Below the pieces are notes generated by a model that did no database searches, was not told where the DNA came from, and saw only the letters and a list, made by a program, of their open reading frames with translations. The translations under genes and the position numbers were made by a program. DNA of 64,000 bases, from positions 5,531 to 69,530 of the IMG/VR virus record IMGVR_UViG_2823949316_000001; one strand, written 5' to 3'. The DNA comes from a virus (lineage: Duplodnaviria > Heunggongvirae > Uroviricota > Caudoviricetes). Below are positions 1 through 64,000 of this stretch, piece by piece. Numbering within the stretch: position 1 is the stretch's first letter; every line of letters begins with the position of its first letter.

Positions 1-359
1 TCGACCTCGGACTTGCCGTCGCCGCGCGACAGCTCGCGGTGGCCGTACTGGAAGTTGCCGTAGACGCGGGCCACTTCCTCGGCAAAACGGATGCTCGGGC
101 CGCTGCCGCGGTTCGGTACGCTGTAGAAGGCCTGGGCAGCAAACGCCGGGCTCTTGCAGGCGGCCATCAGCTCGGCATGGGCGCCGTTCAGGTCGCGCGG
201 GAACTTCTTGGCCAGGATCAGCTGACCCTGGGCCTCGGCGATCGCGCGCTCCTGTTCGATCGCCACGGCGCCGGCGTTCACGCTCGTCGGCATCTGGCTG
301 CGACTGGCGAAAGCAGGAAGGTTAGGCTGCTGCTCGCGGGTAACCAATTCTTGAGACAT
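1..359 (-). CDS. Putative phage recombination (single-strand annealing) protein, C-terminus cut by window edge; N-term MSQELVTREQQPNLPAF...
   Basis: ATG at 359 (complement) preceded by GAGGA RBS about 8 nt upstream. Clean protein-like reading frame runs to position 1 with no stop, so it is absent from the ORF track. The SSAP role is inferred only from synteny with the exonuclease/ATPase operon. Confidence 0.4.
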   Translation of the reverse strand, partial: MSQELVTREQQPNLPAFASRSQMPTSVNAGAVAIEQERAIAEAQGQLILAKKFPRDLNGAHAELMAACKSPAFAAQAFYSVPNRGSGPSIRFAEEVARVYGNFQYGHRELSRGDGKSEV

Positions 360-398
360 CTTGCGTCCTCGTTGTGATGTTGCGTTGATTATAAATGA

Positions 399-1730
399 TT
401 AGTCTTCGGAAGTGGCAGTATTTACTGCGAATTCTTCGTCAGATACTCGGGTGATGAAGAGCTGCAGGCCAGACTCCAGCGCGCGATCGCGGAACGCCTC
501 GAACGCACCCTTGTCCAGCAGCTCCAGGCCGTCACAGCAGATCACGCCCAGCGATCCGGCGCGCAGCTTGGCGATCTCGACAGCGATATCGACCTGCTGC
601 GCAGTGTTGAGGCGATCGAACGGAACAGCGTCGCGGAACACTTCGCCGTCGACCACTTCCAGCCCTGGAATCGGGAGGCTGGCGAGCAGGTCGGACTTGT
701 ACTTGTCGATATCGGTGATGGCCTGGGACTGCGCGGCGGCATCCTGCGTCAGCTCTTCCAGCTCCGTCTCCATCTGCTTGATGGTGGCCTCGGCCTGCTC
801 GCGCTTGGCGTGGGCGCTACGGTTGGCGCTGATCGACGCAATGGCCTGGTTGAGCGGTGCCACGGTGTCGGTGTGCTTCTGGATGGCCTTCTCGCGCTGC
901 TGGCCGGCCAGGCCTTCGATGCGGCGCTCCTCGGTCTGGATGGCCTCAACCTCAGCGAGGGCCTTAGCCTTCAGCTCGTCGATCTGGCGCTGGGTCTCAG
1001 AGCGGATTGCGTCGACCTTGGTCTGATTCTCAGTCTTGATGCCATCCAGCTTGTTGCGGATGCGCTCCAGCTCCTTGTCCTTCTCAACGGTGGCCGCATC
1101 CACCTGGCTGCGCAGCTCGTCCTCGCTGCCTTCCACGCCGCCTGGAGCGTCCGGCATGGCCAGGCGCAGCTGGTTGATCGTCGCGTCCTTCTCCTTGATG
1201 GCGCGGTTGGTACCGGTGCGATCGTCGTACACCTGCTTGCGCACCGCCTCGATCACCTGCAGGCCATGGACATTGGTGTCGACCATCACCGGTGCGTTGG
1301 CGATCTGCTCCAGCTTCTTGGCGTCGACCACTATCGGCATCGACTCCAGCAGGACTTTGACGCGATCCTGCTTGCGGGCGGTCAGGAACTCGACCGGGTT
1401 CACGCTGATGCTGTCGATCAGCTCGCGCAGGGCATCGGTCGGCTTCTTCACCTTTTCGCCGTCACGGGTGACGCTGAGCGGGCTGGAGCTCTGGGTCACG
1501 CGCTTGCGGATCTCGGTGCTGTCGTCGAGCACCAGCACGACTTCGCCCTTCTCCTCACCCTTGCGCAGCAGGGTCGCGTCGTGGCCGCCTTGCAGCGCGG
1601 TCTTGATCGCTTCCAGGACGCTGGTTTTGCCTTCACCGTTGCGGCCGCTGATTTCGTTGAACGTGCCGGCTTCGAACTCCAGCTGCTTGATGCCGAGGAT
1701 GTTGCTGATAGAGAGCTTCGCGATTTTCAT
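399..1730 (-). CDS. SMC/SbcC/RecN-like AAA ATPase (Walker A GRNGEGKTS, long coiled coil, C-terminal D-loop LGVICCDGLELLD)
   Basis: 443-aa ORF-track protein with an N-terminal P-loop, a central Glu/Lys/Ala/Gln-rich coiled coil and a C-terminal Walker-B/D-loop. Same strand and tightly spaced with the exonuclease and SSAP-like genes. Confidence 0.75.
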   Translation of the reverse strand: MKIAKLSISNILGIKQLEFEAGTFNEISGRNGEGKTSVLEAIKTALQGGHDATLLRKGEEKGEVVLVLDDSTEIRKRVTQSSSPLSVTRDGEKVKKPTDALRELIDSISVNPVEFLTARKQDRVKVLLESMPIVVDAKKLEQIANAPVMVDTNVHGLQVIEAVRKQVYDDRTGTNRAIKEKDATINQLRLAMPDAPGGVEGSEDELRSQVDAATVEKDKELERIRNKLDGIKTENQTKVDAIRSETQRQIDELKAKALAEVEAIQTEERRIEGLAGQQREKAIQKHTDTVAPLNQAIASISANRSAHAKREQAEATIKQMETELEELTQDAAAQSQAITDIDKYKSDLLASLPIPGLEVVDGEVFRDAVPFDRLNTAQQVDIAVEIAKLRAGSLGVICCDGLELLDKGAFEAFRDRALESGLQLFITRVSDEEFAVNTATSED

Positions 1731-1760
1731 TCTGGTTTTCGTCCGTGTTGGCCTTTCGGT

Positions 1761-2339
1761 TTACTGTTGGGCGCTGGCGAAGATGCTCTTCATCAGCGCG
1801 TAGGTTTTTGGTGCGCTGCCGCGGCCTTCGCGCCAGTCGGGCGACTCCTCGTCCATCAGCGCGCAGAGCTCGTCCCAGCGCGGCACCAGGGCAGCCCATT
1901 CAGGCCCCGCGGCGGCGACGCGCGGCAGGCAGCTGACCAGCTCCGGGCACTGATCGAGCAGTTTGCGGCAGCGGCTCAGGTCGTCGGGATCGTGCGGGTG
2001 GCTGTAGCCCCAGTCGCCAGTGCAGTCGTGTCCGGTGGTCAGCGTGAACAGCGTCTCGCTGCTGGTGCCGCGCTCGCCGGTGGCCAGCCACATGATTGCG
2101 TTCTGGCTCAGGCCGCTGTCGGCCTGAGCTACCTTGGCCTCAAGCACGGCCCCGGCCTCTAGCCGCTCGCGCAGCTTCGCCAGCTCGGCAGGCGTGCCGG
2201 CGGCCAGGTTGGCGCCCGCCATGCGCGCCGTGTCCGGACACATCACCGCGGTCTTGCCGCACAGTTTCGCAGCCTTGCTGATGAAATCGATCGGTTGCGG
2301 GCCGAAGCCCAGAACCACCACCCCTTCCTGTTCACGCAT
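1761..2339 (-). CDS. Hypothetical protein (192 aa), translationally coupled to upstream exonuclease gene
   Basis: Start MREQEGVVVLGFGPQ... (ATG at 2339) overlaps the exonuclease stop in ATGCGTGA. It is the in-frame 3' part of the 407-aa ORF-track entry 1761..2984, whose 5' part overlaps the exonuclease gene in another frame. Confidence 0.55.
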   Translation of the reverse strand: MREQEGVVVLGFGPQPIDFISKAAKLCGKTAVMCPDTARMAGANLAAGTPAELAKLRERLEAGAVLEAKVAQADSGLSQNAIMWLATGERGTSSETLFTLTTGHDCTGDWGYSHPHDPDDLSRCRKLLDQCPELVSCLPRVAAAGPEWAALVPRWDELCALMDEESPDWREGRGSAPKTYALMKSIFASAQQ

Positions 2340-3339
2340 GATCAAACTCCCGGTCAGCCCAATAGGGCAGTTTCGCTTGCAGCAGGTCGCCACCATCGGC
2401 GCCCGGCCAGTAATTTTCCTCGCGGCAACGCACGATGCGCAGCAGGTCGCGCTGGTACAGGCGCCGGCCGCGCTCCAGTGCTGGGTGATCGGCCTGCATG
2501 TAGTGGACGGCCACGTCGTATGGGCGGGTCTTCTGCGCGGCGATGAACGCAAAGCCACGCGGTGCGTCACGGCCATACAGAGCCTTGAGGATGTCCAGGT
2601 ACCAGGCCGCCTGCACTTCGTAGCGGCGACGTGCGATTGTGGTGCCGAAGCCTGCCTCGCTGACATCGTCGGTGGTCTTGAGGTCGACCACCCATTGGCC
2701 GTCATGCGTGATGGCGTCCGTCCGGCATTTGCGCAGCACGCGAACGGTGACGACCTTGCCGGTGTCGTGGTCGATATAGTCCTGGTCGTTCTCGATGAAG
2801 AAGGACTGCTCGACCTCGGCGCCGGACAGCAGCCCGCCTGCGAACGGGTGCCGGTTGACCGCCTGAAGCATGCAGAGCATGTCTTTGTAGTCTTTCGCCG
2901 GGATGATGATCTTGTTGCCCAGCGTGGCGTTGTAGTCCTGCTCCAGGTACATGAGGATCTTGTCGCGCGGGTAGCCTTCCTCATCTACCAGACGGCGCGC
3001 CAGCTCAGGCTTGGTGCCGCTGGTCATCGCCATCTTCTTGGACAGCTCCTGCTTCATGTCGTCGACGGTGGCCAGTGCTTGCGGATATGCGCTCTTGTCG
3101 AAGCCGACCGCGTAGGTCTCCTCGAACGTGCCAGGCTCCAGCACCAGCTTGTGGGTGCCATCGCCGACCGCAAAGCAGTGTTTAAACACCTCCGGCTCGC
3201 GAGCAGGATTGATGCGCTTGTCCCAGTAGTTGAGCGGGCTGACGGCAATGTCGTCCAGGTGGCTTTTACTGATGCCAGGCCCTGAGTGATATTGCTCGTT
3301 GGTCAGCTCCACCAGCCCATGCAGCTGTTGTTCGCTCAC
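2332..3339 (-). CDS. YqaJ/lambda-exonuclease-like phage recombination exonuclease
   Basis: Start taken at GTG 3339 (GAGGAAAT RBS), internal to ORF 2332..3423. Sequence ...HSGPGISKSHLDDIAVSPLNYW..., ...VVDLKTT..., size and position fit YqaJ-type exonucleases paired with an SSAP. Confidence 0.7.
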   Translation of the reverse strand: MSEQQLHGLVELTNEQYHSGPGISKSHLDDIAVSPLNYWDKRINPAREPEVFKHCFAVGDGTHKLVLEPGTFEETYAVGFDKSAYPQALATVDDMKQELSKKMAMTSGTKPELARRLVDEEGYPRDKILMYLEQDYNATLGNKIIIPAKDYKDMLCMLQAVNRHPFAGGLLSGAEVEQSFFIENDQDYIDHDTGKVVTVRVLRKCRTDAITHDGQWVVDLKTTDDVSEAGFGTTIARRRYEVQAAWYLDILKALYGRDAPRGFAFIAAQKTRPYDVAVHYMQADHPALERGRRLYQRDLLRIVRCREENYWPGADGGDLLQAKLPYWADREFDHA

Positions 3340-3380
3340 AGAATTTCCTCGGTGGGTGGATTTGGTGAGCGAAGTGTAAG

Positions 3381-3497
3381 TGCAAATTTGAGCAACGCGC
3401 AAGCATTTCACCTGCAATTTCACGGCTTTTACTTATGTGTCATAGATTTGCACGCGGAACTATTGTGGTTGATTGCTCAAATACGATAAACTTGAGC
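3381..3497. promoter_or_regulatory. Divergent early control region with operator-like half-palindromes (TGCAAATTTGAGCAA 3381-3395; TTGCTCAAATACGATAAACTTGAGC 3473-3497)
   Basis: 186-bp non-coding gap between the leftward exonuclease operon and the rightward cro-like gene. The sequences are related to the perfect palindromes at 12670, 15686 and 16492. Confidence 0.45.
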
Positions 3498-3525
3498 TTC
3501 ATTTACTGACCACGAGGATGCCCCC

Positions 3526-3762
3526 ATGGGCAGCATCAAAGAGATCGACACCAATCAGCGCGCCTTCCTGGGCAAGCTCGACGAGCTTGAGAACCGCGCT
3601 CACGCGGTAGGCCACACGCTGACCAGCATTTGCGAGCTGTCCGGCGTTGCCCGGGCCACCCCTGATCGCTGGCGCAAGAGCACGCCCAACACCATCAAGC
3701 TCGTCGACAAGCTCGAGGCCGTGGTGGTCGAGGCGGAAAAGCAGGCGGCCAAGGCCCAATAG
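3526..3762 (+). CDS. Cro-like small HTH DNA-binding regulator (78 aa)
   Basis: ORF-track protein with putative HTH ...TLTSICELSGVARATPDRWRK... First gene of the rightward replication operon, divergent from the recombination operon. Confidence 0.5.
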   Translation: MGSIKEIDTNQRAFLGKLDELENRAHAVGHTLTSICELSGVARATPDRWRKSTPNTIKLVDKLEAVVVEAEKQAAKAQ

Positions 3763-3811
3763 CAACCCAATCAGCGGGGCCGCGACCTATCGATAAAGCG
3801 CGGCTTACTTA

Positions 3812-5413
3812 ATGAAAATCACTCCTCGCGACTATCAAGAAGCCTTGATGGCCAAGGCACTGGCAGCGTTCCAGTCAGGCAAGAAGCGACCTCTGGTCGT
3901 TGCTGCGACCGGTGCCGGCAAGACCGTGGTGTTCAGCTGCATTGCCCAGCGCGCCAGCGCCAAGGGCAACAAGGTGCTGATCCTGGCGCACCGTGACCAG
4001 CTGATTAAGCAGGCCAGCGGAAAGCTGCGCGACTACGAGGTGCAGCACGGCATCATCATGGCCGGCTTCACGCCGAACCCGAATGCGAAGGTTCAGGTGG
4101 CGTCCGTCCAGACGCTGGTGCGGCGCCTGAAGAAGATGCGCTTCATTCCTGACCTGATCATTATCGACGAGGCGCACCTGTCGGCCGCCAAGTCGTACAT
4201 CGACATCATCAACCACTTCTCGAAGGCTCGTGTGCTCGGATTCACCGGGTCGCCGTGCCGGCTGGATGGCAAGCCCCTGGGCGCCGATTCTGGCGGCATC
4301 TACGACGACCTGATCCAGGCCATCACCATTCGCCAGCTGATCGACCGCGGCTTCCTCGTGCAGCCCAAGGTCTACGGTGCACCCCAGGAGATCGACCTGA
4401 CGGGCATCAAAAAGTCGATGGGCGACTACAACACCGAGCAGCTGGCCGAGGCCGTCGACAAGCCGCGGATCACCGGTGACGCGATCGCCCAGTACAAGAA
4501 GATTTGCCCGGGCGCTCCGGCGGTGGCCTGGTGCGTGACTGTACAGCACGCCCAGCACGTGGCCGACGAGTTCAACGCCGCCGGCATCAAGGCGGTGATG
4601 CTCTGCGGCGAGCACGACACGGCCTACCGCGACGCAGCCCTGCGGGGGCTCGAAACCGGCGAGATCCAGGTCGTCACCTTCGTCGGCATCCTGGTCGAGG
4701 GCGTCGACTGCCCGGCGATCAGCGCCATCATCCTGCTGCGCCCGACGATGTCGCTGTCGAGCTACCTGCAGGTGATCGGCCGCGGCCTGCGCCCATACAC
4801 CAACGCGGCCGGGGTGAAGAAAGAGGTCTGCTACGTCCTCGACCACGCCAGCCTGTGGCGCAAGCACGGCTTCGCCGACGAGGAGCGCGAGTGGGATCTG
4901 AACGGCGAGGTGAAGCTGCCGGGCAAGAAGAAGGATAAGGAGAAGGGTGTCGACCTGATCCAGTGCGGCGGCTGCTTCGCCGTGTTCGAGCCGGCGCCCG
5001 TGTGCCCGAACTGCGGCAAGCCTGTCGAAACCAAGGCCCGCAAACTCGACCAGGTCGACGGCGAGCTCGTCGAGATCACCGCCGAGATGCGCGAGGCGGT
5101 GCGCAAGGACAAGCAGCGCGAAGTCAAGGGCGCCAAGACGCTGGAGGAGCTGCAGCGCATCGCGGCCCAGCGCGGGTACTCACCAGGCTGGGCGAAGGCG
5201 ACCTTCGAGGCCCGCAAGCGCACCCGCGAGAAGTACCGGCCGGCCAGGCCGAAGGAGCCGAGCATGGCGGAGCTGCAGAGCATGACCCTGGAGCAACTGG
5301 AGCGCGTGGCCAACGAGCAAGGCTGGCCTCGCGATTTCCCGAGCGAGTTTTTTTACACCAAAGGCGCCGGTGCCCAACCGGACAATAACCAACAGACCCT
5401 TGGAGGGTTCTAA
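3812..5413 (+). CDS. Superfamily-2 DEAD/DEAH-box DNA helicase with C-terminal CxxC...CxxC zinc ribbon
   Basis: Walker A AATGAGKT, DEAH-like IIIDEAH, motif III TGSP, motif VI QVIGRGLRP. Zinc ribbon CGGCFAVFEPAPVCPNCG. Confidence 0.85.
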   Translation: MKITPRDYQEALMAKALAAFQSGKKRPLVVAATGAGKTVVFSCIAQRASAKGNKVLILAHRDQLIKQASGKLRDYEVQHGIIMAGFTPNPNAKVQVASVQTLVRRLKKMRFIPDLIIIDEAHLSAAKSYIDIINHFSKARVLGFTGSPCRLDGKPLGADSGGIYDDLIQAITIRQLIDRGFLVQPKVYGAPQEIDLTGIKKSMGDYNTEQLAEAVDKPRITGDAIAQYKKICPGAPAVAWCVTVQHAQHVADEFNAAGIKAVMLCGEHDTAYRDAALRGLETGEIQVVTFVGILVEGVDCPAISAIILLRPTMSLSSYLQVIGRGLRPYTNAAGVKKEVCYVLDHASLWRKHGFADEEREWDLNGEVKLPGKKKDKEKGVDLIQCGGCFAVFEPAPVCPNCGKPVETKARKLDQVDGELVEITAEMREAVRKDKQREVKGAKTLEELQRIAAQRGYSPGWAKATFEARKRTREKYRPARPKEPSMAELQSMTLEQLERVANEQGWPRDFPSEFFYTKGAGAQPDNNQQTLGGF

Positions 5414-5416
5414 TCG

Positions 5417-5875
5417 ATGTCGTCTCTCAACCAAGTAAACCTGATCGGCCGCCTGGGGCAGGATCCCGAAGTGAAGTACCTGCCCAATGGCGACGCGGTC
5501 TGCAACCTGAGCCTGGCGACGTCCGAGCGCTGGAAGGACAAGCAGACCCAGGAGCAAAAGGAAAAAACCGAGTGGCATAAGGTGGTGGTGTTCGGCAAGC
5601 TCGCCGAGATCGCCGGCCAGTACCTGCGCAAGGGCGCCCTGGTCTACTTCCAGGGCAAGCTGGAAACTCGCCAGTGGGAGAAGGACGGCGAGAAGCGCTA
5701 CACCACCGAGATCCGTGCGAGCGAGATGAAGATGCTCGGCAACAAGGACGATGCCGGCGGTCGTGATGGCAACAATACCCAACAGCAGCCCCGCCAACAG
5801 ACGCCGCAGCGTACTGCCCCGCAGCAGCCGAAGGGCGGAGCGGCTGACCAATTCGACGATGACGTGCCGTTCTGA
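5417..5875 (+). CDS. ssb: Single-stranded DNA-binding protein
   Basis: OB-fold N-terminus ([21 protein letters not shown]...[12 protein letters not shown]...), Gln/Pro-rich linker, canonical acidic tail DDDVPF. Confidence 0.9.
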
Positions 5876-5896
5876 CACGGCAACATCGACAACAAC

Positions 5897-5920
5897 AAAG
5901 GGGCCTCTGGCCCCTTTCCT
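5897..5920 (+). terminator. Rho-independent terminator after ssb
   Basis: GGGGCC-TCT-GGCCCC stem-loop followed by TTTCCTT. Confidence 0.55.
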
Positions 5921-5936
5921 TCGACCCGAGGGACTT

Positions 5937-6167
5937 ATGAAAGAAAGGATTTTGCAGGCGTACCAGAAGATGCGCGCAGCCGCACGTGGCGCCAAGGGCG
6001 TGGCGCCCGAGCTGACCGACAGTGACCTTGCCGCGGCCGACGTCGCCGCCAAGCATCCCGAGCATGTGCTGCGCCAGGCTGTCGTCATGCGCGCCGCATT
6101 CGAGCGCGAGGCGCTGAAGAACCCGCCGAAGACTGTCGGCCTCGACCTTCCGGTGGTGCCAGCATGA
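5937..6167 (+). CDS. Hypothetical protein (76 aa, MKERILQAYQKMRAAARG...)
   Basis: In-frame ATG inside ORF 5751..6167, after the terminator and with a GGGAC RBS. Stop overlaps the next start (ATGA). Confidence 0.45.
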   Translation: MKERILQAYQKMRAAARGAKGVAPELTDSDLAAADVAAKHPEHVLRQAVVMRAAFEREALKNPPKTVGLDLPVVPA

Positions 6168-6616
6168 GCGATCAAAAACCGACCAACCCCAAGGACATCA
6201 TCGGCAGCACCAAGCTGCCGCTCCACCTCTGGCCAACCACGGCGACCGCCATGGGCTGCATCGGCCTGCTCGAGGGCATGCTGAAGTACGGCCGCCAGAA
6301 CTGGCGCGAGGCAGGCGTGCGCGCGTCGATCTACGTCGATGCCTGCAAGCGCCACCTGGACGCCTGGTTCGAGGGCGAGGAGTGCGCGCCGGACAGCGGC
6401 TCGCCGCACCTGGCCAACGCCATCGCCTGCCTGGCCATCATTATCGACGCCAAGGCTGCCGGCAAGCTGGTGGATGATCGCGCCTACAACGGCGAGGGCT
6501 ATCGCAAGCTCGTCGAGGAGCTGACGCCGCAGGTGGCGCACCTGCAGGAGCTGTTCAAGGACAAGACCCCGCACCACTACACCATCGCCGACAAGGATGC
6601 CGCCAGTGGCCAGTGA
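6164..6616 (+). CDS. Hypothetical phage protein (150 aa); resembles dATP/dGTP diphosphohydrolase N-terminal domain proteins
   Basis: ORF-track protein, ATGA-coupled to the upstream gene. The motif LPLHLWP...KYGRQNWREAG is recalled from phage DUF proteins; the functional assignment is weak. Confidence 0.5.
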   Translation: MSDQKPTNPKDIIGSTKLPLHLWPTTATAMGCIGLLEGMLKYGRQNWREAGVRASIYVDACKRHLDAWFEGEECAPDSGSPHLANAIACLAIIIDAKAAGKLVDDRAYNGEGYRKLVEELTPQVAHLQELFKDKTPHHYTIADKDAASGQ

Positions 6617-7052
6617 AGGTACAACCCAGCGCCAAATCTGGCTCGCCCTGGGTCGAGTGTCCCGCCTGTTCCGGCTCAACACCGGTCGTGGCTGGATCTC
6701 GAACCTTGGGCCGAATGGCGTGACCCGCCTGCAGGACGGCTCGGTGCTGGTGAAGGCTGCGCGATCGATCTCGCTCGGCCTGGCCATGCCGAATGGCGAC
6801 CCGGTGAAGGGCGCATGTGACTTGCCCGGCTGGACGACCGTCGAAGTAACGCCTGAGATGGTTGGCAAGAAGATTGCTGTGTTCACGTCCGTCGAGGCCA
6901 AGGCGTCAAAAGGTGGTCGGGTGTCGCCTGATCAGAAGAACTGGCTCGACCAAGTAAAAGCCGCTGGCGGTATCGCCGGCGTTGCCAACTCGCCAGAATC
7001 CGCACGCGAAATTATTTCCGAGTGGGCTGCGCAGGTCGGTGCAAATTTGTAG
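6597..7052 (+). CDS. VRR-NUC domain nuclease
   Basis: ...QIWLALGRVSRLFRLNTGRGW... followed by D/E/K catalytic residues. Size (about 150 aa) is typical of VRR-NUC. The start is ATG 6597 or in-frame GTG 6606. Confidence 0.6.
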   Translation: MPPVASEGTTQRQIWLALGRVSRLFRLNTGRGWISNLGPNGVTRLQDGSVLVKAARSISLGLAMPNGDPVKGACDLPGWTTVEVTPEMVGKKIAVFTSVEAKASKGGRVSPDQKNWLDQVKAAGGIAGVANSPESAREIISEWAAQVGANL

Positions 7053-7267
7053 TAGCATTGTGACTTGTTGGATCAGCCGGGTGGCAGCCCGGCTAATTAC
7101 AGCTTCATCCCAGATATTCACGGCTTCATTGCTGCGACTCCCGCGGCCATAGGCCACTGTAGGTTAAGGGCTAGACACCGGTTAGCTCCCGGTGTCGAAG
7201 AGCGCTTTCTGCTGAGCGCCTGCCCGCTTTTTATTTACCAGCGGATAGACCCCGGGCAGAGGGACAA

Positions 7268-10150
7268 ATGGCTCAAGTACCAGCATCAACAATAGAAAGG
7301 GCAAAAGCTGACATCGTCGGTACGATTTCCAAGTACCTTGAACTCAAGAAAGTAGGCCAGGAATACGAGGCCTGCTGTCCATTCCATTCCGAGAAGACTC
7401 CGTCTTTCCGTGTCGTACCGGAAAAGCGCTTCTTCTACTGTTTCGGCTGCGGAGCTGGCGGTGATGCCACTGACTTCGTCCAAGACTTCGAAAGCATCGG
7501 CTTTCGTGATGCCATAGCGCGCATTGTTAATGACCAGTCCATTGGTGACGCCGTTCCCAAGGCCCGACAGACGGTCAAAAAAGAGGTCGAGGCCGAGTGG
7601 GAGCCAGTCGTTCCAGTGCCGGCCAATATCAAGCAGCGGCCCATGGATACCTTCAACCGTCGCAAGGGCGGTGAGTGGGAGAGGCTGGTCAGCAGCAAGC
7701 GCTGGGAGTACCGCGACGCCAATGGCGGACTGATCGGCTACATCTGCCGCTTCGAGCTGCCCGGTGGTGGCAAAGACGTCATCCCTCAGACCTACTGCGT
7801 TAACAAGCAGACCGGCGAGATGCGCTGGAAGTGGCTGTCGTTCGCGAAGCCGCGCCCGATCTATGGTCTCGACAAGCTGGCGAAGCATCCGCTCGCCCAG
7901 GTGATCCTCGCTGAGGGCGAGAAGGCGGCAGACGCCGCCCAGGCGCTGTACGAGGCGGCTGGCATCTCGCGTGACAAGCTGGTGGTGGTCTCCTGGCCGG
8001 GCGGCGGCAAGGCCGTGCCTCACGTCGACTGGTCACCCCTGGCGGGCCGCAACGTGGGCCTGTGGCCCGATGCCGACCAGAAGCCTTACGTCGACACGCA
8101 CCCCAAGGCCGGCCAGCTCATGCCCTTCATCGAGCAGCCGGGCGCCGTGTGCATGCTCGACATCGCCGAGCGCATCGAGGGTCAGGTCAACTCCCTGAAA
8201 TTCATCATGCCGCCGGAAGGTGTCGAGGATGGCTGGGATCTGGCCGACGCGCTGCCGGCCGGCTTCAACCTGCTGGCTCACACCCGGGCAGCAGCCATGC
8301 CGATCGCCGACTTCCGTGAGAAGCACGTTCCGGCCGCTGAGCCAGAGCAGATCATGCCCTGGGACGACGAGCCGGACGCTGATGACATCGCGCTGGCCTG
8401 TGGGGTCGATCCTGCGCCGGTCGCCGAGCAGCAGGCCCAGGCCCCAGCACCAGCCGCCCCGCAGCCGAAGCCGGCGCCGGGTGATGACTGGGAAGACCCG
8501 CTGATCAAGAACGGGCACTTCACCATCCTGGGCTACGACCGCGGCAAGTATTACTTCTTCGTCCACGAGAAGCGTCAGGTCATGGCCTACCAGAAGGGCG
8601 ACTTCAGCGACGCGGGCATGCTCGAGCTGGCTGAGATCAACTGGTGGGAGGAGCACTTCCCGGGCGAGCGGGGCAGCATGAACAAGAAGATGGCCCTGAA
8701 CTGGATCTTCCGCACCGCCAACCGCCGCGGCGTCTACGACCCGGAGCGCGTGCGCGGCCGCGGCGCCTGGACGGACAACAAGCGGGCCGTGTTCCACCAT
8801 GGCGGCCATCTCACCGTCGACGGCGTCTACACCGACATCACGGCCATGCGCTCTGCCTACGTCTACCAGGTCGAGCGGAGCATCCCGGCTCCAGCCGTCG
8901 AGCCCATGACCGACGAGGAGGGTTCCTGGCTGGTCAGCGTCGCCGAGATGGCCCGCTGGAGCATGGCCGGCAGTGCTGCCCTGCTCGCTGGCTTCGTCAT
9001 GCTCGCGCCGATCTGTGGCGCGCTGCCGTGGCGCTCGCACATCTGGCTGACCGGCGGCGCCGGGTCGGGCAAGTCCACCCTGCAGAGCAAATACGCGGCC
9101 TCGCTGCTGCGCGGCGTGTCGGTGTACGCCACCGGCGACAGTACCGAGCCCGGCATCCGCCAGAGCCTGCAAGCTGACTCCCTGCCGGTGCTGATCGACG
9201 AGATCGAGTCGAACAACGACAACGACAAGCGCCGCGTCGAGAACATCATCGGCATGATCCGCAAGACCTCGACCGAGAGCCAGGCCCAGACGCTGAAAGG
9301 CACTGTGTCCGGAGACGGCCAGAGCTTCCACGTCCGCTCCATGTTCTGCCTGGCGTCGATCAACGTGAACATGCCCAGCAAGGCCGACACCGACCGCCTG
9401 ACCAAGCTGGTGCTGCGCCCGCCGATCGCCGACAGCCGCGACCACTGGGACAAGCTCGAGGCCGAGCTGAACAAGATCGAGGAAGACGAGGACATTTCAA
9501 GCCGCCTGCTGGCGCGCGCCCTGGGCATGATGCCGGTCATCCTGGAGACCGTGAAGGTGTTCCGCCGGGCTGCCGCCAAGCACTTCGGCACCCAGCGCCA
9601 GGGCGACCAGTTCGGCACCCTGCTCGCCGGCTCCTGGTGCTTGCAGAAGAGTACCGTGCCTTCCGAGGAGGAGGCCATGGTGCTGATCCGCGGCTACAAC
9701 TGGAATGAGCACGTCGAGGACAACGACCAGGACGACGCGGCCCGCGCTGTCGAGGCCCTGCTGGGCGCCAAGCTGCGCGCCAAGAGCCTCGGCGGTAGCA
9801 CCGACGAGTACAGCGTCTACGAGCTGATCCGCGAGTGCTCTCCGATGCACCGCCACAACGTCATTGATGTCGGGGTCGCAGACGCGACCCTGAAGCGCCA
9901 CGGCATCCGCGTCGAGCACGCCACCGGCGAGCTGTGGTTCGGTACCAGCGTGACCAACCTGGTGCAGATGGCCAGCGGCATGTCCTTCGTCACCGACCTG
10001 CGCGGCCAGCTGCTCAGGGTCAAGGGCGCCAAGCGCATCAGCGGCAGCAAGAAGTTCAACGGCTCGGACAGCAAGGTGGTGAGCATCCCGCTGGATCCGA
10101 TCCTGGGCGATGAGAAGGAGGCGGGCAGCAGCGACGATCTGCCGATCTAG
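7268..10150 (+). CDS. Phage DNA primase (CHC2 zinc finger, DnaG-like) fused to a P-loop NTPase (helicase/origin-binding-like) domain, 960 aa
   Basis: N-terminal CCPFHSEKTPSFRV...FYCFGCGAGGD zinc finger. Central acidic, Pro-rich linker. C-terminal Walker A LTGGAGSGKST and Walker B VLIDEIE. Confidence 0.85.
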   Translation: MAQVPASTIERAKADIVGTISKYLELKKVGQEYEACCPFHSEKTPSFRVVPEKRFFYCFGCGAGGDATDFVQDFESIGFRDAIARIVNDQSIGDAVPKARQTVKKEVEAEWEPVVPVPANIKQRPMDTFNRRKGGEWERLVSSKRWEYRDANGGLIGYICRFELPGGGKDVIPQTYCVNKQTGEMRWKWLSFAKPRPIYGLDKLAKHPLAQVILAEGEKAADAAQALYEAAGISRDKLVVVSWPGGGKAVPHVDWSPLAGRNVGLWPDADQKPYVDTHPKAGQLMPFIEQPGAVCMLDIAERIEGQVNSLKFIMPPEGVEDGWDLADALPAGFNLLAHTRAAAMPIADFREKHVPAAEPEQIMPWDDEPDADDIALACGVDPAPVAEQQAQAPAPAAPQPKPAPGDDWEDPLIKNGHFTILGYDRGKYYFFVHEKRQVMAYQKGDFSDAGMLELAEINWWEEHFPGERGSMNKKMALNWIFRTANRRGVYDPERVRGRGAWTDNKRAVFHHGGHLTVDGVYTDITAMRSAYVYQVERSIPAPAVEPMTDEEGSWLVSVAEMARWSMAGSAALLAGFVMLAPICGALPWRSHIWLTGGAGSGKSTLQSKYAASLLRGVSVYATGDSTEPGIRQSLQADSLPVLIDEIESNNDNDKRRVENIIGMIRKTSTESQAQTLKGTVSGDGQSFHVRSMFCLASINVNMPSKADTDRLTKLVLRPPIADSRDHWDKLEAELNKIEEDEDISSRLLARALGMMPVILETVKVFRRAAAKHFGTQRQGDQFGTLLAGSWCLQKSTVPSEEEAMVLIRGYNWNEHVEDNDQDDAARAVEALLGAKLRAKSLGGSTDEYSVYELIRECSPMHRHNVIDVGVADATLKRHGIRVEHATGELWFGTSVTNLVQMASGMSFVTDLRGQLLRVKGAKRISGSKKFNGSDSKVVSIPLDPILGDEKEAGSSDDLPI

Positions 10151-10164
10151 AGATCAGGGGTAGA

Positions 10165-10192
10165 GAAAAGCCGGCGCTAAGCCGGCTTTTTC
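10165..10192 (+). terminator. Rho-independent terminator after primase gene (A-run on the 5' side as well, so possibly bidirectional)
   Basis: AAAAGCCGGC-GCTAA-GCCGGCTTTTTC. Confidence 0.6.
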
Positions 10193-10355
10193 TTGCCCCG
10201 CAACATCCCAAAGTCTGCCCATAGATCCTCGCTCGCGCCGCAGTCGCAGCATTCCCTGATTCTCCGGCTGTGGTAGTAGATCCAAGCGTGTTTGCCGCGG
10301 CAGGCAGGCCCTGTCGGCCGCCAATCCCAGACGTCTTTCATCGTTGCTCCAGGTA

Positions 10356-10378
10356 TAAAAAAGCCGCCTTTCGGCGGC
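10356..10378 (-). terminator. Rho-independent terminator ending the leftward 12629->10393 operon
   Basis: On the minus strand: CAGCCGCC-GAAA-GGCGGCTTTTTT. Confidence 0.55.
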
Positions 10379-10392
10379 TGTGGTTGGTGGGA

Positions 10393-10614
10393 CTATTGTG
10401 CCCGATTTCGCGGTGGCGGCATACCCAGTCGGATGGCCAGGTCATCGCAGACCCGGGCGACCCGCTCCCGCATTGCGCGGGCCTCGGCGTCGCGCTGGGC
10501 GGCCGCGGCTCGCCAGTCGAAGGTGGATGCCGCCGCCGGCGCCTGACGCAGCGTGTCACCGGCCCGCGCCTGGGCGCTGTCGGCGTAGAGGTCGAGCTGG
10601 TCAGTCACTGGCAT
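10393..10614 (-). CDS. Hypothetical small protein (73 aa, MPVTDQLDLYADSAQARAG...)
   Basis: Its ATG overlaps the upstream stop within CCATGCCAGTGA. It is the in-frame 3' part of ORF 10393..10779. Confidence 0.4.
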   Translation of the reverse strand: MPVTDQLDLYADSAQARAGDTLRQAPAAASTFDWRAAAAQRDAEARAMRERVARVCDDLAIRLGMPPPRNRAQ

Positions 10615-10772
10615 GGCTCCTTGGCGATGACGGCAATGGCCTGCAGCAGGCGGAGTTTCGCCGCCAGCGTCTCCTGCTTGCGAGTCGAGCGCTGAGCTTT
10701 TGGGCAGCGGTACTCCATGCGCACCGCGCGCTCCAGGCCGTCGACCAGGCCGCGCAGGCGGGGAGGGGTCAT
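10605..10772 (-). CDS. Hypothetical small protein (55 aa, MTPPRLRGLVDGLERAVRMEY...)
   Basis: ATGA overlap with the stop of the upstream 159-aa gene, and its stop overlaps the downstream start. Too short to appear in the ORF track. Confidence 0.35.
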   Translation of the reverse strand: MTPPRLRGLVDGLERAVRMEYRCPKAQRSTRKQETLAAKLRLLQAIAVIAKEPCQ

Positions 10773-11248
10773 GCGGCACCTTCCTGCTGGGCGCGGTGGG
10801 CGGCGAGGGCTGCGCGCGCTACGTTGCCGTAATTTCCTCGGCTGGTAGACTCGTAGAACTCCAGCGCAGAAACCAGCCCGCTCATGTCCTGCGCTGCTGG
10901 CTGCTCACCGCTTACAGGGTGCGGGGCGGCGGCGAGCAATCTCTCAAGCACGCTACTCAGGTAGGAAGATGACGCCGCTATGTCCTCCATGTAGCCAAGC
11001 GCACTGCGCCCCGCCTCGTAATCGACAGCGGCCTTATCAACCAGGCGGTACACCTTCCTAGCTGCGTGCAGCATAGTGGTCAGCTCAAGCCGACTTGGAT
11101 TGCTCGACGCCTCCCCGCCTGCCGGCAACTGGGCGCGGGCTTGCCAGATACGCCATGCAACTTCTCGGACAGTTGTGCTCTGGCTACCGCAAGCTGTTTC
11201 GTATGCCGCCTCGAACAGCGCGCGCTCTTGATCGTTGTGGTTACTCAT
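10769..11248 (-). CDS. Hypothetical protein (159 aa, MSNHNDQERALFEAAYETACGS...)
   Basis: In-frame ATG within ORF 10769..11533. Start/stop overlap ATGAGTAA with the upstream Cys-rich gene. Confidence 0.5.
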   Translation of the reverse strand: MSNHNDQERALFEAAYETACGSQSTTVREVAWRIWQARAQLPAGGEASSNPSRLELTTMLHAARKVYRLVDKAAVDYEAGRSALGYMEDIAASSSYLSSVLERLLAAAPHPVSGEQPAAQDMSGLVSALEFYESTSRGNYGNVARAALAAHRAQQEGAA

Positions 11249-12302
11249 GGCGCTGGGCCTCGGTAGGATAGGCCCACGGCCCGGTGTAGTCGCTGAAGTG
11301 GGTGCAGCACTCACGGCGGAAGCAGCGCGTCTTGCAGTCGTGGTGGCATGTGCCGCCGTCAATGCAGCGCTCACCAAGCACCTCCCCATCGCCGACGTTG
11401 GTGGGCTCTGCGCTGGCGGATAGCAGATAATCCGTCTTGCGCCGCAGGTTGTTGATGGCAGGTGATGACTTGCCAAGGTCGGTGTCCAGCCAGTCACGCA
11501 ATATAGCGAACGCCGCATCGCGCTTTCGCTCAATGCCGTTTAGCTCTACGAGCGAATTACGCAGATCGGCCGCATGACGCTCAGCCGCATCGGCGCGCTG
11601 GATTGCGGCTTCGAGTTGACCTTCAAGTTCAGCGGCCTTTTTGAGCACTTTCAGACAGTTGCTGGCCCACCTTTCTTTGTCGGCCAGCAGCCGCTCCCCC
11701 TCGGACGGGTCGGCGTGGGTGAAGAGCGGCCCCAGCTTGGCTATCTCGTCAAGACATTGATTCCAAGTACCATGCCCGTGCTCAGCTATCTCTTGAGTGT
11801 CTTTGCGTTTTGGCAGCGTCACCGGCTGCTGCTCGGACAACGGCTCCCCGTCTTTCAAGCGTTCAATCTCCGGCTCTGTCAACCCTTTGGTGCCACGCCC
11901 AGGAAAACCGCAGTCACGGTTGGGGCAGTAGATGGTACATACGCCGGTAACGCACAATTTCGTACCGCAAAGGCGGCAGAATGTGCCGCCTTTTACCCAC
12001 GCCACCGGCTCCTGCTCAGGCGCGGCGCCAACCTGCTTACATGAGCATGGCAAGCGCCCTTGGTTGCAATCACACGTTTTTGCTTGCTCCGGCGCGGCGC
12101 TGGCCTGGGCCTGCTTCACCTGGTGCAGCTCCTCAGCCAGACGAGCGTTGCGGCCAGCCATGTCGACCGCGGCCCACTCCATGCCGGCGAGGATGGTCTG
12201 CTGCAGCCGGGCGGTGGCCTGGGCGCTAGGTCGGCCAGGATCTTGGGCCAAGCCCTGCGCCAGCTCGAAGGCCTTCAAATCCATTTCAGCGCGCGTGTTC
12301 AT
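11241..12302 (-). CDS. Cys-rich (putative metal-binding) protein, 353 aa, with coiled-coil middle region
   Basis: In-frame ATG (MNTRAEMDLKAFELAQ...) within ORF 11241..12383. Three Cys clusters: CDCNQGRLPCSCKQ, CRLCGTKLCVTGVCTIYCPNRDCGF, CIDGGTCHHDCKTRCFRRECCTHF. The start overlaps the stop of the 37-aa gene (ATGA). Confidence 0.6.
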   Translation of the reverse strand: MNTRAEMDLKAFELAQGLAQDPGRPSAQATARLQQTILAGMEWAAVDMAGRNARLAEELHQVKQAQASAAPEQAKTCDCNQGRLPCSCKQVGAAPEQEPVAWVKGGTFCRLCGTKLCVTGVCTIYCPNRDCGFPGRGTKGLTEPEIERLKDGEPLSEQQPVTLPKRKDTQEIAEHGHGTWNQCLDEIAKLGPLFTHADPSEGERLLADKERWASNCLKVLKKAAELEGQLEAAIQRADAAERHAADLRNSLVELNGIERKRDAAFAILRDWLDTDLGKSSPAINNLRRKTDYLLSASAEPTNVGDGEVLGERCIDGGTCHHDCKTRCFRRECCTHFSDYTGPWAYPTEAQRHE

Positions 12303-12412
12303 GCCAGCCACCCCGCGACGTCCAGCAGGTTGACGGTGATCACCGCCGCAAGGCTGACGGCCATGAAGGTGATGATCTTCCACTTTGCGATTTGCGTCTC
12401 TGCGTTGCGCAT
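12299..12412 (-). CDS. Small hydrophobic protein (37 aa, MRNAETQIAKWKIITFMAVSLAAVITVNLLDVAGWLA)
   Basis: RBS GGAAAGGAAG immediately 5' of the ATG. One predicted TM helix. Coupled to the downstream Cys-rich gene. Confidence 0.4.
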   Translation of the reverse strand: MRNAETQIAKWKIITFMAVSLAAVITVNLLDVAGWLA

Positions 12413-12422
12413 CTTCCTTTCC

Positions 12423-12629
12423 TCACTGAGCGTGTTGTTGAGCGCACCGGTCGACGGTGCGCGTGAAGGTCTTGAGGTCTTTCCCGACGCCGTGCTGAGT
12501 GTACGGCGCCGGGCAATTGTGAGGGGGCTCCGCCATCGGTACCGGGCCGGCGATGATCGGGGCGAGTAATGCCCAGGTCAGCCAGGTGGTACATATGGCC
12601 ATGACATGGCCGGCGATGAGTTTCGGCAT
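12423..12629 (-). CDS. Small membrane protein (68 aa, MPKLIAGHVMAICTTWLTWALLAPIIAGPVPM...)
   Basis: In-frame ATG in ORF 12423..12860 with an AAGGGGCAACG RBS. N-terminal TM helix. First gene downstream of the operator/promoter at 12670. Confidence 0.45.
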   Translation of the reverse strand: MPKLIAGHVMAICTTWLTWALLAPIIAGPVPMAEPPHNCPAPYTQHGVGKDLKTFTRTVDRCAQQHAQ

Positions 12630-12668
12630 TGCGTTGCCCCTTGTATTTGTTGGGGCAATACTACGCCA

Positions 12669-12685
12669 TTGCTCAAATTTGAGCA
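12669..12685. promoter_or_regulatory. Perfect 16-bp palindromic operator TGCTCAAATTTGAGCA with minus-strand -10-like TAGTAT 5 bp downstream
   Basis: Lies between the end of a 62-aa gene and the start of the leftward operon at 12629. Same family as the sites at 15686 and 16492. Confidence 0.6.
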
Positions 12686-12709
12686 CGAGAACGCTTAGAA
12701 TGTTTTCTT

Positions 12710-12898
12710 CTATGCGTTGCTGTGAGCTGCGGTAAAAGTATTGATCTCGTTCGCCAGCTTCTGCGCACCGATGGTCGGATGGCGGCTGACGATGATCTTG
12801 GCCTGGCGCAGGAGGCGCATGGCTTCGTCGGTGTCGAAGGGAGCAGACGCACCAGCGCACTGGGCTTCGATGCGGCGTTGAGCAGCTGACTTGTCCAT
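12710..12898 (-). CDS. Hypothetical small protein (62 aa, MDKSAAQRRIEAQCAGASAPFDTDEAMRLLRQAK...)
   Basis: In-frame ATG in ORF 12710..13117. Weak call. Confidence 0.3.
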   Translation of the reverse strand: MDKSAAQRRIEAQCAGASAPFDTDEAMRLLRQAKIIVSRHPTIGAQKLANEINTFTAAHSNA

Positions 12899-12947
12899 GG
12901 CGGGAACTCGGCAGGAGGTGGGCTCACTGCCGAGTTTGGTGTCACGA

Positions 12948-14036
12948 TCAGTCGGGGCGCTTGCCCAGGGCGACGATCTGGTTCGGGGCCTTGGCCCAGC
13001 CCTGCAGCTCGGCGCGAGTGAATTTCCCGGCGTCCATCTGCTCGGCGGCGTACCCACTGAAGCCTGCGCAGTGATAGAGCTTGTGCTCGGTATGCCATAG
13101 GCAGAACACCGGCTCACCTGGCGGCCAGATCAGGTCGCGCAGCACCTCGGCGCGGCGGTAGTCCATTCGCGCCACGGCGGCGTTCAGCTCGCTCTCCAGG
13201 CGCTTGCGACGCAGAGACTTGTTGCGCTTGCAGCGCAGGTCGCCTGGGTTGTCGACATAAAGCTCGAAGCTGGCTTCGTTGGTGACAGCATACTTGCCGC
13301 TGACCACCCACCACATGTTGTTGATGTTGTAGTGGGCGATGCCGGTCTGCGCGCGACCCTTCCGGTCGAAGAAGTAGACGGGCTGGCCATGCTCGAGCAG
13401 CTTGCCATCGGCTGACTTGCGGTTGCTGTTGAAGCAGCTGGAGAGGCCAGGGCTGCTATTGGCGTCGCGGTAGGCCTGCCAGTCTCCCTTGAAGTGCCAG
13501 CTCTCGGAATAGCAGCCATTCAGGTATTCCATAGCCGTTGGCGGCTTGAGTCCGCGCCGCCGTGAACCTCGTCCAGGGCTCTGCTCTTCGAAGGTATAGC
13601 CGATGAACACGTTACAGAGGTAATCGCGGATCCGGCGCCGGGTTCGCTCCATCTCCAGGCGCAGAAGGTAAGGTGCGACGGCTTCTTTGTTCGACTCGTA
13701 GCGGCCCTTGTGATCTGGCCTGGTCGGGGTATTAGCCGACTGCCACATTTCCAGCCTGATGCAGCGCCCACTGAGATCCAGCAGGGCGTGCAGGTGTTCA
13801 CCCTTGCTGCATGTGCGATGGTTGTTGGCGATGATTTTATATTGATCAGCTTCATCCCACGGGCCGACAGTCCAGCCGATGCGGTTCAGTTGCTGGATGA
13901 TCCGAGCGAAAACTTCCCGCTTGAACTTCTTCCCCCAAGCGGTGCGCTCTTCCCAGCTCCCGCCCAGGCCTTCCTCCGAGATATACAGGGCGGCATCGCC
14001 GAAGCGGACAGTGCCCTGTCGATTGATTTGTGGCAT
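12948..14036 (-). CDS. Hypothetical protein (362 aa)
   Basis: ORF-track protein with balanced composition. Its start is preceded by TAAGGAAAGGAAATG and an upstream GCGCCCC-AGC-GGGGCGC hairpin. Confidence 0.7.
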   Translation of the reverse strand: MPQINRQGTVRFGDAALYISEEGLGGSWEERTAWGKKFKREVFARIIQQLNRIGWTVGPWDEADQYKIIANNHRTCSKGEHLHALLDLSGRCIRLEMWQSANTPTRPDHKGRYESNKEAVAPYLLRLEMERTRRRIRDYLCNVFIGYTFEEQSPGRGSRRRGLKPPTAMEYLNGCYSESWHFKGDWQAYRDANSSPGLSSCFNSNRKSADGKLLEHGQPVYFFDRKGRAQTGIAHYNINNMWWVVSGKYAVTNEASFELYVDNPGDLRCKRNKSLRRKRLESELNAAVARMDYRRAEVLRDLIWPPGEPVFCLWHTEHKLYHCAGFSGYAAEQMDAGKFTRAELQGWAKAPNQIVALGKRPD

Positions 14037-14074
14037 TTCCTTTCCTTAGCGCCCCAGCGGGGCGCGGTAGTTGA

Positions 14075-14686
14075 TCAGGACGCGGCCTGCAGCGCGTCGT
14101 TGTGCTTCTTGATTTCAGCGTGCAGGGCTCGCTCCGTCACCTCGACGAACCCGTCTGGGATGACAACCGGGGCGGCTTCCGTCGAGTCGTCATCGCGGTA
14201 TGGCAGGCTGCATGCGACCATCGTCTTTCCGTGGAGCAGGTAGGTCGATGCGTAATTGATCGAGCGGCCACTGAACACGCCGTCTGGCAGGCCAAGGCGA
14301 GCCGCGAAAACCGTGTCGATGGTCGGCCGACGGTATGAATTGGCGCCCTTCAGCTCATCGGGAATCGCGGGGGCACCCTCGCACAGGGTGTCGTAGAACT
14401 TCTTGCCGCGGCCCCGGACGGTGTACTTGAAGTAGTAGACCCCGTTCTCGCAGATGCGCTCGCCGCCCTTGAAGTCAGCGAGCGACGGGCCTACGCGCGG
14501 CGGGTTCTCTTCCTGGCAACGCTTGCAGAAGAACATGGGCACGCTGAATGGGTGCATGCCGAGCTCGTCGAATCCGAGCGCTTCGACCTTCTCCTTGAAG
14601 AACCGATAGCGGTTGGCGGCCTGGGCAGTGATTTCCTTGAGCACTTCAACGTGACGCGGGTCTGTCGAGGTGATGTAGTAGCGCAT
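14075..14686 (-). CDS. Hypothetical protein (203 aa, MRYYITSTDPRHVEVLKEITAQ...)
   Basis: Real start is an in-frame ATG at 14686, preceded by TAAGGAAAGGAAATG and a GCGGCC-AGC-GGCCGC hairpin. The upstream 224 codons of ORF 14075..15358 are Pro/Arg/His-rich read-through of other genes. Confidence 0.7.
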   Translation of the reverse strand: MRYYITSTDPRHVEVLKEITAQAANRYRFFKEKVEALGFDELGMHPFSVPMFFCKRCQEENPPRVGPSLADFKGGERICENGVYYFKYTVRGRGKKFYDTLCEGAPAIPDELKGANSYRRPTIDTVFAARLGLPDGVFSGRSINYASTYLLHGKTMVACSLPYRDDDSTEAAPVVIPDGFVEVTERALHAEIKKHNDALQAAS

Positions 14687-14727
14687 TTCCTTTCCTAAGC
14701 GGCCAGCGGCCGCGGTGTTGGTGGTCG

Positions 14728-15027
14728 TTATGCTGCTGCGAAGTGATGGCTGCCGACGCTGACGGCGACGATGCGGCGCCCGGCGCGGTACTCGGTTGCG
14801 GTGGTGGCGGTGTTGTAGCGGGTGCGCAGCCGGCCTGCGGTGGTCAGCGGCAGCAGGATCTTGTCCAGCTGTTCGGTGGTGACGGCGATGATCTTGCGCT
14901 TCATGGTGCGTTCCTTGATGTAGGAGGAGGCTTCCGCTTCCGTGGTGAATACAGCGAGCAGGCGGCCAGTGGTCACGCGGGTGACGCGGTGCAGGCCAGC
15001 GCAGTCGACGGTGATGGCGAGGGTCAC
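14728..15027 (-). CDS. Hypothetical protein (about 99 aa, ...TLAITVDCAGLHRVTRVTTGRLLAVFTTEAEASSYIKERTMKRKIIAV...)
   Basis: GTG start overlapping the upstream stop (GTGA). An alternative in-frame GTG lies at 15036. It is the 3' part of ORF 14728..15171. Confidence 0.4.
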   Translation of the reverse strand: MTLAITVDCAGLHRVTRVTTGRLLAVFTTEAEASSYIKERTMKRKIIAVTTEQLDKILLPLTTAGRLRTRYNTATTATEYRAGRRIVAVSVGSHHFAAA

Positions 15028-15383
15028 AGCTTGCACCCTGCAGCCAGGACAGCAGAGGTGCGGTGCACGTCGCCTTGGGTGCCCAGGCCAACCAGGGCAG
15101 AGCGGGCGGCGCGCTCGCTGTCGAAGGTATTGCCCTCGACGCCGGCCTCCTCGTCCGCCAGCTCGAACCAAGCCTTGCCGAAGCGGCCGTGGTGGAGCTT
15201 GCCGATAATGAAGGGTTTGGTTGGCAGCAATTTGCCTTCGGCCTGCAGCTCGGCGATGGTCGGGCCGGTGGCGACCAGGGCGTCGAAGTCGACGGTGGTG
15301 GCGGGTGCCTGGCCGGCGTTGACGCGCACGATGGCGCCCGCGTCTTCCAGCTGCTCAAGCATGAGTTGGGTTTGCGTATTCAT
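15024..15383 (-). CDS. Hypothetical protein (119 aa, MNTQTQLMLEQLEDAGAIVRVNAG...)
   Basis: ORF-track protein. GAGGATCAACCCGCC RBS. A GCCCC-TTAACT-GGGGC hairpin lies upstream. Confidence 0.55.
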   Translation of the reverse strand: MNTQTQLMLEQLEDAGAIVRVNAGQAPATTVDFDALVATGPTIAELQAEGKLLPTKPFIIGKLHHGRFGKAWFELADEEAGVEGNTFDSERAARSALVGLGTQGDVHRTSAVLAAGCKL

Positions 15384-15460
15384 GGCGGGTTGATCCTCGC
15401 TCGTGTGTTGGCTGGTACTGCCAAAGCCCCAGTTAAGGGGCGTGTGGGTGGCGGGGTTGG

Positions 15461-15634
15461 TTACTCAGCGAGCATGTAACCTTCGCCGTCAACAACAAAG
15501 CGGCTTCCATCCTTGAGCAGATAGATGCGGCTGCCGTCTTCAGCATCGATAATTTGATTGCTGAGCATGCGCGCCTGAATACGTGCACCAGTAACGCTTT
15601 TTGCGGTCTCGAGGATGTCTTGTGCGTCGGTCAT
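15461..15634 (-). CDS. Hypothetical small protein (57 aa, MTDAQDILETAKSVTGARIQARMLSNQIIDAEDG...)
   Basis: In-frame ATG with strong CTGGAGGGCAAGACG RBS. First gene downstream of the promoter/operator at 15686. Confidence 0.45.
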   Translation of the reverse strand: MTDAQDILETAKSVTGARIQARMLSNQIIDAEDGSRIYLLKDGSRFVVDGEGYMLAE

Positions 15635-15685
15635 CGTCTTGCCCTCCAGGGCGTTGTTCGTTTCGATGGGGCAATTATGCTTGAG

Positions 15686-15703
15686 TTGATCAAATTTGAT
15701 CAA
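15686..15703. promoter_or_regulatory. Perfect 18-bp palindrome TTGATCAAATTTGATCAA overlapping a leftward sigma70-like promoter (-35 TTGATC, 18-nt spacer, -10 CATAAT)
   Basis: Read on the minus strand: TTGATCAAATTTGATCAACTCAAGCATAAT, then a GGAGGG RBS and the start of the gene at 15634. Confidence 0.65.
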
Positions 15704-15826
15704 GCAACGCATTAGATCAGTTTGGCATAAGAGCGTGCGAATACTGGCTTGCCATCATCAGCGGGCGGGTAGCCATCCCGGCCCGGACAACCCCAGCTCG
15801 GTGCAAGCCTGGGGCGGTTTCGGCGG

Positions 15827-16087
15827 TTACGCGATGTCGTAGCGGGCGTGCCTCTGCTTGATGTCGCTGAGGCGGATGTTCAACGAGGCCATCATCGCTT
15901 TCTGGAAGCCTTCCCAGGTGGCCTGGGTCTCCGGATCGAAGTAGCGATCGAACTGACCGTTCACAGTGATGGTGCCGAGCGGGAGGACGGGTGTCAGGGT
16001 CGACGTCCAAGCCTCGAAATGCTTCTGGGTCATGCGGCCGGCCGCATTGGTGATCTCGACCGGCAGGTGGCTGGCGATGATGGTCAT
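15827..16087 (-). CDS. Hypothetical protein (86 aa)
   Basis: ORF-track protein MTIIASHLPVEITNAAGRMTQKHFEAW..., downstream of the 95-aa gene in the same leftward unit. Confidence 0.5.
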   Translation of the reverse strand: MTIIASHLPVEITNAAGRMTQKHFEAWTSTLTPVLPLGTITVNGQFDRYFDPETQATWEGFQKAMMASLNIRLSDIKQRHARYDIA

Positions 16088-16135
16088 GTCAGTTCCTTGT
16101 GGTGGTTGGCCCGGCTGCCCGGGCGTGATGGTCGG

Positions 16136-16423
16136 TTATGGCTTGTAGTGGGTGGCCAGCTCGAAGCTGCGCGCCAGGTCTTTCTTCAGCGCCTCGATCG
16201 TTTCATGGCTCAGGCCGTCGCGGATCACCACCGGCTTGATGATCTCGCGGCCGCCCAGCACGGTGAGCTGCAGCAGGACACCGGAGGCCATCAGGTGGTC
16301 GGTGGATGCCTTGGCGATGTCCTTCGAAGCGAACGCATAGACGTAGGCCAGCTGACCATTCAGCTCCATGACCTTGCGCTCGAGGTCGCGGTAGGTCGGT
16401 TTTTTGGTGGTGTTGCGAGCCAT
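16136..16423 (-). CDS. Hypothetical protein (95 aa, MARNTTKKPTYRDLERKVMELNGQ...)
   Basis: ORF-track protein. GAGGGGGG RBS. First gene downstream of the operator/promoter at 16492. Confidence 0.55.
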   Translation of the reverse strand: MARNTTKKPTYRDLERKVMELNGQLAYVYAFASKDIAKASTDHLMASGVLLQLTVLGGREIIKPVVIRDGLSHETIEALKKDLARSFELATHYKP

Positions 16424-16491
16424 GGTGATTGCCCCCCTCGGTCGGTTGCTGTCCGGAGTGTGTCTCCGTGTTGGGTTGCATTGTGCCTGCG

Positions 16492-16513
16492 TTGCTCAAA
16501 TTTGATCAAGCAA
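16492..16513. promoter_or_regulatory. Palindromic operator TTGCTCAAATTTGATCAAGCAA overlapping a leftward promoter (-35 TTGATC, 18-nt spacer, -10 CACAAT)
   Basis: Same family as the sites at 12670 and 15686. Lies in the 117-bp gap between the Rha-like gene and the 95-aa gene. Confidence 0.6.
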
Positions 16514-16540
16514 TTGCGATGACCGTTCGTCGGGTTTCCC

Positions 16541-17224
16541 TTAAAACAAACGCTCTTCCGCGCTACCTACCAATGCCTCAAGCAGCAGGTCGGCTTGCAC
16601 AGACACGACCTTCGACGAGTGCCCGCCAAAGCTCTTGGTGCCGTGGCGCTCGGCGCCATCAATGGCGCAGAACATCTGGCCCAGGCTGGCGGTCTCGACG
16701 CCGGCGCGCTGTGCCAGGCCGACCATCGCTGGCGTGGACATGCCGAGCCAGATCCGATCGCCGACCTTGCGCAGTCCGAACTCCTTGACGATTTCGCGTC
16801 GTTCGCCGGTGCCGTCTGCCAGCTTCTCTATGGCGGCCACGAACCCCATCTGACTGCCGACCGAGGCACGCAGCTCTGTGTGATCGACGTATGTCCTGAC
16901 CAGCGGGACAGCCGGCTGTATGCGGTTGAACACTGCGCCGATGCTGTCGCACTGGGCTTTCTTCAGGTTCAAGTGAACGGCCAGCGCCATCAAGTCGCCG
17001 ACCCGCAGCCGCGTATCCTTCTCATAAGCGAGCGAACCATCACGCTGCGGCAGCACGTCTTTGTCGAGTGTTCCGGCCGTCACCATGTCGCAGAGGTGGC
17101 GGATAAAGGCGCGGTGATCCATGCCGAGTTTATCGGCGACGATTTTGCTGTTGATGCTTGCTGCCATGGCGAGCCCCATAAAGTGGTTGTGGTTGTTGCG
17201 GTTGGAATTGTCCCATGCCCACAA
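16541..17224 (-). CDS. Phage regulatory protein, Rha-family-like N-terminus (antirepressor-like), about 227 aa
   Basis: N-terminal ...SINSKIVADKLGMDHRAFIRHLCDM... matches the Rha pattern S.LIAE.FGK.H.NVLR.I recalled from phage Rha proteins. The start codon is ambiguous (17224, 17179 or 17167). Confidence 0.5.
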   Translation of the reverse strand: MWAWDNSNRNNHNHFMGLAMAASINSKIVADKLGMDHRAFIRHLCDMVTAGTLDKDVLPQRDGSLAYEKDTRLRVGDLMALAVHLNLKKAQCDSIGAVFNRIQPAVPLVRTYVDHTELRASVGSQMGFVAAIEKLADGTGERREIVKEFGLRKVGDRIWLGMSTPAMVGLAQRAGVETASLGQMFCAIDGAERHGTKSFGGHSSKVVSVQADLLLEALVGSAEERLF

Positions 17225-17269
17225 CCTTGTCGCAACCGTTGCAACCTAGTTGACGGGCAGGGCGCGCAG

Positions 17270-17740
17270 CCAGAAAGCAGGGGCGACCGACCGCAAAAAC
17301 TGCGGAAACTGCTTTTTCGCCTGTATTTGCTGGCTGTTTGATCGAGGGGCGACCGACAAATGCAGTCTGGTCGCTCTTTTGGTCGCGCCCAGTGCCGCGA
17401 CTAATGCCCAAAAGGCGACCGGGCCGCGTCTCCCGTTTCTGCCAATGAATACAGGGCATTTGGCGGGGAGCGTCCAAAGCGACCGCTCCAGCCGGAAAAA
17501 GGTATAAGTAGGAATATACGGTTGTGCTGGTTGTGAATTGATAACACAACTATCACAACCAAGTTTAAGTCCTATAGGGGGCTTATATATATGGTTTCTT
17601 GGTTTCTCTTATTATTATTATTTAAATAAGTTATTGTTTTTATTATTATTATAGGGCCTTTTATGGGGCAACCAGAGGGGCAACCAAGGAGCAACCAGCA
17701 GCAGCGACCGGTCGCCCTAGTGACCGTCCGTCAACTTCTC
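17270..17740. repeat. Iteron-rich, AT-rich island (candidate replication origin / regulatory hub)
   Basis: At least 7 copies of GCGACC(G/A) in both orientations (17283, 17345, 17367-17390, 17412, 17479, 17708). About 100 bp of very AT-rich DNA (17560-17660) carries two (TTA)3-4 runs in a 63% GC genome. Three direct GGGCAACCA-like repeats at 17665-17700. TTGTG...CACAA dyad at 17531-17560. Confidence 0.5.
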
Positions 17741-17820
17741 GCAAATTACTCGGAATTATTTACCACCAGGCCAAGTCACCTGTAGAATTGCCCGCAGCAC
17801 TTACCGCTGGGGCAGCAGCA

Positions 17821-18345
17821 ATGGTCGAATACTTCACGCTGGAAGAACTACCGGACAGACCCATGTTCCGGTGCGAACGCAGGAACGCCACGCTACAGGT
17901 CTCGGCATGCGCCGGGATGTGGAGCGAAGCCAACGGCAAAGCCGCACCCGAACGTCTCGACCGTTGCAAGAATTGCCCACTGGGCGCAAAGCATGCCGGG
18001 GTCGGTGAAATCTCACTGTCACCGCTCAGGGGCATGAGCATCTGCGCTCGCTGTCACCAGGGCACCACCCGGCTCATTCGCAAGCACCTGTGCGTCAGCT
18101 GCTACAACCGCGAACGCGAGTTCAACCTGGGCCGCAATGCCAAGGGCTCAGCACCCGTCAAGCATCCTCCGCTGCACAACATCGAGATCCGCTACCAGGC
18201 CGGGGAAGTTCTCCAGCGCCTGGCGATGCCTGTTGTGTCGAGCGAGGAACTGGTGGTCGCAGCGCTCAGGGATACGAGCAAACAAGTTACATTCGCATTC
18301 AGCGGTAAGCGGCCAGAGATGCCGCAGGGAGAGTTGTTTGTATGA
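17821..18345 (+). CDS. Hypothetical Cys-rich protein (174 aa)
   Basis: In-frame ATG (MVEYFTLEELPDRP...) in ORF 17788..18345. First gene of the long rightward gene string. Several CxxC-type pairs. Confidence 0.5.
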   Translation: MVEYFTLEELPDRPMFRCERRNATLQVSACAGMWSEANGKAAPERLDRCKNCPLGAKHAGVGEISLSPLRGMSICARCHQGTTRLIRKHLCVSCYNREREFNLGRNAKGSAPVKHPPLHNIEIRYQAGEVLQRLAMPVVSSEELVVAALRDTSKQVTFAFSGKRPEMPQGELFV

Positions 18346-18728
18346 GCGCGCAGAATTCACAGGGTCGGCCGGCTGATAGCGTTATCATCGGGCAAAATCA
18401 CGTGCGCGCGATAGAGAGGGAAAACACCTCCGGTTGGCGCCTCGAGCAGCACTGCTGCCGGAACTGCTTCGGGCGCATCGCCTCGATCAAGCATCCTGAC
18501 GGCGGTCGCACGTACCAGTGCACCAACTGCGGCCTGGAAGGCCACGGCCACAAGCCTGACGTGGTGTGCTCGTGCGGCACCAAGCTGCGCAAGTACAAGG
18601 GCGACGGCCGCACCGGCGTGGTCATGGTCGACGCGGGCATCCGCTGCCACCCGAACAAGCGGGTCTCGCCTGAGTTCCCGTCGCTGATCGTGGCCAGCTA
18701 TGGCGGCGCCCAAGCGGAGGGTGTGTGA
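18342..18728 (+). CDS. Zinc-ribbon protein (128 aa; CCRNC...CTNCG...CSCG)
   Basis: ORF-track protein. ATGA-coupled to the upstream gene. Confidence 0.5.
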   Translation: MSAQNSQGRPADSVIIGQNHVRAIERENTSGWRLEQHCCRNCFGRIASIKHPDGGRTYQCTNCGLEGHGHKPDVVCSCGTKLRKYKGDGRTGVVMVDAGIRCHPNKRVSPEFPSLIVASYGGAQAEGV

Positions 18729-18934
18729 TGCGGACTGCTCGCTCTTTGCTGTTCGGTGCACGTGTCGCGCTGGCCGCCTGGTGCTTTCCGTTCCTGATCG
18801 GGCCAAGAACGCCTGAGAGAAGCGCCGCGATGGCCAAGTGCGGGCGCTGGGCAGCGCGATAACCAGATGACCAATCAGGGTTTCAAGACGCCAGAACCCT
18901 TGCGCCACAAGGCTTTCAGCCTAACGCCAAGGTT

Positions 18935-18954
18935 TTCGGGCGCACATAGGGCTC
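18935..18954 (+). repeat. TTCGGGCGC-N5-GGGCGC family motif, copy 1 (TTCGGGCGCACATAGGGCTC)
   Basis: Intergenic. Followed by an extended -10 TGgTACAAT at 19005-19014 and the gene at 19049. Confidence 0.55.
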
Positions 18955-19048
18955 AGATCGCCAAAAGTGATCAAGTGTAAAGCCCGGGCATTGATCAGAA
19001 ATGATTGGTACAATTCAGGCTCAACCCCAACACATCGCAGAGGCTCAC

Positions 19049-19282
19049 ATGAGCGAATTCCAACCGGTCACCACCGTGCGCGACCTGGCGACCATCGACG
19101 AGAACGAGTGCATGGCCGGCTACCTGGCTGGCCTGCGTGGCGCGCCTGAGCCTGGCAACACCGCGACGCGCTCCGCGTGGCATGGCTGGCGCAACGGCAT
19201 GGTCGACGGCGGTCACCGCGAGAAGGACTGGCACCAGTCCGTGCTGGCTGCTGACGTCTGCCTGCGGATGCCGCTGCAGTGA
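19049..19282 (+). CDS. Rmf/CrpP-like small protein (78 aa; ...CMAGYLAGLRG...SAWHGWRNGM...)
   Basis: In-frame ATG with AGAGG RBS downstream of the promoter-like TGgTACAAT. The pattern GY.AG..G......W.GWR resembles ribosome modulation factor / CrpP-like domains. Confidence 0.45.
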   Translation: MSEFQPVTTVRDLATIDENECMAGYLAGLRGAPEPGNTATRSAWHGWRNGMVDGGHREKDWHQSVLAADVCLRMPLQ

Positions 19283-19461
19283 GGTCTTTCTGGTGGCTGA
19301 TGGCCGGGCTTGGGTGCTGCGGCCTCGCGCTGGTGGCGATGATCGCCGGCGTCGCGGTCGACGCTACTCCGCGCTGGCTGGCCGGATGCACGATGGGGGC
19401 TGTCGCCGCGTCCATGGTCTGCGCGCTGCTGGCCTTGTCGGCCGATAGGGTGTCGGCATGA
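19279..19461 (+). CDS. Small membrane protein (60 aa)
   Basis: GTGA overlap with the upstream stop. Two hydrophobic segments. Confidence 0.4.
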   Translation: MRSFWWLMAGLGCCGLALVAMIAGVAVDATPRWLAGCTMGAVAASMVCALLALSADRVSA

Positions 19462-19832
19462 ACGTCTGCACCTGGAAGGCGCCCATGGTCACCCTGTACA
19501 CCGGCGAGCAGGTGCCCAGCGACAGCGAGGCCTGGCGCGCTGAGTGTGAGGCGCGCCACATCCTGACCATGACCCAGGCCCAGCGCATGGAGTTCTTCAC
19601 CATGGTCGAGAAGCGCCGCGGCACCGACGCAGCCAAGGCCCTCAAGATGCGCTGCTACGAGCTCGAGCCGCACTACGTGCTCAACCTGCCGAACAAGCAG
19701 CAGCGGCAGCACTACCTGGACGCCGTCGAGCTGCGCTTCGGCAAGAACCCATGCGACACCCTGAAGGCCAAACTGCTCGCCCTGCACGCCGCGCGACAAC
19801 CAGTTGCAGCGCAGGTTCAACAAAGCGCATAA
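19458..19832 (+). CDS. Hypothetical protein (124 aa)
   Basis: ORF-track protein. ATGA coupling. Confidence 0.5.
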   Translation: MNVCTWKAPMVTLYTGEQVPSDSEAWRAECEARHILTMTQAQRMEFFTMVEKRRGTDAAKALKMRCYELEPHYVLNLPNKQQRQHYLDAVELRFGKNPCDTLKAKLLALHAARQPVAAQVQQSA

Positions 19833-19876
19833 TTGCTCAAATACAACGCACCGGCGGAGCCGGTAAGGGGAAAGGG

Positions 19877-20128
19877 GTGAGCAAACTTCTCAGGCTGCTG
19901 GATATCATCGTCCCGCGCTTCATTTCCGAGGACACGGCAGTTCGCCGCGTCGGAAAATCGTCGATGTACGAGCCAGTGTGCTCGATGAAAGACATCGACC
20001 CAGGTGAGCGTTTCGATGGGATCGCCACCTACGTGATGTTCAACCTGTTCGGCCAGGGCCTGTTCCCTCGCCAGGTGGGCAGCATCCGCCCCTGGGTGAA
20101 CCCGCACGACGCGCAGGTGGCATCGTGA
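19877..20128 (+). CDS. Hypothetical protein (83 aa, MSKLLRLLDIIVPRFISEDTAV...)
   Basis: GTG start after an ACCGGC-GGA-GCCGGT hairpin and the AAGGGGAAAGGGGTG cassette. In-frame 3' part of ORF 19751..20128. Confidence 0.45.
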   Translation: MSKLLRLLDIIVPRFISEDTAVRRVGKSSMYEPVCSMKDIDPGERFDGIATYVMFNLFGQGLFPRQVGSIRPWVNPHDAQVAS

Positions 20129-20541
20129 TCCGCGCCGCGGCATTGGCCGCTGCACTGGTGGTGCTGGGTGGGTGCGACGGTGGCAGCCCCTCATACGGCG
20201 AGCTGAAGCCATACGATCAACCTGTCGGCCTGAAGGCTCGCGACGCTGATCGCTACGACCTTCTGGTTCTGCGCGACCCAGAGCGCGGGGTTACCTGCTG
20301 GCGACCCAGCAACGACAATCGAGCGCTGTCCTGCTTGCCAGACTGGATGCTCCAGGCCCAAGGGCCATCGGAAGCCATTGCCCATCAGCCGACCTGGGGC
20401 GATGGTCGCCCTTGCGCTGGGCACAAGGTGTGCGAGGGGTTCAGCAACCGTCGTGAGGCCCTGGCCTGCGCCGAAGGCCGACTGACCGGCCCAGCGTGCG
20501 ATGCTTGGGCTGAGCGCCAGCGTGAGGATCGTGGCCTATGA
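20125..20541 (+). CDS. Predicted lipoprotein (138 aa; signal peptide + lipobox LGGC)
   Basis: MIRAAALAAALVVLGGCDGG... GTGA-coupled. 6 Cys in the mature part. Confidence 0.5.
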   Translation: MIRAAALAAALVVLGGCDGGSPSYGELKPYDQPVGLKARDADRYDLLVLRDPERGVTCWRPSNDNRALSCLPDWMLQAQGPSEAIAHQPTWGDGRPCAGHKVCEGFSNRREALACAEGRLTGPACDAWAERQREDRGL

Positions 20542-20762
20542 TCCGCGCAACCACTCTCCTGCTCGCCGTGGCGGCCGCCGGCCTCCTGGCCAAAGCGCCC
20601 GCTGCAATCATGCCGACGCGCCGCCCTGAGTGGCAGCCTGGCTACGACATGAACGCGCTGCTTGACGATGCCGGCCGCCGGGCCGAGCGCGCGCTGCGCA
20701 AGGTGGCGCGCCGTTCCAAGCTCCAGCAGCTGCAGGCCCAGGCAGCAGGCGGTGCCGCATGA
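20538..20762 (+). CDS. Small secreted/membrane-anchored protein (74 aa)
   Basis: ATGA-coupled. N-terminal hydrophobic signal-like segment. Confidence 0.4.
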   Translation: MIRATTLLLAVAAAGLLAKAPAAIMPTRRPEWQPGYDMNALLDDAGRRAERALRKVARRSKLQQLQAQAAGGAA

Positions 20763-21043
20763 GGATCGCCTACAGCGCAGTATGCCGCGGCTACGCCAAG
20801 ACCGACCACACCGCCACCGCGGCGAAGAGCAAGGCCACCGGCAAGATCCGCGGCAATGCCCCGCTGATGACCGACGAGCAGATCCTGGAATGCCGGGCGC
20901 TCGACCAGTTCGCTGGCTGGGGCACCGAGCAGCTGCAGCGCCGCTACGGCGTCGACGCGGCCATGATTCAGCGCGTGCTGTCGGGCATCACCCGCTCGCG
21001 CCTGGTGGCCACCCGCAAGCACCTTCCAGCGGTGGCAGCATGA
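20759..21043 (+). CDS. Hypothetical protein (94 aa)
   Basis: ATGA-coupled ORF-track protein. Confidence 0.45.
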   Translation: MRIAYSAVCRGYAKTDHTATAAKSKATGKIRGNAPLMTDEQILECRALDQFAGWGTEQLQRRYGVDAAMIQRVLSGITRSRLVATRKHLPAVAA

Positions 21044-21171
21044 GCGCCGGGCAGTTTGTGGCGCTCTGCGCTGGCGTGTGGGTTCTGGCGGCGCTCGGCC
21101 TGCTCGCGTTCTTCCATGCTGCCACGCGCAATGACCCGGCCAGCATCATCGACGAGGAGGATGCCCTGTGA
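21040..21171 (+). CDS. Small membrane protein (43 aa, MSAGQFVALCAGVWVLAALGLLAFF...)
   Basis: ATGA overlap with the upstream stop. Single TM helix. Below the ORF-track size cutoff. Confidence 0.35.
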   Translation: MSAGQFVALCAGVWVLAALGLLAFFHAATRNDPASIIDEEDAL

Positions 21172-21566
21172 ACATCCAGCAACGCACCGAGGAGCGCTGG
21201 GGCATGCCGTTCTGGGATCTGGTCGGCGACTTCGCTGACCAGGGCCTGACCCGCAAGGACACGGCACGGGCGCTGGGCGTCGACTACTGCAACTTCCAGA
21301 AGAAGCTCGCTGACAACCCAAACAGTGACCCGTTCGATGCCTCGAACGTGGTCGCGCGCTACGTCGCCGAGACCGGCGAGCCGTTCCGTGATGCGGTGAT
21401 CAGGCTGGCCAAGACGCACACGGCCCAGGCCGCTGCGCTCGCGATCGGCTACTCGCACCGCAACCCATTCCTGCACGCCCTGCGCGCTCGCGGCATCGAG
21501 GTGCAGTTCCAGCGCCGCACGGCGCCAGATGCCCTTCACCAACTCTACGGAGATCACTCGAAATGA
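21168..21566 (+). CDS. Hypothetical HTH-containing protein (132 aa)
   Basis: GTGA-coupled. ...LTRKDTARALGVDYCNFQKKL... is HTH-like. Confidence 0.45.
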   Translation: MNIQQRTEERWGMPFWDLVGDFADQGLTRKDTARALGVDYCNFQKKLADNPNSDPFDASNVVARYVAETGEPFRDAVIRLAKTHTAQAAALAIGYSHRNPFLHALRARGIEVQFQRRTAPDALHQLYGDHSK

Positions 21567-21736
21567 ACGAGAACTACACCCACACGGAGCTCGTCGAGCT
21601 CGCAGCCATCCAGAAGCGCGCCGAGAAGCGCCTGCGCAAGTCTGTCCGCAAGCTGATCCGCGCCGACCTGCAGCGCCGGGCGATCACCGGCGAGCCGTCG
21701 CAGTTCAAGCGCGCTGCCTACGGCGCCCAGCTGTGA
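21563..21736 (+). CDS. Hypothetical small basic protein (57 aa)
   Basis: ATGA-coupled. MNENYTHTELVELAAIQKRAEKRLRK... Confidence 0.35.
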   Translation: MNENYTHTELVELAAIQKRAEKRLRKSVRKLIRADLQRRAITGEPSQFKRAAYGAQL

Positions 21737-21963
21737 GCAAGACCGCTCAGCGCCGGCGATCGGCCTACCAGAACGGCTATCGCGTGGGTCGCTACGGCTG
21801 GCCCGAAGGCGTGAAGAGCTACCGCGTGGGCGTGATCGGCGATGCAGCCTACGAGCGTGGCCTGCGCGATGGCCGCAAAGACCGCCGCGCCGCCCAGGAT
21901 CTGGGGCAGTCCATGCCGCGCCGCGTGCTCGCCTGGCTCAGCGGCCTGATGACCAAGCCCTGA
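21733..21963 (+). CDS. Second Rmf/CrpP-like small protein (76 aa; ...SAYQNGYRVGRYGWPEG...)
   Basis: GTGA-coupled. It is the 3' in-frame part of ORF 21529..21963. Confidence 0.4.
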   Translation: MSKTAQRRRSAYQNGYRVGRYGWPEGVKSYRVGVIGDAAYERGLRDGRKDRRAAQDLGQSMPRRVLAWLSGLMTKP

Positions 21964-22030
21964 CTAGCAATCTGGTGCTCTGGGTCGCCGGCCCCAGGGA
22001 ATACGCCACTTCCAGCCGGTATAAACCATC

Positions 22031-22051
22031 ATCGGGCGCCATTAGGGCGCC
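22031..22051 (+). repeat. TTCGGGCGC-N5-GGGCGC family motif, copy 2 (ATCGGGCGCCATTAGGGCGCC), fused to the ACAAGGGGAAAGGAAATG cassette
   Basis: Immediately upstream of the ACP gene. Confidence 0.55.
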
Positions 22052-22066
22052 ACAAGGGGAAAGGAA

Positions 22067-22309
22067 ATGGGCAAGACCGTAGAGCAGCGCGTCATCGAGA
22101 TCGTCGAGCAGCAGCTGGGCCTGGGCGGCAATGAGCCAGTGACCGCCGAGCAGCACATCCTGAACGACCTGGGCGGCGATAGCCTCGACTTCATCGAGAT
22201 TGTCATGGCCATCGAGGAGGAGTTCGAGATCGAGATCAGTGACGACGCCGCCGAAGGTGCGCAGACCGTTCAAGAAGCCATCGATCTGGTCAAGCGCCTG
22301 GTCGACTGA
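22067..22309 (+). CDS. Acyl carrier protein-like (80 aa; DSL phosphopantetheine-attachment motif LGGDSLDFIE)
   Basis: Acidic 4-helix-sized protein with Ser in the DSL motif. Preceded by motif copy 2 and a strong RBS, followed by a GGCGCC-TGCG-GGCGCC hairpin. Confidence 0.7.
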   Translation: MGKTVEQRVIEIVEQQLGLGGNEPVTAEQHILNDLGGDSLDFIEIVMAIEEEFEIEISDDAAEGAQTVQEAIDLVKRLVD

Positions 22310-22355
22310 TCACCACCACGGCGCCTGCGGGCGCCAACCTACCGAGGAAAGGAAA

Positions 22356-22781
22356 TTGAAACCACGTATCTTCGCGTACCTGTTCTTCATCGCCGTCATG
22401 TCCATGCTCATTGGCTCGGTGCGGCTCGACAGCCCAGGCCTGGCAAACATGGCCGCCGTCAGCCTTTGGGCGTTCTCCGCGCTCGGCATCTTCGGGGGTG
22501 TGATGGCCGCCGTAATGGGGCTCGGCGTCACGCACGCCACCGGCGAAGCGCGCGACAAGATCATTGCGCAAGCGCGCGACCTGATCGGAAAGACCACCTA
22601 CGGCCCTGTTCGCAAGACCATCTCCTGGCTGATGACGCTCGCCATCGTGCTGATGTCCGCATACGTCGGCTTGATCGCCACCGCGGTCATGTACTGCCTG
22701 GCGGTAGCTGCGACCCAGTTTGGCAAAGCCATGATCAAGTCAGCCTTGGCCGACTACGACGCCGAGGCATCCGCCGCCTAA
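22356..22781 (+). CDS. Integral membrane protein (141 aa, 4 predicted TM segments), TTG start
   Basis: TTG at 22356 after the hairpin + GAGGAAAGGAAATTG cassette. In-frame part of ORF 22200..22781. Confidence 0.5.
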   Translation: MKPRIFAYLFFIAVMSMLIGSVRLDSPGLANMAAVSLWAFSALGIFGGVMAAVMGLGVTHATGEARDKIIAQARDLIGKTTYGPVRKTISWLMTLAIVLMSAYVGLIATAVMYCLAVAATQFGKAMIKSALADYDAEASAA

Positions 22782-22822
22782 CCACCCCGCGCCACGGACG
22801 GCGCACCTATCGAGAATTGAGC

Positions 22823-23107
22823 ATGAACCTCGAAGACCACCGCAACCCCAACGGCACCTACGACGGCGTTGGCGTGATGGCTGAGCTGACCAGCCTACCG
22901 CGCGACGAGATTCGCGCGATCGCCGAGCAGGTGAAGGCGAACAGCGCGAAGCTGCGCGCCTGTCCTTGGCACGAGTTCGAGCAGCTGATCACCGCCCCGC
23001 CCGGCAATGGCAAGTACCGCTGCCGGCACTGCCAGGGTGAGGTCAGCGCGAGCGCCTACCACTGGCACCAGCAGGGGCGCCGGCCGATGCCGGTGGGCGA
23101 GCCATGA
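22823..23107 (+). CDS. Zinc-ribbon-containing hypothetical protein (94 aa)
   Basis: In-frame ATG in ORF 22466..23107. ...CPWHEF...CRHCQG... Confidence 0.45.
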   Translation: MNLEDHRNPNGTYDGVGVMAELTSLPRDEIRAIAEQVKANSAKLRACPWHEFEQLITAPPGNGKYRCRHCQGEVSASAYHWHQQGRRPMPVGEP

Positions 23108-23265
23108 GCGGCTGGACGATGATCGGCTTCGTGCTGATCGCCCACCACATTGGTCGGCCAGAGCTCGGCCTGGGCGCGTTCCTGATCTGGTGCCTGGTCG
23201 ATACGCCACGCCAGCGCTGCGAGAAGCTGGAGAAGCGGATTGCGGAGCTGGAGGGCAGACCGTGA
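23104..23265 (+). CDS. Small membrane protein (53 aa)
   Basis: ATGA-coupled. MSGWTMIGFVLIAHHIGRPELGLGAFLIWCLV... Confidence 0.35.
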   Translation: MSGWTMIGFVLIAHHIGRPELGLGAFLIWCLVDTPRQRCEKLEKRIAELEGRP

Positions 23266-23510
23266 GCAGGTCAATTACCGGAAGCAAAGGCCCAGGCTAC
23301 GACTTCTGGTCGCGCAGGCCATTCAGCGGTCGAGGGCATGGCGCGGTGGTCAAGCACTTCTGCCACAAGGCGGAGCGGCAGCAGGGTCGCCGCGCACCTG
23401 CCCAAGCGTTGCGCGCGGAGCACAAAGCCGATGCGGCTGACGATGCATTTGAGGTATGGGAGTGCGATCAGATTGATCGGCTTTACGGGCTTCGCGAACT
23501 ACAACCCTGA
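23262..23510 (+). CDS. Hypothetical protein (82 aa)
   Basis: GTGA-coupled. In-frame 3' part of ORF 23007..23510. Confidence 0.4.
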   Translation: MSRSITGSKGPGYDFWSRRPFSGRGHGAVVKHFCHKAERQQGRRAPAQALRAEHKADAADDAFEVWECDQIDRLYGLRELQP

Positions 23511-23576
23511 TACACCATCAGGGCATCAACGCTCGCCACGCCAGACGCTGCAAGGGCTGGCGAGCACACCGCACAC

Positions 23577-23600
23577 CTTCGGGCGCCATTCGGGCGCACC
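23577..23600 (+). repeat. TTCGGGCGC-N5-GGGCGC family motif, copy 3 (CTTCGGGCGCCATTCGGGCGCACC)
   Basis: Intergenic, upstream of the HTH protein / ParB-MTase pair. Confidence 0.5.
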
Positions 23601-23736
23601 AGCCCCGCAGCAAGGCACCTTTCGTCGTGACGGCACACTGGCGCCATCGCAACCGCCAGATGATGCAAGTGTGACCGACGACTCCTTCCACCACCGACTG
23701 GGCGATGCCCGGGCCATCTACGAAGGCACCCATGGC

Positions 23737-24189
23737 ATGACCATGGCGGAGCTGACCGAGGTGACCGGCATCCCGTCGCGCGTGCTCGCCGCGCAAAAGC
23801 GTGCAGAGGGCTGGGCCAAGGTGGTCAAGTCCGGCCAAACCGAAGAGGCCGCAGAGGCGGTGATCCGCTTCAACGAGTGGAAGATGCAGGTCGCCGAGGT
23901 CAACGCCCGCGATGGCGAGGCCATGCCGAACCTGGCCGTGCCCCTGCACGAGGACGCCGTGCACAAGCTGCTCGAGCGCCACAAGGCCGAACTGATCGCG
24001 CCGCGCGTCCTGTCGCAGGAGGCGATCAAGATCCGGCACAGCGACCCGAACATGGCGTTCCAGAAGGCGAAGCTGGCCAAGATCACGGCCGAGACGCTGG
24101 ACATCCTGCATCGGGCCGAGCGCCGGGCCTTTGGCGTGAAGGACGACGAGAAGCCGGGCGGCGGCGTGGTGGTGGTGGAGCGGACATGA
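23737..24189 (+). CDS. HTH DNA-binding protein (about 150 aa); possibly a small-terminase-like or regulatory protein
   Basis: ATG 23737 (alternative in-frame GTG at 23671) in ORF 23338..24189. N-terminal ...MAELTEVTGIPSRVLAAQKRAEGW... Stop overlaps the ParB-MTase start (ATGA). Confidence 0.4.
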   Translation: MTMAELTEVTGIPSRVLAAQKRAEGWAKVVKSGQTEEAAEAVIRFNEWKMQVAEVNARDGEAMPNLAVPLHEDAVHKLLERHKAELIAPRVLSQEAIKIRHSDPNMAFQKAKLAKITAETLDILHRAERRAFGVKDDEKPGGGVVVVERT

Positions 24190-25694
24190 GCGACCTGAGC
24201 AAGATGATGGGCCTCGACCCGGACGTGCCGCAGATCAAACTGCGCCCGCTCGACAGCCTGGTGGCCTACGCCCGCAACAGCCGCACGCACTCGCCGGCCC
24301 AGGTCGAGCAGCTGCAGGCCCTCCTGCTGGAATACGGCTGGACGAACAGCGTCCTGATCGACGACATGGGCATCGTCGCCGGGCACGGGCGCTGCATGGC
24401 CGCTGAGGCGATCTACAAGCGCGGCGAGCAGATCAAGTTCCCGAATGGCACGCCGATCCCGATCGGCATGGTGCCGACCATGGACGTCACCGGCTGGAGC
24501 GCGCAGCAGCGCCGGGCGTACATCATCGCCGACAACCGCTCCGCCCTGTCCGCGGGCTGGGACGACGAAATGCTGAAGCTGGAGCTGGCCGAGCTGAAGG
24601 AAGCCGACTTCGACCTGTCGCTGACCGCCTTCGACGAGGACGAGCTGGCGGCGCTGCTGGCGCCGGAGATCGAGCTGCCCGAAGACAAGGATCCGGACGC
24701 AGCACCTGCAGCACCCGATGAGCCCGTCAGCGTGCCGGGCGACGTGTGGGTGATGGGCGCGCACCGGCTGTGCGTCGGTGATGCCACCAGCGTCGATGCC
24801 TGGGATCGCCTGCTGGGCACCGAGCAGGTCGATATCGTCTGGACAGATCCACCCTACAACGTCGACCAGGGCCGCAAGAACCGCGAGCAGGACAAGTGGG
24901 ACGGCGGCAACCGCGCGGACACGGGCGCGATCGCCAACGACAAGATGTCGCCGGCCGAGTTTTCCGAGTTCCTGCAGACCACCTTCGCCACCCTGTTCGG
25001 CGTGATGAAGCCAGGGGCGCCGATCTACGTGGCGCACTCCGACCTCGAGGGCCAGACCTTCCGCAACGCCTTCGCCGACGCCGGCCTGCACCTGCAGTCC
25101 TGCCTGGTCTGGAAGAAAGACCGGATGGTGCTGGGGCGCATGGACTGGCAGAGCATCCACGAGCCGATCCTGTACGGCTGGAAGAAGGGCAGCGCGCACC
25201 GCTGGTACGGCGGCCGCAAGAACACCAGCGTGATCGACCTGGGCGACGGCTCGCCGTTCACCCGCATGGAGGATGGCCGGTACCAGGTGCGCATCGGCGA
25301 GAGCGTGCTGGTGGTGTCGGCGGATGCCATGGTCGAGCAGCATCCGTCGTCGATGTTGTTCGAGCCCAAGCCGGCGAGCAGTGGCCTGCATCCGACGCAG
25401 AAGCCCGTTGCCCTTGTCGAGCGGATGCTGAAGCAGTCCGCACGTGCCGGCGACCTGGTGGCCGATGCCTTCGGCGGATCCGGCAGCACGCTGATCGCCG
25501 CCGATCGCCTGGGCATGTCGGCACGCCTGATGGAGCTCAGCCCGAAGTTCGCCGACGTGATCGTGCGGCGCTGGGAGCACTACAGCGGGCGCAAGGCGGT
25601 GCACGCGGTGACCGGCGAGGAGTTCCCGGGCGAGGGCGAGGCCCGCGCGCTACCGCCGCAGGTTGATGACCTTGACGACGAAGCGTTGTTCTGA
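24186..25694 (+). CDS. ParB-like nuclease domain fused to beta-class N6A/N4C DNA methyltransferase
   Basis: In-frame ATG (MSDLSKMMGL...) in ORF 23877..25694. ParB-like N-terminus (KLRPLDSLVAYARNSRTHSPAQVEQL). Motif IV VWTDPPYN followed by C-terminal motif I DAFGGSGST. Confidence 0.85.
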   Translation: MSDLSKMMGLDPDVPQIKLRPLDSLVAYARNSRTHSPAQVEQLQALLLEYGWTNSVLIDDMGIVAGHGRCMAAEAIYKRGEQIKFPNGTPIPIGMVPTMDVTGWSAQQRRAYIIADNRSALSAGWDDEMLKLELAELKEADFDLSLTAFDEDELAALLAPEIELPEDKDPDAAPAAPDEPVSVPGDVWVMGAHRLCVGDATSVDAWDRLLGTEQVDIVWTDPPYNVDQGRKNREQDKWDGGNRADTGAIANDKMSPAEFSEFLQTTFATLFGVMKPGAPIYVAHSDLEGQTFRNAFADAGLHLQSCLVWKKDRMVLGRMDWQSIHEPILYGWKKGSAHRWYGGRKNTSVIDLGDGSPFTRMEDGRYQVRIGESVLVVSADAMVEQHPSSMLFEPKPASSGLHPTQKPVALVERMLKQSARAGDLVADAFGGSGSTLIAADRLGMSARLMELSPKFADVIVRRWEHYSGRKAVHAVTGEEFPGEGEARALPPQVDDLDDEALF

Positions 25695-25776
25695 TTGTGC
25701 AAACCCAGATCACCAGTCTGGGAATCCAAGCCTATAAAGCTGAGTCCTTTCAACAACTTACGCCAAATAGCAAGGG

Positions 25777-25798
25777 TCTCGGGCGCGTATAGGGCTCA
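25777..25798 (+). repeat. TTCGGGCGC-N5-GGGCGC family motif, copy 4 (TCTCGGGCGCGTATAGGGCTCA)
   Basis: Intergenic, in a lower-GC stretch upstream of the AraC-family gene. Confidence 0.5.
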
Positions 25799-25907
25799 AA
25801 TTAGCGTTATCTCTGGATAGCGGGGATATGTAATAAGATTCGTTCTAATCTGGACTTAACCTAGGTTATTGCGCTGCCCAGATTTTCATCTTTGGCAGTA
25901 ACCCATT

Positions 25908-26888
25908 GTGGCAGGACTTCCCGCAACCCCCGGCATCGAGATCCAGCATTTCGAAAACGCGGGCATCCGGATATTCACCGGCAAGTACACTGGACAGATA
26001 GACAATTTTACCGTGCCTGAGCACGTCGTGGTTCTGTCGCACTCGGATTACAAGCCGATCAGTTATGCTCCGGTAGAGCGCTGGAAGGTGAACGATGTCT
26101 GCTTCCTCCCCAAGGGATACACGCAGACCGGGCACCTGGCTGAGCTCGCCGAGCTGACTGCTATCAGGATGAGCGACGACCTCTTCACCAAGGTGGCCGA
26201 GGATCACGTCGACCACTCCCGCATCGAATTCCGCTATGCCGACATCACCGGGCCGACGACGCAGTCTCTGTCCGGAGCGCTTCGGCACATGTCCATGACC
26301 GAAGGATTCCGCGAGTGGCCGCTGCTGATCGAGAGCACGGCGATTGCCCTGGCTGTCGCTGCCGTGCGCAAGCTGTCGCCCAAGGCGTCGGTTGCATTCG
26401 ACAAGCAGAGCGAGCTCAGCGCGGCCAGGCGCCGGCGGGTGATGGACTTCATCGACGACAACATCCACCGGCAGATCACCCTGGCTGAGTTGGCAGCAGC
26501 GGCCAACCTGAGCGCCTTCCACTTCGCGCGCCGGTTCAAGGCTGCGACCGGCCAGACGCCGCTGCGGTTCATCGCCGAGCGGCGGGTGGTGGAGGCCAAG
26601 AAGCGCCTGCGTTCAGGGGTGATGCCGCTGGCACAGGTCGCACTGGAATGCGGCTACACCGGCCAGAGCCACTTCACCACAGCGTTCAAGGCCGTTACCG
26701 GCGTCACCCCGGGCATCTACCGCCGGGGAGCTCAGGCGGTGCTGATCGCCGGCCTGCTCTGCTTTTCCCTCATGTACAACGTCGCGACCCAGGCGGGCGC
26801 CATGGATGTCCTGATGGCCGCTATGCATGAGTTCGGCCACGAAGTCGTCGAGTTCGCGGTCGATCTGGATGACTTTCTTGAGCCGTAG
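25908..26888 (+). CDS. AraC/XylS-family transcriptional regulator (326 aa)
   Basis: C-terminal double HTH (...ITLAELAAAANLSAFHFARRFKAATGQTPLRFIAERRVVEAKKRL...ALECGYTGQSHFTTAFKAVTGVTPGIYRR). N-terminal sensor domain. The GTG start at 25908 has no clear SD, so the start is uncertain. Confidence 0.75.
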   Translation: MAGLPATPGIEIQHFENAGIRIFTGKYTGQIDNFTVPEHVVVLSHSDYKPISYAPVERWKVNDVCFLPKGYTQTGHLAELAELTAIRMSDDLFTKVAEDHVDHSRIEFRYADITGPTTQSLSGALRHMSMTEGFREWPLLIESTAIALAVAAVRKLSPKASVAFDKQSELSAARRRRVMDFIDDNIHRQITLAELAAAANLSAFHFARRFKAATGQTPLRFIAERRVVEAKKRLRSGVMPLAQVALECGYTGQSHFTTAFKAVTGVTPGIYRRGAQAVLIAGLLCFSLMYNVATQAGAMDVLMAAMHEFGHEVVEFAVDLDDFLEP

Positions 26889-26955
26889 TTCTGCTGCGCC
26901 ATCATTCGTGACGCGACAATCCTGATCAGGGTTAGTTCTGATCAGGAAAGGCACA

Positions 26956-28134
26956 TTGAAAAAGTCCAATGATTTGCAGCGTGCTGAGTACCAGCACCCG
27001 TTCAAGAAAGCGACTGACGAGCAAGTCATGGAGTGCATACGTGCAAACCTGACCGGCAAGCAGGCGGCCGCCAAACTGGGTATCCATGAGCGCGTCTACT
27101 TCTCCCGCAAAGCTGCGTTGGTGAAGAAGGGCTTCAGCCCTGAGCACGACATGGTGCACACGGTGCCTGACGGCTTCCTGGTGAAGGGCGTCAGCACCTA
27201 CTACGACGTGGATGGCAAGCCGCGCGGCCAGTGGGTCAAGAGCCAGGTCGACCGCGAGCGCCAGATCGAGCTGCTGCGCGAGGCCTGCGAGGCCATGGTC
27301 GAAGAGCTGCCCAAGCTCAAGCCGCGCAAGGATAACGGCCAGTACCTGTCGCACCTGATGGCAACCTACCCGATCGGCGATGCCCACATCGGCATGCGCG
27401 CCTGGGCCGAGGAGACGCAGGGCCAGAACTGGGATCTTGAGATCGGTGAGCGGATTCAGTGCGGCGCGATGGCCGCCCTCGTCGAGATGTCGCCGCCAGC
27501 CGAGAAGGCGGTCATCATCAACCTTGGGGATTGGTTCCACGCCGACAACATGGAAGGCACGACCAGCCGTAGCGGGCACATCCTGGACATGGACGGCCGC
27601 TACGCCAAGATGATCCGCGTCGGCATCAAGGTCATGCGCCAGTGCATCGAGTCAGCCCTGGGCAAGCACCGCACCGTGCGCGTCATCAACGTGATCGGCA
27701 ACCACGACGACACCGGCGCCATCTGGCTGGGCATCGCCCTGGGCCACATCTACGCCAACGAGCCGCGCGTCGAGATCGACAACAGCCCGGCGCCGTTCAT
27801 GTACGTCGAGCACGGCAAGGTGCTGATCGGCATGCACCACGGCCACACCTGCAAGCCCGACCGCCTGCCTGGCGTGATGGCTGCAGACCAGGCCAAGGCC
27901 TGGGGCCGCACCGAGTACCGCTACTGGTTCCTGGGCCACGTCCACCACCAGAGCGTCAAGGAATACGCCGGTGTCACCGTCGAGTCGTTCAACACGCTGA
28001 CCGCCAAGGACGCGTATGCTGCCTGGGGCGGCTACCGCGCGCAGCAGAACATGAAGTGCATCGTCATGCATTCGGAGTTCGGCGAAGTCGCGCGCCACAT
28101 CGTCAACCCGGCCATGCTCGAAGGCGCGGCCTGA
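26956..28134 (+). CDS. Calcineurin-like metallophosphoesterase with N-terminal HTH-like region (392 aa)
   Basis: Motifs GDAHIG, GDWFH, GNHDD, GMHHGH, GHVHH in canonical order. The 5' end of the gene is lower GC. Confidence 0.7.
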   Translation: MKKSNDLQRAEYQHPFKKATDEQVMECIRANLTGKQAAAKLGIHERVYFSRKAALVKKGFSPEHDMVHTVPDGFLVKGVSTYYDVDGKPRGQWVKSQVDRERQIELLREACEAMVEELPKLKPRKDNGQYLSHLMATYPIGDAHIGMRAWAEETQGQNWDLEIGERIQCGAMAALVEMSPPAEKAVIINLGDWFHADNMEGTTSRSGHILDMDGRYAKMIRVGIKVMRQCIESALGKHRTVRVINVIGNHDDTGAIWLGIALGHIYANEPRVEIDNSPAPFMYVEHGKVLIGMHHGHTCKPDRLPGVMAADQAKAWGRTEYRYWFLGHVHHQSVKEYAGVTVESFNTLTAKDAYAAWGGYRAQQNMKCIVMHSEFGEVARHIVNPAMLEGAA

Positions 28135-28156
28135 TCAACCATCACAAGGAGCACCC

Positions 28157-28432
28157 ATGAAGTATTTCGAACTGCCCGTAGGCGTCGTCCTGACCGGCCT
28201 GGGCAACGCCCGCCTGATCCACCAGGGCGGTGGCGTCTTCGTCTGTTCTGACGCACACGCGCCGAAGGTATTCGAGGTGGCTGCGCCGGAGGGCGAGGCC
28301 CTGGACACCAGTGCGGTGCCGGAGCTCGAGTCGATCGCCGACTACGGCGGTGTGTGGCAGCTGGGCAAGCGCGACATCGAGCAGCCAGCGCCGGCCGAGG
28401 AGCCTGAGCCCGTCGAGGAGCCTGCCGAGTGA
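28157..28432 (+). CDS. Hypothetical acidic protein (91 aa)
   Basis: ORF-track protein with good RBS AGGAGCACCC. Confidence 0.45.
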   Translation: MKYFELPVGVVLTGLGNARLIHQGGGVFVCSDAHAPKVFEVAAPEGEALDTSAVPELESIADYGGVWQLGKRDIEQPAPAEEPEPVEEPAE

Positions 28433-28728
28433 GCCTCGTTCTCTGGTTCCTGCTCCTGGTCGTCCAGAACGCCGCCTTCACCTGGGTTAGCCGCGCGCGT
28501 AACTCCGGCAGCTACGGCTACCACGCGATCGCCGCGGTGTTCAGCAACGGCATCTGGTTCGTATCGCAGTTCCTCCTGATCGGCATGGTGGTGCGCCCGG
28601 GCATGCAGCTGAGCGACGCCTACCACCTGGGCGCGGTCTACATCGCCGGCACGGTCACCGGTTCGGTGCTGATGCACTGGGTGTCGGTGCGCTGGCTGGA
28701 GCAGGGCAAGCGCAAGGTGGGCGGGTAG
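28429..28728 (+). CDS. Membrane protein, 3 predicted TM segments (99 aa); holin-like topology
   Basis: GTGA-coupled. MSLVLWFLLLVVQNAAFTWV... No endolysin gene was seen nearby, so a lysis role is speculative. Confidence 0.45.
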   Translation: MSLVLWFLLLVVQNAAFTWVSRARNSGSYGYHAIAAVFSNGIWFVSQFLLIGMVVRPGMQLSDAYHLGAVYIAGTVTGSVLMHWVSVRWLEQGKRKVGG

Positions 28729-28768
28729 CCAGACTGCGAGTCTGGGTGTCACCACCTGCAACACCAGC

Positions 28769-28800
28769 AGCGGCGCGCCATCTGAGCGCGCCGCTCTGTT
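28769..28800 (+). terminator. Terminator-like hairpin (AGCGGCGCGC-7nt-GCGCGCCGCT) followed by motif copy 5
   Basis: 10-bp perfect stem followed by a weak T tract (TCTGTTTC). Confidence 0.45.
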
Positions 28801-28820
28801 TCGGGCGCGTATCGGGCGCC
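28799..28820 (+). repeat. TTCGGGCGC-N5-GGGCGC family motif, copy 5 (TTTCGGGCGCGTATCGGGCGCC)
   Basis: Upstream of the higBA-like pair. Confidence 0.5.
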
Positions 28821-28872
28821 TCGGCATGGATTCACACTTGACCGCTATACCGCCTCACGGTATAGGCTGATC

Positions 28873-29163
28873 ATGATATCGAGCTTCCGAGATGCCTGGC
28901 TGCATGAGTTCTACGTCAACGGTACCGGGCACCGGCTGATCCCTGGCGCTATGGAAGGGGCTCTGGCCAGGAAGCTGGACATCATCCGCTTCGCCACGAC
29001 CGAGGGCGATCTGCGGGTACCGCCCGGGAACCGGTTCGAGCACCTGCACGGCAAGCTGGCCGCCTACTGCTCGATCCGGGTCAACAAGCAGTACCGCCTG
29101 ATCTTCCGCTGGAACGACGGCAAAGCGAGCGACGTATACCTGGATCCGCACACGTACCGGTGA
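28873..29163 (+). CDS. higB: HigB-like (RelE/ParE superfamily) toxin
   Basis: 96 aa. C-terminal ...RVNKQYRLIFRWNDGKASDVYLDPHTY matches the HigB/killer-protein pattern (..WRITF.F.NGDAY.L.Y.DYH). Confidence 0.7.
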   Translation: MISSFRDAWLHEFYVNGTGHRLIPGAMEGALARKLDIIRFATTEGDLRVPPGNRFEHLHGKLAAYCSIRVNKQYRLIFRWNDGKASDVYLDPHTYR

Positions 29164-29168
29164 GAGAC

Positions 29169-29474
29169 ATGATCGAGACCAACCGCAAGCCCACGACTGT
29201 CGGCGAGATCCTGACCGCCGAGTTCCTGGAGCCGATGGAGCTGACCCAGACCGACCTGGCCCGGGCCATGGGCGTGCAGACGCGCCTGGTCAACGAGCTG
29301 TGCCGCGATCGCCGGGCCGTGACCGCGGACACCGCCCTGATGCTGGCCGGCGTGTTCGGCACGTCGCCTGAATTCTGGCTCAACGCCCAGCAGGCCACCG
29401 ACCTGTGGGAGGCCATGCACGACGAGAAGCGCCGGCAGCGTATTGCCCGGGCGCGGCCGCTGCAGGCTGCCTGA
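29169..29474 (+). CDS. higA: HigA-like XRE-family HTH antitoxin
   Basis: ...ELTQTDLARAMGVQTRLVNELCRDRRAVTADTALMLAGVFGTSPEFWLNAQ... Overlaps the higB stop (GTG at 29160 or ATG at 29169). Confidence 0.7.
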   Translation: MIETNRKPTTVGEILTAEFLEPMELTQTDLARAMGVQTRLVNELCRDRRAVTADTALMLAGVFGTSPEFWLNAQQATDLWEAMHDEKRRQRIARARPLQAA

Positions 29475-29572
29475 TAGGTTCACGCTGTCTCCCGTGATTG
29501 CACGCAATATCGTTACTCAGATATGATGCGTGAAATCACGATCAAGCCAGGAAACAACCTGGCGGGAGACTT

Positions 29573-30787
29573 ATGGAAGCGCCGTACCAGCTTCACCTGG
29601 GCGACTGCCTGGCAGTGCTCAAAACCCTACCTGACAACTCCGTCGACAGCATCGTCACCGACCCTCCCTATGGCCTGAGCAAAGAGCCCGACATGCTCGA
29701 GGTGTTGCGCCACTGGATGGCCGGCGACGACTACCAGCACAAGGGCGGCGGTTTCATGGGCAAGACCTGGGACAGCTTCGTGCCCGGGCCGAGCGTGTGG
29801 CGCGAGAGCCTGCGCGTGCTCAAGCCTGGCGGCCACCTGCTGGCGTTCTTCGGCACGCGGACGCAGGACATGGGCACGCTGGCTATTCGTTTGGCTGGCT
29901 TCGAGATCCGCGACAGCATCGCCTGGGTGTACGGGTCGGGTTTCCCGAAGTCGCACAATCTTGAGGGCGAGTGGGAAGGCTGGGGTACTGCGCTCAAGCC
30001 GGCGCTGGAGCCGATCGCGGTGGCGCGCAAGCCATTCCGCGGCACCGTGGCGACCAACGTGCTGGCGCACGGCACTGGGGCGCTGAATATCGATGGGTGC
30101 CGGGTCGGTACGACGGTCGAGACATGGCCAAAGTCGAAAAGTTACACTCGACAGGAGCCTGGCGGTCGAGGCGAGAAGGAGTACCAGCTTACAGGAGAGG
30201 CGCCCGCCGGCCGCTGGCCCGCCAACCTGATCCACGACGGCAGCGACGAGGTGGTGGAGCTTTTCCCTGCGCAGGCCGGCGCAGCTGCTCCGGTGCGAGG
30301 CACTGAGGACAGCAAGGCCAGCGTCGGCAATGTGACTGGCGAGCGTGAGCGTGTTCCTGGCGCCTTCCACGCCGACAACGGCAGCGCTGCCCGCTTCTTC
30401 TACTGCGCCAAGGCCAGCCGCAAGGATCGCCACGAGGGCCTGGATGATCCTGGCGCTCAATTCAAGCGCGGCACCACCCTGCGCCAGGTCGAGAACACCG
30501 CGACAACCGGCAACAACCACCCGACCGTCAAGCCCACCGACCTGATGGCCTACCTGTGTCGGCTGGTGACGCCGCCGGGCGGTGTGGTGCTTGACCCGTT
30601 CATGGGTAGCGGCAGTACCGGCAAGGCCGCCATGCGCGAGGGCTTCCGCTTCATCGGCTGCGAGCTGTCGCCGGAGTACCTGGCGATCGCCGAGGCGCGC
30701 ATCGAGCACGAGCTGGTGAAGCGCGCGCCTGAGCCAGCGGTCGTGCAGGCGGTGCAGCAGGATATGTTCGCCCAGGAGGCCGTGTGA
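29573..30787 (+). CDS. Beta-class N6-adenine/N4-cytosine DNA methyltransferase (404 aa)
   Basis: Motif IV SIVTDPPYGL near the N-terminus and motif I DPFMGSGSTGKAA near the C-terminus. Confidence 0.85.
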   Translation: MEAPYQLHLGDCLAVLKTLPDNSVDSIVTDPPYGLSKEPDMLEVLRHWMAGDDYQHKGGGFMGKTWDSFVPGPSVWRESLRVLKPGGHLLAFFGTRTQDMGTLAIRLAGFEIRDSIAWVYGSGFPKSHNLEGEWEGWGTALKPALEPIAVARKPFRGTVATNVLAHGTGALNIDGCRVGTTVETWPKSKSYTRQEPGGRGEKEYQLTGEAPAGRWPANLIHDGSDEVVELFPAQAGAAAPVRGTEDSKASVGNVTGERERVPGAFHADNGSAARFFYCAKASRKDRHEGLDDPGAQFKRGTTLRQVENTATTGNNHPTVKPTDLMAYLCRLVTPPGGVVLDPFMGSGSTGKAAMREGFRFIGCELSPEYLAIAEARIEHELVKRAPEPAVVQAVQQDMFAQEAV

Positions 30788-31434
30788 GCCTCCTTATCCC
30801 GATGTCGCACGCCGACCTGTGCGCCACCGCGGTGAAGTGGCTGAAGCGGGCGAACTCGGCCGGCGGCCCGGGCTGCCACGTGGCGGTCAGCGAGTGCCGG
30901 TCGGGCTGGACTGGTGAGGTGCCGGACGCGATCGGGTTCCGCGCTGCTGGCAGCTACGACGACGGGTCGGTCGTGGTCGAGTGCAAGACCAGCCGTGCCG
31001 ACTTCCTGGCCGATCGCAAGAAGGCGCACCGCACCACCGGCGGCTGCGGCAACTGGCGGTATTTCATGGCGCCAGAGGGGCTGATCAGCCCTGACGAGCT
31101 GCCGCCAGGCTGGGGCCTGCTCACGGTGAACAGCCGCGGGCACGTGAAGGCAGTGGCCGGCCCTGCGGCGCACTACGGCGGGCGGTACGACGCCAGGCTC
31201 GAGGCCATCGAGGCCTTCCGCCACGTCGCCGATCGCGACCGCGAGCAGTTCCTGCTGACGAAGTTGCTGCACCGTGTCGGCGATGCCGAGGAGATGAACC
31301 GGAAGATCAAGGCTGTCTACGCGGAGCAGACCAGGCTGATCAATCGCGTGAACTCGCAGATCAGGGAACTCGACGAGCTGCGCAACGAGAACTGGCGCCT
31401 GAAGCACGCGCTTGAGCAGGCTCAATCCAGATAG
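30784..31434 (+). CDS. Putative PD-(D/E)xK-type nuclease with C-terminal coiled coil (216 aa), GTGA-coupled to the methyltransferase
   Basis: ...GEVPDAIGFRAAGSYDDGSVVVECKTSRADF... gives a D ... E-x-K arrangement. The nuclease assignment is a motif-level inference. Confidence 0.45.
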   Translation: MSLLIPMSHADLCATAVKWLKRANSAGGPGCHVAVSECRSGWTGEVPDAIGFRAAGSYDDGSVVVECKTSRADFLADRKKAHRTTGGCGNWRYFMAPEGLISPDELPPGWGLLTVNSRGHVKAVAGPAAHYGGRYDARLEAIEAFRHVADRDREQFLLTKLLHRVGDAEEMNRKIKAVYAEQTRLINRVNSQIRELDELRNENWRLKHALEQAQSR

Positions 31435-31467
31435 ATAATCAGGGCGTCACAGCTCAGGAACACAAGG

Positions 31468-31498
31468 ACGGCGCGGCCTGCGAGGGTTGCGCCGTTTT
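31468..31498 (+). terminator. Rho-independent terminator-like hairpin + TTTT
   Basis: ACGGCGC-14nt-GCGCCGT then TTTTCATT. Immediately followed by motif copy 6. Confidence 0.5.
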
Positions 31499-31519
31499 CA
31501 TTGGGCGCACATAGGGCGC
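31498..31519 (+). repeat. TTCGGGCGC-N5-GGGCGC family motif, copy 6 (CATTGGGCGCACATAGGGCGCA)
   Basis: Upstream of the SPFH gene. Confidence 0.5.
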
Positions 31520-31603
31520 AGGTGTTGCAATTGATCAGAAAAGAGTAATAGAATTGCGTCACTGCCGAGGCATGAGCCAGGCAGAACTCCAGAGGAAAGG
31601 AAT

Positions 31604-32470
31604 GTGGAAAGTAACGTTCGCGGTTATGCGGTAAAAGGTCTTGTGGCAGTGGCGGCTCTGCTTCTGTTTGTGGCAGCCATTCTGAGCTTCTACACCGTCG
31701 ACGAGAAGGAACGTGGCGTGGTGCTGCGTAACGGTGCGTTCGTCGAGGTGGCGGATCCCGGCCTGCACTGGAAGATCCCCTTCATTGACACGGTGAAGAC
31801 CATCTCGGTGCAGAACAACGCCAACAACTGGAACGGTCTGCAGGCCTACAGCCGCGACCAGCAAGCCGCATCGCTGGTGGTGTCGGTCAGCTGGCACGTT
31901 CCACCAGGCGAAGTCGCTGCCGTGTACCGTGGCTACGGCGACCTGGAAGGTCTGCTGGCCCGAGCCATTGCCCGCCACGTGCCGACCCAGGTCGAGAACG
32001 TGTTCGGCCAGTACACCGCCGTCAACGCTGTGCAGCAGCGCGGCAAGCTCGTCACGGACATTGCTTCGGCGATCAAGGGCGCCATTACCGGCCCAGTGGT
32101 GATCGACAGCGTCCAGGTCGAGAACATCGACTTCAGTGATGCCTACGAGAAGTCGATCGAAGAGCGCATGCGGGCCGAAGTCGCCGTGAAAACCCGCGAG
32201 CAACAGCTGGCCACCGAGCAGATCCAGGCGCAGATCGTGGTCACCCAGGCCCAGGCCACGGCTGACTCAGCGCTCGCTGCCTCCCGTGCCAAGGCTGAAG
32301 GTATCGCGCTGCTGGGTGCCGCGGAAGCCGAGGCGATCAAGGCTCGTGCTCAGGCCCTGGGCAGCAACCCGGAGCTGGTGGAGCTGACCAAGGCAGAGCG
32401 TTGGAACGGTGCCCTGCCTTCGACCATGCTGCCGAACCAGGCGCTGCCGTTCATCGAAGCCAAGAAGTAA
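31604..32470 (+). CDS. SPFH/Band-7 (prohibitin/HflK/C-like) membrane protein, GTG start
   Basis: N-terminal TM helix, then ...VDEKERGVVLRNGAFVEVADPGLHWKIPFIDTV... and a long Ala/Glu/Gln-rich coiled coil. Start GTG 31604 after GAGGAAAGGAAT. Confidence 0.75.
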   Translation: MESNVRGYAVKGLVAVAALLLFVAAILSFYTVDEKERGVVLRNGAFVEVADPGLHWKIPFIDTVKTISVQNNANNWNGLQAYSRDQQAASLVVSVSWHVPPGEVAAVYRGYGDLEGLLARAIARHVPTQVENVFGQYTAVNAVQQRGKLVTDIASAIKGAITGPVVIDSVQVENIDFSDAYEKSIEERMRAEVAVKTREQQLATEQIQAQIVVTQAQATADSALAASRAKAEGIALLGAAEAEAIKARAQALGSNPELVELTKAERWNGALPSTMLPNQALPFIEAKK

Positions 32471-32537
32471 TGCAATCGGGCGCCCCGGCGCCCAACCCTT
32501 AGAACAACAGCAGGCGCGGCCTGCAGGGGAAAGGAAG

Positions 32538-32831
32538 GTGAGCAAACAGAACGAGCTGGAGCTGAACAGTACCAGCACTCTCGCCCTAACGGGCAACGCC
32601 CTGGGCCACGAGTTCGGGCATCAGGACTACGGCACGCTGCAACTGAATGGCGTGCGCCTGGTGAATGAGGCCTGGCTGCTCGGCATGATTGAGCAGCGCG
32701 ACCAGCTCCTGGCGGCGCTGGAGAATGCGGAGGAGTGCCTGGCCGGCGTCGATGCAACGGACTACCCGGTCAGCGAAGAGCTTGCGCAGGTGCGCGCCGC
32801 CATCGCCGCGGTGAAGGGTGGTGCCCAATGA
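32538..32831 (+). CDS. Hypothetical protein (97 aa) ending ...KGGAQ
   Basis: GTG start after two GC hairpins + AGGGGAAAGGAAGGTG. In-frame 3' part of ORF 32409..32831. Confidence 0.5.
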   Translation: MSKQNELELNSTSTLALTGNALGHEFGHQDYGTLQLNGVRLVNEAWLLGMIEQRDQLLAALENAEECLAGVDATDYPVSEELAQVRAAIAAVKGGAQ

Positions 32832-33442
32832 GCGCCAAACCAGTGAAGGCCTTCATCATCGAGACCGATGATCCGGAAGAATCCACAATCCAATTCGCTA
32901 CCACCAACGTGGCGGCCCGCCGGCAGGGCGCCGATGAGATAGGTACCGACTTCGAGGCTGTGTCCTGCAAGCGCCTGCCGTGGGCCGATCAGTATGTGGA
33001 CAGCGGCATCCCGGCGCTGGCCTACATCGAGAACGACTGGCATGTCAGCTGCGCCAACTGCGGCGCCATGGTGCACAAGGAGTCGGGTTCGACCGACGAT
33101 GACGGCAACTACGAACCGCACGAACCTGTGTATCGCGGCGAGCATGTGTTCTGCAGTCCTGGCTGCGAGACTTCGCACGACTCCAAGGTGGCTGAGCAAA
33201 ACGCGAAGTTCGCCGCCTTCGAGAGCCGTGTGCGCGAGCTGCGGCCCGACCTGCAGTACAAGTCGTTTCGCGGTGCCTATCCGTACATCACCATGACCGG
33301 CGAGTTCATGTTCGATGGCGCCAAGTACGGCGGCTCAGTGCGTGACGAAGGTGACGGCGCGCTGTTGTGGTTCGTGGCCAATGGTGACAAGGCCGCATGG
33401 GATCAATACGAGGCCGACCAGGCCAAGTCAGGTGCCCAATGA
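32828..33442 (+). CDS. Hypothetical Cys-containing protein (204 aa) ending ...KSGAQ
   Basis: ATGA-coupled in-frame ATG in ORF 32735..33442. CANCG...CSPGC zinc-ribbon-like pairs. Confidence 0.5.
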   Translation: MSAKPVKAFIIETDDPEESTIQFATTNVAARRQGADEIGTDFEAVSCKRLPWADQYVDSGIPALAYIENDWHVSCANCGAMVHKESGSTDDDGNYEPHEPVYRGEHVFCSPGCETSHDSKVAEQNAKFAAFESRVRELRPDLQYKSFRGAYPYITMTGEFMFDGAKYGGSVRDEGDGALLWFVANGDKAAWDQYEADQAKSGAQ

Positions 33443-33657
33443 AGCCCATCCCAATCTCCGCCGCCGAGCGCATCGCGAAAGAGTTCGGCTACGACCAGGT
33501 GATCATCGTCGCCCGCAAGGTCGGCGACGATCCTGATCCGCATGGCGAGCACGTGACCACCTTCGGCGTCACCAAGGCGCATTGCGCCGTGGCGGCCAGG
33601 GCCGGTGACTTCCTCAAGTACAAGGTGATGGGCTGGGTTAAGGACGGTGAGAAATGA
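33439..33657 (+). CDS. Hypothetical protein (72 aa)
   Basis: ATGA-coupled. MKPIPISAAERIAKEFGYDQVIIVARK... Confidence 0.45.
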   Translation: MKPIPISAAERIAKEFGYDQVIIVARKVGDDPDPHGEHVTTFGVTKAHCAVAARAGDFLKYKVMGWVKDGEK

Positions 33658-34052
33658 CGCGCATGATCGAGGTGAAGGTCGCCGAGCTGAGTGGGCGCGC
33701 GCTGGACTGGGCTGTCGACGCGGTTGTTTCTGGCAGGCCGCTGGAGGTGCGCCACCACAAGAGCGGTAACGGCGAGTGGGCGTTCTTCCACGAGGACATC
33801 CCGTACCAGCAGGGGCCGGCGCCGTACTCGACCGACTGGGCGAAGGGCGGGCCGCTGATCCAGAAGTACCGTATCAGCGTGACAGGCCCAGGCCATTCGC
33901 TCGGGTTCTGGTCAGCACACATGCTCGGAAGCGAGGTCATGAGCTCCTGCCAGGGGCTCAACGCCTTGCAGGCCGCGTGCCGCCGCTTGGTCTACGAGCG
34001 CCTGGGCGACACCGTCAGCGTGCCGGCTGAGCTGGTGGGAGGTGGCGTGTGA
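33654..34052 (+). CDS. Hypothetical protein (132 aa)
   Basis: ORF-track protein. ATGA-coupled. Confidence 0.5.
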   Translation: MTRMIEVKVAELSGRALDWAVDAVVSGRPLEVRHHKSGNGEWAFFHEDIPYQQGPAPYSTDWAKGGPLIQKYRISVTGPGHSLGFWSAHMLGSEVMSSCQGLNALQAACRRLVYERLGDTVSVPAELVGGGV

Positions 34053-34243
34053 GTAGCACTCGCGTGTCATCACGCCAGATCCCATGCTGGCCTACGCCGT
34101 GCAGTAAAGAGGGATGCGTTTACCTCAATGCTGACGGCGTTTGCGGCGAGCCCAGAATTAACCGAGGGAATAGCGATGCCGCGTGCCATCGAATGAATCC
34201 GAAGGACGTCCTGGCGGCTCTGTCGATCACTCCCAGACACTGA
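34049..34243 (+). CDS. Small Cys-rich protein (64 aa)
   Basis: GTGA-coupled. 6 Cys. Confidence 0.35.
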   Translation: MSSTRVSSRQIPCWPTPCSKEGCVYLNADGVCGEPRINRGNSDAACHRMNPKDVLAALSITPRH

Positions 34244-34275
34244 ATCAGGGTGTCACAGTATCAAGATCAAGCAGC

Positions 34276-34305
34276 GGCGCGGCCTTAAAGGCTGCGCCAT
34301 TTTTC
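34276..34305 (+). terminator. Rho-independent terminator (GGCGCGGCC-TTAAA-GGCTGCGCC + ATTTTTC)
   Basis: 9-bp stem with one mismatch, followed by a T-run and then motif copy 7. Confidence 0.55.
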
Positions 34306-34326
34306 TAGGGCGCCAATAGGGCGCAA
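34305..34326 (+). repeat. TTCGGGCGC-N5-GGGCGC family motif, copy 7 (TCTAGGGCGCCAATAGGGCGCA)
   Basis: Followed by GAGGAAAGGACATG and the gene at 34345. Confidence 0.5.
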
Positions 34327-34344
34327 AATATTTGAGGAAAGGAC

Positions 34345-34761
34345 ATGTCATTCCCGAACAAAGCAGGCGATCACCAAGACACCGACGACATTCTGCGTGC
34401 CGAGCTGAAGGCGGCCGGCATCCCGACCATTCAGGAAGCGGATGGAAAAGGCCCTGAGCACATGGCCGAGCTGCTGCGCAAGATGTCGGGCGAGGTCAAA
34501 ACCTCCGTAATCGGCATCCTGCACGGCTGGAAGTTCACTCGTGCCTGGTACTACTGGGTCTGCGAAGGCCCGGGCATCGAGGTTGCGGCTGCAGAGGAAC
34601 TGCACGCCTCACATGGTCGTTCGGTTCGCGTTGACGGCCACTGCGGCTGCCCTAGCCCTCGCGAGCAGTACAAGGGGCTGGCTGTCGGTCTCTACCATGT
34701 AGACGACGCGGACGGCCTCAAGGCCCTGGCCGACACCATCCGCAAATTGGTCGGTGAATAG
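34345..34761 (+). CDS. Hypothetical protein (138 aa)
   Basis: ORF-track protein with strong RBS. Confidence 0.55.
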   Translation: MSFPNKAGDHQDTDDILRAELKAAGIPTIQEADGKGPEHMAELLRKMSGEVKTSVIGILHGWKFTRAWYYWVCEGPGIEVAAAEELHASHGRSVRVDGHCGCPSPREQYKGLAVGLYHVDDADGLKALADTIRKLVGE

Positions 34762-34846
34762 CGCAGGCGTTGCGCATATTTGAGCAAGTAAGTTACACTC
34801 GCCACAAGACAAACAACCGCCGGCATGACCGGCCAAGGAAAGGAAG

Positions 34847-35434
34847 GTGGAAGACAATATTCAGTGGGAGGAATGCGCTATTGGCGCCTTCGCTAACGTG
34901 AGCGGCATGTTCCGTTCATTCCAGGTATCCACGAAAGTCCGTGACGACAACTGCGTTCAGCCAGGTCGCGCAGGTTTTGTTGGCAAGAAGGTCGATGGTG
35001 CTGAGTACCACGTTTTCTCCGACATCTGGCTCTGGATTCCGCGCCCCGTGAAATGGAACGGCGAAGGCCTTCCACCGGTTGGGGCTGAACTCGAGTGCGG
35101 ATTTGCATGCGAAGGCTTCAAGGCCTGGCACAAAGGTGTCTGTGTCGCTATCGGCATTGATCCGGAAGACCGTGAAGAAATCTGCGTCGTGAAGAGCGGC
35201 GAGAAGATCGCCATGTACACGACCTATGGCGGCAGGATGCGCCCCATCCGCACCGCCGAGCAGATCGCGGCCGAGGAGCGCAATGAACGCATTGCAGCCA
35301 TGTGCAAGCTGGTGCAGGCGCATCCAACGTATCCAGTTCACAATCTTGACATCTCCCACTCTGCCGCCATGCGCCTCACTGTCGAAGCCCTGCACGACGC
35401 CGGCTACCGCCGTGTCGAAGGCGGTGCGCAATGA
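34847..35434 (+). CDS. Hypothetical protein (195 aa) ending ...EGGAQ
   Basis: GTG start after a GCCGG-CATGA-CCGGC hairpin + CAAGGAAAGGAAGGTG. Confidence 0.5.
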   Translation: MEDNIQWEECAIGAFANVSGMFRSFQVSTKVRDDNCVQPGRAGFVGKKVDGAEYHVFSDIWLWIPRPVKWNGEGLPPVGAELECGFACEGFKAWHKGVCVAIGIDPEDREEICVVKSGEKIAMYTTYGGRMRPIRTAEQIAAEERNERIAAMCKLVQAHPTYPVHNLDISHSAAMRLTVEALHDAGYRRVEGGAQ

Positions 35435-35721
35435 GCCTGGTCGAGCAGCGGCGCGATGCGTTCGAGCAGGCAGTCATCGAGCGCTTCAAGGAGAGCGGGT
35501 TCCTCGAGGTCGAGATCCGCGTCGAGTGTCTGGGCCGCAGCGGCGATGGCTACGCCGACAGCTCGGTCGATGCGTACTGGGCGTTCTGGAACAAGGCGCT
35601 GGACAGCGTGGTGATCGAGCTGCCGATGGTCTGGGCCGGCGGCTCCTTCAAGGAAGGCGCGATGAGCGCTGTCGGTGTGCGTGACGCAATCGAGGCCGCC
35701 GGCCTGAAGGTGGCGTCATGA
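35431..35721 (+). CDS. Hypothetical protein (96 aa)
   Basis: ATGA-coupled ORF-track protein. Confidence 0.45.
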   Translation: MSLVEQRRDAFEQAVIERFKESGFLEVEIRVECLGRSGDGYADSSVDAYWAFWNKALDSVVIELPMVWAGGSFKEGAMSAVGVRDAIEAAGLKVAS

Positions 35722-35876
35722 ACTACCTCATTGCCTTCCTGGTCGTGGTGATTGGCCAGGTCGTCATGCACCTCATCTTCCCGGACAGCCCGGTGAGCCG
35801 AATGGACGTCGTATTCGGCGCATTCTTCGGGTTACTGATGCTCTGGGGTGTGACGTGGGCGAGGGCTAAGCCATGA
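35718..35876 (+). CDS. Small membrane protein (52 aa, MNYLIAFLVVVIGQVVMHLIFP...)
   Basis: ATGA overlap at both ends. Two hydrophobic helices. Confidence 0.35.
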   Translation: MNYLIAFLVVVIGQVVMHLIFPDSPVSRMDVVFGAFFGLLMLWGVTWARAKP

Positions 35877-36139
35877 CCATCACCCGCATCACCATCACCG
35901 CAAGCCGGCCGCGCAAGCAGCCCAAGGCCGGTGACGAACGCTTCCTGAAGGGGCGCCAGGTCACGCAGATCCGCCAGCAGGAGATGCACGTCTACCCGGG
36001 CGGCAACGGGCGCATGGCCGGCGTGGTCAGCAATGGCCGCCCGGTCTGGGAGTGGGTCGATAAGGGCAGCGACCGCGACCGCACGTCCGCTGCGTGGAAG
36101 GCCAAGCGCGCCGCTGAGCTCGCGGAGCGTGCGCCATGA
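35873..36139 (+). CDS. Hypothetical protein (88 aa)
   Basis: ATGA-coupled. Confidence 0.4.
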   Translation: MTITRITITASRPRKQPKAGDERFLKGRQVTQIRQQEMHVYPGGNGRMAGVVSNGRPVWEWVDKGSDRDRTSAAWKAKRAAELAERAP

Positions 36140-36438
36140 ACCTCGACATCACTGGAGATCGCTACGGCATGCTGGTAGCCGTCCGCCGCAATCCTGACGG
36201 CCAGGGCCAGGGCGCGCAGTGGTACTTCGCCTGCGATTGCGGGCGCGAGGCCTCGCTGAGGCTCAAGGACGTGCGCCACGGCAACACGCTGTCCTGCGGC
36301 TGCATGAAGAATGCGCGAGGATACCGCTATGGCGCGCCAAAGCTGATGCAGCCAAGGCCTTGGCGCGACACGCCGACCACGTTCGCCAAGAGCTTCGAGG
36401 CGGAGTGTGCTGGTGCGCGGATTGGGGTGGCGCCATGA
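36136..36438 (+). CDS. Hypothetical zinc-finger-like protein (100 aa; CDCG...CGC)
   Basis: ATGA-coupled. Confidence 0.45.
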   Translation: MNLDITGDRYGMLVAVRRNPDGQGQGAQWYFACDCGREASLRLKDVRHGNTLSCGCMKNARGYRYGAPKLMQPRPWRDTPTTFAKSFEAECAGARIGVAP

Positions 36439-36704
36439 CCCGCGACCTCTGCATCATGGCCTGCATCTTCTGCCGGGATCCGCAGTTCCACCAGTGGGCA
36501 GGCGCCACTGCTCGCGCTCAGCGCTGGCTGTTCATCGGTGACGTCGACATGAAGGTTGACGATGGCCGGTTGGCCAAGCGCTTCATCCTGAGCCAGTGCC
36601 AGGTGAAGTCCCGCAACGAGCTGGACACCAACCCAGACGCAGCCCAGCGCTTCCACGAGCTGGTGCGCAAGCCGTTTCTGGAGTGGAAGGAGGGGAGGAC
36701 GTGA
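36435..36704 (+). CDS. Hypothetical protein (89 aa)
   Basis: ATGA-coupled in-frame ATG in ORF 36219..36704. Confidence 0.4.
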   Translation: MTRDLCIMACIFCRDPQFHQWAGATARAQRWLFIGDVDMKVDDGRLAKRFILSQCQVKSRNELDTNPDAAQRFHELVRKPFLEWKEGRT

Positions 36705-36928
36705 GCGGGACAAGGGTGTTAATTGTCGATGGATGTTCGGCCGCATACCTCGCACGCCTGATCGGCGATCTTACGGAACGTGAAGTAGGGTTCGTGCACG
36801 GCAGCAAATCGGCGCCCGCGCCTCGTCCTGGCGGCATGCTTGGCCTCGCCCCGCTTGATCAGGTTGCCGAAGTGCGGCCTCCGAGTGGATCAGCCGGCCC
36901 GCGCGACCGCTGGGGCAAGGTTCGCTGA
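36701..36928 (+). CDS. Hypothetical protein (75 aa)
   Basis: GTGA-coupled. 3' part of ORF 36596..36928. Confidence 0.35.
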   Translation: MSGTRVLIVDGCSAAYLARLIGDLTEREVGFVHGSKSAPAPRPGGMLGLAPLDQVAEVRPPSGSAGPRDRWGKVR

Positions 36929-37260
36929 TGGCCGTCCTCAACAAGCACCATCACGGCGGCCAGATCCCGCAAGGCGCGGTCAACATCATGCGCGGGACGC
37001 TGTTCGGCAACCCGTTCGTGATCGGCCGCGACGGCGATCGCACCGAGGTGGTCGAGAAGTACCGGCAGTATCTGTGGAAGCGGATTCGCGAGGACTACAC
37101 CTTCATGAATGCCGTCTACAAGCTGCACGGCCGCGACCTGTGTTGCTGCTGCGCACCGGCGGCCTGCCACGGGCACGTACTCGAGCGGGCCGCTGCCTGG
37201 CTGGAGCTGCGTTCGCGCCCAGCCGAAGAAAATCAATCAGACGCGCCCGCCGGGCGCTAG
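36928..37260 (+). CDS. Hypothetical protein (110 aa) with GNPF...C..C..CH motif (DUF4326-like)
   Basis: TGATG-coupled. ...LFGNPFVIGRDGDRTEVVEKYRQYLW...CCCCAPAACHGH... Confidence 0.5.
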   Translation: MAVLNKHHHGGQIPQGAVNIMRGTLFGNPFVIGRDGDRTEVVEKYRQYLWKRIREDYTFMNAVYKLHGRDLCCCCAPAACHGHVLERAAAWLELRSRPAEENQSDAPAGR

Positions 37261-37270
37261 GGGAAAGGAA

Positions 37271-37723
37271 GTGAGCGAACTGATGGATCACGGCATCATC
37301 GGGATGCCGTTCGATATGGCAATGGGCGACGAGCTATCGCGCCAGCAGTTCTATGCCCGGGCTCAGGCGATACTTGCCGAGCGCGACCAGCTGCGCGCCG
37401 AGGTCGAGGCTTTGCGCGAAGATGTCGAGGCGGGCGAGCAGTGGCGCGCACTGGCGCTTCAGTTTGACCGGCACCGCATGTCAGCGATTTGGCACCTGAA
37501 AGCACTGCTGGGCAGCGCCGAGCACGCAGGCGCTGCCCATGATTTCCTCGATGCGCCACCGGTGCAGGGAAATGTGTTGTGGGCTGAGATCGAGGCGCTG
37601 CGGAAGGATGCGGCGCGCTGGAATTGGTATGCGCCGCAGGTAGGCAAGTATGTCGGCGAAGGCATTGATGCCGTGAACGCAGAAGTAGACGCCGCCATGG
37701 CTGCGAAGGAGGGTGACCTGTGA
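37271..37723 (+). CDS. Hypothetical coiled-coil protein (150 aa)
   Basis: GTG start after a GCGCCC-GCC-GGGCGC hairpin + TAGGGGAAAGGAAGTG. Confidence 0.45.
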   Translation: MSELMDHGIIGMPFDMAMGDELSRQQFYARAQAILAERDQLRAEVEALREDVEAGEQWRALALQFDRHRMSAIWHLKALLGSAEHAGAAHDFLDAPPVQGNVLWAEIEALRKDAARWNWYAPQVGKYVGEGIDAVNAEVDAAMAAKEGDL

Positions 37724-37968
37724 GCTACCAACTCGAAGAAGCTGCTGCACTGCTGGATAAGGAGCTGCCAGACTGGTCGTGGTCATTCACGCGCATCCGC
37801 AACCCTGGCCACGCGGTAAGCCCGTTCGGCGAAGGGGTCGGGCTCGATCTGCTTGGCCCTGATGGAAAGCTGCGCGTGTACCAGAAGCACGGAACCTCAG
37901 CATTGGAGGCTGCGCGGCGGGCCATACCGCGCGCTCGTGCGCGCCTTGCTGGCGACTCCGGTGCTTGA
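37720..37968 (+). CDS. Hypothetical protein (82 aa)
   Basis: GTGA-coupled ORF-track protein. Confidence 0.4.
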   Translation: MSYQLEEAAALLDKELPDWSWSFTRIRNPGHAVSPFGEGVGLDLLGPDGKLRVYQKHGTSALEAARRAIPRARARLAGDSGA

Positions 37969-38016
37969 TGACCAGATGCCAAGTCAGGGGCTCAGCCTCC
38001 TGATCGCCTACTGACG

Positions 38017-38045
38017 CGCCGCCTACAAGGGCGGCGTTGTCGTTT
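38017..38045 (+). terminator. Rho-independent terminator (GCGCCGCC-TACAAG-GGCGGCG + TTGTCGTTT)
   Basis: Follows the gene at 37968 and directly abuts motif copy 8. Confidence 0.55.
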
Positions 38046-38063
38046 CGGGCGCTGGTAGGGCGC
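38041..38063 (+). repeat. TTCGGGCGC-N5-GGGCGC family motif, copy 8 (GTTTCGGGCGCTGGTAGGGCGCG)
   Basis: Heads the 240-nt structured leader of the 1295-aa gene. Confidence 0.5.
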
Positions 38064-38215
38064 GCGAGATGTTGTTGCGCGCAGGCTCAGCGGGACGTTA
38101 TGATGAGTTCTCTTTTTTGAATAACCATTGCTTTGGAGGGTCGCATCATGAAGCGCGATGAACACGATGACTTGTAGCAAGCTCGACACCGGCTTCGGTG
38201 AAAGCTGACTCCACT

Positions 38216-38246
38216 CAAAAAGCCCGCCGATGCGCGGGCTTTTTCA
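38216..38246 (+). terminator. Intrinsic terminator/attenuator hairpin inside the leader of the 1295-aa gene (AAAAAGCCCGC-CGAT-GCGGGCTTTTTCAT)
   Basis: Perfect stem + T5, 40 nt upstream of the ATG at 38286. Preceded by a 9-codon ORF (MKRDEHDDL, 38150-38179) and a CACCG-GCTT-CGGTG hairpin in a lower-GC leader. Confidence 0.55.
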
Positions 38247-38285
38247 TGGGCGGCGCGCCACCCGTCGTGATTCCACAATGGGCAC

Positions 38286-41200
38286 ATGACCACTATCGTG
38301 CCCACGTCTATGCATCGCCAAGTCCTGCTGATCAAAGCCCAGGGTGATTTCAAGCACTCTGGAAAATACTTCCTGCAGAACGGGCGGTGGCATAAATTGC
38401 ACCCGGACAAGCCGGCGCCGAAGGGCGCGCCAGTGGCGGCCCACCCGAAGGCCGCCGGTAACCACGCGCCTGTGGCGCACTTCACCGACGACGAGTGGCA
38501 GAAGCTCAAGCTGCCAGCCGAGAACAGCAACGCCGGCACCTTCAACAAGCAGCTCGAACAGCTCAAGCAGCTGAGCGACGCCGGCGACGTGACCGGCATC
38601 CTCGGCATGCAGCTCGGCACGAATACCTACGGAAAAAAGCTCTCGACGATCGCCAACCACCTGCTCGGCCTGCACGGCAGCGAGCACAAGGTCGCGCCCG
38701 GGCAGAAGGCTGGCGAGCATGCGGCTGTGCAGCAGGCGCCGGCTGAGCACAGCGCAGCGTCACCGGCCACCGAGCCCAAGGCGGAGGAGAAGCCAGCCGC
38801 CCCGGCCGAGAAGCCAGCGGCGAGCAAGCCTGACGCCATCGCCAAGTTCCAGGCCTCGCATGCGAAGCAAGGCACACCATCGACAACGGTCGATGGCAAA
38901 GACTGGTTCGTGGTCGGCACTGGCACCACCAATGACGAAGGCAAGGTCTACGCGCACCTGGCGAGCAAGACCGAAGGCCAGGTTCAGAAAAACGGCTTCG
39001 TACCGAAACAGATGGCCGACTGGATCGACCCGGCGACGATCAGCGACCCGAAGAAGACGGCAGCTGCTGCAGCATCGAAGGCGACCGGCTTGCCCATGCC
39101 CGCCTTCGTGGAAGGCAAGACCACCACTGGGGTGGTCAGCTACTACGAGGCCCAGGCCCAGAAAATCCTCGACATGGCCGCCGCCGGCGACGTGGAAGGC
39201 CTGGCGGCCATGAAGGAAGACGGCCTGAAGCCGAACAGCAAAGGCAAGGTCAGCAACACCTTCAAGGGCAAGACCGAGAACAGCAAAACGCTGCTGGCGC
39301 TGCATGCGCAGGCGGTCGTGCATGCCAAGGGTGGCGCCACCGCGGAACAGCCGGCACCAGCGGCCGAGGCCAGCACCCCTGCGCCGGCCGAGCCTTCGCC
39401 GGCCGAGAAAGTGAAGCAGGCCACGCAGGCAGCCACCGCTGCCGTGGCGCAGACGCCAGAGCACCAGGAGGCGGTCGCGATCGCCACTGCCAGCCTGGCC
39501 GGCTCGAAGGTCTCCCAGATCCCGTGGGACAGCCAGCTGCTGCCGGACAGCAACAAGAACGCAAAGAGCCACAACAAGCAGGTCGCGAAGATCCAGGCGA
39601 TGGCCGAGGCCGGTGACCTGGCTGGGCTGGAGGCGCTGAAATTCGGCACCAACACCTACGGCAAGAAGCAGGAGAAGCTGAAGCAGCTGGCGATCGCCGC
39701 GCTGCAGGAGGACGCCGCAGCGCCTGTACCTGCTGCCGCACCTGCGCCTGCCGAGAAGAAGGGCTACGACAAGTACGGCATCTTCGACAGCCTCACGAGC
39801 GACATCGACACTGCCGCCAGCGGCGGCGATGCGTCCACGCTGAAGGACATCGAATCCTACCTGAATACGCCGGCCCACAAGAACGAGCCCGGGCTGGACG
39901 CGATCAAAAAATATCTGGATAGGGCAAAGGCGTCCGTGGCGACACCGGCGGCTCCTGCCGCAGAGCAAGGCCCCAAGGAAGGCGACACCAAGCAAGGCGC
40001 CGATGGCATGCTCGTGTTCAAGGACGGCCGCTGGCACAAGCAGGCCGAGCCGGCAGCAGCCGCTCCTGAGCCTGCCCCAGCCCATCCGATCGACGCAGTC
40101 CCGATGCCGGAGCTCACCTTCTCGAGCGCCGCCAGCAACGCGAAGGTGGCGGCCGCCCTGGAGAAGCTGAAGGAACAGATCAAGGCGGAAGGGCCTGGCG
40201 CGCTCAAGGGCGTAACCAAGCACATGAAGAGCAAGGGCAAGTACATCGTCAGCCTGCCCGGCACATACGGCAGCCTGAAGGTGTACGGCTACGAGCACGC
40301 GCCCGACCATGCTGGCACCAAGGTGCACGCCTACATCGAGGCACTGAAAGCTGCAGCAGGCAAGCCCAGCAAGGCCCCCGCGAAAGCCAAGGCCAAAAAT
40401 CCTGTCGTTGACGCCGATGGCATCCAGTCCATGGACAGCTGGAAGAAGACCGGGGAGCAGGCCGGCTCGAACCCAGGCGGCAAGTTCAAGGACGAGAACG
40501 GCGTCGAGTGGTACTGCAAATTCCCGTCCGACGAGGATGTCGCCAAGTCCGAGGTGCTGGCCGCGAAGCTCTACGCTGTCGCCGGCGTGATCGGCCAGGA
40601 CGCGAAGCTGATCAAGAAGGACGGCAAGCTGGGCATCGCTTCCCGCTGGACGACCGTGAGCAAGGCTGCGCCAAAGGATCTGGCCAAGGCCGCGGGCGCG
40701 CAGTCCGGGTTCGCCGTCGACGCGTGGCTCGCGAACTGGGACGTCGTCGGCATGGGCTTCGACAACCTGCAGGTCGGGCCGGATGGCAAGGCCGTCCGCG
40801 TCGATGCCGGCGGCTCACTCACCTACCGCGCCCAGGGCGGCAAGAAGGCGTTCGGCGCCACCGTCGCCGAGATCGACAGCATGCGCGACGCGAAGGTCAA
40901 CGCCCAGTCGGCGGCCGTGTTCGGCAGCATGACCCAGGCCGACCTGACGGCATCCGTGGCGAAGGTGGCGGCGATCCCTGATTCCGCCATCAAGAACCTG
41001 GTGGAGCTGCACGGCCCAGGCGATGCGGCAGAGCGCAAGGCGCTGGCTGACACTCTGATCGCCCGCAAGAACGACCTGATCGCCAAGTATCCCAAGGCTG
41101 CCAAGACGCCGAAAAAGCGCCTTGACCCGAACAGCCTGCCGGTCGATCCGGATCGCCTGCCGAAGGCGCACGACTTCAACAACTGGCTGGGCGCCGGCAA

Positions 41201-42173
41201 GCCTCTGTCGTCGCAGCCGCACGTCAACGCCGCGAACATGGCGGTTGAGCAGGAGCTGCTGGCGCTCGCCAAGACCGGCAACCTGACCAAGCTGAAAGAC
41301 TTCCAGTTCCACGCCATCGACAAGGCCACGGGCAACCAGACCGGCCAGCTGATCCCGATCGCCGAGCATCCGTCAAAGCACGTCGTTCAGCTGCACGCCG
41401 ACCTGGTGATGGCCCTGGACGAGATCGCCAACCCGCCGCAGCCCCTGAAGGTCTTCCAGGAGACCGACGTCGGCACGATCGACCAGCTGGCCGCGGCGCT
41501 GCCGTCGAAGAAGTTCGGCACCACCGTCACCTCGGTGCACTCGAACGAGAAGCTGGGCTTCTGGGTGGTGCTGGGCACGGCGCACGGCGCAGCGAAGTTC
41601 AAACCGTCCAAGGTGATGGACTATTCGAGCGCGGCGATCGCGGCGGCGAAAGAGAAGTTCCAGCAGGCCAGCCACCTGGCCAAGCACTTCATCTACTCGG
41701 TGCAGGCATCCGGCAGCTACAACGACCTGTTCCGCGCCGGCAAGTCGCACGATCACGCCGGCAACAAGCTGTCGGACGTGGCCAAGGCCGCGCTCGAGCA
41801 CGCGACCACCATGCCGGAAGGCACCAGCTTGTACCGCTGGCAGTCGATACCTGACGACATGGTGAAGAAGATCCTGGACGCGCCGGACGGCACTGTCTTC
41901 CAGGCCACCGGCCCTATGTGCACCTCGTACCACCCAACCGGTACGGCAGGGTTCGGCAAGCACCGCGTGACCGTGCGCTACGCCAATGGCGCCAAGGCGG
42001 TAGAGAGCTTCGCATCCGGGAAGTTTTCCGGTGAAAAAGAGGTGACCACGCTGCCGAACTCGCGCTTCGTGATCCTCAAGAAGGAGATGGTGCCTGACGT
42101 CGAGCACGGGAACCCGGGCGGCAAGCGCCTGGAGCTGGAGGTGCTGATGTTACCTCCCGATATGGGCCTGTGA
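38286..42173 (+). CDS. 1295-aa polyvalent protein: N-terminal tandem repeats (GTNTYGKK-type), Ala/Pro-rich linkers, central atypical-kinase-like domain, C-terminal R-S-ExE mono-ADP-ribosyltransferase-like domain
   Basis: Uninterrupted 3.9-kb ORF. About 45-aa repeats ...AGDVTGILGMQLGTNTYGKK... / ...AGDLAGLEALKFGTNTYGKK..., plus degenerate copies. Kinase-like motifs GSNPGGKFKDENGVEWYCKF (Gly-rich loop + Lys), DAWLANWD (D-x4-N), VRVDAGG (DFG-like). C-terminal LYRW (Arg), CTSY (STS-like), SGEKEV (ExE) at ART-typical spacings. Confidence 0.8.
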   Translation: MTTIVPTSMHRQVLLIKAQGDFKHSGKYFLQNGRWHKLHPDKPAPKGAPVAAHPKAAGNHAPVAHFTDDEWQKLKLPAENSNAGTFNKQLEQLKQLSDAGDVTGILGMQLGTNTYGKKLSTIANHLLGLHGSEHKVAPGQKAGEHAAVQQAPAEHSAASPATEPKAEEKPAAPAEKPAASKPDAIAKFQASHAKQGTPSTTVDGKDWFVVGTGTTNDEGKVYAHLASKTEGQVQKNGFVPKQMADWIDPATISDPKKTAAAAASKATGLPMPAFVEGKTTTGVVSYYEAQAQKILDMAAAGDVEGLAAMKEDGLKPNSKGKVSNTFKGKTENSKTLLALHAQAVVHAKGGATAEQPAPAAEASTPAPAEPSPAEKVKQATQAATAAVAQTPEHQEAVAIATASLAGSKVSQIPWDSQLLPDSNKNAKSHNKQVAKIQAMAEAGDLAGLEALKFGTNTYGKKQEKLKQLAIAALQEDAAAPVPAAAPAPAEKKGYDKYGIFDSLTSDIDTAASGGDASTLKDIESYLNTPAHKNEPGLDAIKKYLDRAKASVATPAAPAAEQGPKEGDTKQGADGMLVFKDGRWHKQAEPAAAAPEPAPAHPIDAVPMPELTFSSAASNAKVAAALEKLKEQIKAEGPGALKGVTKHMKSKGKYIVSLPGTYGSLKVYGYEHAPDHAGTKVHAYIEALKAAAGKPSKAPAKAKAKNPVVDADGIQSMDSWKKTGEQAGSNPGGKFKDENGVEWYCKFPSDEDVAKSEVLAAKLYAVAGVIGQDAKLIKKDGKLGIASRWTTVSKAAPKDLAKAAGAQSGFAVDAWLANWDVVGMGFDNLQVGPDGKAVRVDAGGSLTYRAQGGKKAFGATVAEIDSMRDAKVNAQSAAVFGSMTQADLTASVAKVAAIPDSAIKNLVELHGPGDAAERKALADTLIARKNDLIAKYPKAAKTPKKRLDPNSLPVDPDRLPKAHDFNNWLGAGKPLSSQPHVNAANMAVEQELLALAKTGNLTKLKDFQFHAIDKATGNQTGQLIPIAEHPSKHVVQLHADLVMALDEIANPPQPLKVFQETDVGTIDQLAAALPSKKFGTTVTSVHSNEKLGFWVVLGTAHGAAKFKPSKVMDYSSAAIAAAKEKFQQASHLAKHFIYSVQASGSYNDLFRAGKSHDHAGNKLSDVAKAALEHATTMPEGTSLYRWQSIPDDMVKKILDAPDGTVFQATGPMCTSYHPTGTAGFGKHRVTVRYANGAKAVESFASGKFSGEKEVTTLPNSRFVILKKEMVPDVEHGNPGGKRLELEVLMLPPDMGL

Positions 42174-42207
42174 TGCTACAATACCTGCAAATCAGTGAGA
42201 TGCGACC

Positions 42208-42705
42208 ATGACCGACCCACGTGAAATCGAAGGCAGCCCCGAGCGGGCAGCCGATCGCGGCCGAGCCGAAGACCTCGGCTTCAGCATGGATCCGCGCCCG
42301 TCCCTGGGGAACGTGGACGTGGTTCGCGGCCTGGTGTCCGAATTCGGCTCGGCGATCGTGGGTGTGCGCAAGGACTACCACGAGGACAAGCTGACCGGCG
42401 AGCAGGCCCAGGAGCGCGTTCGCGAGCTCGCCCGCGAGTACGGCGACATCATCCTCGGCCGCAGCGAGAAATACTTCGCGCTGCCCTGGAATGACCCTTC
42501 GCGCCTTGGTCGACGCATCAAGCTCGTAGTGCCGGCAGCCGAAGGCGTCAGCGACCCGGGCGAGCTGCTGTTCGTGACGATCGGCACAAGCCTGATGGCC
42601 ATCGGCAAGGCGCACGAGGAAGAGCGCCTGTCCGACGCAGATGCCGAGCGCCACACCAAGGACATGCTCGAAGACACGGCCAGCCTGATCCTGGGGCATC
42701 GCTGA
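42208..42705 (+). CDS. Hypothetical protein (165 aa) immediately downstream of the polyvalent protein; candidate immunity/chaperone partner
   Basis: ORF-track protein 35 nt after the 1295-aa gene. Stop overlaps the NUDIX gene start (TGATG). Confidence 0.55.
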   Translation: MTDPREIEGSPERAADRGRAEDLGFSMDPRPSLGNVDVVRGLVSEFGSAIVGVRKDYHEDKLTGEQAQERVRELAREYGDIILGRSEKYFALPWNDPSRLGRRIKLVVPAAEGVSDPGELLFVTIGTSLMAIGKAHEEERLSDADAERHTKDMLEDTASLILGHR

Positions 42706-43499
42706 TGGTGCAGGTACTGGCCAAGGCCCGGGTGAAGGGCTACGCGAAAAAGGACGGCACCTACGTCAAGCCGCATGACCGGAAGGAGGCGCCGGCCGCG
42801 GCGCGCCCCGAGCAGAAGCAGCTGCGCCTGCCTACCGAGACGGACGAGATTTTGCATCATCACCCCAAGGCCGGGGAGAACGGAGCCCAGGTCGTGTTGA
42901 AGAAGCCCAGCCACCCGAGCGCGCCCAGCACCTGGCACAGCCCGACCGCCGTGGCGACCTTCGTACCTGACGGCGACGTGCCGCTGTCGATCAACGGCGT
43001 CCGGCTCAGCCCCTGGAAGGATCACCCGACCACCAATGAGGGCTGGGATTACGTCGACGGCGTCAACGACGACCTCTGGGAGCCGGCATTCATCCTGCCA
43101 CCCGGTAAGAAGGCGGCCAGCGGCGTGGTCATCGAAGAGCCTGATGGGCGTGTGTGGTTGATCCACCCGACCAACCAGTTCGGCGGGTACCACGCCAGTT
43201 TCCCCAAGGGCACGGCCGAGCCGGAGCTGTCGCTGCAGGCGAACGCCATCAAGGAGGCGTTCGAGGAGTCAGGCCTGAAGGTCGAGATCACCGGCTTGCT
43301 GGGGGACTACGAAAGGACAACGTCTGTAGCTCGAATTTACACAGCCAGGCGCGTAGGCGGAACGCCAATTGCGATGGGCTGGGAGTCGCAAGCTGTCAGC
43401 CTTTGCCCTGTCGAACACCTCTATGAGCTGCTGAATGTTTGGGCTGATCACGGAATAGCTGAAGCGATCGGCGCCGGGCCGATACCGAAAGTAAAATGA
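42705..43499 (+). CDS. NUDIX hydrolase with basic N-terminal extension (264 aa)
   Basis: Nudix box GGYHASFPKGTAEPELSLQANAIKEAFEESGLKVEI (GX5EX7[RK]EuXEEXGu pattern, Lys in place of Arg). Confidence 0.7.
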   Translation: MVQVLAKARVKGYAKKDGTYVKPHDRKEAPAAARPEQKQLRLPTETDEILHHHPKAGENGAQVVLKKPSHPSAPSTWHSPTAVATFVPDGDVPLSINGVRLSPWKDHPTTNEGWDYVDGVNDDLWEPAFILPPGKKAASGVVIEEPDGRVWLIHPTNQFGGYHASFPKGTAEPELSLQANAIKEAFEESGLKVEITGLLGDYERTTSVARIYTARRVGGTPIAMGWESQAVSLCPVEHLYELLNVWADHGIAEAIGAGPIPKVK

Positions 43500-44137
43500 A
43501 CGTAGTCAGCCGAGCAGAAGCACGCGAGCAGGGCCTAAAGCGCTACTTTACTGGGGCGCCTTGCAAGCGCGGACACATCGATGAACGCTTCACTGCCTCT
43601 ACGAGATGCGTCTCGTGCAACGCGATCATCTGTGCCGGATGGAAAGCCGGGAACAAAGACCTGAAGGATGAGCTTGATCGCGAGTACCGGAGCAACAATC
43701 GCGAGAGGCAGAAGAAAAATTCGTCCGATTGGTACAGCCGGAACCGCGACCTCACCATTGAGAGAGCCCGCCAGCATGCCCAGAAGTCGCCGGAGGCTCA
43801 GGCAAAGAAGAAGCGGGAGTGGAAATTCAGGAATCCTGATAGCTCCACGTTTCACTCCGCACTGCGTCGAGCCAGGAAAAGCGCGGCAATGCCAGCCTGG
43901 TTCGGCGAGCTTGACGAGTTCGTATGGGATGAGGCTGCTGAGCTCGCCATCCTGAGACGCGCTGCTACTGACATCAGCTGGGCGGCTGATCACATGATCC
44001 CGCTAGCTTGCAAAAAGGCCTGTGGGCTGCACGTCTGGAATAACTGCCAGGTGATCCCTGCGTACCTGAATGGACGCAAGGGCAACAAGCTGATCCTCAC
44101 TGAGCCGGACGAATGGCTTGCACGTATAAGCAAGTAA
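43496..44137 (+). CDS. HNH endonuclease (213 aa)
   Basis: Cys-rich N-terminus. C-terminal ...AADHMIPLACKKACGLHVWNNCQVIPAYLNGRKGN (H-N-H/N). ATGA-coupled. GC content is lower than neighbours. Confidence 0.7.
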   Translation: MNVVSRAEAREQGLKRYFTGAPCKRGHIDERFTASTRCVSCNAIICAGWKAGNKDLKDELDREYRSNNRERQKKNSSDWYSRNRDLTIERARQHAQKSPEAQAKKKREWKFRNPDSSTFHSALRRARKSAAMPAWFGELDEFVWDEAAELAILRRAATDISWAADHMIPLACKKACGLHVWNNCQVIPAYLNGRKGNKLILTEPDEWLARISK

Positions 44138-44186
44138 ATAGCAAGTATTCACAAGTAATGGCGTGATGCAGTTGCCTACTTGCGCA

Positions 44187-44204
44187 ATTAATCAAATTTG
44201 ATAT
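44187..44204 (+). promoter_or_regulatory. Degenerate operator-family palindrome TTAATCAAATTTGATATA with flanking -35 TTGCGC / -10 TATACG-like elements
   Basis: Intergenic between the HNH gene and the gene at 44247. Same core (TCAAATTTGA) as the leftward operators. Confidence 0.4.
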
Positions 44205-44246
44205 ACGCTAGCCTCATTCCGCTCAACAACGAATGAGGCTTTCTGT

Positions 44247-44600
44247 ATGTGGATCTGTTTAAACAATGCTTTCCTGTCGATCATCGAGCCCGTCAAGGGC
44301 GGCGACAAGCTGCGCGTTCGCGCTCGCCGCAAGGGTGACATCGAGGCGGTCTTCCCGGGCGCCAAGGTCGAGCGCACCCCGGGCCGTGACTATCTCTACC
44401 GCGCCGAGCTGCCGCGCGAGCAGGTGGTCGCGGCCATCGCCAGCCAGGTGGCCGGCATCAGCTACCCGAACTTCAAGGACAGCGTGAAGAACAAGCCCCT
44501 GCACGATGCCTATGCCCGCTTCTGGGGCATCATGGCCAACCTGCAGGAGCTGCGCCCTTACTCGACCACCAAGCGCCGCGGCCAGGGAGCGTTCCTGTGA
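44247..44600 (+). CDS. Hypothetical protein (117 aa)
   Basis: ORF-track protein with GAGG RBS. Stop overlaps the MTase start (GTGA). Confidence 0.5.
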   Translation: MWICLNNAFLSIIEPVKGGDKLRVRARRKGDIEAVFPGAKVERTPGRDYLYRAELPREQVVAAIASQVAGISYPNFKDSVKNKPLHDAYARFWGIMANLQELRPYSTTKRRGQGAFL

Positions 44601-46246
44601 ACGCCGTCGTAGGCCAGGTGACTGGCGAAATCATCGAGGACGTGTCCGAGTTCTTCGCGCCGATGTCGGCTGACTTGGTGGACAGCCTGATCGGCCAGTA
44701 CAACGCCGCCCGCGGCAACGTCGAGGCCCTGGCGGCTGCCGTGCGCGCCGGCCAGAACGCCTCGGTGCTGCACTACTTTGTCGAGGGCAACGTGCGCGAA
44801 GAGCGCTACACCCTGCCGAAGACGGTCGAGGCCCTGTTCCGCACCGAGGGCGCCATCGCTCAGCTCAACGCCGACTTCTGGAACCGTGCGCTGCGCCTGA
44901 CCGACGTGCTCGACTACATGCCGCAGAAGCGCCGCGACGAGTGGTTCGAGCAGATCCGCAACCCGGAAGGGCGCAAGGCCGGCCGGCACACCAGCGACAC
45001 GGAGCTGCCGCCGCTGCCTGAGTTCGAGGAAGCCACTGTGCGCTCGACCCTGGCCGGCCTGCTGCACAACCGTGCCCAGTTCCTGGCCGAGCGTGTCGAC
45101 GGCATCTTCCGCGCGCTGAGCCGTGCCCACGTGACCAACCAGCCCCAGGGCTTTGGCAAGCGCATGATCATCGCCAACGTGTTCGGCTACCAGACCCACG
45201 GCCACATCAACGACCTGCGCTGCGTGATCGCCAAGTTCATGGGGCGCGACGAGCCGAAGCACGGTGCCACTGACCCAGTGATCAAGGCCGCCCGCCGCCA
45301 GAACGGCCAGTGGATGAACGTCGACGGTGGGGCTCTCCGGATCCGTGTTTATGGCGGCGTCGGTACCGCGCACCTCGAGGTGCACCCGGACATGGCCTGG
45401 CGCCTGAATGCCATCCTGGCCAGCCTGCACCCCCTCGCTATCCCGGCCGAGTTCCGCACCAAGCCGAAGCGCGTGAAGAAGATCAAGGACTTCGAGCTCT
45501 TCGACCGTCCGCTGCCGTTCGCGGTGATCCATCTGCTGGCAGGCATGCGCCAGGTTCGTGAGCGCATCGAACCAGCCTATCCGGAGCGCTACCGCGACGT
45601 GCCGAACGCGCTCAGCTGGGACTACGGCCAGCACGAGAAAGCGGCAATGGCGGAAGCCGAGAAGGTGCTGATGTCCATCGGCGCGGTGAAGGAGAAGCAC
45701 TACTGGCAGTTCGACTACAACCCGCAAGAGGTGCTTGATCAGGTGGTGTGCTCCGGCTGCATCCCCGACCACAAGTCGCACCAGTTCTACCCGACCCCGG
45801 CGTCAGTGGCCGAGAAGGCGATCGAGCTGGCCGAGATCCAGCCAGGGCATCAAGTGCTGGAGCCGAGCGCCGGCCAGGGTGGTCTGGCTGACCTGATCCC
45901 TGAACTTGCCTTCACCAGCTGCGTCGAGATCAGCCCGCTGCACTGCCAGATCCTCAAGGCCAAGGGCCACAACGTGATCGAGGCCGACTTCCTCAAGTGG
46001 CGCGGGATCGGCGCGTTCCACCGGGTGGTGATGAACCCGCCTTTCAGCGAGGGCCGCTGGCAGGCGCACCTGCAGCACGCCGCGACCATGCTCTACCCGG
46101 GCGGCCGTCTCGTCGCCATCCTGCCTGCCAGCGCCAAGGGCAAGCAGGTGCTGGAAGGCTTCGACCTGCAGTGGTCGCCGGTGATGGAGAACCAGTTCGC
46201 CGGAACGAGCGTGGACGTGGTGATCCTGACCGCTACCCGCCTGTAA
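44597..46246 (+). CDS. Gamma-class N6-adenine DNA methyltransferase fused to an N-terminal ~350-aa domain of unknown function (549 aa)
   Basis: C-terminal FYPTP ... VLEPSAGQGGL (motif I) ... VVMNPPFSEG (motif IV, NPPF) in gamma-class order. Confidence 0.8.
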   Translation: MNAVVGQVTGEIIEDVSEFFAPMSADLVDSLIGQYNAARGNVEALAAAVRAGQNASVLHYFVEGNVREERYTLPKTVEALFRTEGAIAQLNADFWNRALRLTDVLDYMPQKRRDEWFEQIRNPEGRKAGRHTSDTELPPLPEFEEATVRSTLAGLLHNRAQFLAERVDGIFRALSRAHVTNQPQGFGKRMIIANVFGYQTHGHINDLRCVIAKFMGRDEPKHGATDPVIKAARRQNGQWMNVDGGALRIRVYGGVGTAHLEVHPDMAWRLNAILASLHPLAIPAEFRTKPKRVKKIKDFELFDRPLPFAVIHLLAGMRQVRERIEPAYPERYRDVPNALSWDYGQHEKAAMAEAEKVLMSIGAVKEKHYWQFDYNPQEVLDQVVCSGCIPDHKSHQFYPTPASVAEKAIELAEIQPGHQVLEPSAGQGGLADLIPELAFTSCVEISPLHCQILKAKGHNVIEADFLKWRGIGAFHRVVMNPPFSEGRWQAHLQHAATMLYPGGRLVAILPASAKGKQVLEGFDLQWSPVMENQFAGTSVDVVILTATRL

Positions 46247-46249
46247 TGC

Positions 46250-46279
46250 TTGCTCATATCTGAGCAACACAGGTACAAT
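46250..46279 (+). promoter_or_regulatory. Sigma70-like promoter (-35 TTGCTC, 18-nt spacer, -10 TACAAT) overlapping the palindrome TTGCTCATATCTGAGCAA
   Basis: Directly after the MTase stop. Followed by a GCCGGGC-AAC-GCCCGGC hairpin, AGGGGAAAGGAAGGTG and the gene at 46327. Confidence 0.55.
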
Positions 46280-46326
46280 TCAGCCAACACAACAGAGCCG
46301 GGCAACGCCCGGCAGGGGAAAGGAAG

Positions 46327-46845
46327 GTGAAATTAGTAGAGTTGCTGGCACGGAAGCTGGGCGAGTGGCCTGATAGCTGCATGGTTATCGCCCAGGACTT
46401 AAGCGGCATAGTATTTCTTTGGAAGTATCAAGACATCGAGTTCGAGGGTAATGGGTGGCGTCACCGAACGAACATGGGTCTTTGTGATTTCGAGTATGAA
46501 ATCGGCCAGCACGAGACTTGCACTGACCACGCCACCGCCATCGTCACCCGCGAGCAGTGGCAGGCCGAGCGTGATCGACTGATCGCCAGCGGCGAAGAGC
46601 TGCCCACCCATCGCATCGTCGGTGACGCCAACGATGCCGAGGGCGCGCTGGCCGGCGCCCAGGCCGAGGCCGACACCTGGGAGCAGCGCGCCGTCAAAGA
46701 GGCAACCCGCGTCGTCGAGCTGGAGGCGGAGCGAGCCGATCTCGTAGCGGCACTGGAAGCCATTATCACCATTTCCGACCGCAAGCACGACGCATGGGAT
46801 CACGCCAAGGCGCTGATTGCCCGCGTCAAGGGCGGTGCGCAATGA
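46327..46845 (+). CDS. Hypothetical protein (172 aa) with a low-GC N-terminal domain and a C-terminal coiled coil ending ...VKGGAQ
   Basis: GTG start. The first ~200 nt are markedly AT-richer than the rest, suggesting a chimeric gene. Confidence 0.5.
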   Translation: MKLVELLARKLGEWPDSCMVIAQDLSGIVFLWKYQDIEFEGNGWRHRTNMGLCDFEYEIGQHETCTDHATAIVTREQWQAERDRLIASGEELPTHRIVGDANDAEGALAGAQAEADTWEQRAVKEATRVVELEAERADLVAALEAIITISDRKHDAWDHAKALIARVKGGAQ

Positions 46846-47138
46846 ACCATCATCTCCTGATCGGGCAGAAGCTCCAGCAGCTGCTGGATCTTGCCGAGCG
46901 CGCGCGGCAGAACACCGACCTGCTCAGCAACCACTTCGAGAGCAAAGTCCCGCAACGCCTGACCGACCACTTGGCAGCGCTGCTTGATCACCAGCAGAAG
47001 ATCATGGCAGCGGACGGTGGCGAGAGCGCCGGCGCCGACTACATGACGTCAATCGATGCTGATATCCGCAAGGTAAAGCACGCCCTCACCGCGTATGTTC
47101 CTGAAGCGGCGGGCCTGGTGAGCGGAGGTGCGCAATGA
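46842..47138 (+). CDS. Hypothetical protein (98 aa) ending ...SGGAQ
   Basis: ATGA-coupled in-frame ATG in ORF 46794..47138. Confidence 0.45.
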   Translation: MNHHLLIGQKLQQLLDLAERARQNTDLLSNHFESKVPQRLTDHLAALLDHQQKIMAADGGESAGADYMTSIDADIRKVKHALTAYVPEAAGLVSGGAQ

Positions 47139-47356
47139 GCATCATCGAGCAGATCGCCGGGCGACTGTTCGCCATCGAAATGCTGCGCAGCGTAGACGGC
47201 ATGCCGAAGTCGATGTTTGCCGATGGTGGCGGCCTGGACACCGTGGCGCGCAATCTGGAAGCCACTGCAGCGCGCTATCCCGCTGACTACGCCGCCGGCA
47301 TCCGCCAGGTGACCGGCCAGGTGCTCGCCAAGCTGGCGGCTGGGGGTGGGAAGTGA
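47135..47356 (+). CDS. Hypothetical protein (73 aa)
   Basis: ATGA-coupled. Confidence 0.4.
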   Translation: MSIIEQIAGRLFAIEMLRSVDGMPKSMFADGGGLDTVARNLEATAARYPADYAAGIRQVTGQVLAKLAAGGGK

Positions 47357-47712
47357 GCATCGTCAAGGTCAAAAAGGCTTTGGTCATCACCCTTGGTGCC
47401 GGGAGCGTGCTGGTCGGGCAGGCCGTCACGCGCCACCAGGCGGCACTGTGCTTCGTCCGGCCAGCAGAGTCGAAGGCGCCAGGAACGCCTGCGCCTGAGC
47501 TGGACAACACCATGCAGGTTGAGGATGTCGACGCAGCCATCGCCTTCCCGGACGTCCTGGCGATCGATCGCATGATCAACAACCTCACCCAGCTGCGCGC
47601 CGCCTTCGCGGAAGCCAGGAAGCAGCCGGCCAAATGCGTCGAGTGCGACGACGGCATGTGCGGCGGCACCGGCATCTACGAAGGCCGCAAGTGCGATGGG
47701 ATACCGTTCTGA
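47353..47712 (+). CDS. Hypothetical protein (119 aa) with C-terminal CVECDDGMCGG...C zinc-binding-like motif
   Basis: GTGA-coupled. Confidence 0.4.
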   Translation: MSIVKVKKALVITLGAGSVLVGQAVTRHQAALCFVRPAESKAPGTPAPELDNTMQVEDVDAAIAFPDVLAIDRMINNLTQLRAAFAEARKQPAKCVECDDGMCGGTGIYEGRKCDGIPF

Positions 47713-48089
47713 TGGGCTGTGTCATCGAAGGGGAGCGCTGTACTCGATGCTGCGAAGCAATCACTCTGAAAATGAGCCGGTCGCAACTTCTGGCTCATCC
47801 ATCTTCAGATGCCCAGTTCATCCGCGAGCACTGGAAGCCGATCAGTAAGCGTAGGGCGAAGAAGAAAAACCCTTACCTGTTTCAGCGGCACCCGCGCCTG
47901 CAATCTGCAAAGGCATGGCGCCTGTACCACTGCACGGCTCTGACAAGTGAGGGATGCGGAAAGTACGAGGATCGTCCGGCGGTGTGCAGCGGTTACCCTC
48001 TGTATGGGGCGGGCGGCCTGCACAGCAGGCCTGACTATCACCCGCAGTGCGTGGAGTGGAAAATGATCGACGTGGTGCAGAATCCCTGA
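47712..48089 (+). CDS. YkgJ-like cysteine-cluster protein (125 aa; CTRCCEAI...C...C)
   Basis: TGATG-coupled in-frame ATG in ORF 47634..48089. The 5' half is lower GC. Confidence 0.45.
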   Translation: MGCVIEGERCTRCCEAITLKMSRSQLLAHPSSDAQFIREHWKPISKRRAKKKNPYLFQRHPRLQSAKAWRLYHCTALTSEGCGKYEDRPAVCSGYPLYGAGGLHSRPDYHPQCVEWKMIDVVQNP

Positions 48090-48154
48090 TCCCAAAGCAG
48101 GGCATCAACACCGCCTCACCCTCGGTGCAGTAAGGCTGCAGTGGTGAGGCGAAA

Positions 48155-48178
48155 ACTTCGGGCGCGTATAGGGCGCTC
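48155..48178 (+). repeat. TTCGGGCGC-N5-GGGCGC family motif, copy 9 (ACTTCGGGCGCGTATAGGGCGCTC)
   Basis: Follows a long CGCCTCACC...GGTGAGGCG hairpin (48112-48151). Upstream of the phosphatase gene. Confidence 0.5.
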
Positions 48179-48206
48179 CAGCAAACAGCCCGGGAGGGCA
48201 GAAAGG

Positions 48207-48932
48207 ATGTCGGCTCCACCACTTCTCAAGCGTTTCCCCGCCAACACAGTCGGTCGCGATTTCGCGGTCGGCGATATCCACGGCCATTTCACCCGCCTGC
48301 AGGCCGCCCTGGACGCAATCGGCTTCGACCCTGCCGTCGATCGCCTGTTCTCGGTCGGCGACCTGGTCGACCGCGGGCCAGAGTGCGAGGAGGTGATCAA
48401 GTGGCTGAACAAGCCCTGGTTCCACCCCGTGCGCGGCAACCATGACGACTACGTGTGCCGGTACGACACGTGCGACATCGGCAACTGGCTGCACAACGGC
48501 GGCTCCTGGTTCCTGGGTCTGCCCAGCCTGGAGCAGGCCAACTACCAAGTCATGTTCAACGAGCTGCCGATCGCCATCGAGGTCGAGACGCCGGAAGGCC
48601 TGGTCGGCCTGTTGCATGCCGACTGCCCATTCCCATCCTGGTTCGAGCTCCAGTTCGAGCTGACTGGTGCGACCGAGCACAAGCGCCTCAAGTTGGTGAA
48701 GAACACCTGCATGTGGTCGCGCAACCGCATCGAGTTCGGCGATGCCAGCGGCGTTGCGGACGTCCGCGCGGTAGTCTGCGGCCACACGCCAGTGCGGCAG
48801 CCTGTTGTTCTCGGCAACGTGTACCACATCGACACCGGCGGCTGGTTCCCGGACGAGAGCGGGCACTTCACGCTGCTCGACCTGCAGACGCTGGCGGCAA
48901 CACCACCGATCCCTGCGAAGCTGGAGTGGTGA
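48207..48932 (+). CDS. Lambda-type Ser/Thr protein phosphatase (PPP family), 241 aa
   Basis: GDIHGHF, GDLVDRGPE, RGNHDD, GHT motifs in order. In-frame ATG (MSAPPLLKRF...) in ORF 48141..48932 with GGCAGAAAGG RBS. Confidence 0.8.
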   Translation: MSAPPLLKRFPANTVGRDFAVGDIHGHFTRLQAALDAIGFDPAVDRLFSVGDLVDRGPECEEVIKWLNKPWFHPVRGNHDDYVCRYDTCDIGNWLHNGGSWFLGLPSLEQANYQVMFNELPIAIEVETPEGLVGLLHADCPFPSWFELQFELTGATEHKRLKLVKNTCMWSRNRIEFGDASGVADVRAVVCGHTPVRQPVVLGNVYHIDTGGWFPDESGHFTLLDLQTLAATPPIPAKLEW

Positions 48933-48938
48933 CACCAA

Positions 48939-48958
48939 CCCCGCTACGGCGGGGTTTT
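48939..48958 (+). terminator. Rho-independent terminator (CCCCGC-TACG-GCGGGG + TTTTCC) directly upstream of the terminase gene
   Basis: Perfect 6-bp GC stem + T4. Confidence 0.55.
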
Positions 48959-48970
48959 CCGTTGTCGTGA

Positions 48971-48984
48971 CTGCAAAATTGCAG
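48971..48984 (+). promoter_or_regulatory. Perfect 14-bp palindrome CTGCAAAATTGCAG occupying the RBS position 1 nt upstream of the terminase ATG
   Basis: No recognisable SD; the palindrome lies where the SD would be expected. Confidence 0.4.
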
Positions 48985-48985
48985 C

Positions 48986-51589
48986 ATGAGCGAAGTCAAA
49001 ATCCGCCTCCCGGCGCCCCATCCTGTCCAAAAGAAAATCCTCAGTCGCCCGACCCGCTTCAATGCCATCTGCATGGGCGAGAAGGGCGGCAAGACCACGC
49101 TCGGCATCGAGGTGCTGATCATGTCAGCCCGCGGCGCATTGGCCGGCAATGCGCCGGTAGCCTGGTTCGCCGCCACCAAGGAAGAGCTCGTCGAGGTCAA
49201 GCGCATCGTCCGGCGCGCCATCGACCAGGTCATCAAGCGGCAGCCCAACGCGCGCCGCATCGAGCTCGCCAACGGCAACGCCATCGACTTCTACTCGCTC
49301 GACGAGATGCCTAAGAGTTTCCCGCAGTACGGCCTGATCGTGGTCGACGACGTGTGCCAGGTGCCCCTGTTCCTCGATACCTGGGAGGACGTGCTGAGCG
49401 AGTGCCTGCGCGAGCACCAGGGCGAGGGCTGGTTCCTGTCGAACGCCTACGGCAAGCGCAACGACTTCTACCGCCTGTACCAGATCGGCAACCTGGATCC
49501 GGACTGGTCTTGCTGGCAGTTCCCGTCCGACTGCAACCCGTTCCTGCCCGAAGACGCGAAGGCCGAAATGGCCGAGGTCACCGAGCTCGAGCTGCGGCAG
49601 CGGTTCGGCGCCGAGTTTCTGGATGTCGCCGTCGAGCTGACGGCTGCGCAGCGCGTGCTGAAGCAGGGCGAGACCTTCATCCAGTGGTGCGAGCGCCTGG
49701 AGCAGGATGGCCTGAAGGTGGACGGCGTCCCGTTCACGCTGTCCGACCGCCCCGCCATGCGCTTCATCTACGAGCTGATCCCGTCCACCAGGGAGGAGGC
49801 CTTCGAGCGCGTCGACGTGATCATGAAGTGCACCCAGGTGGGATTCACGGTGATGGAGATGCTGGCGGCCATCTACCTGGCCCTGCGGTTCGCCCCGGCC
49901 AAGATCGGCATGTTCATGCCGTCGACGTCCCTGGCGTCGGGCAAGTCCTCTGAGCGCTTCCTGCCGATCGCGCGCACCGTGCCGGCCGTGCACCGCCTGA
50001 TGACCGAGAAGAACGCCTCTGGCGGCCGCGGTGGCGAGGGTAACGTTCTGATCAGGAACCTGGGGCCGTCGCGCTTCCACTTCCTCTGGACGTCCGGCGC
50101 GACCGCGACCGAGTCGTTCCCGATGGACGTCATCTCCTTCGACGAGGTGCAGGAGATGCTGATCGCCGACATGGAGAAGGTGGTCGAGCGTCTGTCGGCG
50201 TCCAAGCTGAAATACACCCTCATGGGCAGCACGGCCAACTGGCCAGACAGCGACATCCACTGGTGGTACCAGCGCGGCACCCAGCACCAGTTCCACACCG
50301 AGTGCCCGCACTGCGGCCTGGGCCAGGTGCTCGACGAGCACTTCCCGGAGTGCATCCAGTTCGACCCGCAGCACCCGAAGCGCAAGCAGCGCGGCGACAC
50401 CATCCTGCTCGGCGAGTACCGCTACCAGTGCCACTCGTGCAAGGGCTGGATCGACGACCCGCAGCAGGGCGAGTGGATCGCCAAGAACCCGGCGGCCGAC
50501 ATCCGGTCGGTGCACTTCCCGCAGTTCCTGTCGCCGACGATCAGCCCGCGCAACATCATCGAGGCGTTCCGCAACAACGACAGCATGAAGGGCTTCTACA
50601 ACCGGAAGCTGGGCAAGCCGTACACCGACCCGTCGCAGGTGCCGGTGAACCTGGAGATGCTGAACCAGTGCGCCGCGGAAGGCATGCGCCGGGGCGTGGT
50701 CTGGAAGGATCGGGCGCGCAACACCTTCATGGGCATCGACCAGATGGGCGCCTACAACGTGGCGATCATCAAAGAGCGCATGGACAGCGGTCACCAGGCC
50801 GTGATCCACCTCGAGTACATCTTCGACGCAGACCCGTTCATGCGCTGCAGCAAGCTCATGGAGCTCTACGGCGTGCAGTGCTGCGTGGTCGAGACGCTGC
50901 CTAACTACAACGATGCGAAGCGCTTCGCCCAGCGCCACTCCGGCAAGGTGTTCCTGGCCGGCTACGGCAACATGGACAATGAGATGCTGATCTGGGGCGA
51001 CACCCCGAAAAGCAACTCATCCGATCGCCGCACGGACGAAGAAGCGCTCGACCGCTACACGGTTCGCCTCGACCAGTACAAGTGCATGCAGGTTTCGATG
51101 GCCCGCTTTGCGACGCAGAGCTGCCTGTTCCCGGATCCTACCGCGCTGGTGCAGATGTATGCCGAGAAGGGCGAGAAGGCGCTGACGCCGGTCTGCAAGG
51201 ACGTGGCATTCTTCCACTTCACGCGCACGGCGCTGGTGGTCGAGAAGGACGAGGACGAGAAGAAGTACAAGCGCAAGGTGGTCAAGGTCGGCATCGACCC
51301 GCACACCAGCTATGCCAACATGCTCTGCGACGTGGCCTGGTCGCGCGCGCACGGCACGAGCACGTTCATCCTGCCGAGCGGCGGCACCGATCACCAGAAG
51401 GCCCTGGAGCCCGGGCAGATCGATATTCCTGACCAGATCGCGGCAGTGATGTCTCAGCTGCAGATTTCGAGGGACGAGGTGTGCGGGAACTGCGTCAACC
51501 GCGACGAGGAGACCGGCCTGTGCTCTGAGCAGCGGGTGCTCACCGCGAAGGCCGATCCTGGGTGCTGGGCGTTCATTGCCAAAGGCTGA
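48986..51589 (+). CDS. Putative terminase large subunit (GpA-like: N-terminal ATPase, internal zinc ribbon, C-terminal nuclease), 867 aa
   Basis: Walker A-like MGEKGGKTT. Acidic Walker-B-like IVVDDV and ISFDEVQEM. CPHCG...CHSCKG zinc ribbon. The portal gene follows after an inserted leftward cluster. No small-subunit gene was identified directly upstream. Confidence 0.55.
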   Translation: MSEVKIRLPAPHPVQKKILSRPTRFNAICMGEKGGKTTLGIEVLIMSARGALAGNAPVAWFAATKEELVEVKRIVRRAIDQVIKRQPNARRIELANGNAIDFYSLDEMPKSFPQYGLIVVDDVCQVPLFLDTWEDVLSECLREHQGEGWFLSNAYGKRNDFYRLYQIGNLDPDWSCWQFPSDCNPFLPEDAKAEMAEVTELELRQRFGAEFLDVAVELTAAQRVLKQGETFIQWCERLEQDGLKVDGVPFTLSDRPAMRFIYELIPSTREEAFERVDVIMKCTQVGFTVMEMLAAIYLALRFAPAKIGMFMPSTSLASGKSSERFLPIARTVPAVHRLMTEKNASGGRGGEGNVLIRNLGPSRFHFLWTSGATATESFPMDVISFDEVQEMLIADMEKVVERLSASKLKYTLMGSTANWPDSDIHWWYQRGTQHQFHTECPHCGLGQVLDEHFPECIQFDPQHPKRKQRGDTILLGEYRYQCHSCKGWIDDPQQGEWIAKNPAADIRSVHFPQFLSPTISPRNIIEAFRNNDSMKGFYNRKLGKPYTDPSQVPVNLEMLNQCAAEGMRRGVVWKDRARNTFMGIDQMGAYNVAIIKERMDSGHQAVIHLEYIFDADPFMRCSKLMELYGVQCCVVETLPNYNDAKRFAQRHSGKVFLAGYGNMDNEMLIWGDTPKSNSSDRRTDEEALDRYTVRLDQYKCMQVSMARFATQSCLFPDPTALVQMYAEKGEKALTPVCKDVAFFHFTRTALVVEKDEDEKKYKRKVVKVGIDPHTSYANMLCDVAWSRAHGTSTFILPSGGTDHQKALEPGQIDIPDQIAAVMSQLQISRDEVCGNCVNRDEETGLCSEQRVLTAKADPGCWAFIAKG

Positions 51590-52243
51590 TCAGTCGTAGT
51601 CGAACGAGCTGACAGAGTAGCTGCGCAGGATCGCAGGTGCGCCTGGGTTGTTGATCAGTACGTCTACGGTGTCGCCATTGTCGATCCAGCAGCCCTTGAC
51701 GCCGAATGCGTCCTGCCCGGGCTTGCTCAGGCGGATGTCAGCGGCCTTGCCGGGCACGCCGTGGCAGCTCATGTGGGTGTCCAGGTCGAGACGCACTTCC
51801 ATCTGCCCGTTGGCGCCGAAGGTGTCGCGCAGTACAGGGCGCACCTTCGGCCGCGGCTGGGTGGCTGACACCGGCGACATGTTCCAGTCGGTGAAGTGCT
51901 CGGTCTTCACAAAATCGTTGATGTTGCGGATGAACTCCGCCGGCGCGCCGGTCTCGTTGCTGCGCATGAACAGGGTCACGGTGCCGTCACCGTTCGGCCA
52001 CCAGCAGCCGATGCCCAGGCGATGGATCAGCTTGGGGGCGTTCGGCGACATGCCACCGATCACCGCCGCCGGGTAGCCCGTGCGGCCCTTGCAGGCGCGA
52101 GGCTCGGCCTCGTGGTCGTGCAGCTCCAGGGCGTACATGACCGAGCTGGATGACTTGGTGAGTGCGGCCGCCACGACTTCGGCATGGGCGGAGGTGGTGG
52201 CCAGGACAGCGGCCAGGGCGATGGCATAACGGATCATGGGCAT
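51590..52243 (-). CDS. Secreted/periplasmic protein with cleavable signal peptide (217 aa)
   Basis: MPMIRYAIALAAVLATTSAHA/EVV... GAGGAG RBS. Convergent with and abutting the terminase stop. Confidence 0.6.
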   Translation of the reverse strand: MPMIRYAIALAAVLATTSAHAEVVAAALTKSSSSVMYALELHDHEAEPRACKGRTGYPAAVIGGMSPNAPKLIHRLGIGCWWPNGDGTVTLFMRSNETGAPAEFIRNINDFVKTEHFTDWNMSPVSATQPRPKVRPVLRDTFGANGQMEVRLDLDTHMSCHGVPGKAADIRLSKPGQDAFGVKGCWIDNGDTVDVLINNPGAPAILRSYSVSSFDYD

Positions 52244-52392
52244 ATACTCCTCAGCTTATCGACTACCGGACGTTGAGTCCGGCGTCGACGCACCAGTGGT
52301 TGAGTGAGGCGCCTGGCGCTGTTCTGGTGTGGATGGCTGCTCCTGCAGCTCGCCCCAGGCCTGGCGGCGGCGCTGGGCCGCCCGGGCTTGTG

Positions 52393-53073
52393 TCATTCGT
52401 CGCATTCTTCTTCCTCGGCAGCCATCGGCCCGTGATCTGGGCAGTGTGGCGGCCCTACTTCATCCAGCCATTTGCGCGAGACGCGCGCCACGTAACCGCA
52501 ATCTGCGCAGAGCACCTTCATCAGGCGGGTGGTCTGCTTCTTCGGAGCGTTGGTGATCAGCTCCTGCAGCTTGTCGCCCGCCAGGCCTTCCCGGATGCCC
52601 TTGGCGATCAGGCCGGCGCCTTGTGGGCGTTTGCCGGACGGGAACAGGCCCTCTGGGCGCCACTGCAGCTTGCCGTGTGGCAGTTGGCCCAGCTCGTCGA
52701 TGAAGGGCTGCACCCATGCCTCGAACACTGGTGTCGGCACCGTGCAGGTGAATGGCTTGGTCATGCCGATCAGCATCATGAGCCGTTTGAAATTGCCCTT
52801 GTGGCCCTCCTGGAGCCCGACCGCCACGTGGCAGAGCTCGTGCGCCAGATAGGCGGTCACCATCATCGGGCGATCCTCATCCGGACGGATCAGGATCTCG
52901 AACTTGCCGTCAGCGCTGGCCACGTCCGACCAGACCTCGGCGGCCGCGCGGGCGTTCTGCCCGCCGGAGGTGAAGCCGATCGAGACGCGGAATGGCTTGA
53001 GGGGGAAGCCGAGCTCGGCGAAGCGCGGAGCCATACGCTCCGCGATCGCGTTCAACCATGTTTCCCTGTTCAC
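52393..53073 (-). CDS. SprT-like zinc metalloprotease domain protein with C-terminal zinc ribbon (226 aa)
   Basis: HExxH motif AYLAHELCHVAV. C-terminal CADCGY...CPDHG. Confidence 0.7.
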   Translation of the reverse strand: MNRETWLNAIAERMAPRFAELGFPLKPFRVSIGFTSGGQNARAAAEVWSDVASADGKFEILIRPDEDRPMMVTAYLAHELCHVAVGLQEGHKGNFKRLMMLIGMTKPFTCTVPTPVFEAWVQPFIDELGQLPHGKLQWRPEGLFPSGKRPQGAGLIAKGIREGLAGDKLQELITNAPKKQTTRLMKVLCADCGYVARVSRKWLDEVGPPHCPDHGPMAAEEEECDE

Positions 53074-53789
53074 GGCTTGGCCTGATCAGGTACGCCCTTG
53101 TTCAGCATGCTGCGCACACTCTCGACCAGCTCTACAGGCGCCAGGGCCTGGGTTTTCTTCGCTGGCTGAGGCAGAAGCTTGCCGGCTTCAGGAAAAATAT
53201 CGATCAACTGACGGGATGTGCGGCAAGAGCTGATGACGTTAGTTGCCTTCGCATGGAATTCGACGGCCGCCCTCAAGATATCCAGCAGCTGTTCTTTGAC
53301 TGCGCTGGCCTGTTTGGCGATCTTGCTGCCAGCCTCTACCTCTCCCATGCCGTTCAGACGAGGGACTGAACCATTGGTCGACGTGAACTGGAGCTCGTAG
53401 TTATCGTAGTAGCCTTCCTTGCGAACGAAGCTGGCAACCTGTGCGTACTCAGGTGTTTTGAGGATGGTTTTAAAAATATCGAGACGCGCGCTCTCGTCGC
53501 TGCGGTGGCGGGAGAAGGCGATCCGCAGAGGGTTCCCTTGTCCGGGCACCGAAAGGCTCTCCCGCGTGGTTGCCGCCACGACACCGGCGGCGATCAATTC
53601 TGGGTAGCGCTTCGGATCGATCTGCAGAACCTTCCCGACCGCGGCAGCGTGATCGGCCCAAAACTGCTCGTTCAGCTTGGTAAGAGTTGCACCGATGCGC
53701 TTGCCATGCTTCGCGACAGCCTGCTGTGTGAGTTGGTCTACAACGCGCTCGCGCATCTCTTTGGATAGCGCAAAAGATTGAGTGGTCAT
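53070..53789 (-). CDS. Hypothetical protein (239 aa)
   Basis: ORF-track protein. RBS AGAAGGAAAGGAAATG. ATGA-coupled to the SprT-like gene. Confidence 0.55.
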   Translation of the reverse strand: MTTQSFALSKEMRERVVDQLTQQAVAKHGKRIGATLTKLNEQFWADHAAAVGKVLQIDPKRYPELIAAGVVAATTRESLSVPGQGNPLRIAFSRHRSDESARLDIFKTILKTPEYAQVASFVRKEGYYDNYELQFTSTNGSVPRLNGMGEVEAGSKIAKQASAVKEQLLDILRAAVEFHAKATNVISSCRTSRQLIDIFPEAGKLLPQPAKKTQALAPVELVESVRSMLNKGVPDQAKP

Positions 53790-53848
53790 TTCCTTTCCTT
53801 CTAGAGTAATCGTCAGTATTTAAAGGCCATTTGCTGCGGCCTGGATGA

Positions 53849-53878
53849 ATCATACTTGATCAAAAATAAGTAATGCAA
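53849..53878 (-). promoter_or_regulatory. Strong sigma70-like leftward promoter (-35 TTGCAT, 18-nt spacer containing TTGATCAAG, -10 TATGAT)
   Basis: Read on the minus strand: TTGCATTACTTATTTTTGATCAAGTATGAT. Upstream of the 239-aa/SprT unit. Confidence 0.55.
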
Positions 53879-53890
53879 GCATTTGGTCAA

Positions 53891-53916
53891 AGAAAACCCG
53901 CCGAAGCGGGTCTTTT
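53891..53916. terminator. Bidirectional-looking intrinsic terminator (ACCCGC-CGAA-GCGGGT flanked by A- and T-runs)
   Basis: AAAGAAAACCCGCCGAAGCGGGTCTTTTG. Confidence 0.5.
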
Positions 53917-53928
53917 GCATGGTGCAGG

Positions 53929-54141
53929 TCAAAGCAGAACGAGCGGCTGCTTCGGCACCAACTGATCAGCCAGCATGCGGCGCAGGATACGCTCATGCGG
54001 TGACTGGCTGACCTGCTCGTTCGCCCAAGCTTCCCAGTCGCTGCGCTTGCCGTACTCGGCGATGATGCGCCCGGCCTCGCCGCGGGCGGCCAGCCAGGTG
54101 TCCAGGCTCTTCTGGCGTTGTTGAGCGATGAGGGTCATCAA
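53929..54141 (-). CDS. Hypothetical protein (70 aa)
   Basis: ATGA-coupled to the MazG-like gene. Confidence 0.4.
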   Translation of the reverse strand: MMTLIAQQRQKSLDTWLAARGEAGRIIAEYGKRSDWEAWANEQVSQSPHERILRRMLADQLVPKQPLVLL

Positions 54142-54608
54142 TAGGCCTTCCCGCCGGCCAGCTGCCGGGTTTCCAGCTTGTGATCGGCGCGACGCTGGTT
54201 GTAGGCCAGCTTCTCGATGGCAGCGCTGGTAATGTCGAGCTCGAGGAAGCCACCCAGGTCAAGAATGCGGATCAAGGCGTCCGCCAGCTCAACCTCGATC
54301 ATCTGACGGTGAGGCAGGTGGTCGTCCATCAGCTTTTTGCGATCGCCTTCCATCGCCTCGCTGATTTCCGAGTGGATCAGGCACAGTTTCTCGGCGACGT
54401 TGACCTGCTCCAGGGTCTTGCGCTCCCCAGTCGCTTTGTCAGTCCACCAGCCGCTGAGGCAGGCCAGCGAGTGGCAGAGATCCTGAAGGATATCCAGGCC
54501 CTCGACCGCGCGCTCAATGCCACGGGTATGTTGGATGCCGCCGATGTATGGAGTGGTCGCCATGATGGCTTCGAGTTCTTGTGCTGCCTGGTTGAGTGGA
54601 GTGGTCAC
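54138..54608 (-). CDS. MazG-like nucleoside-triphosphate pyrophosphohydrolase (156 aa)
   Basis: ...EISEAMEG... and ...EVELADALIRILDLG... helices typical of all-alpha NTP-PPase (MazG) proteins. Confidence 0.6.
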   Translation of the reverse strand: MTTPLNQAAQELEAIMATTPYIGGIQHTRGIERAVEGLDILQDLCHSLACLSGWWTDKATGERKTLEQVNVAEKLCLIHSEISEAMEGDRKKLMDDHLPHRQMIEVELADALIRILDLGGFLELDITSAAIEKLAYNQRRADHKLETRQLAGGKAY

Positions 54609-54632
54609 GTTCCTTTCCTCGTTGGTGGTTGG

Positions 54633-54830
54633 TCATGCTGCCGCGCGCCTGGCGGCTGTCTGTTCGGCCCTGCAGGCCTTGCATTCTGAGTGGTAGTGCC
54701 CGCGCGTGGTAATGAAGCTGAAGAATTCGTCAGTCTGCGGCCACCACTCTTCGCAGTGCCCGCACAGCTTTTCTATCTCGCCGTCAATTTTTCTGAGTAC
54801 AGGCCTACCAGCGTAGCGTCGGATTACCAT
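54633..54830 (-). CDS. Small zinc-finger protein (65 aa; CGHCEE...CKAC)
   Basis: ORF-track protein. First gene of the leftward cluster, divergent from the portal gene. Confidence 0.45.
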   Translation of the reverse strand: MVIRRYAGRPVLRKIDGEIEKLCGHCEEWWPQTDEFFSFITTRGHYHSECKACRAEQTAARRAAA

Positions 54831-54922
54831 CGCTTGACTGCTCTGTGGGTGCTGGCGTGCTGATGATACTCAAAAATGAACAAGCAGCGCAACAGCACCC
54901 GTCGTGACGTGAAACTAGCGCC

Positions 54923-56587
54923 ATGAGCGATAAAGCGATCGAAGTAGCACACAACCCAGCAGCGCCTGCCGACGAGCAGCGCGATGCCATGCGCGTCGCT
55001 CAGAAAGACGCGATGCCGTCCACCGTGCGCGATATGCTGCCGGTGGTCGAGTTCATGCAGCGCCAGATCGAAGAGCAGGACATGCACAAGGCTCTGTCGA
55101 AGCCGAATGTGATCCCGTTCCCGTCGACCGCTATCGAGAAGAAGCGCGACGGCATGCAGTCGGTCTTCCTGGACGATCGCCGGATCCAGATGCTTGGCGA
55201 CTACTACGAGCCGCCCGGCAATTTCGGCTTCGACATGATGCGCGCGATGGTCGACCAGACGCCGATCCTGTCGTCGGTGATCTTGACCCGCCAGCGCCAG
55301 ATCAAGCGCTTCTGCCGCGTGCAGGAGAGTGGCAAGGGGCCAGGGTTCGCCATCAAGCTCAAGGACACCTCTGCAAAGCAGGGCGATTCCGAGCGCCAGT
55401 CCATCCAGCTGCTGGAAGGGTTCTTCACCAACTGCGGGTGGGAGGCGAGCCCCAGGGTGCGCAAGCGCCTGCGCCGGGATAACTTCTCCGGCTTCATGAT
55501 GAAGCAGGTACGGGACAGCCTGATCCTGGACAGCGCGCCGATCGAGACCGAGTGGAAGCGCGACCGCAAGCTCGGCATCGACGGGTTCTACGCCGTGGAC
55601 GGCGCGACCATCCGCCTGTGCAGCGAGGAAGGCTACCAGGGCGACGACGAGATTTTTGCCCTGCAGGTCGTCCAGGGCAACCTGCGGGCAGCCTACACCT
55701 ACGACGACCTGATCTACGAGCCGCGCAACCCGCGCACTGACGTGATGGTTGGCGGCTACGGCATGTCCGAGACCGAGCTGCTTATCAAGGTGGTCACCGG
55801 CCTGCTCAATGCCATGACCTACAACCTGAAATTCTTCGACAGCAACAACATCCCGAAAGGGATGCTGCACCTGTCCGGCGACTACTCCGAAAGCGACCTG
55901 AATTCGTTTAAACGCTACTGGAACGCCATGGTGAAGGGTATCAACAATGCCTGGAGCCTGCCGGTGATGGTCTCCAAGAACCAGGAGTCCAAGGCGTCGT
56001 TCGAGAAGTTCGGCGTCGACATCGATGACGTGATGTTCGCCAAGTGGATGACCTTTCTCACGTCGATCGTCTGCGCGATCTACGGCATGGCCCCGGACGA
56101 GATCAACTTCGAGTCGTTCACGGCCGGCAATACCTCGGCGCTGTCCGGCAGCGACACCGAAGAGAAGCTGATCAACTCCAAGGACAAAGGTCTTCGCCCG
56201 CTGCTCAGCCACTTCGAGGACGTCTTCAGCGATTTCATCGTCGCCGAGTTCGGCGACAAGTACGTGTTCCGCTGGACTGGCCTGGACGAGATGAATCCGG
56301 AGCAGGCCTGGAAGGAAGAGGAGGCCCTGAGCACGCTGAACGAGGCGCGCAAGGCCCGCGGCTGGGACGAGATCAAGGACGAGATCCTGGGCAACGCGCC
56401 ACTGAACCCGAACCTGATGGGCGCGTACATGCAGGCCCATGCGCCGGCAGGCGATGAGCCCGAACAGTCGGCGGCACCCCAGGGCAAGCCTGCTCCCAAG
56501 GCCGATCGCAACCCGGAAGACGACGCCGAGGATGGCGAGGATCTGGCGAAGTCGTTCGGCCTGCCAGTTTTCAGGGTCGACCCATGA
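54923..56587 (+). CDS. Putative portal protein (554 aa)
   Basis: Size, position between the terminase and head genes, and a highly acidic C-terminus. Assignment by synteny only. Confidence 0.55.
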   Translation: MSDKAIEVAHNPAAPADEQRDAMRVAQKDAMPSTVRDMLPVVEFMQRQIEEQDMHKALSKPNVIPFPSTAIEKKRDGMQSVFLDDRRIQMLGDYYEPPGNFGFDMMRAMVDQTPILSSVILTRQRQIKRFCRVQESGKGPGFAIKLKDTSAKQGDSERQSIQLLEGFFTNCGWEASPRVRKRLRRDNFSGFMMKQVRDSLILDSAPIETEWKRDRKLGIDGFYAVDGATIRLCSEEGYQGDDEIFALQVVQGNLRAAYTYDDLIYEPRNPRTDVMVGGYGMSETELLIKVVTGLLNAMTYNLKFFDSNNIPKGMLHLSGDYSESDLNSFKRYWNAMVKGINNAWSLPVMVSKNQESKASFEKFGVDIDDVMFAKWMTFLTSIVCAIYGMAPDEINFESFTAGNTSALSGSDTEEKLINSKDKGLRPLLSHFEDVFSDFIVAEFGDKYVFRWTGLDEMNPEQAWKEEEALSTLNEARKARGWDEIKDEILGNAPLNPNLMGAYMQAHAPAGDEPEQSAAPQGKPAPKADRNPEDDAEDGEDLAKSFGLPVFRVDP

Positions 56588-56831
56588 ATCAAGCCCAAGC
56601 ATAACCCTGAATCCTGACAGGGCCTGGCCGGGGCTAAGCGGCCGGGGCATTTTCTACCTCTCGCGGTCGGAGGTCTGCCCATCAGTGATGGTGGTCGGCA
56701 GGAACGACTGAGAAGCGCAGCCCTCTGCTCGGTTCGCCGGGTTCGTCGCTAAGGGGGAAGTTCCAGCCGCCGGCGCAGCGCTAACTGCCCGGCGGCCGGG
56801 GCGCCACCACTCCAGCTGCGAGCCAAGGCCA

Positions 56832-57989
56832 ATGTCCAACCTCTTTCTCGACATCTACCCCCTCTCCGAGCGCGCCACCAACGACGCGCTCGAGTACATT
56901 TTCAAGGCGCACGACCACGGCGGCGACGGCATCTGGTCGCCTCACGAGTCGCCGCTGATCCGGCGCCTGGTCGAGCTGTTCACCAAGCGCGGTCTCGACC
57001 GCCTGGACGCCGTCCAGAAGCAGATCCTGGCCTGGGAGGCAGGTGATCACCACAAGCCCAGCGAGGCGCCGGTGGCCCGCCCTGGCATGATGGAGCGCTG
57101 GAACGAGGCCGAGCTGTCTCTGGTGAAGCTTTACCTGGAGAGCCTGCCGCCCGAGCAATGGGGACTGGATGACCATATGATGGCCGTCGACTACGTCGTG
57201 CAGCGCTACCTGCCGGCCGACGAGCTCAAGACCGAAGCCGAGTGGCTGTCGACCCGCGCCGGCATGATGGGCAAGGTGCAGGCAAACCTCGATGCCGCCG
57301 CCGTAGCAACCATGACGGGCAAGGGCGCCGACGCGATCCTGGCGGCTCTGCCCAGCACGGTTGCCCAGGCCGTCAGCCAGTTCAACCTGCCAGCGCAGCA
57401 GCGCGCCACCCTGGAGTTCGCCCGGGTGCGCACCGCTGAGAACGTGCGGGCGCTGACGGATTCCGTGCGGCACCGCATGCGCAACACCATCGTGCAGCAC
57501 CTGGAGGAGCAACAGACCACCGCCGCAGGCGTGCCTGGCCAGGCCCTGCAGTCGAAGCTGTTCGACCAGTTCGCCATGCTCAACCGGGACTGGCGTCGCA
57601 TCGCCGTGACCGAGGCTGGCGAGGCACAGACGCAGGGTTATATCGCCAGCCTCAAGCCGGGCACGAAGGTGAAGCGGGTCGAGCAATACGCAACCGCCTG
57701 CGGGTTCTGCAAGAAGATCGACGGCGTGATCGCTACCGTGGTGGCCGCCGACGCGCCGGACAAAGACCCGGAGACCCAGATTTGGCCAGGCAAGAACAAC
57801 GTCGGTCGCTCCGCCTCGCCGCGCAAGCGCGTTGGCGACCAGCTGGTGGCGCGTGATCCGGACGAGATGTGGCAGTTGCCGGCAGGCCTGGCGCATCCGC
57901 ACTGTCGCGGGCGCTGGGTGCCGGTGATCGAGGACGAGCCAGGTGACGATCCTGAGTTCGCCGACATGTTGCGCGAGCTGCTGGCGTAG
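56832..57989 (+). CDS. Putative MuF-like minor head (morphogenesis) protein (385 aa)
   Basis: Position directly after the portal in the head module. No motif-level support. Confidence 0.4.
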   Translation: MSNLFLDIYPLSERATNDALEYIFKAHDHGGDGIWSPHESPLIRRLVELFTKRGLDRLDAVQKQILAWEAGDHHKPSEAPVARPGMMERWNEAELSLVKLYLESLPPEQWGLDDHMMAVDYVVQRYLPADELKTEAEWLSTRAGMMGKVQANLDAAAVATMTGKGADAILAALPSTVAQAVSQFNLPAQQRATLEFARVRTAENVRALTDSVRHRMRNTIVQHLEEQQTTAAGVPGQALQSKLFDQFAMLNRDWRRIAVTEAGEAQTQGYIASLKPGTKVKRVEQYATACGFCKKIDGVIATVVAADAPDKDPETQIWPGKNNVGRSASPRKRVGDQLVARDPDEMWQLPAGLAHPHCRGRWVPVIEDEPGDDPEFADMLRELLA

Positions 57990-58042
57990 CGCCACCGCTC
58001 AGCTTGCGCTAAAATGATCAAACCTGACCCGGAGCCAACCAC

Positions 58043-58258
58043 ATGAAAAAGCTGCTGCTGTCCCTGTACATCGCCACCGCCACTGCCTGCATGGCCGGCG
58101 GCCCTGTGTTCGCCGCCGATGCCGGCAGCTGCTATGCGATCGCTGACGCGGATGCGCGGGCCTACTGCCTGGCGAAGGCGCGCGGCGACAGCGGCACCTG
58201 TTACACGATTCAGTCGAGCGGCCTGCGCTCGCAGTGCCTGGCCGAGGTGCGGAAGTAG
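58043..58258 (+). CDS. Small lipoprotein (71 aa) with two tandem CY-x13-C-L-A-x-xR repeats
   Basis: Signal peptide MKKLLLSLYIATATAC (lipobox ATAC). 6 Cys. Own terminator downstream. A strong -10-like TAAAAT lies upstream. Confidence 0.55.
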   Translation: MKKLLLSLYIATATACMAGGPVFAADAGSCYAIADADARAYCLAKARGDSGTCYTIQSSGLRSQCLAEVRK

Positions 58259-58317
58259 TTGCAGGCGCGATAGCTCTGCGCGCATACTACCCGGGCACTT
58301 CCTTTCCTTCCCCAATT

Positions 58318-58341
58318 GCCGCTCCCTGGAGCGGCTTTTTT
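58318..58341 (+). terminator. Rho-independent terminator (GCCGCTCC-CTG-GAGCGGC + TTTTTT)
   Basis: Perfect stem + T6 after the lipoprotein gene. Confidence 0.65.
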
Positions 58342-58387
58342 ATGCCTGCGCTCCCAGCTGAAATCGTCGTGACAGCAAACTGACTTC

Positions 58388-59287
58388 ATGAACGAAGCAG
58401 AGCGCATCGGCGCGAACCCAGAATACCTGAGCATTGGCACCATGCTCAAAGCTCGCCCCTCCGAGGAGGGTGGCGAGCGCTTTATCTATCTGGAAGCCGC
58501 CCGCGAAGGCGTTGACCAGCAGAACGAGTGCGTCCTGGCCAAAGCGCTTGGCGACTCTGCAGAACACTTCCTCAAGTTCGGCAACATCGACATCGATCAC
58601 AAGACCATGCCGGTGATCGCCAAGGCTTACGGTTTGACCCTGGCCGAGGCCCAGTCCCATGAGATCGGCACGCCGGAAGACGTGCAGGTCGACGGCAAGT
58701 CCGTGCTGGTGAAGGCCCGCCTGTACCGTGGCGACACGCCGCTGGCAGCGAACGCGAACATGGTCTGGGACAGCATGACCAAGCTGAACCCGCCGAAGCG
58801 CTGGTATGCGTCCGTGGGCGGCGCGACTCTGGCGAAAGCCGCCGGCATCGACCCGGCCACCAAGAACCGCGTCGAATTCGTGACGAAGGTGCGCTGGTCG
58901 AATCTCGCGATCAGCCAGCAGCCTGTGAACCAGCATGTCTCCCCGGTCAGCACCATTCCATTTGGTGCCCTGGCCAAGTGCTGGACGGCTGAAGGCTTCA
59001 ACATGGCCAAGGCCCTGGAGGCGAGCTTCGCCACCGACGCCGCGGCAAAGACCGGCGGCGCCGCGCTCGGCATGCAGTCGCTCGATACCGGCAGCAACCA
59101 GCCGGTCAGCTACTACGACTTCCGCAACAAATTGGCCGATGCGCTGCAGGGCAGCCTGGTCGGCCAGAACATGCACGCGATGATCGATCACGCGGTGCAA
59201 GAATTCAGTCTGTCGCCAGATGAGGCGGCGGAGTGGGTGGATCGCTTCCTGAGCGATTTGAAATCTAGTCTATCCAAACGGAGCTAA
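58388..59287 (+). CDS. Head-module protein (299 aa), possibly prohead protease or head accessory protein
   Basis: Position between the MuF-like gene and the scaffold. No catalytic motif recognised. Confidence 0.45.
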   Translation: MNEAERIGANPEYLSIGTMLKARPSEEGGERFIYLEAAREGVDQQNECVLAKALGDSAEHFLKFGNIDIDHKTMPVIAKAYGLTLAEAQSHEIGTPEDVQVDGKSVLVKARLYRGDTPLAANANMVWDSMTKLNPPKRWYASVGGATLAKAAGIDPATKNRVEFVTKVRWSNLAISQQPVNQHVSPVSTIPFGALAKCWTAEGFNMAKALEASFATDAAAKTGGAALGMQSLDTGSNQPVSYYDFRNKLADALQGSLVGQNMHAMIDHAVQEFSLSPDEAAEWVDRFLSDLKSSLSKRS

Positions 59288-59289
59288 AC

Positions 59290-59919
59290 ATGAGCACTGG
59301 CAAATTCGATGAATTGCTCGCTCAGCTCAATGCTGAGCAAGAAGAGCAATCCACCCTGGCCAAGGCCCTTCCGGCGGATGGCGGTGAGGACGACAAGGCG
59401 ATCCAAACTGCTTCCGCTGAAGGTGCCGAAGGCGAGAACACCAATCCCGAGGACGAAGGCGAAGAGGGCAAGCAGCCCCTGGCCAAGTCCATGACCACCG
59501 CCGAAGGCGAAGAGCTGGAAATCGTCGACGCAGGTGAGCTGATCAAGTCGCTGCACGACCTGACCGGCCGCACCACCGTGGTCGAGGAAACCCTGACCAA
59601 GGGCCTGGAAGCCGCTCTCGGTCTGATCAAGGGCCAAGGCGACATGATCAAGTCCCTGCAGGGCCAGATCAGCAAGCTGGGTGGCCAAGGCGCTGGTCGC
59701 AAGACCGTGCTGGCTGTGCACGAGCGCGCCGCTCCTGCCGCCGAAACCCTGGCCAAGTCCCAAGCCGAAGAAGGCATGACCAAGGAACAGTTCCTGGCCA
59801 AGTCCGAAGCTGCCTGGCAGGCCAACAAGATCACCGGCATCGAATTCTCCGCAGTGGACGCAGCTTTGCGCACCGGCGGCAAGCTCGACCCGTCGCTGAT
59901 CCAACGCATCGTTCAGTAA
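59290..59919 (+). CDS. Putative scaffolding protein (209 aa, acidic, coiled coil)
   Basis: Highly acidic N-terminus (EGENTNPEDEGEEG), heptad-like middle. Immediately precedes the major capsid gene. Confidence 0.5.
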   Translation: MSTGKFDELLAQLNAEQEEQSTLAKALPADGGEDDKAIQTASAEGAEGENTNPEDEGEEGKQPLAKSMTTAEGEELEIVDAGELIKSLHDLTGRTTVVEETLTKGLEAALGLIKGQGDMIKSLQGQISKLGGQGAGRKTVLAVHERAAPAAETLAKSQAEEGMTKEQFLAKSEAAWQANKITGIEFSAVDAALRTGGKLDPSLIQRIVQ

Positions 59920-59961
59920 CCCGCCGCACTGGCAAAACCATCCACTGAGGATACCAAATCG

Positions 59962-61470
59962 ATGGACGCAAACTCCCTACTCGCTCAGCTTGCCAGCAGC
60001 GCAACTGCTACGAGCGGCGGCAACTCCCAGCTCGGCGGCTCGATGGGCGGCGCAGGCGCTGACCTGCTGAAAGCCCTCGAGGCCAGCAACTACCAGACCG
60101 ACGTCGCCACCCTGGACGGCGGTGGTGCTCTCGGCATCCAGTCGCTGGACACCGCGATGAAGACCGTTGTTCAGGAAGAGAAGCACTTCACCCTGTTCAA
60201 CCGCCTGCAGCGCACCAACGCCACCAACATCGTCGACGAGTACACCCGTCAGAACAACATCGGCGGCTTCCTGGGCGGCTCGACCAACACCCAGATGGGT
60301 CAGGTTCGCGCGGCTACCGGCGAATACAAGCGCGAAGTTGGCTTCGTGAAGTTCCTGATGACCCTGCGTCAGGTCGGTTACGTGCTGAACGTCGGCAACA
60401 ACCTGGCCCAGCCGCTGGCTGTCGAAGAGCGCAACGGTGCCAAGCAGCTGCTCACCGACGCCAACTACCTGCTGTATCACGGCAACGCTGATGCCAGCCC
60501 GACCCAGTACGACGGCATCATCAAGCAGATCGAAGACGGCGTTTCCAAGGGCGAGATCGCTCCGGAAAACGTCATCGACATGCAGGGCAAGAAGCTCGAC
60601 AGCGTCGAGGCCTTCAGCCAGGTCAACGTTTCCGTGGGCAACTACGGTTCGTGGGGCCGCAGCACCGACGTGTTCCTGCCGATGAGCGTGCAGAACGACC
60701 TCAACCAGGGTCTGGATCCTGCCTTCCGCTGGACTCCGCAGGGCATGAACACCCCGATGGTCGGTGGCCATGTCGAAGGCATCCGTCTGCAGGGTGGCGT
60801 TCTGCGCACCAACGAAGACACCTTCATCCATAACGAGTACCACCCGATGGTGTCGCCGTTCGAGGTGACTCAGCCGGTCGTGGCCGCTGCCAACGCCGCA
60901 TTCAAGCCTGCCAGCATCGCCGGCGTGGCTGCTGCCGACGCATCGTCCCAGTTCACCAGCACTCGTGCCGGTAACTACTTCTACGCTGTCGCCGGTATCG
61001 GCGCCAACGGTGAAGGCCTGACTGCTGTCGTGAAGTCGGCCCAGGTCGCAGTTGCTGCGGGCAACAAGGTCACCCTGACCATCACCCCGTCTGCCGCGAA
61101 CTCCGAAACTGGCTACGCGATCTATCGCAGCCGCCAGAACGGCAGCAACGACACCGCCGACATGCGTCTGGTGAAGGTCATCGCGAAGGCCCAGGGTGCC
61201 AACACCGTGTTCGTCGACCTGAACCGCGACATCCCGGGCACCGTCACTGTGCCGCTGCTGAACATGGACACCGGCGCCGATGCCATCGGCTGGCGTCAGT
61301 TCCAGCCGATGACCAAGATCCCGCTGCCCTTCGGTGTCGGTGGTGTCCCGGTTCATTCCTGGTTCCAGTTTCTATTCGGTTACCTCCGCGTGACCAAGCC
61401 GAAGCACCACGGCATGATCAAAAATATCTTGCCCTCAAACTCGAAGTGGCGCCCGCACCAAGGGGAGTAA
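59962..61470 (+). CDS. Putative major capsid protein (502 aa)
   Basis: Large Gly/Ala/Thr-rich structural-looking protein following the scaffold. Very high codon adaptation (third-position G/C). Assignment by synteny. Confidence 0.55.
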   Translation: MDANSLLAQLASSATATSGGNSQLGGSMGGAGADLLKALEASNYQTDVATLDGGGALGIQSLDTAMKTVVQEEKHFTLFNRLQRTNATNIVDEYTRQNNIGGFLGGSTNTQMGQVRAATGEYKREVGFVKFLMTLRQVGYVLNVGNNLAQPLAVEERNGAKQLLTDANYLLYHGNADASPTQYDGIIKQIEDGVSKGEIAPENVIDMQGKKLDSVEAFSQVNVSVGNYGSWGRSTDVFLPMSVQNDLNQGLDPAFRWTPQGMNTPMVGGHVEGIRLQGGVLRTNEDTFIHNEYHPMVSPFEVTQPVVAAANAAFKPASIAGVAAADASSQFTSTRAGNYFYAVAGIGANGEGLTAVVKSAQVAVAAGNKVTLTITPSAANSETGYAIYRSRQNGSNDTADMRLVKVIAKAQGANTVFVDLNRDIPGTVTVPLLNMDTGADAIGWRQFQPMTKIPLPFGVGGVPVHSWFQFLFGYLRVTKPKHHGMIKNILPSNSKWRPHQGE

Positions 61471-61498
61471 TGGCGTCCACACGCTAGAGTGAGTTAGA

Positions 61499-61522
61499 AT
61501 GGCGGCCTTTATAGGCCGCCAT
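61499..61522 (+). terminator. Perfect 9-bp-arm hairpin ATGGCGGCC-TTTATA-GGCCGCCAT + TTCTATTT after the capsid gene
   Basis: Strong stem-loop 29 nt after the capsid stop. The ORF-track start at 61499 runs through it, so the real downstream start is taken at 61535. Confidence 0.6.
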
Positions 61523-61534
61523 TTCTATTTGACC

Positions 61535-62437
61535 ATGCCAAAATTTACGATCGACGAATGCTTTGAAGAGGCAAAAAAATACAGCGCGAGAGTTGATTTT
61601 TTCAAAGGAAGCCCGGCCGCATACGCCGCTCTTCAGAAAAGAAAACTGCTTTCTGATGCTTGCTCCCACATGACGCTTTCTCCCAGGTATTCGTACACGC
61701 GCTGGGACGTTGCATCGGCATTCGCTGAGGCAGCGAAATACAAAAATCGAGCTGAGTTCAAGCGCAAATGTCCTGGCGCCTACGAGTTCGCGCTGGCCAA
61801 CGAAATCCTAGACCAGGCATGCTCAACAATGCGTAGTGGGCATCGCTTTTGGCACCTGTTTGAGCTTATGGCGGTCGCGCTGAAGTATGATGACTGGGGT
61901 CAATTTCAAAGGCATGAGCGTCAAGCCTACACTTACGCTACGAAATACAAGCTGCAGGCTCTAGCTAGCTCTCACATGAAAAAGTTGCGCATCACCTGGA
62001 CAAAGGATTTGGCAATGGCCGAGGCCGCCAAGCACCAGTCGCGCGGACTATTCCAGGCAGCAGCCTCCGGCGCCTACAAGCACGCCGATCAATATGGTTA
62101 CCTCGACGAGGCGTGTGCCCACATGCCGCCACCGGAGTATGGGTTCTCGAAGGAAAAGCCGTCCGTGCTTTACCATCTCCGCATCACCACCCCTAGCGTC
62201 GTGCTCTACAAAATCGGCATTACAAACCGAGATCCTGCCGCAAGGGTGAAAGGCATGGGAGTGCCGGCGGGCACTGATGTCGAGGTTCTGGACATGATCA
62301 AATTTGAATCTGGTCGTGATGCCAGAATCGCAGAGAAGCGTTTGCATCGGCGGCATGCCGAGCATCGCTACACTGGAGCGCCGGTGTTGAAGAACGGAAA
62401 TACCGAGCTTTTCACCGTCAACGTTCTCGAAATTTAG
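61535..62437 (+). CDS. T5orf172/GIY-YIG-superfamily domain protein with four ~60-aa N-terminal tandem repeats, encoded in a low-GC insertion
   Basis: C-terminal ...VLYKIGITNRDPAARVKGM...DARIAEKRLHRRH...GNTELF (T5orf172-like). Repeats KYxxRxxFxxxxxGAYxxAxxxxLLDEACxHM x4. GC content is clearly below flanking genes. Confidence 0.55.
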   Translation: MPKFTIDECFEEAKKYSARVDFFKGSPAAYAALQKRKLLSDACSHMTLSPRYSYTRWDVASAFAEAAKYKNRAEFKRKCPGAYEFALANEILDQACSTMRSGHRFWHLFELMAVALKYDDWGQFQRHERQAYTYATKYKLQALASSHMKKLRITWTKDLAMAEAAKHQSRGLFQAAASGAYKHADQYGYLDEACAHMPPPEYGFSKEKPSVLYHLRITTPSVVLYKIGITNRDPAARVKGMGVPAGTDVEVLDMIKFESGRDARIAEKRLHRRHAEHRYTGAPVLKNGNTELFTVNVLEI

Positions 62438-62455
62438 CGATCAGAGGATCCTTCC

Positions 62456-62884
62456 ATGCCCCGCGTAATTTGTGACCTGCCGTTCGCCAGCGATCTGATC
62501 AACGGCGTTGCATTCCATCCGCTCGACCAGGGCGGCAAGATTTCCGACGACATCGAGACCGAGCTGGCCGAGTGGTTCGCCACCATCCCCGGCTACAAGC
62601 TGGACGAGGAAGGCACCGAGCCCGAGGCGCCGGTAGTGACCCCGCCCCCGAAGCTGACCAAGGCCCAGCAGAAGGCTGCCGATAAGGCTGCCGCGCAGAA
62701 GGCCGCGGAAGAAGCGGCAGCCAAGGCGAAGCCCGAGGCTCCGGCGACCACCGAGACCGCTGCAACCGAGTCCCAGGCCGAGACCCAGTCTGAGGGCGAC
62801 ACCCAGACCGAAACCCAGTCCGAAACCGAAACTGAGACCGAAGCCACGGCCTCGGAAGAAGGTTCGCAGGACGCAGTGTTCTAA
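62456..62884 (+). CDS. Hypothetical protein (142 aa) with Ala/Lys-rich and Thr/Glu-rich low-complexity tail
   Basis: ORF-track protein. RBS GAGGATCC. Confidence 0.45.
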   Translation: MPRVICDLPFASDLINGVAFHPLDQGGKISDDIETELAEWFATIPGYKLDEEGTEPEAPVVTPPPKLTKAQQKAADKAAAQKAAEEAAAKAKPEAPATTETAATESQAETQSEGDTQTETQSETETETEATASEEGSQDAVF

Positions 62885-62893
62885 GGAGGACAC

Positions 62894-63037
62894 ATGAAGG
62901 AGACCATCCGCAAGCTGTTGAACAACCTCAACATCGGCACCAACAAGGCGAAGGTCGGCGACTATGTTGCCAGCCTGGAAGACCGCATCAAGACCCTGGA
63001 GACCAAGGTCGCCGCTCTGGAATCTGCCGCCGCCTGA
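62894..63037 (+). CDS. Small coiled-coil protein (47 aa, MKETIRKLLNNLNIGTNKAKVGDYVASLEDRIKTLETKVAALESAAA)
   Basis: AAGGAGGA RBS 6 nt upstream. Followed by a terminator. Confidence 0.4.
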   Translation: MKETIRKLLNNLNIGTNKAKVGDYVASLEDRIKTLETKVAALESAAA

Positions 63038-63055
63038 CCGGCGTGATGTCACACT

Positions 63056-63081
63056 AAAGGCCGCCGCGTGCGGCCTTTTTC
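63056..63081 (+). terminator. Rho-independent terminator (GGCCGC-CGCGT-GCGGCC + TTTTTCTT)
   Basis: Perfect GC stem + T-run. Confidence 0.6.
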
Positions 63082-63094
63082 TTGAGGATTTTTC

Positions 63095-63969
63095 ATGACC
63101 ACGATCATCGCCGGCAGCCCGGCCAGCTTCTCCGTAACCGTCCAGGCGAACGGCCAGCCTGTGCCGATCACGGGCGGCGTCGAGGCCCGTGTCTTCTCCA
63201 TGGACGGCAAGCAGGAGTTCGTGCCGGCCTTCCCGGCCCAGGGCGACGCATCCGGTGCTGTCGCGGTCGAGCTCGACGATACCCAGACCGGCACGCTGCC
63301 AGCCGGCGACGTCATGCTCGTGCTGTCGGGCGGCTTCGGGATCAAGCGGTTCAAGCTGACAGTGGAGACGCTGTTCGAGCCCACTCGCACATCCCTGTTC
63401 ATCAAAGACATCATCATCGAGGAGCTGCGCAACGATCGCCTGATGGCGGCCGCTGCCGGCGTGCTGCAGGACGTGGTGGTGAGCGACGACTACCTGTGGG
63501 ACAAGATTCGGGCCGCAGAATCCGAGCTGTCGCACACCCTGCGCGTGCCGTTGGTGCCCACCCGCTTTTTCCCGAACCAGCCCACCCAGGAGCAGATCGA
63601 CGCACTGGACGGCATGGCCTGGGCGGTCGAGGTCGGCAACGACTACGACCCGACCATGTGGCAGGGCGACAAGTGGGGCTTCATCGTTACCCGCGAGCGC
63701 CCGATCATCTCGATTGATGACCTGGTGTTCCGGTACCCGGGCGGCAGCTTCGGTGTGGTGAACATCCCGCCGCAGTGGATCAACGTCGACGCGAAGTACG
63801 GTCACGTGCGCATCGTGCCGACCACCAGCGTGGTCTACAACGGCATGGCCGGCGCCGTGATGATGGCCGGCGTCAGCGGGCGGATCATTCCGTCCATGAT
63901 CCAGATGACCTACACCGCGGGCCTGACCGACGTTGCCAACACCTACCCGGAGCTGCTGGACGCCATTAA
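63095..63969 (+). CDS. Phage structural-module protein, 3'-truncated by window edge (MTTIIAGSPASFSVTVQANGQ...)
   Basis: ATG at 63095 (GAGGATTTTTC upstream). Clean frame to the window end with no stop, so it is absent from the ORF track. The overlapping ORF-track entry 63082..63717 is in another frame and is Arg/Pro-rich. Confidence 0.5.
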
Positions 63970-64000
63970 GAAGAAGGCCGTGCTCAAGGTCGTCGGCGAC

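Follow-up and report, generated by a model that had tools for sequence, protein, structure and literature searches.

The 64,000-nucleotide phage sequence analysed here (the window) encodes a 1295-amino-acid protein that joins a CtkA-like kinase domain to a C-terminal R-S-E ADP-ribosyltransferase (ART). We think it is probably a late-made, virion-packaged kinase and ART effector of a temperate phage, deployed together with a small acidic partner and a NUDIX protein. The source phage is temperate and has a contractile tail; it is a prophage of Microvirga, about 92.6 kb long. Temperateness had been proposed from the sequence, and it is supported by a 1.44-Mb Microvirga lupini contig whose annotation includes an identical 165-aa protein, and by an integrase in the relative Dolphis.

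The gene lies where the original prediction placed it, and the ORF list agrees (Table 1). Its start codon at 38286 is supported by the constant distance from motif to ATG and by the M(M)T N-termini kept in relatives; a 92,590-bp Logan contig encodes the identical product, there called from Met9. The Ala/Pro-rich linkers described earlier, through which kinase and ART are connected, are evident on direct reading. Repeats also exist, but what had been described as tandem units of about 45 aa are three dispersed copies of about 60 aa, detectable by profile alone (jackhmmer). These modules are helical and N-terminal to the kinase, number one to six per relative in a profile search (mostly three), and resemble HEAT-like repeats weakly and non-significantly (E 0.23). 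A Pfam search found no MuF or portal domain in the protein.

Table 1. Features of the locus, in window coordinates
Feature	Coordinates	Strand	Basis
Terminator-like hairpin after upstream gene	38016..38037	+	Pattern scan, 9-bp stem, 7 G-C pairs; in RNA fold
Strong intrinsic-terminator-like hairpin, AAAAAGCCCGC-CGATGC-GCGGGCTTTTT	38217..38246	+	Direct reading; MFE and centroid folds
Promoter-like motif, GTCGTGAT-TCC-A-CAA-T	38264..38279	+	Begins 22 nt before ATG
1295-aa multidomain protein gene	38286..42173	+	ORF list; stop codon within range
Repeat module copy 1, aa 70-128, '...AGDVTGILGMQLGTNTYGKK...'	38493..38669	+	jackhmmer domain E 3e-26
Repeat module copy 2, aa 284-344, divergent	39135..39317	+	jackhmmer domain E 1e-12
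Repeat module copy 3, aa 410-475, '...AGDLAGLEALKFGTNTYGKK...'	39513..39710	+	Profile seed
Protein-kinase-like domain, aa 705-960, CtkA-like	40398..41165	+	
Linker, aa 961-1104, co-inherited with ART	41166..41597	+	Identity drop against Dolphis/Jeremy
R-S-E ADP-ribosyltransferase domain, aa 1105-1295, C3/VIP2-like	41598..42170	+	
165-aa acidic protein, pI 5.0, candidate cognate ART partner	42208..42705	+	
264-aa NUDIX protein; Nudix fold aa 136-247, N-terminal extension of ~130 aa	42705..43499	+	Pfam
HNH / endonuclease VII-like gene	43496..44137	+	PHROG 1035 'endonuclease VII' E 5e-21
p117, 117-aa conserved protein, fourth in conserved gene order	44247..44600	+	
Lambda-type PPP Ser/Thr phosphatase	48207..48932	+	Pfam Metallophos E 2.3e-14; GDIHGH, GDLVDRG, GNHDD

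Both enzymatic domains had been predicted from motifs alone, and structure comparison upheld both assignments at the level of the fold. None of the kinase motifs, GSNPGG (727-732), K745, E756, D812-AWLA-N817-W-D819 and D840-AGG, varies among 21 diverse homologues; over 118 homologues the same positions are at least 98% conserved, S728 and P730 excepted. The best structural match is Helicobacter pylori CtkA (JHP940), a Ser/Thr kinase of the tfs3 conjugative element, at only 17% identity and with no sequence-level match; unlike the window protein, CtkA stands alone and acts on human cells. Other structural neighbours include protein kinases as well as the lipid and sugar kinases PI4K-IIalpha, MavQ and Fam20 xylosylkinase. 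Among viral structures (BFVD), an entry under the name portal protein shares the kinase fold (E 9e-17), and entries named Nudix or 2'-5' RNA ligase match it weakly, with poor TM-scores. Judged by its conserved residues and modelled fold, the domain looks like an intact, CtkA-like protein kinase.

The kinase family, which lacks a Pfam model, comprises 5,337 cluster representatives at E<=1e-3; WGR and GNAT domains occur as additions in relatives of the window protein. Among the best 150 representatives, the kinase nearly always precedes an R-S-E ART: 92 carry the window's ART type, 33 carry that of Dolphis, and, of seven tails tested from the remainder, five match PF03496 or DRAT.

For the ART domain, an AF2 model (pLDDT 91.0) matches VIP2 (1qs2, E 2.6e-10) and C3bot (TM 0.69-0.74) in Foldseek, and a profile search of the PDB returns Vip2 (E 1e-3) with YRW, STS and ExE aligned in register. 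The motifs are R1184 (LYRW), C1212-T-S1214, in which S-T-S reads C-T-S, and E1250-K-E1252. Conservation of the catalytic Arg and Glu had been put forward as a check, and it is clear for the glutamates but looser for the arginine: S1214, E1250 and E1252 are invariant, while R1184 is kept in 19 of 23 diverse homologues, with Lys in three and Gly in one. PF03496 matches 20 of 23 homologues weakly, and the window's own domain falls below the Pfam threshold (10.9 vs 23.4 bits). GenBank already annotates homologues as ADP-ribosyltransferase.

The 165-aa ORF, the TGATG-coupled NUDIX gene and the HNH endonuclease noted earlier are all present downstream. The first begins 34 nt past the stop of the big gene and is overlapped by the NUDIX gene at 42703-42707; the latter passes Pfam comfortably (E 4.6e-12, 46.5 bits vs a cut-off of 21.1). 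The HNH gene is not at the corresponding position in ST4, Dolphis, Jeremy, L009, L010, Mecenats66 or Yen8-01, and it is probably a mobile insertion outside the module. The order big gene, acidic protein of about 165 aa, NUDIX, p117 is kept in nine related loci (ST4, Dolphis, Jeremy, Mecenats66, fHe-Yen8-01, ECML-606-1 and three metagenomic contigs). NUDIX is 47-75% identical across five distant phages; p117, which has no match in family searches including Pfam and PHROG, is 36-77% identical in Dolphis, ST4, ECML-606-1, Yen8-01 and Mecenats66. On the Pseudomonas juntendi plasmid p2463-1, NUDIX, kinase and ART are fused in one protein (NUDIX match E 2e-81), which together with the conserved order bears out the proposed linkage of NUDIX to the big gene.

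Divergence across this module is uneven. Against Dolphis and Jeremy, the kinase (64-65%), NUDIX (79-80%) and p117 (78-79%) remain similar. Identity drops to 38% in the linker, for which a PDB sequence search gave no match, to 31-35% in the ART and to 23-26% in the small protein, a pattern showing that linker, ART and acidic protein are inherited as a single exchangeable block. The acidic family has at least 139 members of about 165 aa with pI 4.0-5.0 and no relative in Pfam or PDB. Its members without exception adjoin the 3' side of an ART-ending gene, and their divergence parallels that of the ART, not that of NUDIX.

The upstream gene ends at 37968, leaving a 317-nt region with two hairpins (Table 1), the second of them 40 nt 5' of the ATG. 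L009, L010 and Mecenats66 have a comparable hairpin, with T's after it, ahead of the gene; Dolphis, ST4 and L008 do not. Between this hairpin and the ATG lies the promoter-like motif, with no Shine-Dalgarno sequence between it and the ATG at 38286. The pattern GTCGTGAYNNNANNNT (GTCGTGAY-N3-A-N3-T) has six exact matches against 0.15 expected, and at most one in any shuffle; two of the six fall within ORFs, and the motif also stands 22 nt before the starts of TerL (48964), portal (54901) and head protease (58366). In Dolphis it is likewise found 5' of the portal, protease, ART and terminase genes.

Packaging in the virion, offered originally as a fallback, is the reading best supported by homologues, including the portal-named BFVD match. 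In the record of Yersinia phage fHe-Yen8-01 (OR620963.1), gp129 is noted as 'phage particle associated protein', and gp130 and gp131, homologues of the acidic protein and NUDIX, are named 'particle associated protein'. Sequence comparison confirmed the homology of gp129-gp131 to the window's three proteins; the particle association itself is a database note on homologues about 30-55% identical, and we sought the data behind it and did not find them. Gordonia phage Forza encodes MuF (gp75), portal (gp77), kinase (gp78, E 5e-45) and ART (gp80, PF03496 E 7e-18) in close order, and p2463-1 runs portal, minor head protein, NUDIX+kinase+ART fusion, acidic protein, protease and capsid genes. The window's gene sits outside the head module, amid methylase and accessory genes, with about 6.8 kb separating it from the terminase downstream. 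A PADLOC search matched no known defence system.

We propose that the intrinsic terminator shields the big gene from upstream transcription, and that the gene would be transcribed late from the promoter-like element common to terminase, portal and head-protease genes. The big protein, its acidic partner and NUDIX would be packed in the head and enter the next host alongside the DNA. There the kinase would phosphorylate host proteins and the ART would mono-ADP-ribosylate them, with arginine the probable acceptor in view of the E-x-E motif, and both modifications may redirect host machinery or blunt defences early in infection. The link from E-x-E to arginine is a generalisation, and R-S-E ARTs that modify DNA or attach RNA exist too. 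Until delivery, the basic ART domain (pI 8.9) would most likely be bound by the acidic protein as inhibitor or chaperone, and NUDIX may be a co-delivered enzyme acting on ADP-ribose or NAD-type substrates rather than an antagonist.

T4 Alt, of the Alt/VIP2 R-S-E clade, is a head-packaged and injected mono-ADP-ribosyltransferase, and T4 Alt and T7 Gp0.7 each carry out one such host takeover step, separately. The window protein resembles Alt as a phage R-S-E ART with E-x-E, presumably late-made, with a homologue reported as particle-associated and a proposed role in early host-protein modification. Unlike Alt, it has a kinase domain and repeats, comes from a temperate phage and is followed by an acidic partner that varies with it. 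It has no known capsid-targeting sequence, and tblastn at E<=1e-5 detected no sequence similarity to T4, matching no T4-type phage. T7 Gp0.7, which phosphorylates host transcription and translation proteins, is a functional analogue, but it is made early and not packaged, and no protein so named was among the 50 best viral structural matches (BFVD). As a large multidomain phage protein with effector domains strung along low-complexity linkers, the window protein also recalls the polyvalent proteins of phages and conjugative elements, which are predicted to be delivered by packaging in the virion (Iyer et al., 2017; PMC5512222). The kinase among those proteins is a truncated Ser/Thr/Tyr family found in phages of Verrucomicrobia, Chlamydia and Bacteroidetes (PMC5512222), whereas the window kinase is full-length, with a C-lobe, and CtkA-like.

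The original prediction favoured an unpackaged intracellular toolkit for host takeover or conflict, with NUDIX, the PPP phosphatase and other hydrolases as erasers, which we now consider unlikely. It would suit the long same-strand accessory block (HigB/HTH, methylases, DUF4326, a DUF4942 methylase, the PPP phosphatase) and a protein with neither MuF nor portal domain. The lambda-type phosphatase, upheld by its Pfam match and motifs, lies just upstream of the terminase, as in L009 and Dolphis, and is possibly a counter-activity to the big protein. The other erasers fared worse: the metallophosphoesterase at 26956 has a Metallophos_2 match (26956-28134) that stays below threshold, Pfam is empty for the supposed MazG at 54138 on both strands even at E<=5, and NUDIX appears to travel with the ART. 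Particle annotations for all three homologues, kinase and ART genes within the head modules of Forza and P. juntendi, and the motif shared with terminase, portal and protease genes also argue against a toolkit, and NUDIX, fused to the writers in one polypeptide in p2463-1, fits better as partner than as antagonist.

We likewise doubt that the kinase-like domain is something other than a protein kinase, either a regulator of the ART or an enzyme acting on a nucleotide or ADP-ribose-type substrate, with kinase, ART and NUDIX forming one pathway. There is a parallel in the kinase-fold SidJ, which regulates the SidE ART. The near-obligate pairing across ART subtypes suggests that kinase and ART are coupled, and the NUDIX fusion, the lipid and sugar kinases among structural neighbours and the weak Nudix and RNA ligase matches point the same way. 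However, those matches have the poor TM-scores noted above, the canonical phosphotransfer residues are all invariant, kinase and ART are separate proteins in Forza, and the literature describes CtkA as a Ser/Thr kinase (PMC5536186).

Quite unlikely, in our view, is a prophage polymorphic toxin for bacterial competition or superinfection exclusion, a role that has been put forward for MuF toxins and demonstrated for Bxa with Bsi and BAH (PMC5576092; PMC11699363), with the 165-aa protein as binding immunity to an ART toxin and NUDIX as a second, enzymatic immunity. As in those systems, a C-terminal ART in a temperate-phage protein is followed by a small, here acidic, ORF exchanged with it; small ORFs follow MuF toxins in 89% of cases, and the prophage ART Bxa is neutralised by a binder and a hydrolase (PMC5576092; PMC11699363). 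Unlike them, the window protein lacks a MuF domain (in Forza and P. juntendi, MuF is encoded nearby by a gene of its own), its invariant core is an enzyme, the kinase, not a trafficking domain, and the second linked enzyme is NUDIX, not an ADP-ribosylhydrolase. One lineage fuses NUDIX to the toxin, and a homologue of the putative immunity protein is itself annotated as particle-associated. By established biochemistry, NUDIX enzymes cannot fully remove protein ADP-ribosylation. This reading overlaps the packaged-effector one, since a packaged effector may need an inhibitor too.

Finally, the attenuated leader once proposed, a leader-peptide or riboswitch-type control of read-through, is highly improbable: its hairpins are present, with a terminator close to the ATG, a 9-codon mini-ORF with GGAGG at 38149-38178 (a comparable 5-codon one in L009) and a weak Rfam Trp_leader match (22.9 bits vs a gathering score of 41, E 0.03), but all Rfam matches stay below threshold, we found no alternative pairing that would serve as antiterminator, and the fold is only modestly stable (z -2.1). 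Dolphis (35 nt), Yen8-01 (66 nt) and ST4 lack the long gap and terminator, and in the window the promoter-like motif stands between terminator and ATG. The anatomy is better accounted for by a terminator and, after it, the motif that head genes share.

The original prediction called the system undescribed. Packaged phage ARTs and Nudix enzymes and polyvalent proteins are already published concepts (PMC9503650; PMC5512222), and homologues bear the ART annotation in GenBank, but we found no published description of the CtkA-like kinase domain or of its near-obligate pairing with an R-S-E ART. The modification of host proteins is a known phage strategy, within which this combination of kinase and ART domains appears to be undescribed.

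The ORF for the big protein, our name for the 1295-aa product of the kinase-ART gene, is uninterrupted. No significant family was returned for its full length by Pfam, NCBIfam or PHROGs, so the analysis rests on domain-level work; a PDB search with the single sequence gave a low-complexity match only. Direct reading of the protein bore out the Ala/Pro-rich linkers of the original prediction, which had also described tandem repeats of ~45 aa. Three copies of a repeat do exist, but they are dispersed rather than tandem and ~60 aa long: a profile seeded on residues 410-475 recovered a helical module at residues 70-128, 284-344 and 410-475, none of which self-BLAST had detected. Relatives carry from one to six copies, three most often. 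In PDB there was no informative match for the module (E 0.23 to a HEAT-like lyase) or for the linker region.

A protein identical to the big protein is found on a 92,590-bp contig, and a 1.44-Mb Microvirga lupini contig has an annotated copy, likewise identical, of the 165-aa protein encoded downstream of it. Relatives are encoded by contractile-tailed phages of ~90 kb from Aeromonas, Pseudomonas, Morganella, Yersinia and Escherichia; among these phages, Pseudomonas putida phage Dolphis carries an integrase. Together, these observations agree with the earlier view of a temperate phage, here seen as a prophage. The big gene lies within a long same-strand accessory block that ends ~6.8 kb downstream at the large terminase. 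The same block holds a HigB-like toxin and HTH_3 antitoxin pair (Pfam labels on the contig's precomputed gene calls), and the comparable Dolphis region encodes MazEF.

The domain observation that motivated this analysis was right, and we have very high confidence in the predicted folds of both the kinase and the ADP-ribosyltransferase (ART). The kinase motifs read G727-SNPGG, K745, E756, D812-AWLA-N817-W-D819 and D840-AGG. As anticipated from these motifs, the AF2 model of the region (pLDDT 89.9, pTM 0.86) is a two-lobed kinase fold, with the Gly-rich loop, beta3 Lys, alphaC Glu, catalytic D-x4-N and metal-binding D-x-G each on the secondary-structure element where it belongs. Across 21 diverse homologues G727-G732, K745, E756, D812/N817 and D840-A-G are invariant, and the proposed motifs are otherwise highly conserved. 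The domain had no match in Pfam, NCBIfam or PHROG, apart from a faint HipA_C match (E 0.04) in only two of the 21 homologues, and its profile matched no PDB sequence; structure prediction was therefore needed. The nearest structural relative is CtkA, a kinase carried on a conjugative element (PMC5536186).

The models and conservation checks for both domains draw on 120 homologues, whose C-terminal halves were aligned. For the ART, the AF2 model (pLDDT 91.0) has a split beta-sandwich fold with an N-terminal helical subdomain, and Foldseek places residues 1105-1295 among C3/VIP2-type ARTs, as the motifs had suggested. There were 144 PDB matches at E<=1e-3, headed by VIP2 (E 2.6e-10), C3bot (TM ~0.7), C3cer, Plx2A, CDTa and Tre1, and iota toxin was also matched. 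The sequence profile itself reaches Vip2 in PDB (E 1e-3), and the Arg, S-T-S and E-x-E motifs line up with their counterparts there (YRW/YRW, GPMCTS/GYMSTS and GEKEV/SEKEI). A conservation check on the proposed catalytic residues found S1214, E1250 and E1252 invariant and R1184 retained in 19 of 23 diverse homologues. In the window the S-T-S motif reads C-T-S, its first Ser being Cys1212. Against Pfam PF03496 (ADPrib_exo_Tox) the domain scores below the gathering threshold (10.9 bits, E 0.29, vs 23.4), and 20 of the 23 homologues give weak matches, the best at E 1.8e-4. By these sequence comparisons it belongs to a divergent subfamily of ARTs with the Arg / S-T-S / E-x-E signature (R-S-E). The E-x-E form of the last motif is associated with arginine-specific enzymes.

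The kinase domain belongs to a very large family. Of 1.84 billion representatives of clusters at 50% identity, its profile matched 5,337 with E<=1e-3, of which 2,125 had E<=1e-30. The best 150 of the 5,337 are mostly proteins of 1,000-2,500 aa, some with several kinase copies, and their C-terminal ART is of the window type in 92 and of the canonical Dolphis type in 33. Seven of the remaining tails were tested; five match ADPrib_exo_Tox or DRAT, and ART motifs were seen by eye in the other two. Window-type, Dolphis-type and other ART tails all follow the kinase, so the pairing persists when one ART subtype is exchanged for another. Splitting of the gene does not end it either: Gordonia phage Forza encodes the kinase (gp78, E 5e-45), which has a ParB-like motif, and an ART (gp80, PF03496 E 7e-18) separately, beside the portal gene (gp77) and a MuF-like gene (gp75). 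Relatives of the big protein add WGR, GNAT, NUDIX and ParB-like domains and up to five kinase copies. The family includes giant proteins (P0241, 3416 aa; P0299, 7004 aa; P0281, 3040 aa; gene 47 of phage ECML-606-1, >2245 aa; an ORF of DSL-LC01, ~3289 aa); some members have two to five kinase copies, and others WGR, GNAT or ParB-like domains. Such proteins take the modular build of this effector type to an extreme.

The genes that follow are conserved as well. The original prediction placed a 165-aa ORF just downstream of the big gene, and this ORF begins 34 nt past the stop; the NUDIX hydrolase said to be coupled to it is joined by a TGATG stop overlap and matches Pfam PF00293 at 46.5 bits (cut-off 21.1). 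Compared with the consensus G-x5-E-x7-R-E-U-x-E-E-x-G-U, the NUDIX box, GTAEPELSLQANAIKEAFEESGL, keeps the E-x2-E-E core and both Gly, has Lys for Arg, and has its first Glu one position off. The order big protein, ~160-aa protein, NUDIX and a protein like the 117-aa p117 recurs in phages ST4 (Aeromonas), Dolphis, Jeremy, Mecenats66, fHe-Yen8-01 (Yersinia) and ECML-606-1 and in three metagenomic contigs.

Identity along this order is uneven. Between the window and Dolphis or Jeremy it is 64-65% in the kinase, 79-80% in the NUDIX and 78-79% in p117, vs 38% in the linker between kinase and ART, 31-35% in the ART and 23-26% in the small protein; with ST4 it is 62% in the NUDIX, 74% in the ART and 71% in the small protein. 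Jeremy is Dolphis-like at this locus, and co-variation was compared over all nine loci, where the identity of the small protein tracks that of the ART. From the segment identities we infer a single block, passed on and exchanged as a whole, that comprises the linker, the ART and the small protein. By profile the small proteins are a single family (E 1e-11 to 1e-50), with no informative match for the 165-aa family in PDB, and are acidic (pI 4.0-5.0), the ART being basic (pI 8.9). Such a pattern is typical of cognate binding partners, making the small protein a candidate inhibitor, immunity protein or chaperone of the ART; Bxa-Bsi-BAH offers a published parallel for an ART with a cognate partner (PMC11699363). 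Our confidence in the linkage of kinase, ART, partner and NUDIX is high.

Other neighbours are less constant. The ORF beyond the NUDIX was expected to be an HNH gene and is of endonuclease VII/HNH type by PHROG; it overlaps the NUDIX stop and separates the NUDIX from p117. ST4, Dolphis, Jeremy, Mecenats66, fHe-Yen8-01 and two of the contigs (L009 and L010) do not have it here; since most relatives are without it, it is probably a mobile homing-type insertion. The third contig, L008, has a 226-aa ORF at the spot. Next after p117 in the window, ST4, Dolphis, Jeremy and all three contigs is a 549-aa DUF4942 and N6-adenine-type methyltransferase (PHROG 6263, E 1e-219; labelled 'RE endonuclease' in GenBank), which is probably co-translated with the module, as it overlaps the p117 stop.

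One short basic motif occurs repeatedly, in the big protein as FLQNGRWHKLHP and LVFKDGRWHKQ, and near the start of the NUDIX as KGYAKKDGTYVKPHDRK. Similar motifs occur twice as PRFPKGSPKGGQFKPKG in a fusion protein of Pseudomonas juntendi and as HPRGADGRFIHKG in Forza gp78. The motif common to the big protein and the NUDIX might be a packaging or processing signal shared by co-packaged proteins.

Enzymes that could erase the modifications had also been proposed beyond the NUDIX. The lambda-type PPP phosphatase is indeed present, just before the terminase, and is conserved there in some relatives. For the metallophosphoesterase a Metallophos_2 match was found, but only below threshold. MazG was rejected, as neither strand gave a match to it at E up to 5 at the position named (54138). 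A DUF4326 protein (Pfam E 2e-24) is encoded ~1 kb before the big gene, and L009 likewise has one just upstream. DUF4326 falls in a rhodanese-phosphatase clade predicted to process ADP-ribose-derived phosphates (Iyer et al. 2022, PMC9503650) and may belong to the same NAD/ADP-ribose theme. We rejected the possibility that the module is a prophage defence system, since PADLOC gave no match for the big protein, the 165-aa protein, the NUDIX, p117 or DUF4326, and the DUF4942 methylase matched methyltransferase models only.

Upstream of the big gene lies a 317-nt gap. It opens with a hairpin after the previous gene and contains a textbook terminator-like hairpin 40 nt before the ATG; terminator counts in the region are overall not above chance. 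Comparison of relatives showed that the stretch from terminator to start codon holds a conserved element, with the pattern GTCGTGAY-N3-A-N3-T. Six exact copies occur in the window vs 0.15 expected, all on the + strand. Four start exactly 22 nt before an ATG, those of the big gene, large terminase (TerL), portal and head maturation protease, with no Shine-Dalgarno between motif and ATG; the copies at 23624 and 62313 are inside the 3' parts of ORFs. In Dolphis the motif stands 22-23 nt before the portal, protease, ART and terminase starts and is also found between genes, ahead of several tail and baseplate genes, and it precedes the ART genes of ST4 and fHe-Yen8-01. A near-copy, GTCGTGAYGGCAACAA, is found within the 3' part of the Dolphis ssDNA-binding protein gene (49767), matching the window's one-mismatch copy at 5760; it may be an internal promoter for the downstream genes.

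The motif looks like a late promoter, possibly of leaderless mRNAs; its N-A-N3-T part stops 6 nt short of the ATG, a position that would be suitable for a -10-like element and for leaderless transcripts. A sigma-70 scan found no + strand promoter near the big gene. On the simplest reading, the terminator would close the upstream unit and the big gene would have its own late-type promoter, common to the head genes, which fits a packaged protein. The attenuated leader of the original prediction fared less well: nothing positive for attenuation emerged, the long gap is not conserved in relatives, and Rfam gave sub-threshold matches only (RNAI, Trp_leader, rsmX). Between the two hairpins is a nine-codon mini-ORF with a GGAGG (MKRDEHDDL), which may encode a leader peptide, mark a small transcript or have arisen by chance; L009 has a mini-ORF, MKALA, at ~5890-5910. 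A start-codon-sequestering hairpin (GTCGTGA with CATGAC) was considered and rejected, the complementary arm being missing at the portal, terminase and protease copies.

Features of the window at and around the kinase-ART locus
Feature	Coordinates	Strand	Remark
Motif, exact copies	23624, 38264, 48964, 54901, 58366, 62313	+	pattern search
Motif, one-mismatch copies	5760, 26905, 63040; 12933 (-)		pattern search
Metallophosphoesterase	26956-28134		sub-threshold
HigB-like toxin and HTH_3 antitoxin	28873-29474		
DUF4326 protein	36928-37260		
Hairpin after previous gene	38016-38037		
Mini-ORF	38149-38178		
Terminator-like hairpin	38217-38246		
Big gene	38286-42173	+	1295 aa
Basic motif, first copy	38370-38414		big protein, aa 29-43
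Basic motif, second copy	40011-40052		big protein, aa 576-589
165-aa protein	42208-42705		
NUDIX	42705-43499		
Basic motif, NUDIX	42729-42785		aa 9-27
HNH/endonuclease VII	43496-44137		
p117	44247-44600		
DUF4942 methylase	44597-46246		549 aa
PPP phosphatase	48207-48932		

Several contexts point indirectly to delivery in the virion. In the GenBank record of fHe-Yen8-01 the 2146-aa homologue, gp129, is noted as a 'phage particle associated protein' and the next two genes, homologues of the 165-aa and NUDIX proteins, are named 'particle associated protein'; these are the depositors' annotations, and a literature search on fHe-Yen8-01 did not find the paper behind them. The Pseudomonas juntendi plasmid p2463-1 is a 65.6-kb element with phage head genes, in which a 1466-aa fusion protein directly follows the portal and minor-head-protein genes. 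The fusion joins a NUDIX (E 2e-81 to the window NUDIX), a GSNTYGKK-type repeat, the kinase (E 8e-68) and a Dolphis-type ART, and is followed by an acidic small protein of the same family. In BFVD, the kinase fold appears in a protein named 'portal protein' (E 9e-17). Given the fHe-Yen8-01 annotation and the head-module contexts in Forza and p2463-1, we consider packaging the best-supported route of delivery, and hold the late expression and packaging of the big protein with moderate confidence. This agrees with the prediction that contractile-tailed phages often package ARTs and Nudix proteins (PMC9503650).

The locus is best described as a fresh variation on an established strategy, not as a system of a new type. 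Phage-delivered ARTs are textbook for T4, whose Alt is a packaged R-S-E ART, and T7 Gp0.7 is a host-directed kinase; the predicted function of the big protein is closest to Alt combined with the Gp0.7-like idea. Like polyvalent proteins, it places at least two effector domains in one phage polypeptide (kinase and ART, with repeats), in an architecture that varies among relatives. The 2017 survey of such proteins found H-Y-[ED] ARTs, did not find Alt/VIP2-type ARTs, and described a kinase family that is truncated and different from the window's (PMC5512222). With MuF toxins the locus shares the logic of a toxin and small-ORF cassette, but it is not a MuF toxin, as no MuF domain (PF04233) was found in the full big protein, the two faint matches (E 0.03) falling in the ART region of homologues. 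GenBank already carries the label 'ADP-ribosyltransferase' for homologues. We found no description of the kinase domain, its pairing with ARTs, the co-swapped acidic partner or the NUDIX linkage in the searchable literature, which is incomplete, so that this is absence of evidence. Searches on Aeromonas phage ST4 and on 'CtkA/CotH kinase-like bacteriophage' gave no paper on this family, and the Mecenats66 paper does not discuss its homologue.

Our confidence in any account of the actual targets, and of the chemistry by which the enzymes cooperate, is low. Because the kinase is nearly always paired with an ART even where ART subtypes are swapped, and all three enzymes are fused on p2463-1, it is conceivable, if rather improbable, that kinase, ART and NUDIX act sequentially on one substrate: for example, ADP-ribose would be placed on a host protein by the ART, then trimmed to phosphoribose by the NUDIX, with a phosphate added or primed by the kinase domain. 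If so, the resulting compound modification would resist removal by host ADP-ribosylhydrolases, and the system would be a capsid-delivered phage counterpart of Legionella SidE/SidJ chemistry.

The spread and partners of phage-delivered ARTs are known mainly from sequence surveys. To these the locus adds pointers to a very large kinase family without a family model, whose best-scoring members nearly always occur with an R-S-E ART in giant phage proteins, to a swappable block of ART and small acidic protein, and to a NUDIX linked by gene order and fusion. The common upstream motif offers a way into late-gene control in these phages. If the big protein is packaged and active as predicted, a device of two or three protein-modifying enzymes would be injected by many temperate contractile-tailed phages of Proteobacteria, and by actinophages. 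Dolphis and ST4 would then be tractable systems in which to ask what phosphorylation and ADP-ribosylation do jointly at the start of infection, and annotators would gain a missing domain model.

What the first reader, a model, noticed from the sequence alone, without database searches (positions are those of the whole stretch)
61499..62437. Low-GC insertion after the capsid gene encoding a T5orf172/GIY-YIG-like protein with four tandem ~60-aa repeats
Immediately after the capsid gene terminator (a perfect 9-bp-arm hairpin) the GC content drops. A 300-aa protein carries four repeats of KY..R..F.....GAY..A....LDEAC.HM and a C-terminal T5orf172-type GIY-YIG-like module (KIGITNRD...R...E..ELF). 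Free-standing homing-endonuclease-like genes between capsid and downstream structural genes are classic selfish insertions. The repeat domain may be the DNA-recognition part.
Basis: partly seen in the sequence, partly recalled or inferred. Interest (0 to 1): 0.55.

Follow-up and report, generated by a model that had tools for sequence, protein, structure and literature searches.

The report
Selfish nuclease gene behind capsid gene
A phage in a Microvirga genome carries, right behind its major capsid gene, a gene for a GIY-YIG-type (T5orf172) nuclease fused to four helical repeats; most related phages lack the gene, so it is very probably a homing-endonuclease-type selfish gene of a recently described class and not a new kind of system.

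Summary
An ORF at 61499-62437 (true start most likely 61535, 300 aa) lies between the major capsid gene and the next conserved head gene. Its GC is 53% against 63% for the window. It has four ~50-aa (not ~60-aa) helical repeats and a C-terminal T5orf172/MUG113 domain with a GIY-YIG fold and invariant Tyr/Arg/Glu.

Comparative evidence supports a mobile homing-endonuclease-like gene. Nineteen of 20 relatives sampled through the capsid gene have an empty site (stop, terminator, RBS, next gene). Homologues occupy exactly this site in at least 14 other phage contigs. Occupied and empty genomes interleave on the capsid tree, and nuclease similarity does not track capsid similarity.

Three points are new. 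A terminator-like hairpin (AATGG-stem-CCATT) is conserved with compensatory changes in 11 occupied sites and seems to belong to the inserted segment. The repeat is not the CapR/DUF723 zinc finger described for T5orf172 genes; it has no Pfam model and no PDB structural relative. The repeat is very widespread (4378 clusters) and usually flanks canonical GIY-YIG domains.

Cleavage, target site and homing are untested. I rate it a new member of a known kind, of moderate interest.

The parts
59962..61470 (+). Major capsid gene (502 aa), the left flank of the insertion. Its 3' end (..GYLRVTKPKHHGxIKNILPSNxKWRP..) is highly conserved and is a candidate location of the nuclease target.
   Evidence: 84% aa identity to the annotated major capsid proteins of phages Jeremy and Dolphis. 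Conservation of the 3' end is shown.
61495..61531 (+). Terminator-like hairpin belonging to the inserted segment: TAGAATGGCGGCC-TTTATA-GGCCGCCATT followed by a T-rich run that abuts the start codon. Stem 61498-61507 / 61514-61523.
   Evidence: The 75-nt stretch folds at -31.8 kcal/mol, z = -5.5. The motif occurs once in the window. It is conserved in 11 occupied loci, with 99% of stem cells paired and 6 of 10 stem pairs showing compensatory changes. The same motif is not seen at the empty sites.
61535..62437 (+). Homing-endonuclease-like gene, 300 aa plus stop. The maximal ORF starts at 61499, inside the hairpin.
   Evidence: The AlphaFold model has mean pLDDT 91.5.
61535..62128 (+). Four tandem helical repeats: R1 61535-61675, R2 61676-61834, R3 61835-61981, R4 61982-62128. 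Each is a ~50-aa unit of four short helices with consensus W.....EA.KY..R.EF......AY..A...G.LD..C.HM. Putative DNA-recognition array.
62159..62434 (+). C-terminal T5orf172/MUG113 domain (aa 209-300) of the GIY-YIG superfamily: beta-beta-alpha-beta-alpha, with invariant Y213, K226, G228, R237, E267 and E291.
62456..62884 (+). Conserved gene downstream of the capsid gene (142 aa, N-terminus MPRVICDLPFAS..ING..F), with its RBS AGAGGA at 62442-62447. This is the right flank. In empty-site phages it follows the capsid terminator directly.

Best explanation
The gene encodes a free-standing, site-specific nuclease of the T5orf172 branch of the GIY-YIG superfamily that behaves as a homing-endonuclease-type selfish gene in a clade of ~92-96 kb myophages (relatives of Pseudomonas phages Jeremy and Dolphis and of Bordetella phage PHB04).

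Proposed mechanism:
1. The gene sits between the capsid terminator and the RBS of the next head gene. It has no Shine-Dalgarno sequence of its own, so it is made only at low level, from late transcripts that read through the hairpin.
2. When a genome that carries the gene and a related genome that lacks it share a cell, the basic N-terminal array of four helical repeats binds a long asymmetric target. That target is most likely in the conserved coding sequence next to the insertion point, either the 3' end of the capsid gene or the 5' end of the next gene.
3. The C-terminal GIY-YIG-type domain, tethered by a short linker, cuts nearby.
4. Recombinational repair using the occupied genome as template copies the hairpin-plus-nuclease cassette, and some flanking sequence, into the recipient.

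Shown here: the domain architecture, the fold, conservation of catalytic-type residues, sporadic presence at one conserved site, incongruent phylogeny, and the break in homology at the capsid stop codon.

Inferred: DNA binding by the repeats, cleavage, the identity of the target, immunity of the carrier genome, and the expression route.
For: Domain and fold:
- Pfam MUG113 and T5orf172 score above their cut-offs, and PHROG 681 'endonuclease' matches.
- Y213, R237 and E267 are invariant in 73 homologues and align with the GIY Tyr and the catalytic Arg and Glu.
- A T5orf172 protein, ICP1 Odn/Gp88, is an experimentally shown sequence-specific nuclease that depends on the equivalent Glu (PMC8263062).

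Sporadic presence at one site:
- 19 of 20 relatives sampled through the capsid gene have the site empty.
- Full-length homologues lie directly after a capsid homologue in L004-L012, L029-L034 and L036.
- Occupied and empty genomes interleave on the capsid clustering. For example L004(+) is nearest to L013(-) at 91.6% and the window(+) is nearest to Jeremy(-) at 84%.

Incongruence:
- Capsid identity and repeat-domain identity are uncorrelated (rho = -0.21).
- L006 has a 49% capsid but a 54%/68% nuclease protein (repeat part/C-terminal part). L012 has a 76% capsid but only 31% in the repeats.

Other:
- Homology between L004 and L013 (~90% nt) ends at the capsid stop codon.
- Nuclease-gene GC is 3-12 points below the capsid-gene GC in all 9 occupied loci measured.
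- The class, T5orf172 putative homing genes with N-terminal repeated DNA-binding modules, 31% of them near capsid genes, is described in PMC10448857.
Against: - No cleavage, target site or homing event is shown here. Homing by T5orf172 proteins had not been verified experimentally even for the ICP1 genes (PMC10448857).
- All homologues are old (at most ~70% nt identity to the window gene). There is no case of a recent transfer with a sharp co-conversion tract.
- No consistent sequence difference between occupied and empty flanks was found that could mark the target or explain immunity.
- The gene is intact with conserved residues in every occupied genome looked at, with no decayed copies. That fits selection for a function as well as it fits ongoing homing.
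- Lower GC in every host could reflect weak codon selection in a poorly expressed gene instead of foreign origin.
Confidence: 0.7

Rival explanations
1. The protein is a domesticated nuclease or DNA-binding protein that serves the phage and does not spread itself. It could be a weapon against competing phages or satellites, as ICP1 Odn is, or a regulator of the capsid operon, as the satellite protein CapR is. Presence or absence would then reflect selection in different hosts.
For: T5orf172 proteins are known in both roles: Odn cuts a satellite's replication origin (PMC8263062) and CapR is a repressor derived from such a gene (PMC10448857). All copies examined are intact with invariant catalytic-type residues and no pseudogenes, and all are anciently diverged. 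A weak PADLOC hit to PD-Lambda-1 covers the nuclease domain.
Against: A fixed position between two conserved head genes, absence from 19 of 20 relatives sampled through the capsid gene, interleaving of occupied and empty genomes, and incongruence with the capsid tree are the classic signature of a site-specific selfish gene. A defence or competition gene would not need to land at one intergenic site in phages whose capsids are only 49% identical. The two readings are not exclusive: T4 seg/mob genes both spread and exclude competitors' markers.
Confidence: 0.2
2. The gene is an ancestral accessory gene of this phage clade, inherited vertically and lost many times. Its low GC is only a consequence of low expression, so it is not mobile.
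For: The gene is old and present in several deep branches, including the 49%-capsid lineage (L006, L030-L032). GC is lower in every host.
Against: Nuclease similarity does not follow capsid similarity, and two very different repeat-domain types occur in phages with ~78% identical capsids. The conserved upstream hairpin is shared by occupied loci across lineages, while empty sites carry unrelated terminators. This reading requires many independent, precise deletions that each restore a terminator-RBS junction.
Confidence: 0.07
3. The conserved hairpin next to the gene is the nuclease's own substrate or a cis element needed for mobility, by analogy with the single-strand-specific GIY-YIG Ssn nucleases whose genes are flanked by the hairpin repeats they cut. 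On this reading it is not simply a transcription terminator.
For: The lower stem (AATGG/CCATT) and the upstream TAnA are conserved in sequence, while the upper stem co-varies. The hairpin travels with the gene. Ssn genes are flanked by hairpins that the enzyme cleaves in ssDNA (PMC11893778).
Against: The element has the full anatomy of an intrinsic terminator: an A-tract, a GC-rich stem and a T-run. It occupies the place where empty-site phages have their capsid terminator. It occurs only once in the window. Ssn proteins are small single-domain enzymes without repeat arrays.
Confidence: 0.05

Closest known systems
T5orf172-family putative homing endonuclease genes of phages (ICP1 gp53/gp121/gp130/gp174 and relatives; Barth, Dunham and Seed 2023, PMC10448857)
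   Same: A free-standing gene with a C-terminal T5orf172 nuclease domain and an N-terminal array of repeated small modules ('beads on a string'). It is located next to an essential gene (31% of the published set lie near capsid genes), is variably present among related phages, and marks a boundary where homology between phages breaks. The window's nuclease domain is 41% identical to that of proteins with the published CapR/DUF723/DUF4379 architecture.
   Different: The N-terminal modules are not the Zn-finger CapR/DUF723 domains found in 87% of the published set. They are ~50-aa all-helical units without a conserved four-ligand metal site, and no Pfam model matches them. The host clade, ~94-kb Jeremy/PHB04-like phages in a Microvirga genome, is new. 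A conserved hairpin accompanies the gene.
ICP1 Odn (Gp88), an origin-directed T5orf172 nuclease (PMC8263062)
   Same: A T5orf172 catalytic domain with conserved Arg and Glu. It is the only relative for which sequence-specific double-strand cleavage and dependence on the Glu (E180A) are shown.
   Different: Odn takes its specificity from a RepA_N domain and acts against a satellite. It is not a gene that spreads to an empty allelic site.
Free-standing GIY-YIG homing endonucleases of T-even phages (SegA-G) and the intron-encoded I-TevI
   Different: The domain order is reversed: the nuclease is C-terminal here and N-terminal in I-TevI and the Seg proteins. The second Tyr of the motif is replaced by Lys (KIG instead of YIG). 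The DNA-binding part is a four-unit helical repeat array, not the Zn finger, NUMOD helix and HTH.
Repeat-array GIY-YIG proteins of Vibrio and metagenomes (e.g. P0093, annotated only as 'GIY-YIG nuclease family protein')
   Same: The same ~50-aa repeat, at 30-45% identity per unit. In a sample of 80 such proteins, 47 carry a canonical GIY-YIG domain (PF01541).
   Different: In those proteins the catalytic domain is canonical GIY-YIG, sits in the middle of the array, and is flanked by up to ~10 repeats. Their function is uncharacterised as well.

Membership tests
T5orf172 / MUG113 domain (Pfam clan GIY-YIG) | Significant match to the family profile above the curated cut-off | tested here: met
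   PF13455 MUG113 scores 36.5 bits (cut-off 22.3, E = 7e-9) and PF10544 T5orf172 scores 24.5 bits (cut-off 20), over aa 220-297.
T5orf172 / MUG113 domain (Pfam clan GIY-YIG) | GIY-YIG fold (three-stranded sheet with flanking helices) | tested here: met
T5orf172 / MUG113 domain (Pfam clan GIY-YIG) | Catalytic-type residues retained (Tyr of the first strand, Arg of helix 1, Glu of helix 2) | tested here: met
   Y213, R237 and E267 are invariant in 73 homologues. hhalign places them on the Y, R and E of canonical GIY-YIG domains, with K226 in the place of the second Tyr (E = 0.004, which is weak).
T5orf172 / MUG113 domain (Pfam clan GIY-YIG) | Endonuclease activity | not testable with these tools
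   Known only for a relative, Odn (PMC8263062).
Free-standing homing endonuclease gene | Stand-alone ORF inserted between conserved genes without disrupting them | tested here: met
   The gene lies between the capsid stop/terminator and the RBS of the next gene. Both flanking genes are intact and collinear with Jeremy, Dolphis and PHB04.
Free-standing homing endonuclease gene | Sporadic presence or absence at the same site among close relatives | tested here: met
   19 of 20 relatives sampled through the capsid gene are empty. At least 14 other contigs are occupied at the same site. The two states interleave on the capsid clustering.
Free-standing homing endonuclease gene | Gene phylogeny incongruent with that of the host genome (horizontal spread) | tested here: met
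   Pairwise identities are uncorrelated with capsid identity (rho = -0.21 for the repeat domain); L006 and L012 are clear discordant cases. This rests on 9 loci and on identities, not on reconciled trees.
Free-standing homing endonuclease gene | Cleavage of the empty allele near the insertion site, with immunity of the occupied allele | not testable with these tools
   Comparing occupied and empty flanks showed no discriminating positions.
Free-standing homing endonuclease gene | Super-Mendelian inheritance with co-conversion of flanking markers | tested here: inconclusive
   Homology between L004 and L013 breaks at the capsid stop codon, and the 5' part of the next gene is also diverged. No recent transfer with a clean conversion tract was found.
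CapR / DUF723 / DUF4379 zinc-finger DNA-binding repeats of T5orf172 genes | Match to these profiles, or a CxxC...CxC metal-binding motif in each repeat | tested here: not met
   No Pfam hit to PF21817, PF05265 or PF14311 even at E <= 1. Proteins that do have them (P0107, P0109) align only with the C-terminal domain. The repeats are all-helical and only C..H.M is semi-conserved.

The most novel reading that the evidence does not exclude
The ~50-aa four-helix repeat is an undescribed nuclease-associated DNA-recognition module that reads its target modularly. It is very widespread: 4378 cluster representatives, arrays of 2 to about 10 units, and attachment to T5orf172 or canonical GIY-YIG domains. 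In this phage clade the array has diversified into at least two specificity types at one homing site, while the catalytic domain stayed conserved. The cassette also carries its own conserved terminator hairpin as a functional part.
Probability: 0.3. Interest if true: 0.6.

Novelty: new member of a known kind. Interest (0 to 1): 0.4.

Why it matters
The finding adds a clean natural example of a T5orf172-type selfish nuclease gene. It has one fixed site, many occupied and empty alleles, and cultured empty-site relatives (Pseudomonas phages Jeremy and Dolphis, Bordetella phage PHB04) whose junction sequences are ready-made test substrates. Homing by T5orf172 proteins had not been shown experimentally when the class was described in 2023, so such a system would allow the test.

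The repeat module is the more valuable by-product. It is abundant, has no family model and no structural relative, and is almost always attached to GIY-YIG-type nucleases. If it is a modular DNA reader, it would help in understanding, and possibly re-targeting, this nuclease class.

Tried and rejected
- ATG 61499 as the start: rejected. It lies in the hairpin stem, and in L004 the corresponding ATG runs into an in-frame stop.
- Hairpin as the native capsid terminator: rejected in favour of 'part of the insert'. Empty sites have unrelated hairpins, while 11 occupied sites share this one.
- TAGAAT upstream of the stem as a -10 promoter box: not supported. By eye there is no -35 box (not tested with a tool), and the A-rich stretch pairs with the T-run as in an ordinary terminator. 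The promoter scan found nothing on this strand.
- Other copies of the hairpin motif or of the gene in the window: none.
- Diagnostic differences between occupied and empty flanks, to locate the target: none seen.
- A recent transfer with a sharp identity boundary: none; all copies are at most ~70% nt identical to the window gene.
- Sequence search of PDB with the family profile: one spurious hit.
- Foldseek against PDB with the full model: nothing with E < 0.39.
- NCBIfam: no family.
- PADLOC: only a weak hit of the nuclease domain to PD-Lambda-1.
- Literature searches for the repeat module and for phage Dolphis found nothing relevant.
- Whether the phage is integrated was not settled. The protein occurs on a 1.44-Mb NCBI contig of Microvirga lupini and on a separate 92.6-kb contig assembled from a sequencing run.

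Full report
**1. What is in the sequence**

The window region 58-64 kb is a phage head module. It contains a maturation protease (PHROG 1028), a 209-aa ORF, a 502-aa major capsid protein (59962-61470), the ORF in question, and a 142-aa gene (62456-62884).

The whole window looks like phage DNA: primase, methylase, large terminase and portal. The exact protein is deposited as 'hypothetical protein FHR70_000743 [Microvirga lupini]' on a 1.44-Mb contig. It also lies on a separate 92,590-bp contig assembled from a sequencing run, which is the genome size of the closest phages.

The ORF runs 61499-62437. Its first ATG lies inside a hairpin: arms 61498-61507 and 61514-61523 (10 perfect pairs), loop TTTATA, then a T-rich run. 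The 75-nt stretch holding it folds at -31.8 kcal/mol, z = -5.5. In homologous loci the coding sequence starts at the ATG that follows the T-run, and in L004 the hairpin ATG is followed by an in-frame stop. The start is therefore most likely 61535, giving 300 aa.

GC is 53.2% against 63.2% for the window, and GC3 is 60% against 82% in the capsid gene.

**2. The protein**

- *C-terminal domain.* Residues ~209-300 match Pfam MUG113 and T5orf172 above their curated cut-offs and PHROG 681 'endonuclease'.
- *Model.* An AlphaFold model built on 73 homologues is confident (pLDDT 91.5). Each repeat is a small four-helix unit joined by less confident linkers. The C-terminal domain is beta-beta-alpha-beta-alpha.
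- *Catalytic-type residues.* Y213, K226, G228, R237, E267, Y279, G281 and E291 are invariant across the 73 homologues. A profile-profile alignment with canonical GIY-YIG domains puts Y213 on the GIY tyrosine, K226 on the YIG tyrosine position, R237 on the catalytic arginine and E267 on the catalytic glutamate (E = 0.004, weak but consistent).
- *Experimental precedent.* A T5orf172 protein, ICP1 Odn, is a proven sequence-specific nuclease that needs this glutamate (PMC8263062).

**3. It is an insertion relative to most relatives**

The nearest phages in GenBank are Pseudomonas phages Jeremy and Dolphis (capsid 84% aa) and Bordetella phage PHB04. DNA similarity to Jeremy and Dolphis ends at the capsid stop codon. 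In all three phages the capsid gene is followed by a GC-rich terminator, an AGGAG RBS and the homologue of 62456-62884, with 65-108 nt between the annotated genes.

I then sampled relatives through the capsid protein in IMG/VR and in GTDB genomes. Of 17 loci, 16 have the same empty arrangement and one (L029) is occupied. Overall 19 of 20 are empty.

**4. The same site is occupied in other phages**

All seven homologues whose contigs I looked up lie directly after a ~500-aa capsid gene and before the same small gene. These homologues are 38-68% identical to the window protein, and several of their contigs are 92-96 kb. Six more IMG/VR loci are the same (L030-L034, L036).

The family is not confined to this site. 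L035, L039 and the Burkholderia jumbo phages BcepSauron and BcepSaruman carry it elsewhere.

On a clustering of capsid proteins, occupied and empty genomes interleave:

| Occupied locus | Nearest empty locus | Capsid aa identity |
|---|---|---|
| L004 | L013 | 91.6% |
| window | Jeremy | 84% |
| L012 | PHB04 | 82% |
| L029 | L015 | 86% |

Between L004 and L013, ~90% nucleotide identity runs up to the capsid stop codon and then collapses. The first part of the downstream gene is diverged too.

**5. The gene does not follow the phage**

Among nine occupied loci, capsid identity and repeat-domain identity are uncorrelated (rho = -0.21).

- L006 has a capsid only 49% identical to the window's, but a nuclease protein 54% (repeats) and 68% (catalytic domain) identical.
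- L012 has the most similar capsid among the occupied loci (76%), but repeats only 31% identical.

The repeat arrays fall into at least two types: A (window, L004, L005, L006, L010) and B (L007, L009, L012), with L029 apart. The catalytic domain stays 56-76% identical between and within A and B. Repeat number varies from 4 to 5, and probably 6.

This modularity matches what Barth et al. describe for T5orf172 genes (PMC10448857).

**6. GC**

In all nine occupied loci measured, the gene's GC is 3-12 points lower than that of the adjacent capsid gene, in genomes ranging from 51% to 64% GC. The drop is therefore a property of the family in every host. It is compatible with repeated movement, but also with weak codon selection in a poorly expressed gene. 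It is not proof of recent arrival in this genome.

**7. The hairpin belongs to the insert**

Eleven occupied loci share TAnAATGG-(variable stem)-loop-(variable stem)-CCATT, then a T-run and the start ATG (GTG in L009). In the 10-pair stem, 99% of cells are paired and 6 pairs show changes on both sides. No shuffle or slid control reaches this.

Empty sites have unrelated GC-rich hairpins, and the motif occurs once in the window. The upstream A-rich bases pair with the T-run, as in an ordinary intrinsic terminator. I therefore read it as a terminator that replaced the resident one when the cassette arrived.

The nuclease ORF starts right after the T-run without a Shine-Dalgarno sequence. This predicts low expression by read-through, which is an inference. 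Three occupied loci (L029, L031/L036, L032) have other hairpins.

**8. The repeat module**

It is not the CapR/DUF723/DUF4379 zinc finger that accompanies 87% of published T5orf172 genes. There is no Pfam hit at E <= 1, and proteins with those fingers share only the C-terminal domain with ours, at 41% identity.

Nothing in the PDB resembles it:
- profile search;
- Foldseek, E >= 0.39;

A full HMMER scan of 1.84 billion representatives with residues 1-198 finds 4378 proteins at E <= 0.001 and 2197 at E <= 1e-10. Many are 400-970 aa with up to 10 matched stretches.

Of 80 of the best hits, 47 carry a canonical GIY-YIG domain (PF01541), which in the examples and family consensus examined lies in the middle of the array. 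One carries T5orf172 and one a restriction-endonuclease domain.

The array is basic (pI 9.3). Its near-exclusive association with GIY-YIG-superfamily nucleases is the main argument that it is the DNA-recognition part. Binding itself is untested.

**9. Verdict**

The interpretation as a selfish homing-endonuclease-type insertion is supported by every comparative test I could run. Cleavage, target and homing remain to be shown.

The kind is known: T5orf172 putative homing genes next to capsid and other essential genes, with repeated N-terminal modules (PMC10448857). This is therefore a new member of a known kind. Its two less ordinary features are an uncharacterised, very widespread helical repeat in place of the zinc fingers, and a co-travelling conserved hairpin.

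Confidence in the main explanation is 0.7. The main rival is a domesticated competition or regulatory nuclease, which is not mutually exclusive (0.2).

Noticed in passing
window 43496-44137 (+): A second low-GC ORF (213 aa, GC 57% against 63%) matches PHROG 1035 'endonuclease VII' (5e-21). It has tblastn matches in 240 phage records; those listed are mostly annotated endonuclease VII or HNH endonuclease. It may be another free-standing nuclease gene in this phage.
   Followed up: partly
window 53070-53789 (-): A low-GC ORF (239 aa, GC 57%) matches Pfam Nmad5 (nucleotide modification associated domain 5, 4e-10) and PHROG 15487 ('DNA polymerase').
   Followed up: no
L009 9385-10023; L012 1554-2090; L006 1-2049: Related phage contigs carry other homing-endonuclease-type genes in the head and replication modules: a GIY-YIG+NUMOD3 gene between head-tail genes (L009), a NUMOD3 gene (L012), and a helicase gene with a LAGLIDADG_3 hit, possibly an intein (L006). 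This phage clade seems rich in such elements.
   Followed up: no
L001 (Jeremy PV565041) 8425-8892; L002 (Dolphis MT711888) 8421-8870: The gene after the capsid gene is annotated from an internal ATG in both GenBank records. The conserved N-terminus (MPRVICELP.. in Jeremy, MFRVICELP.. in Dolphis) begins 51 nt upstream, right after an AGGAGA RBS.
   Followed up: partly
window 61499 vs 61535: The NCBI annotation of this gene (FHR70_000743, 312 aa) starts at an ATG buried in the hairpin stem. Homologues support the 300-aa start at 61535.
   Followed up: yes
L025 4838-5153: One 'empty' relative has a ~320-nt spacer with a small extra ORF between the capsid gene and the next gene. Its hairpin begins GACGAATGGCGGCC, which resembles the 5' arm of the cassette hairpin. 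It could be a remnant of a lost cassette or a coincidence.
   Followed up: no
window 1-64000 / L047: The same protein is found both on a 1.44-Mb Microvirga lupini contig (NCBI) and on a separate 92,590-bp contig assembled from run SRR10143751. Whether the phage is integrated, episomal or a co-assembled contaminant is open. No tRNA genes were found in the window.
   Followed up: partly
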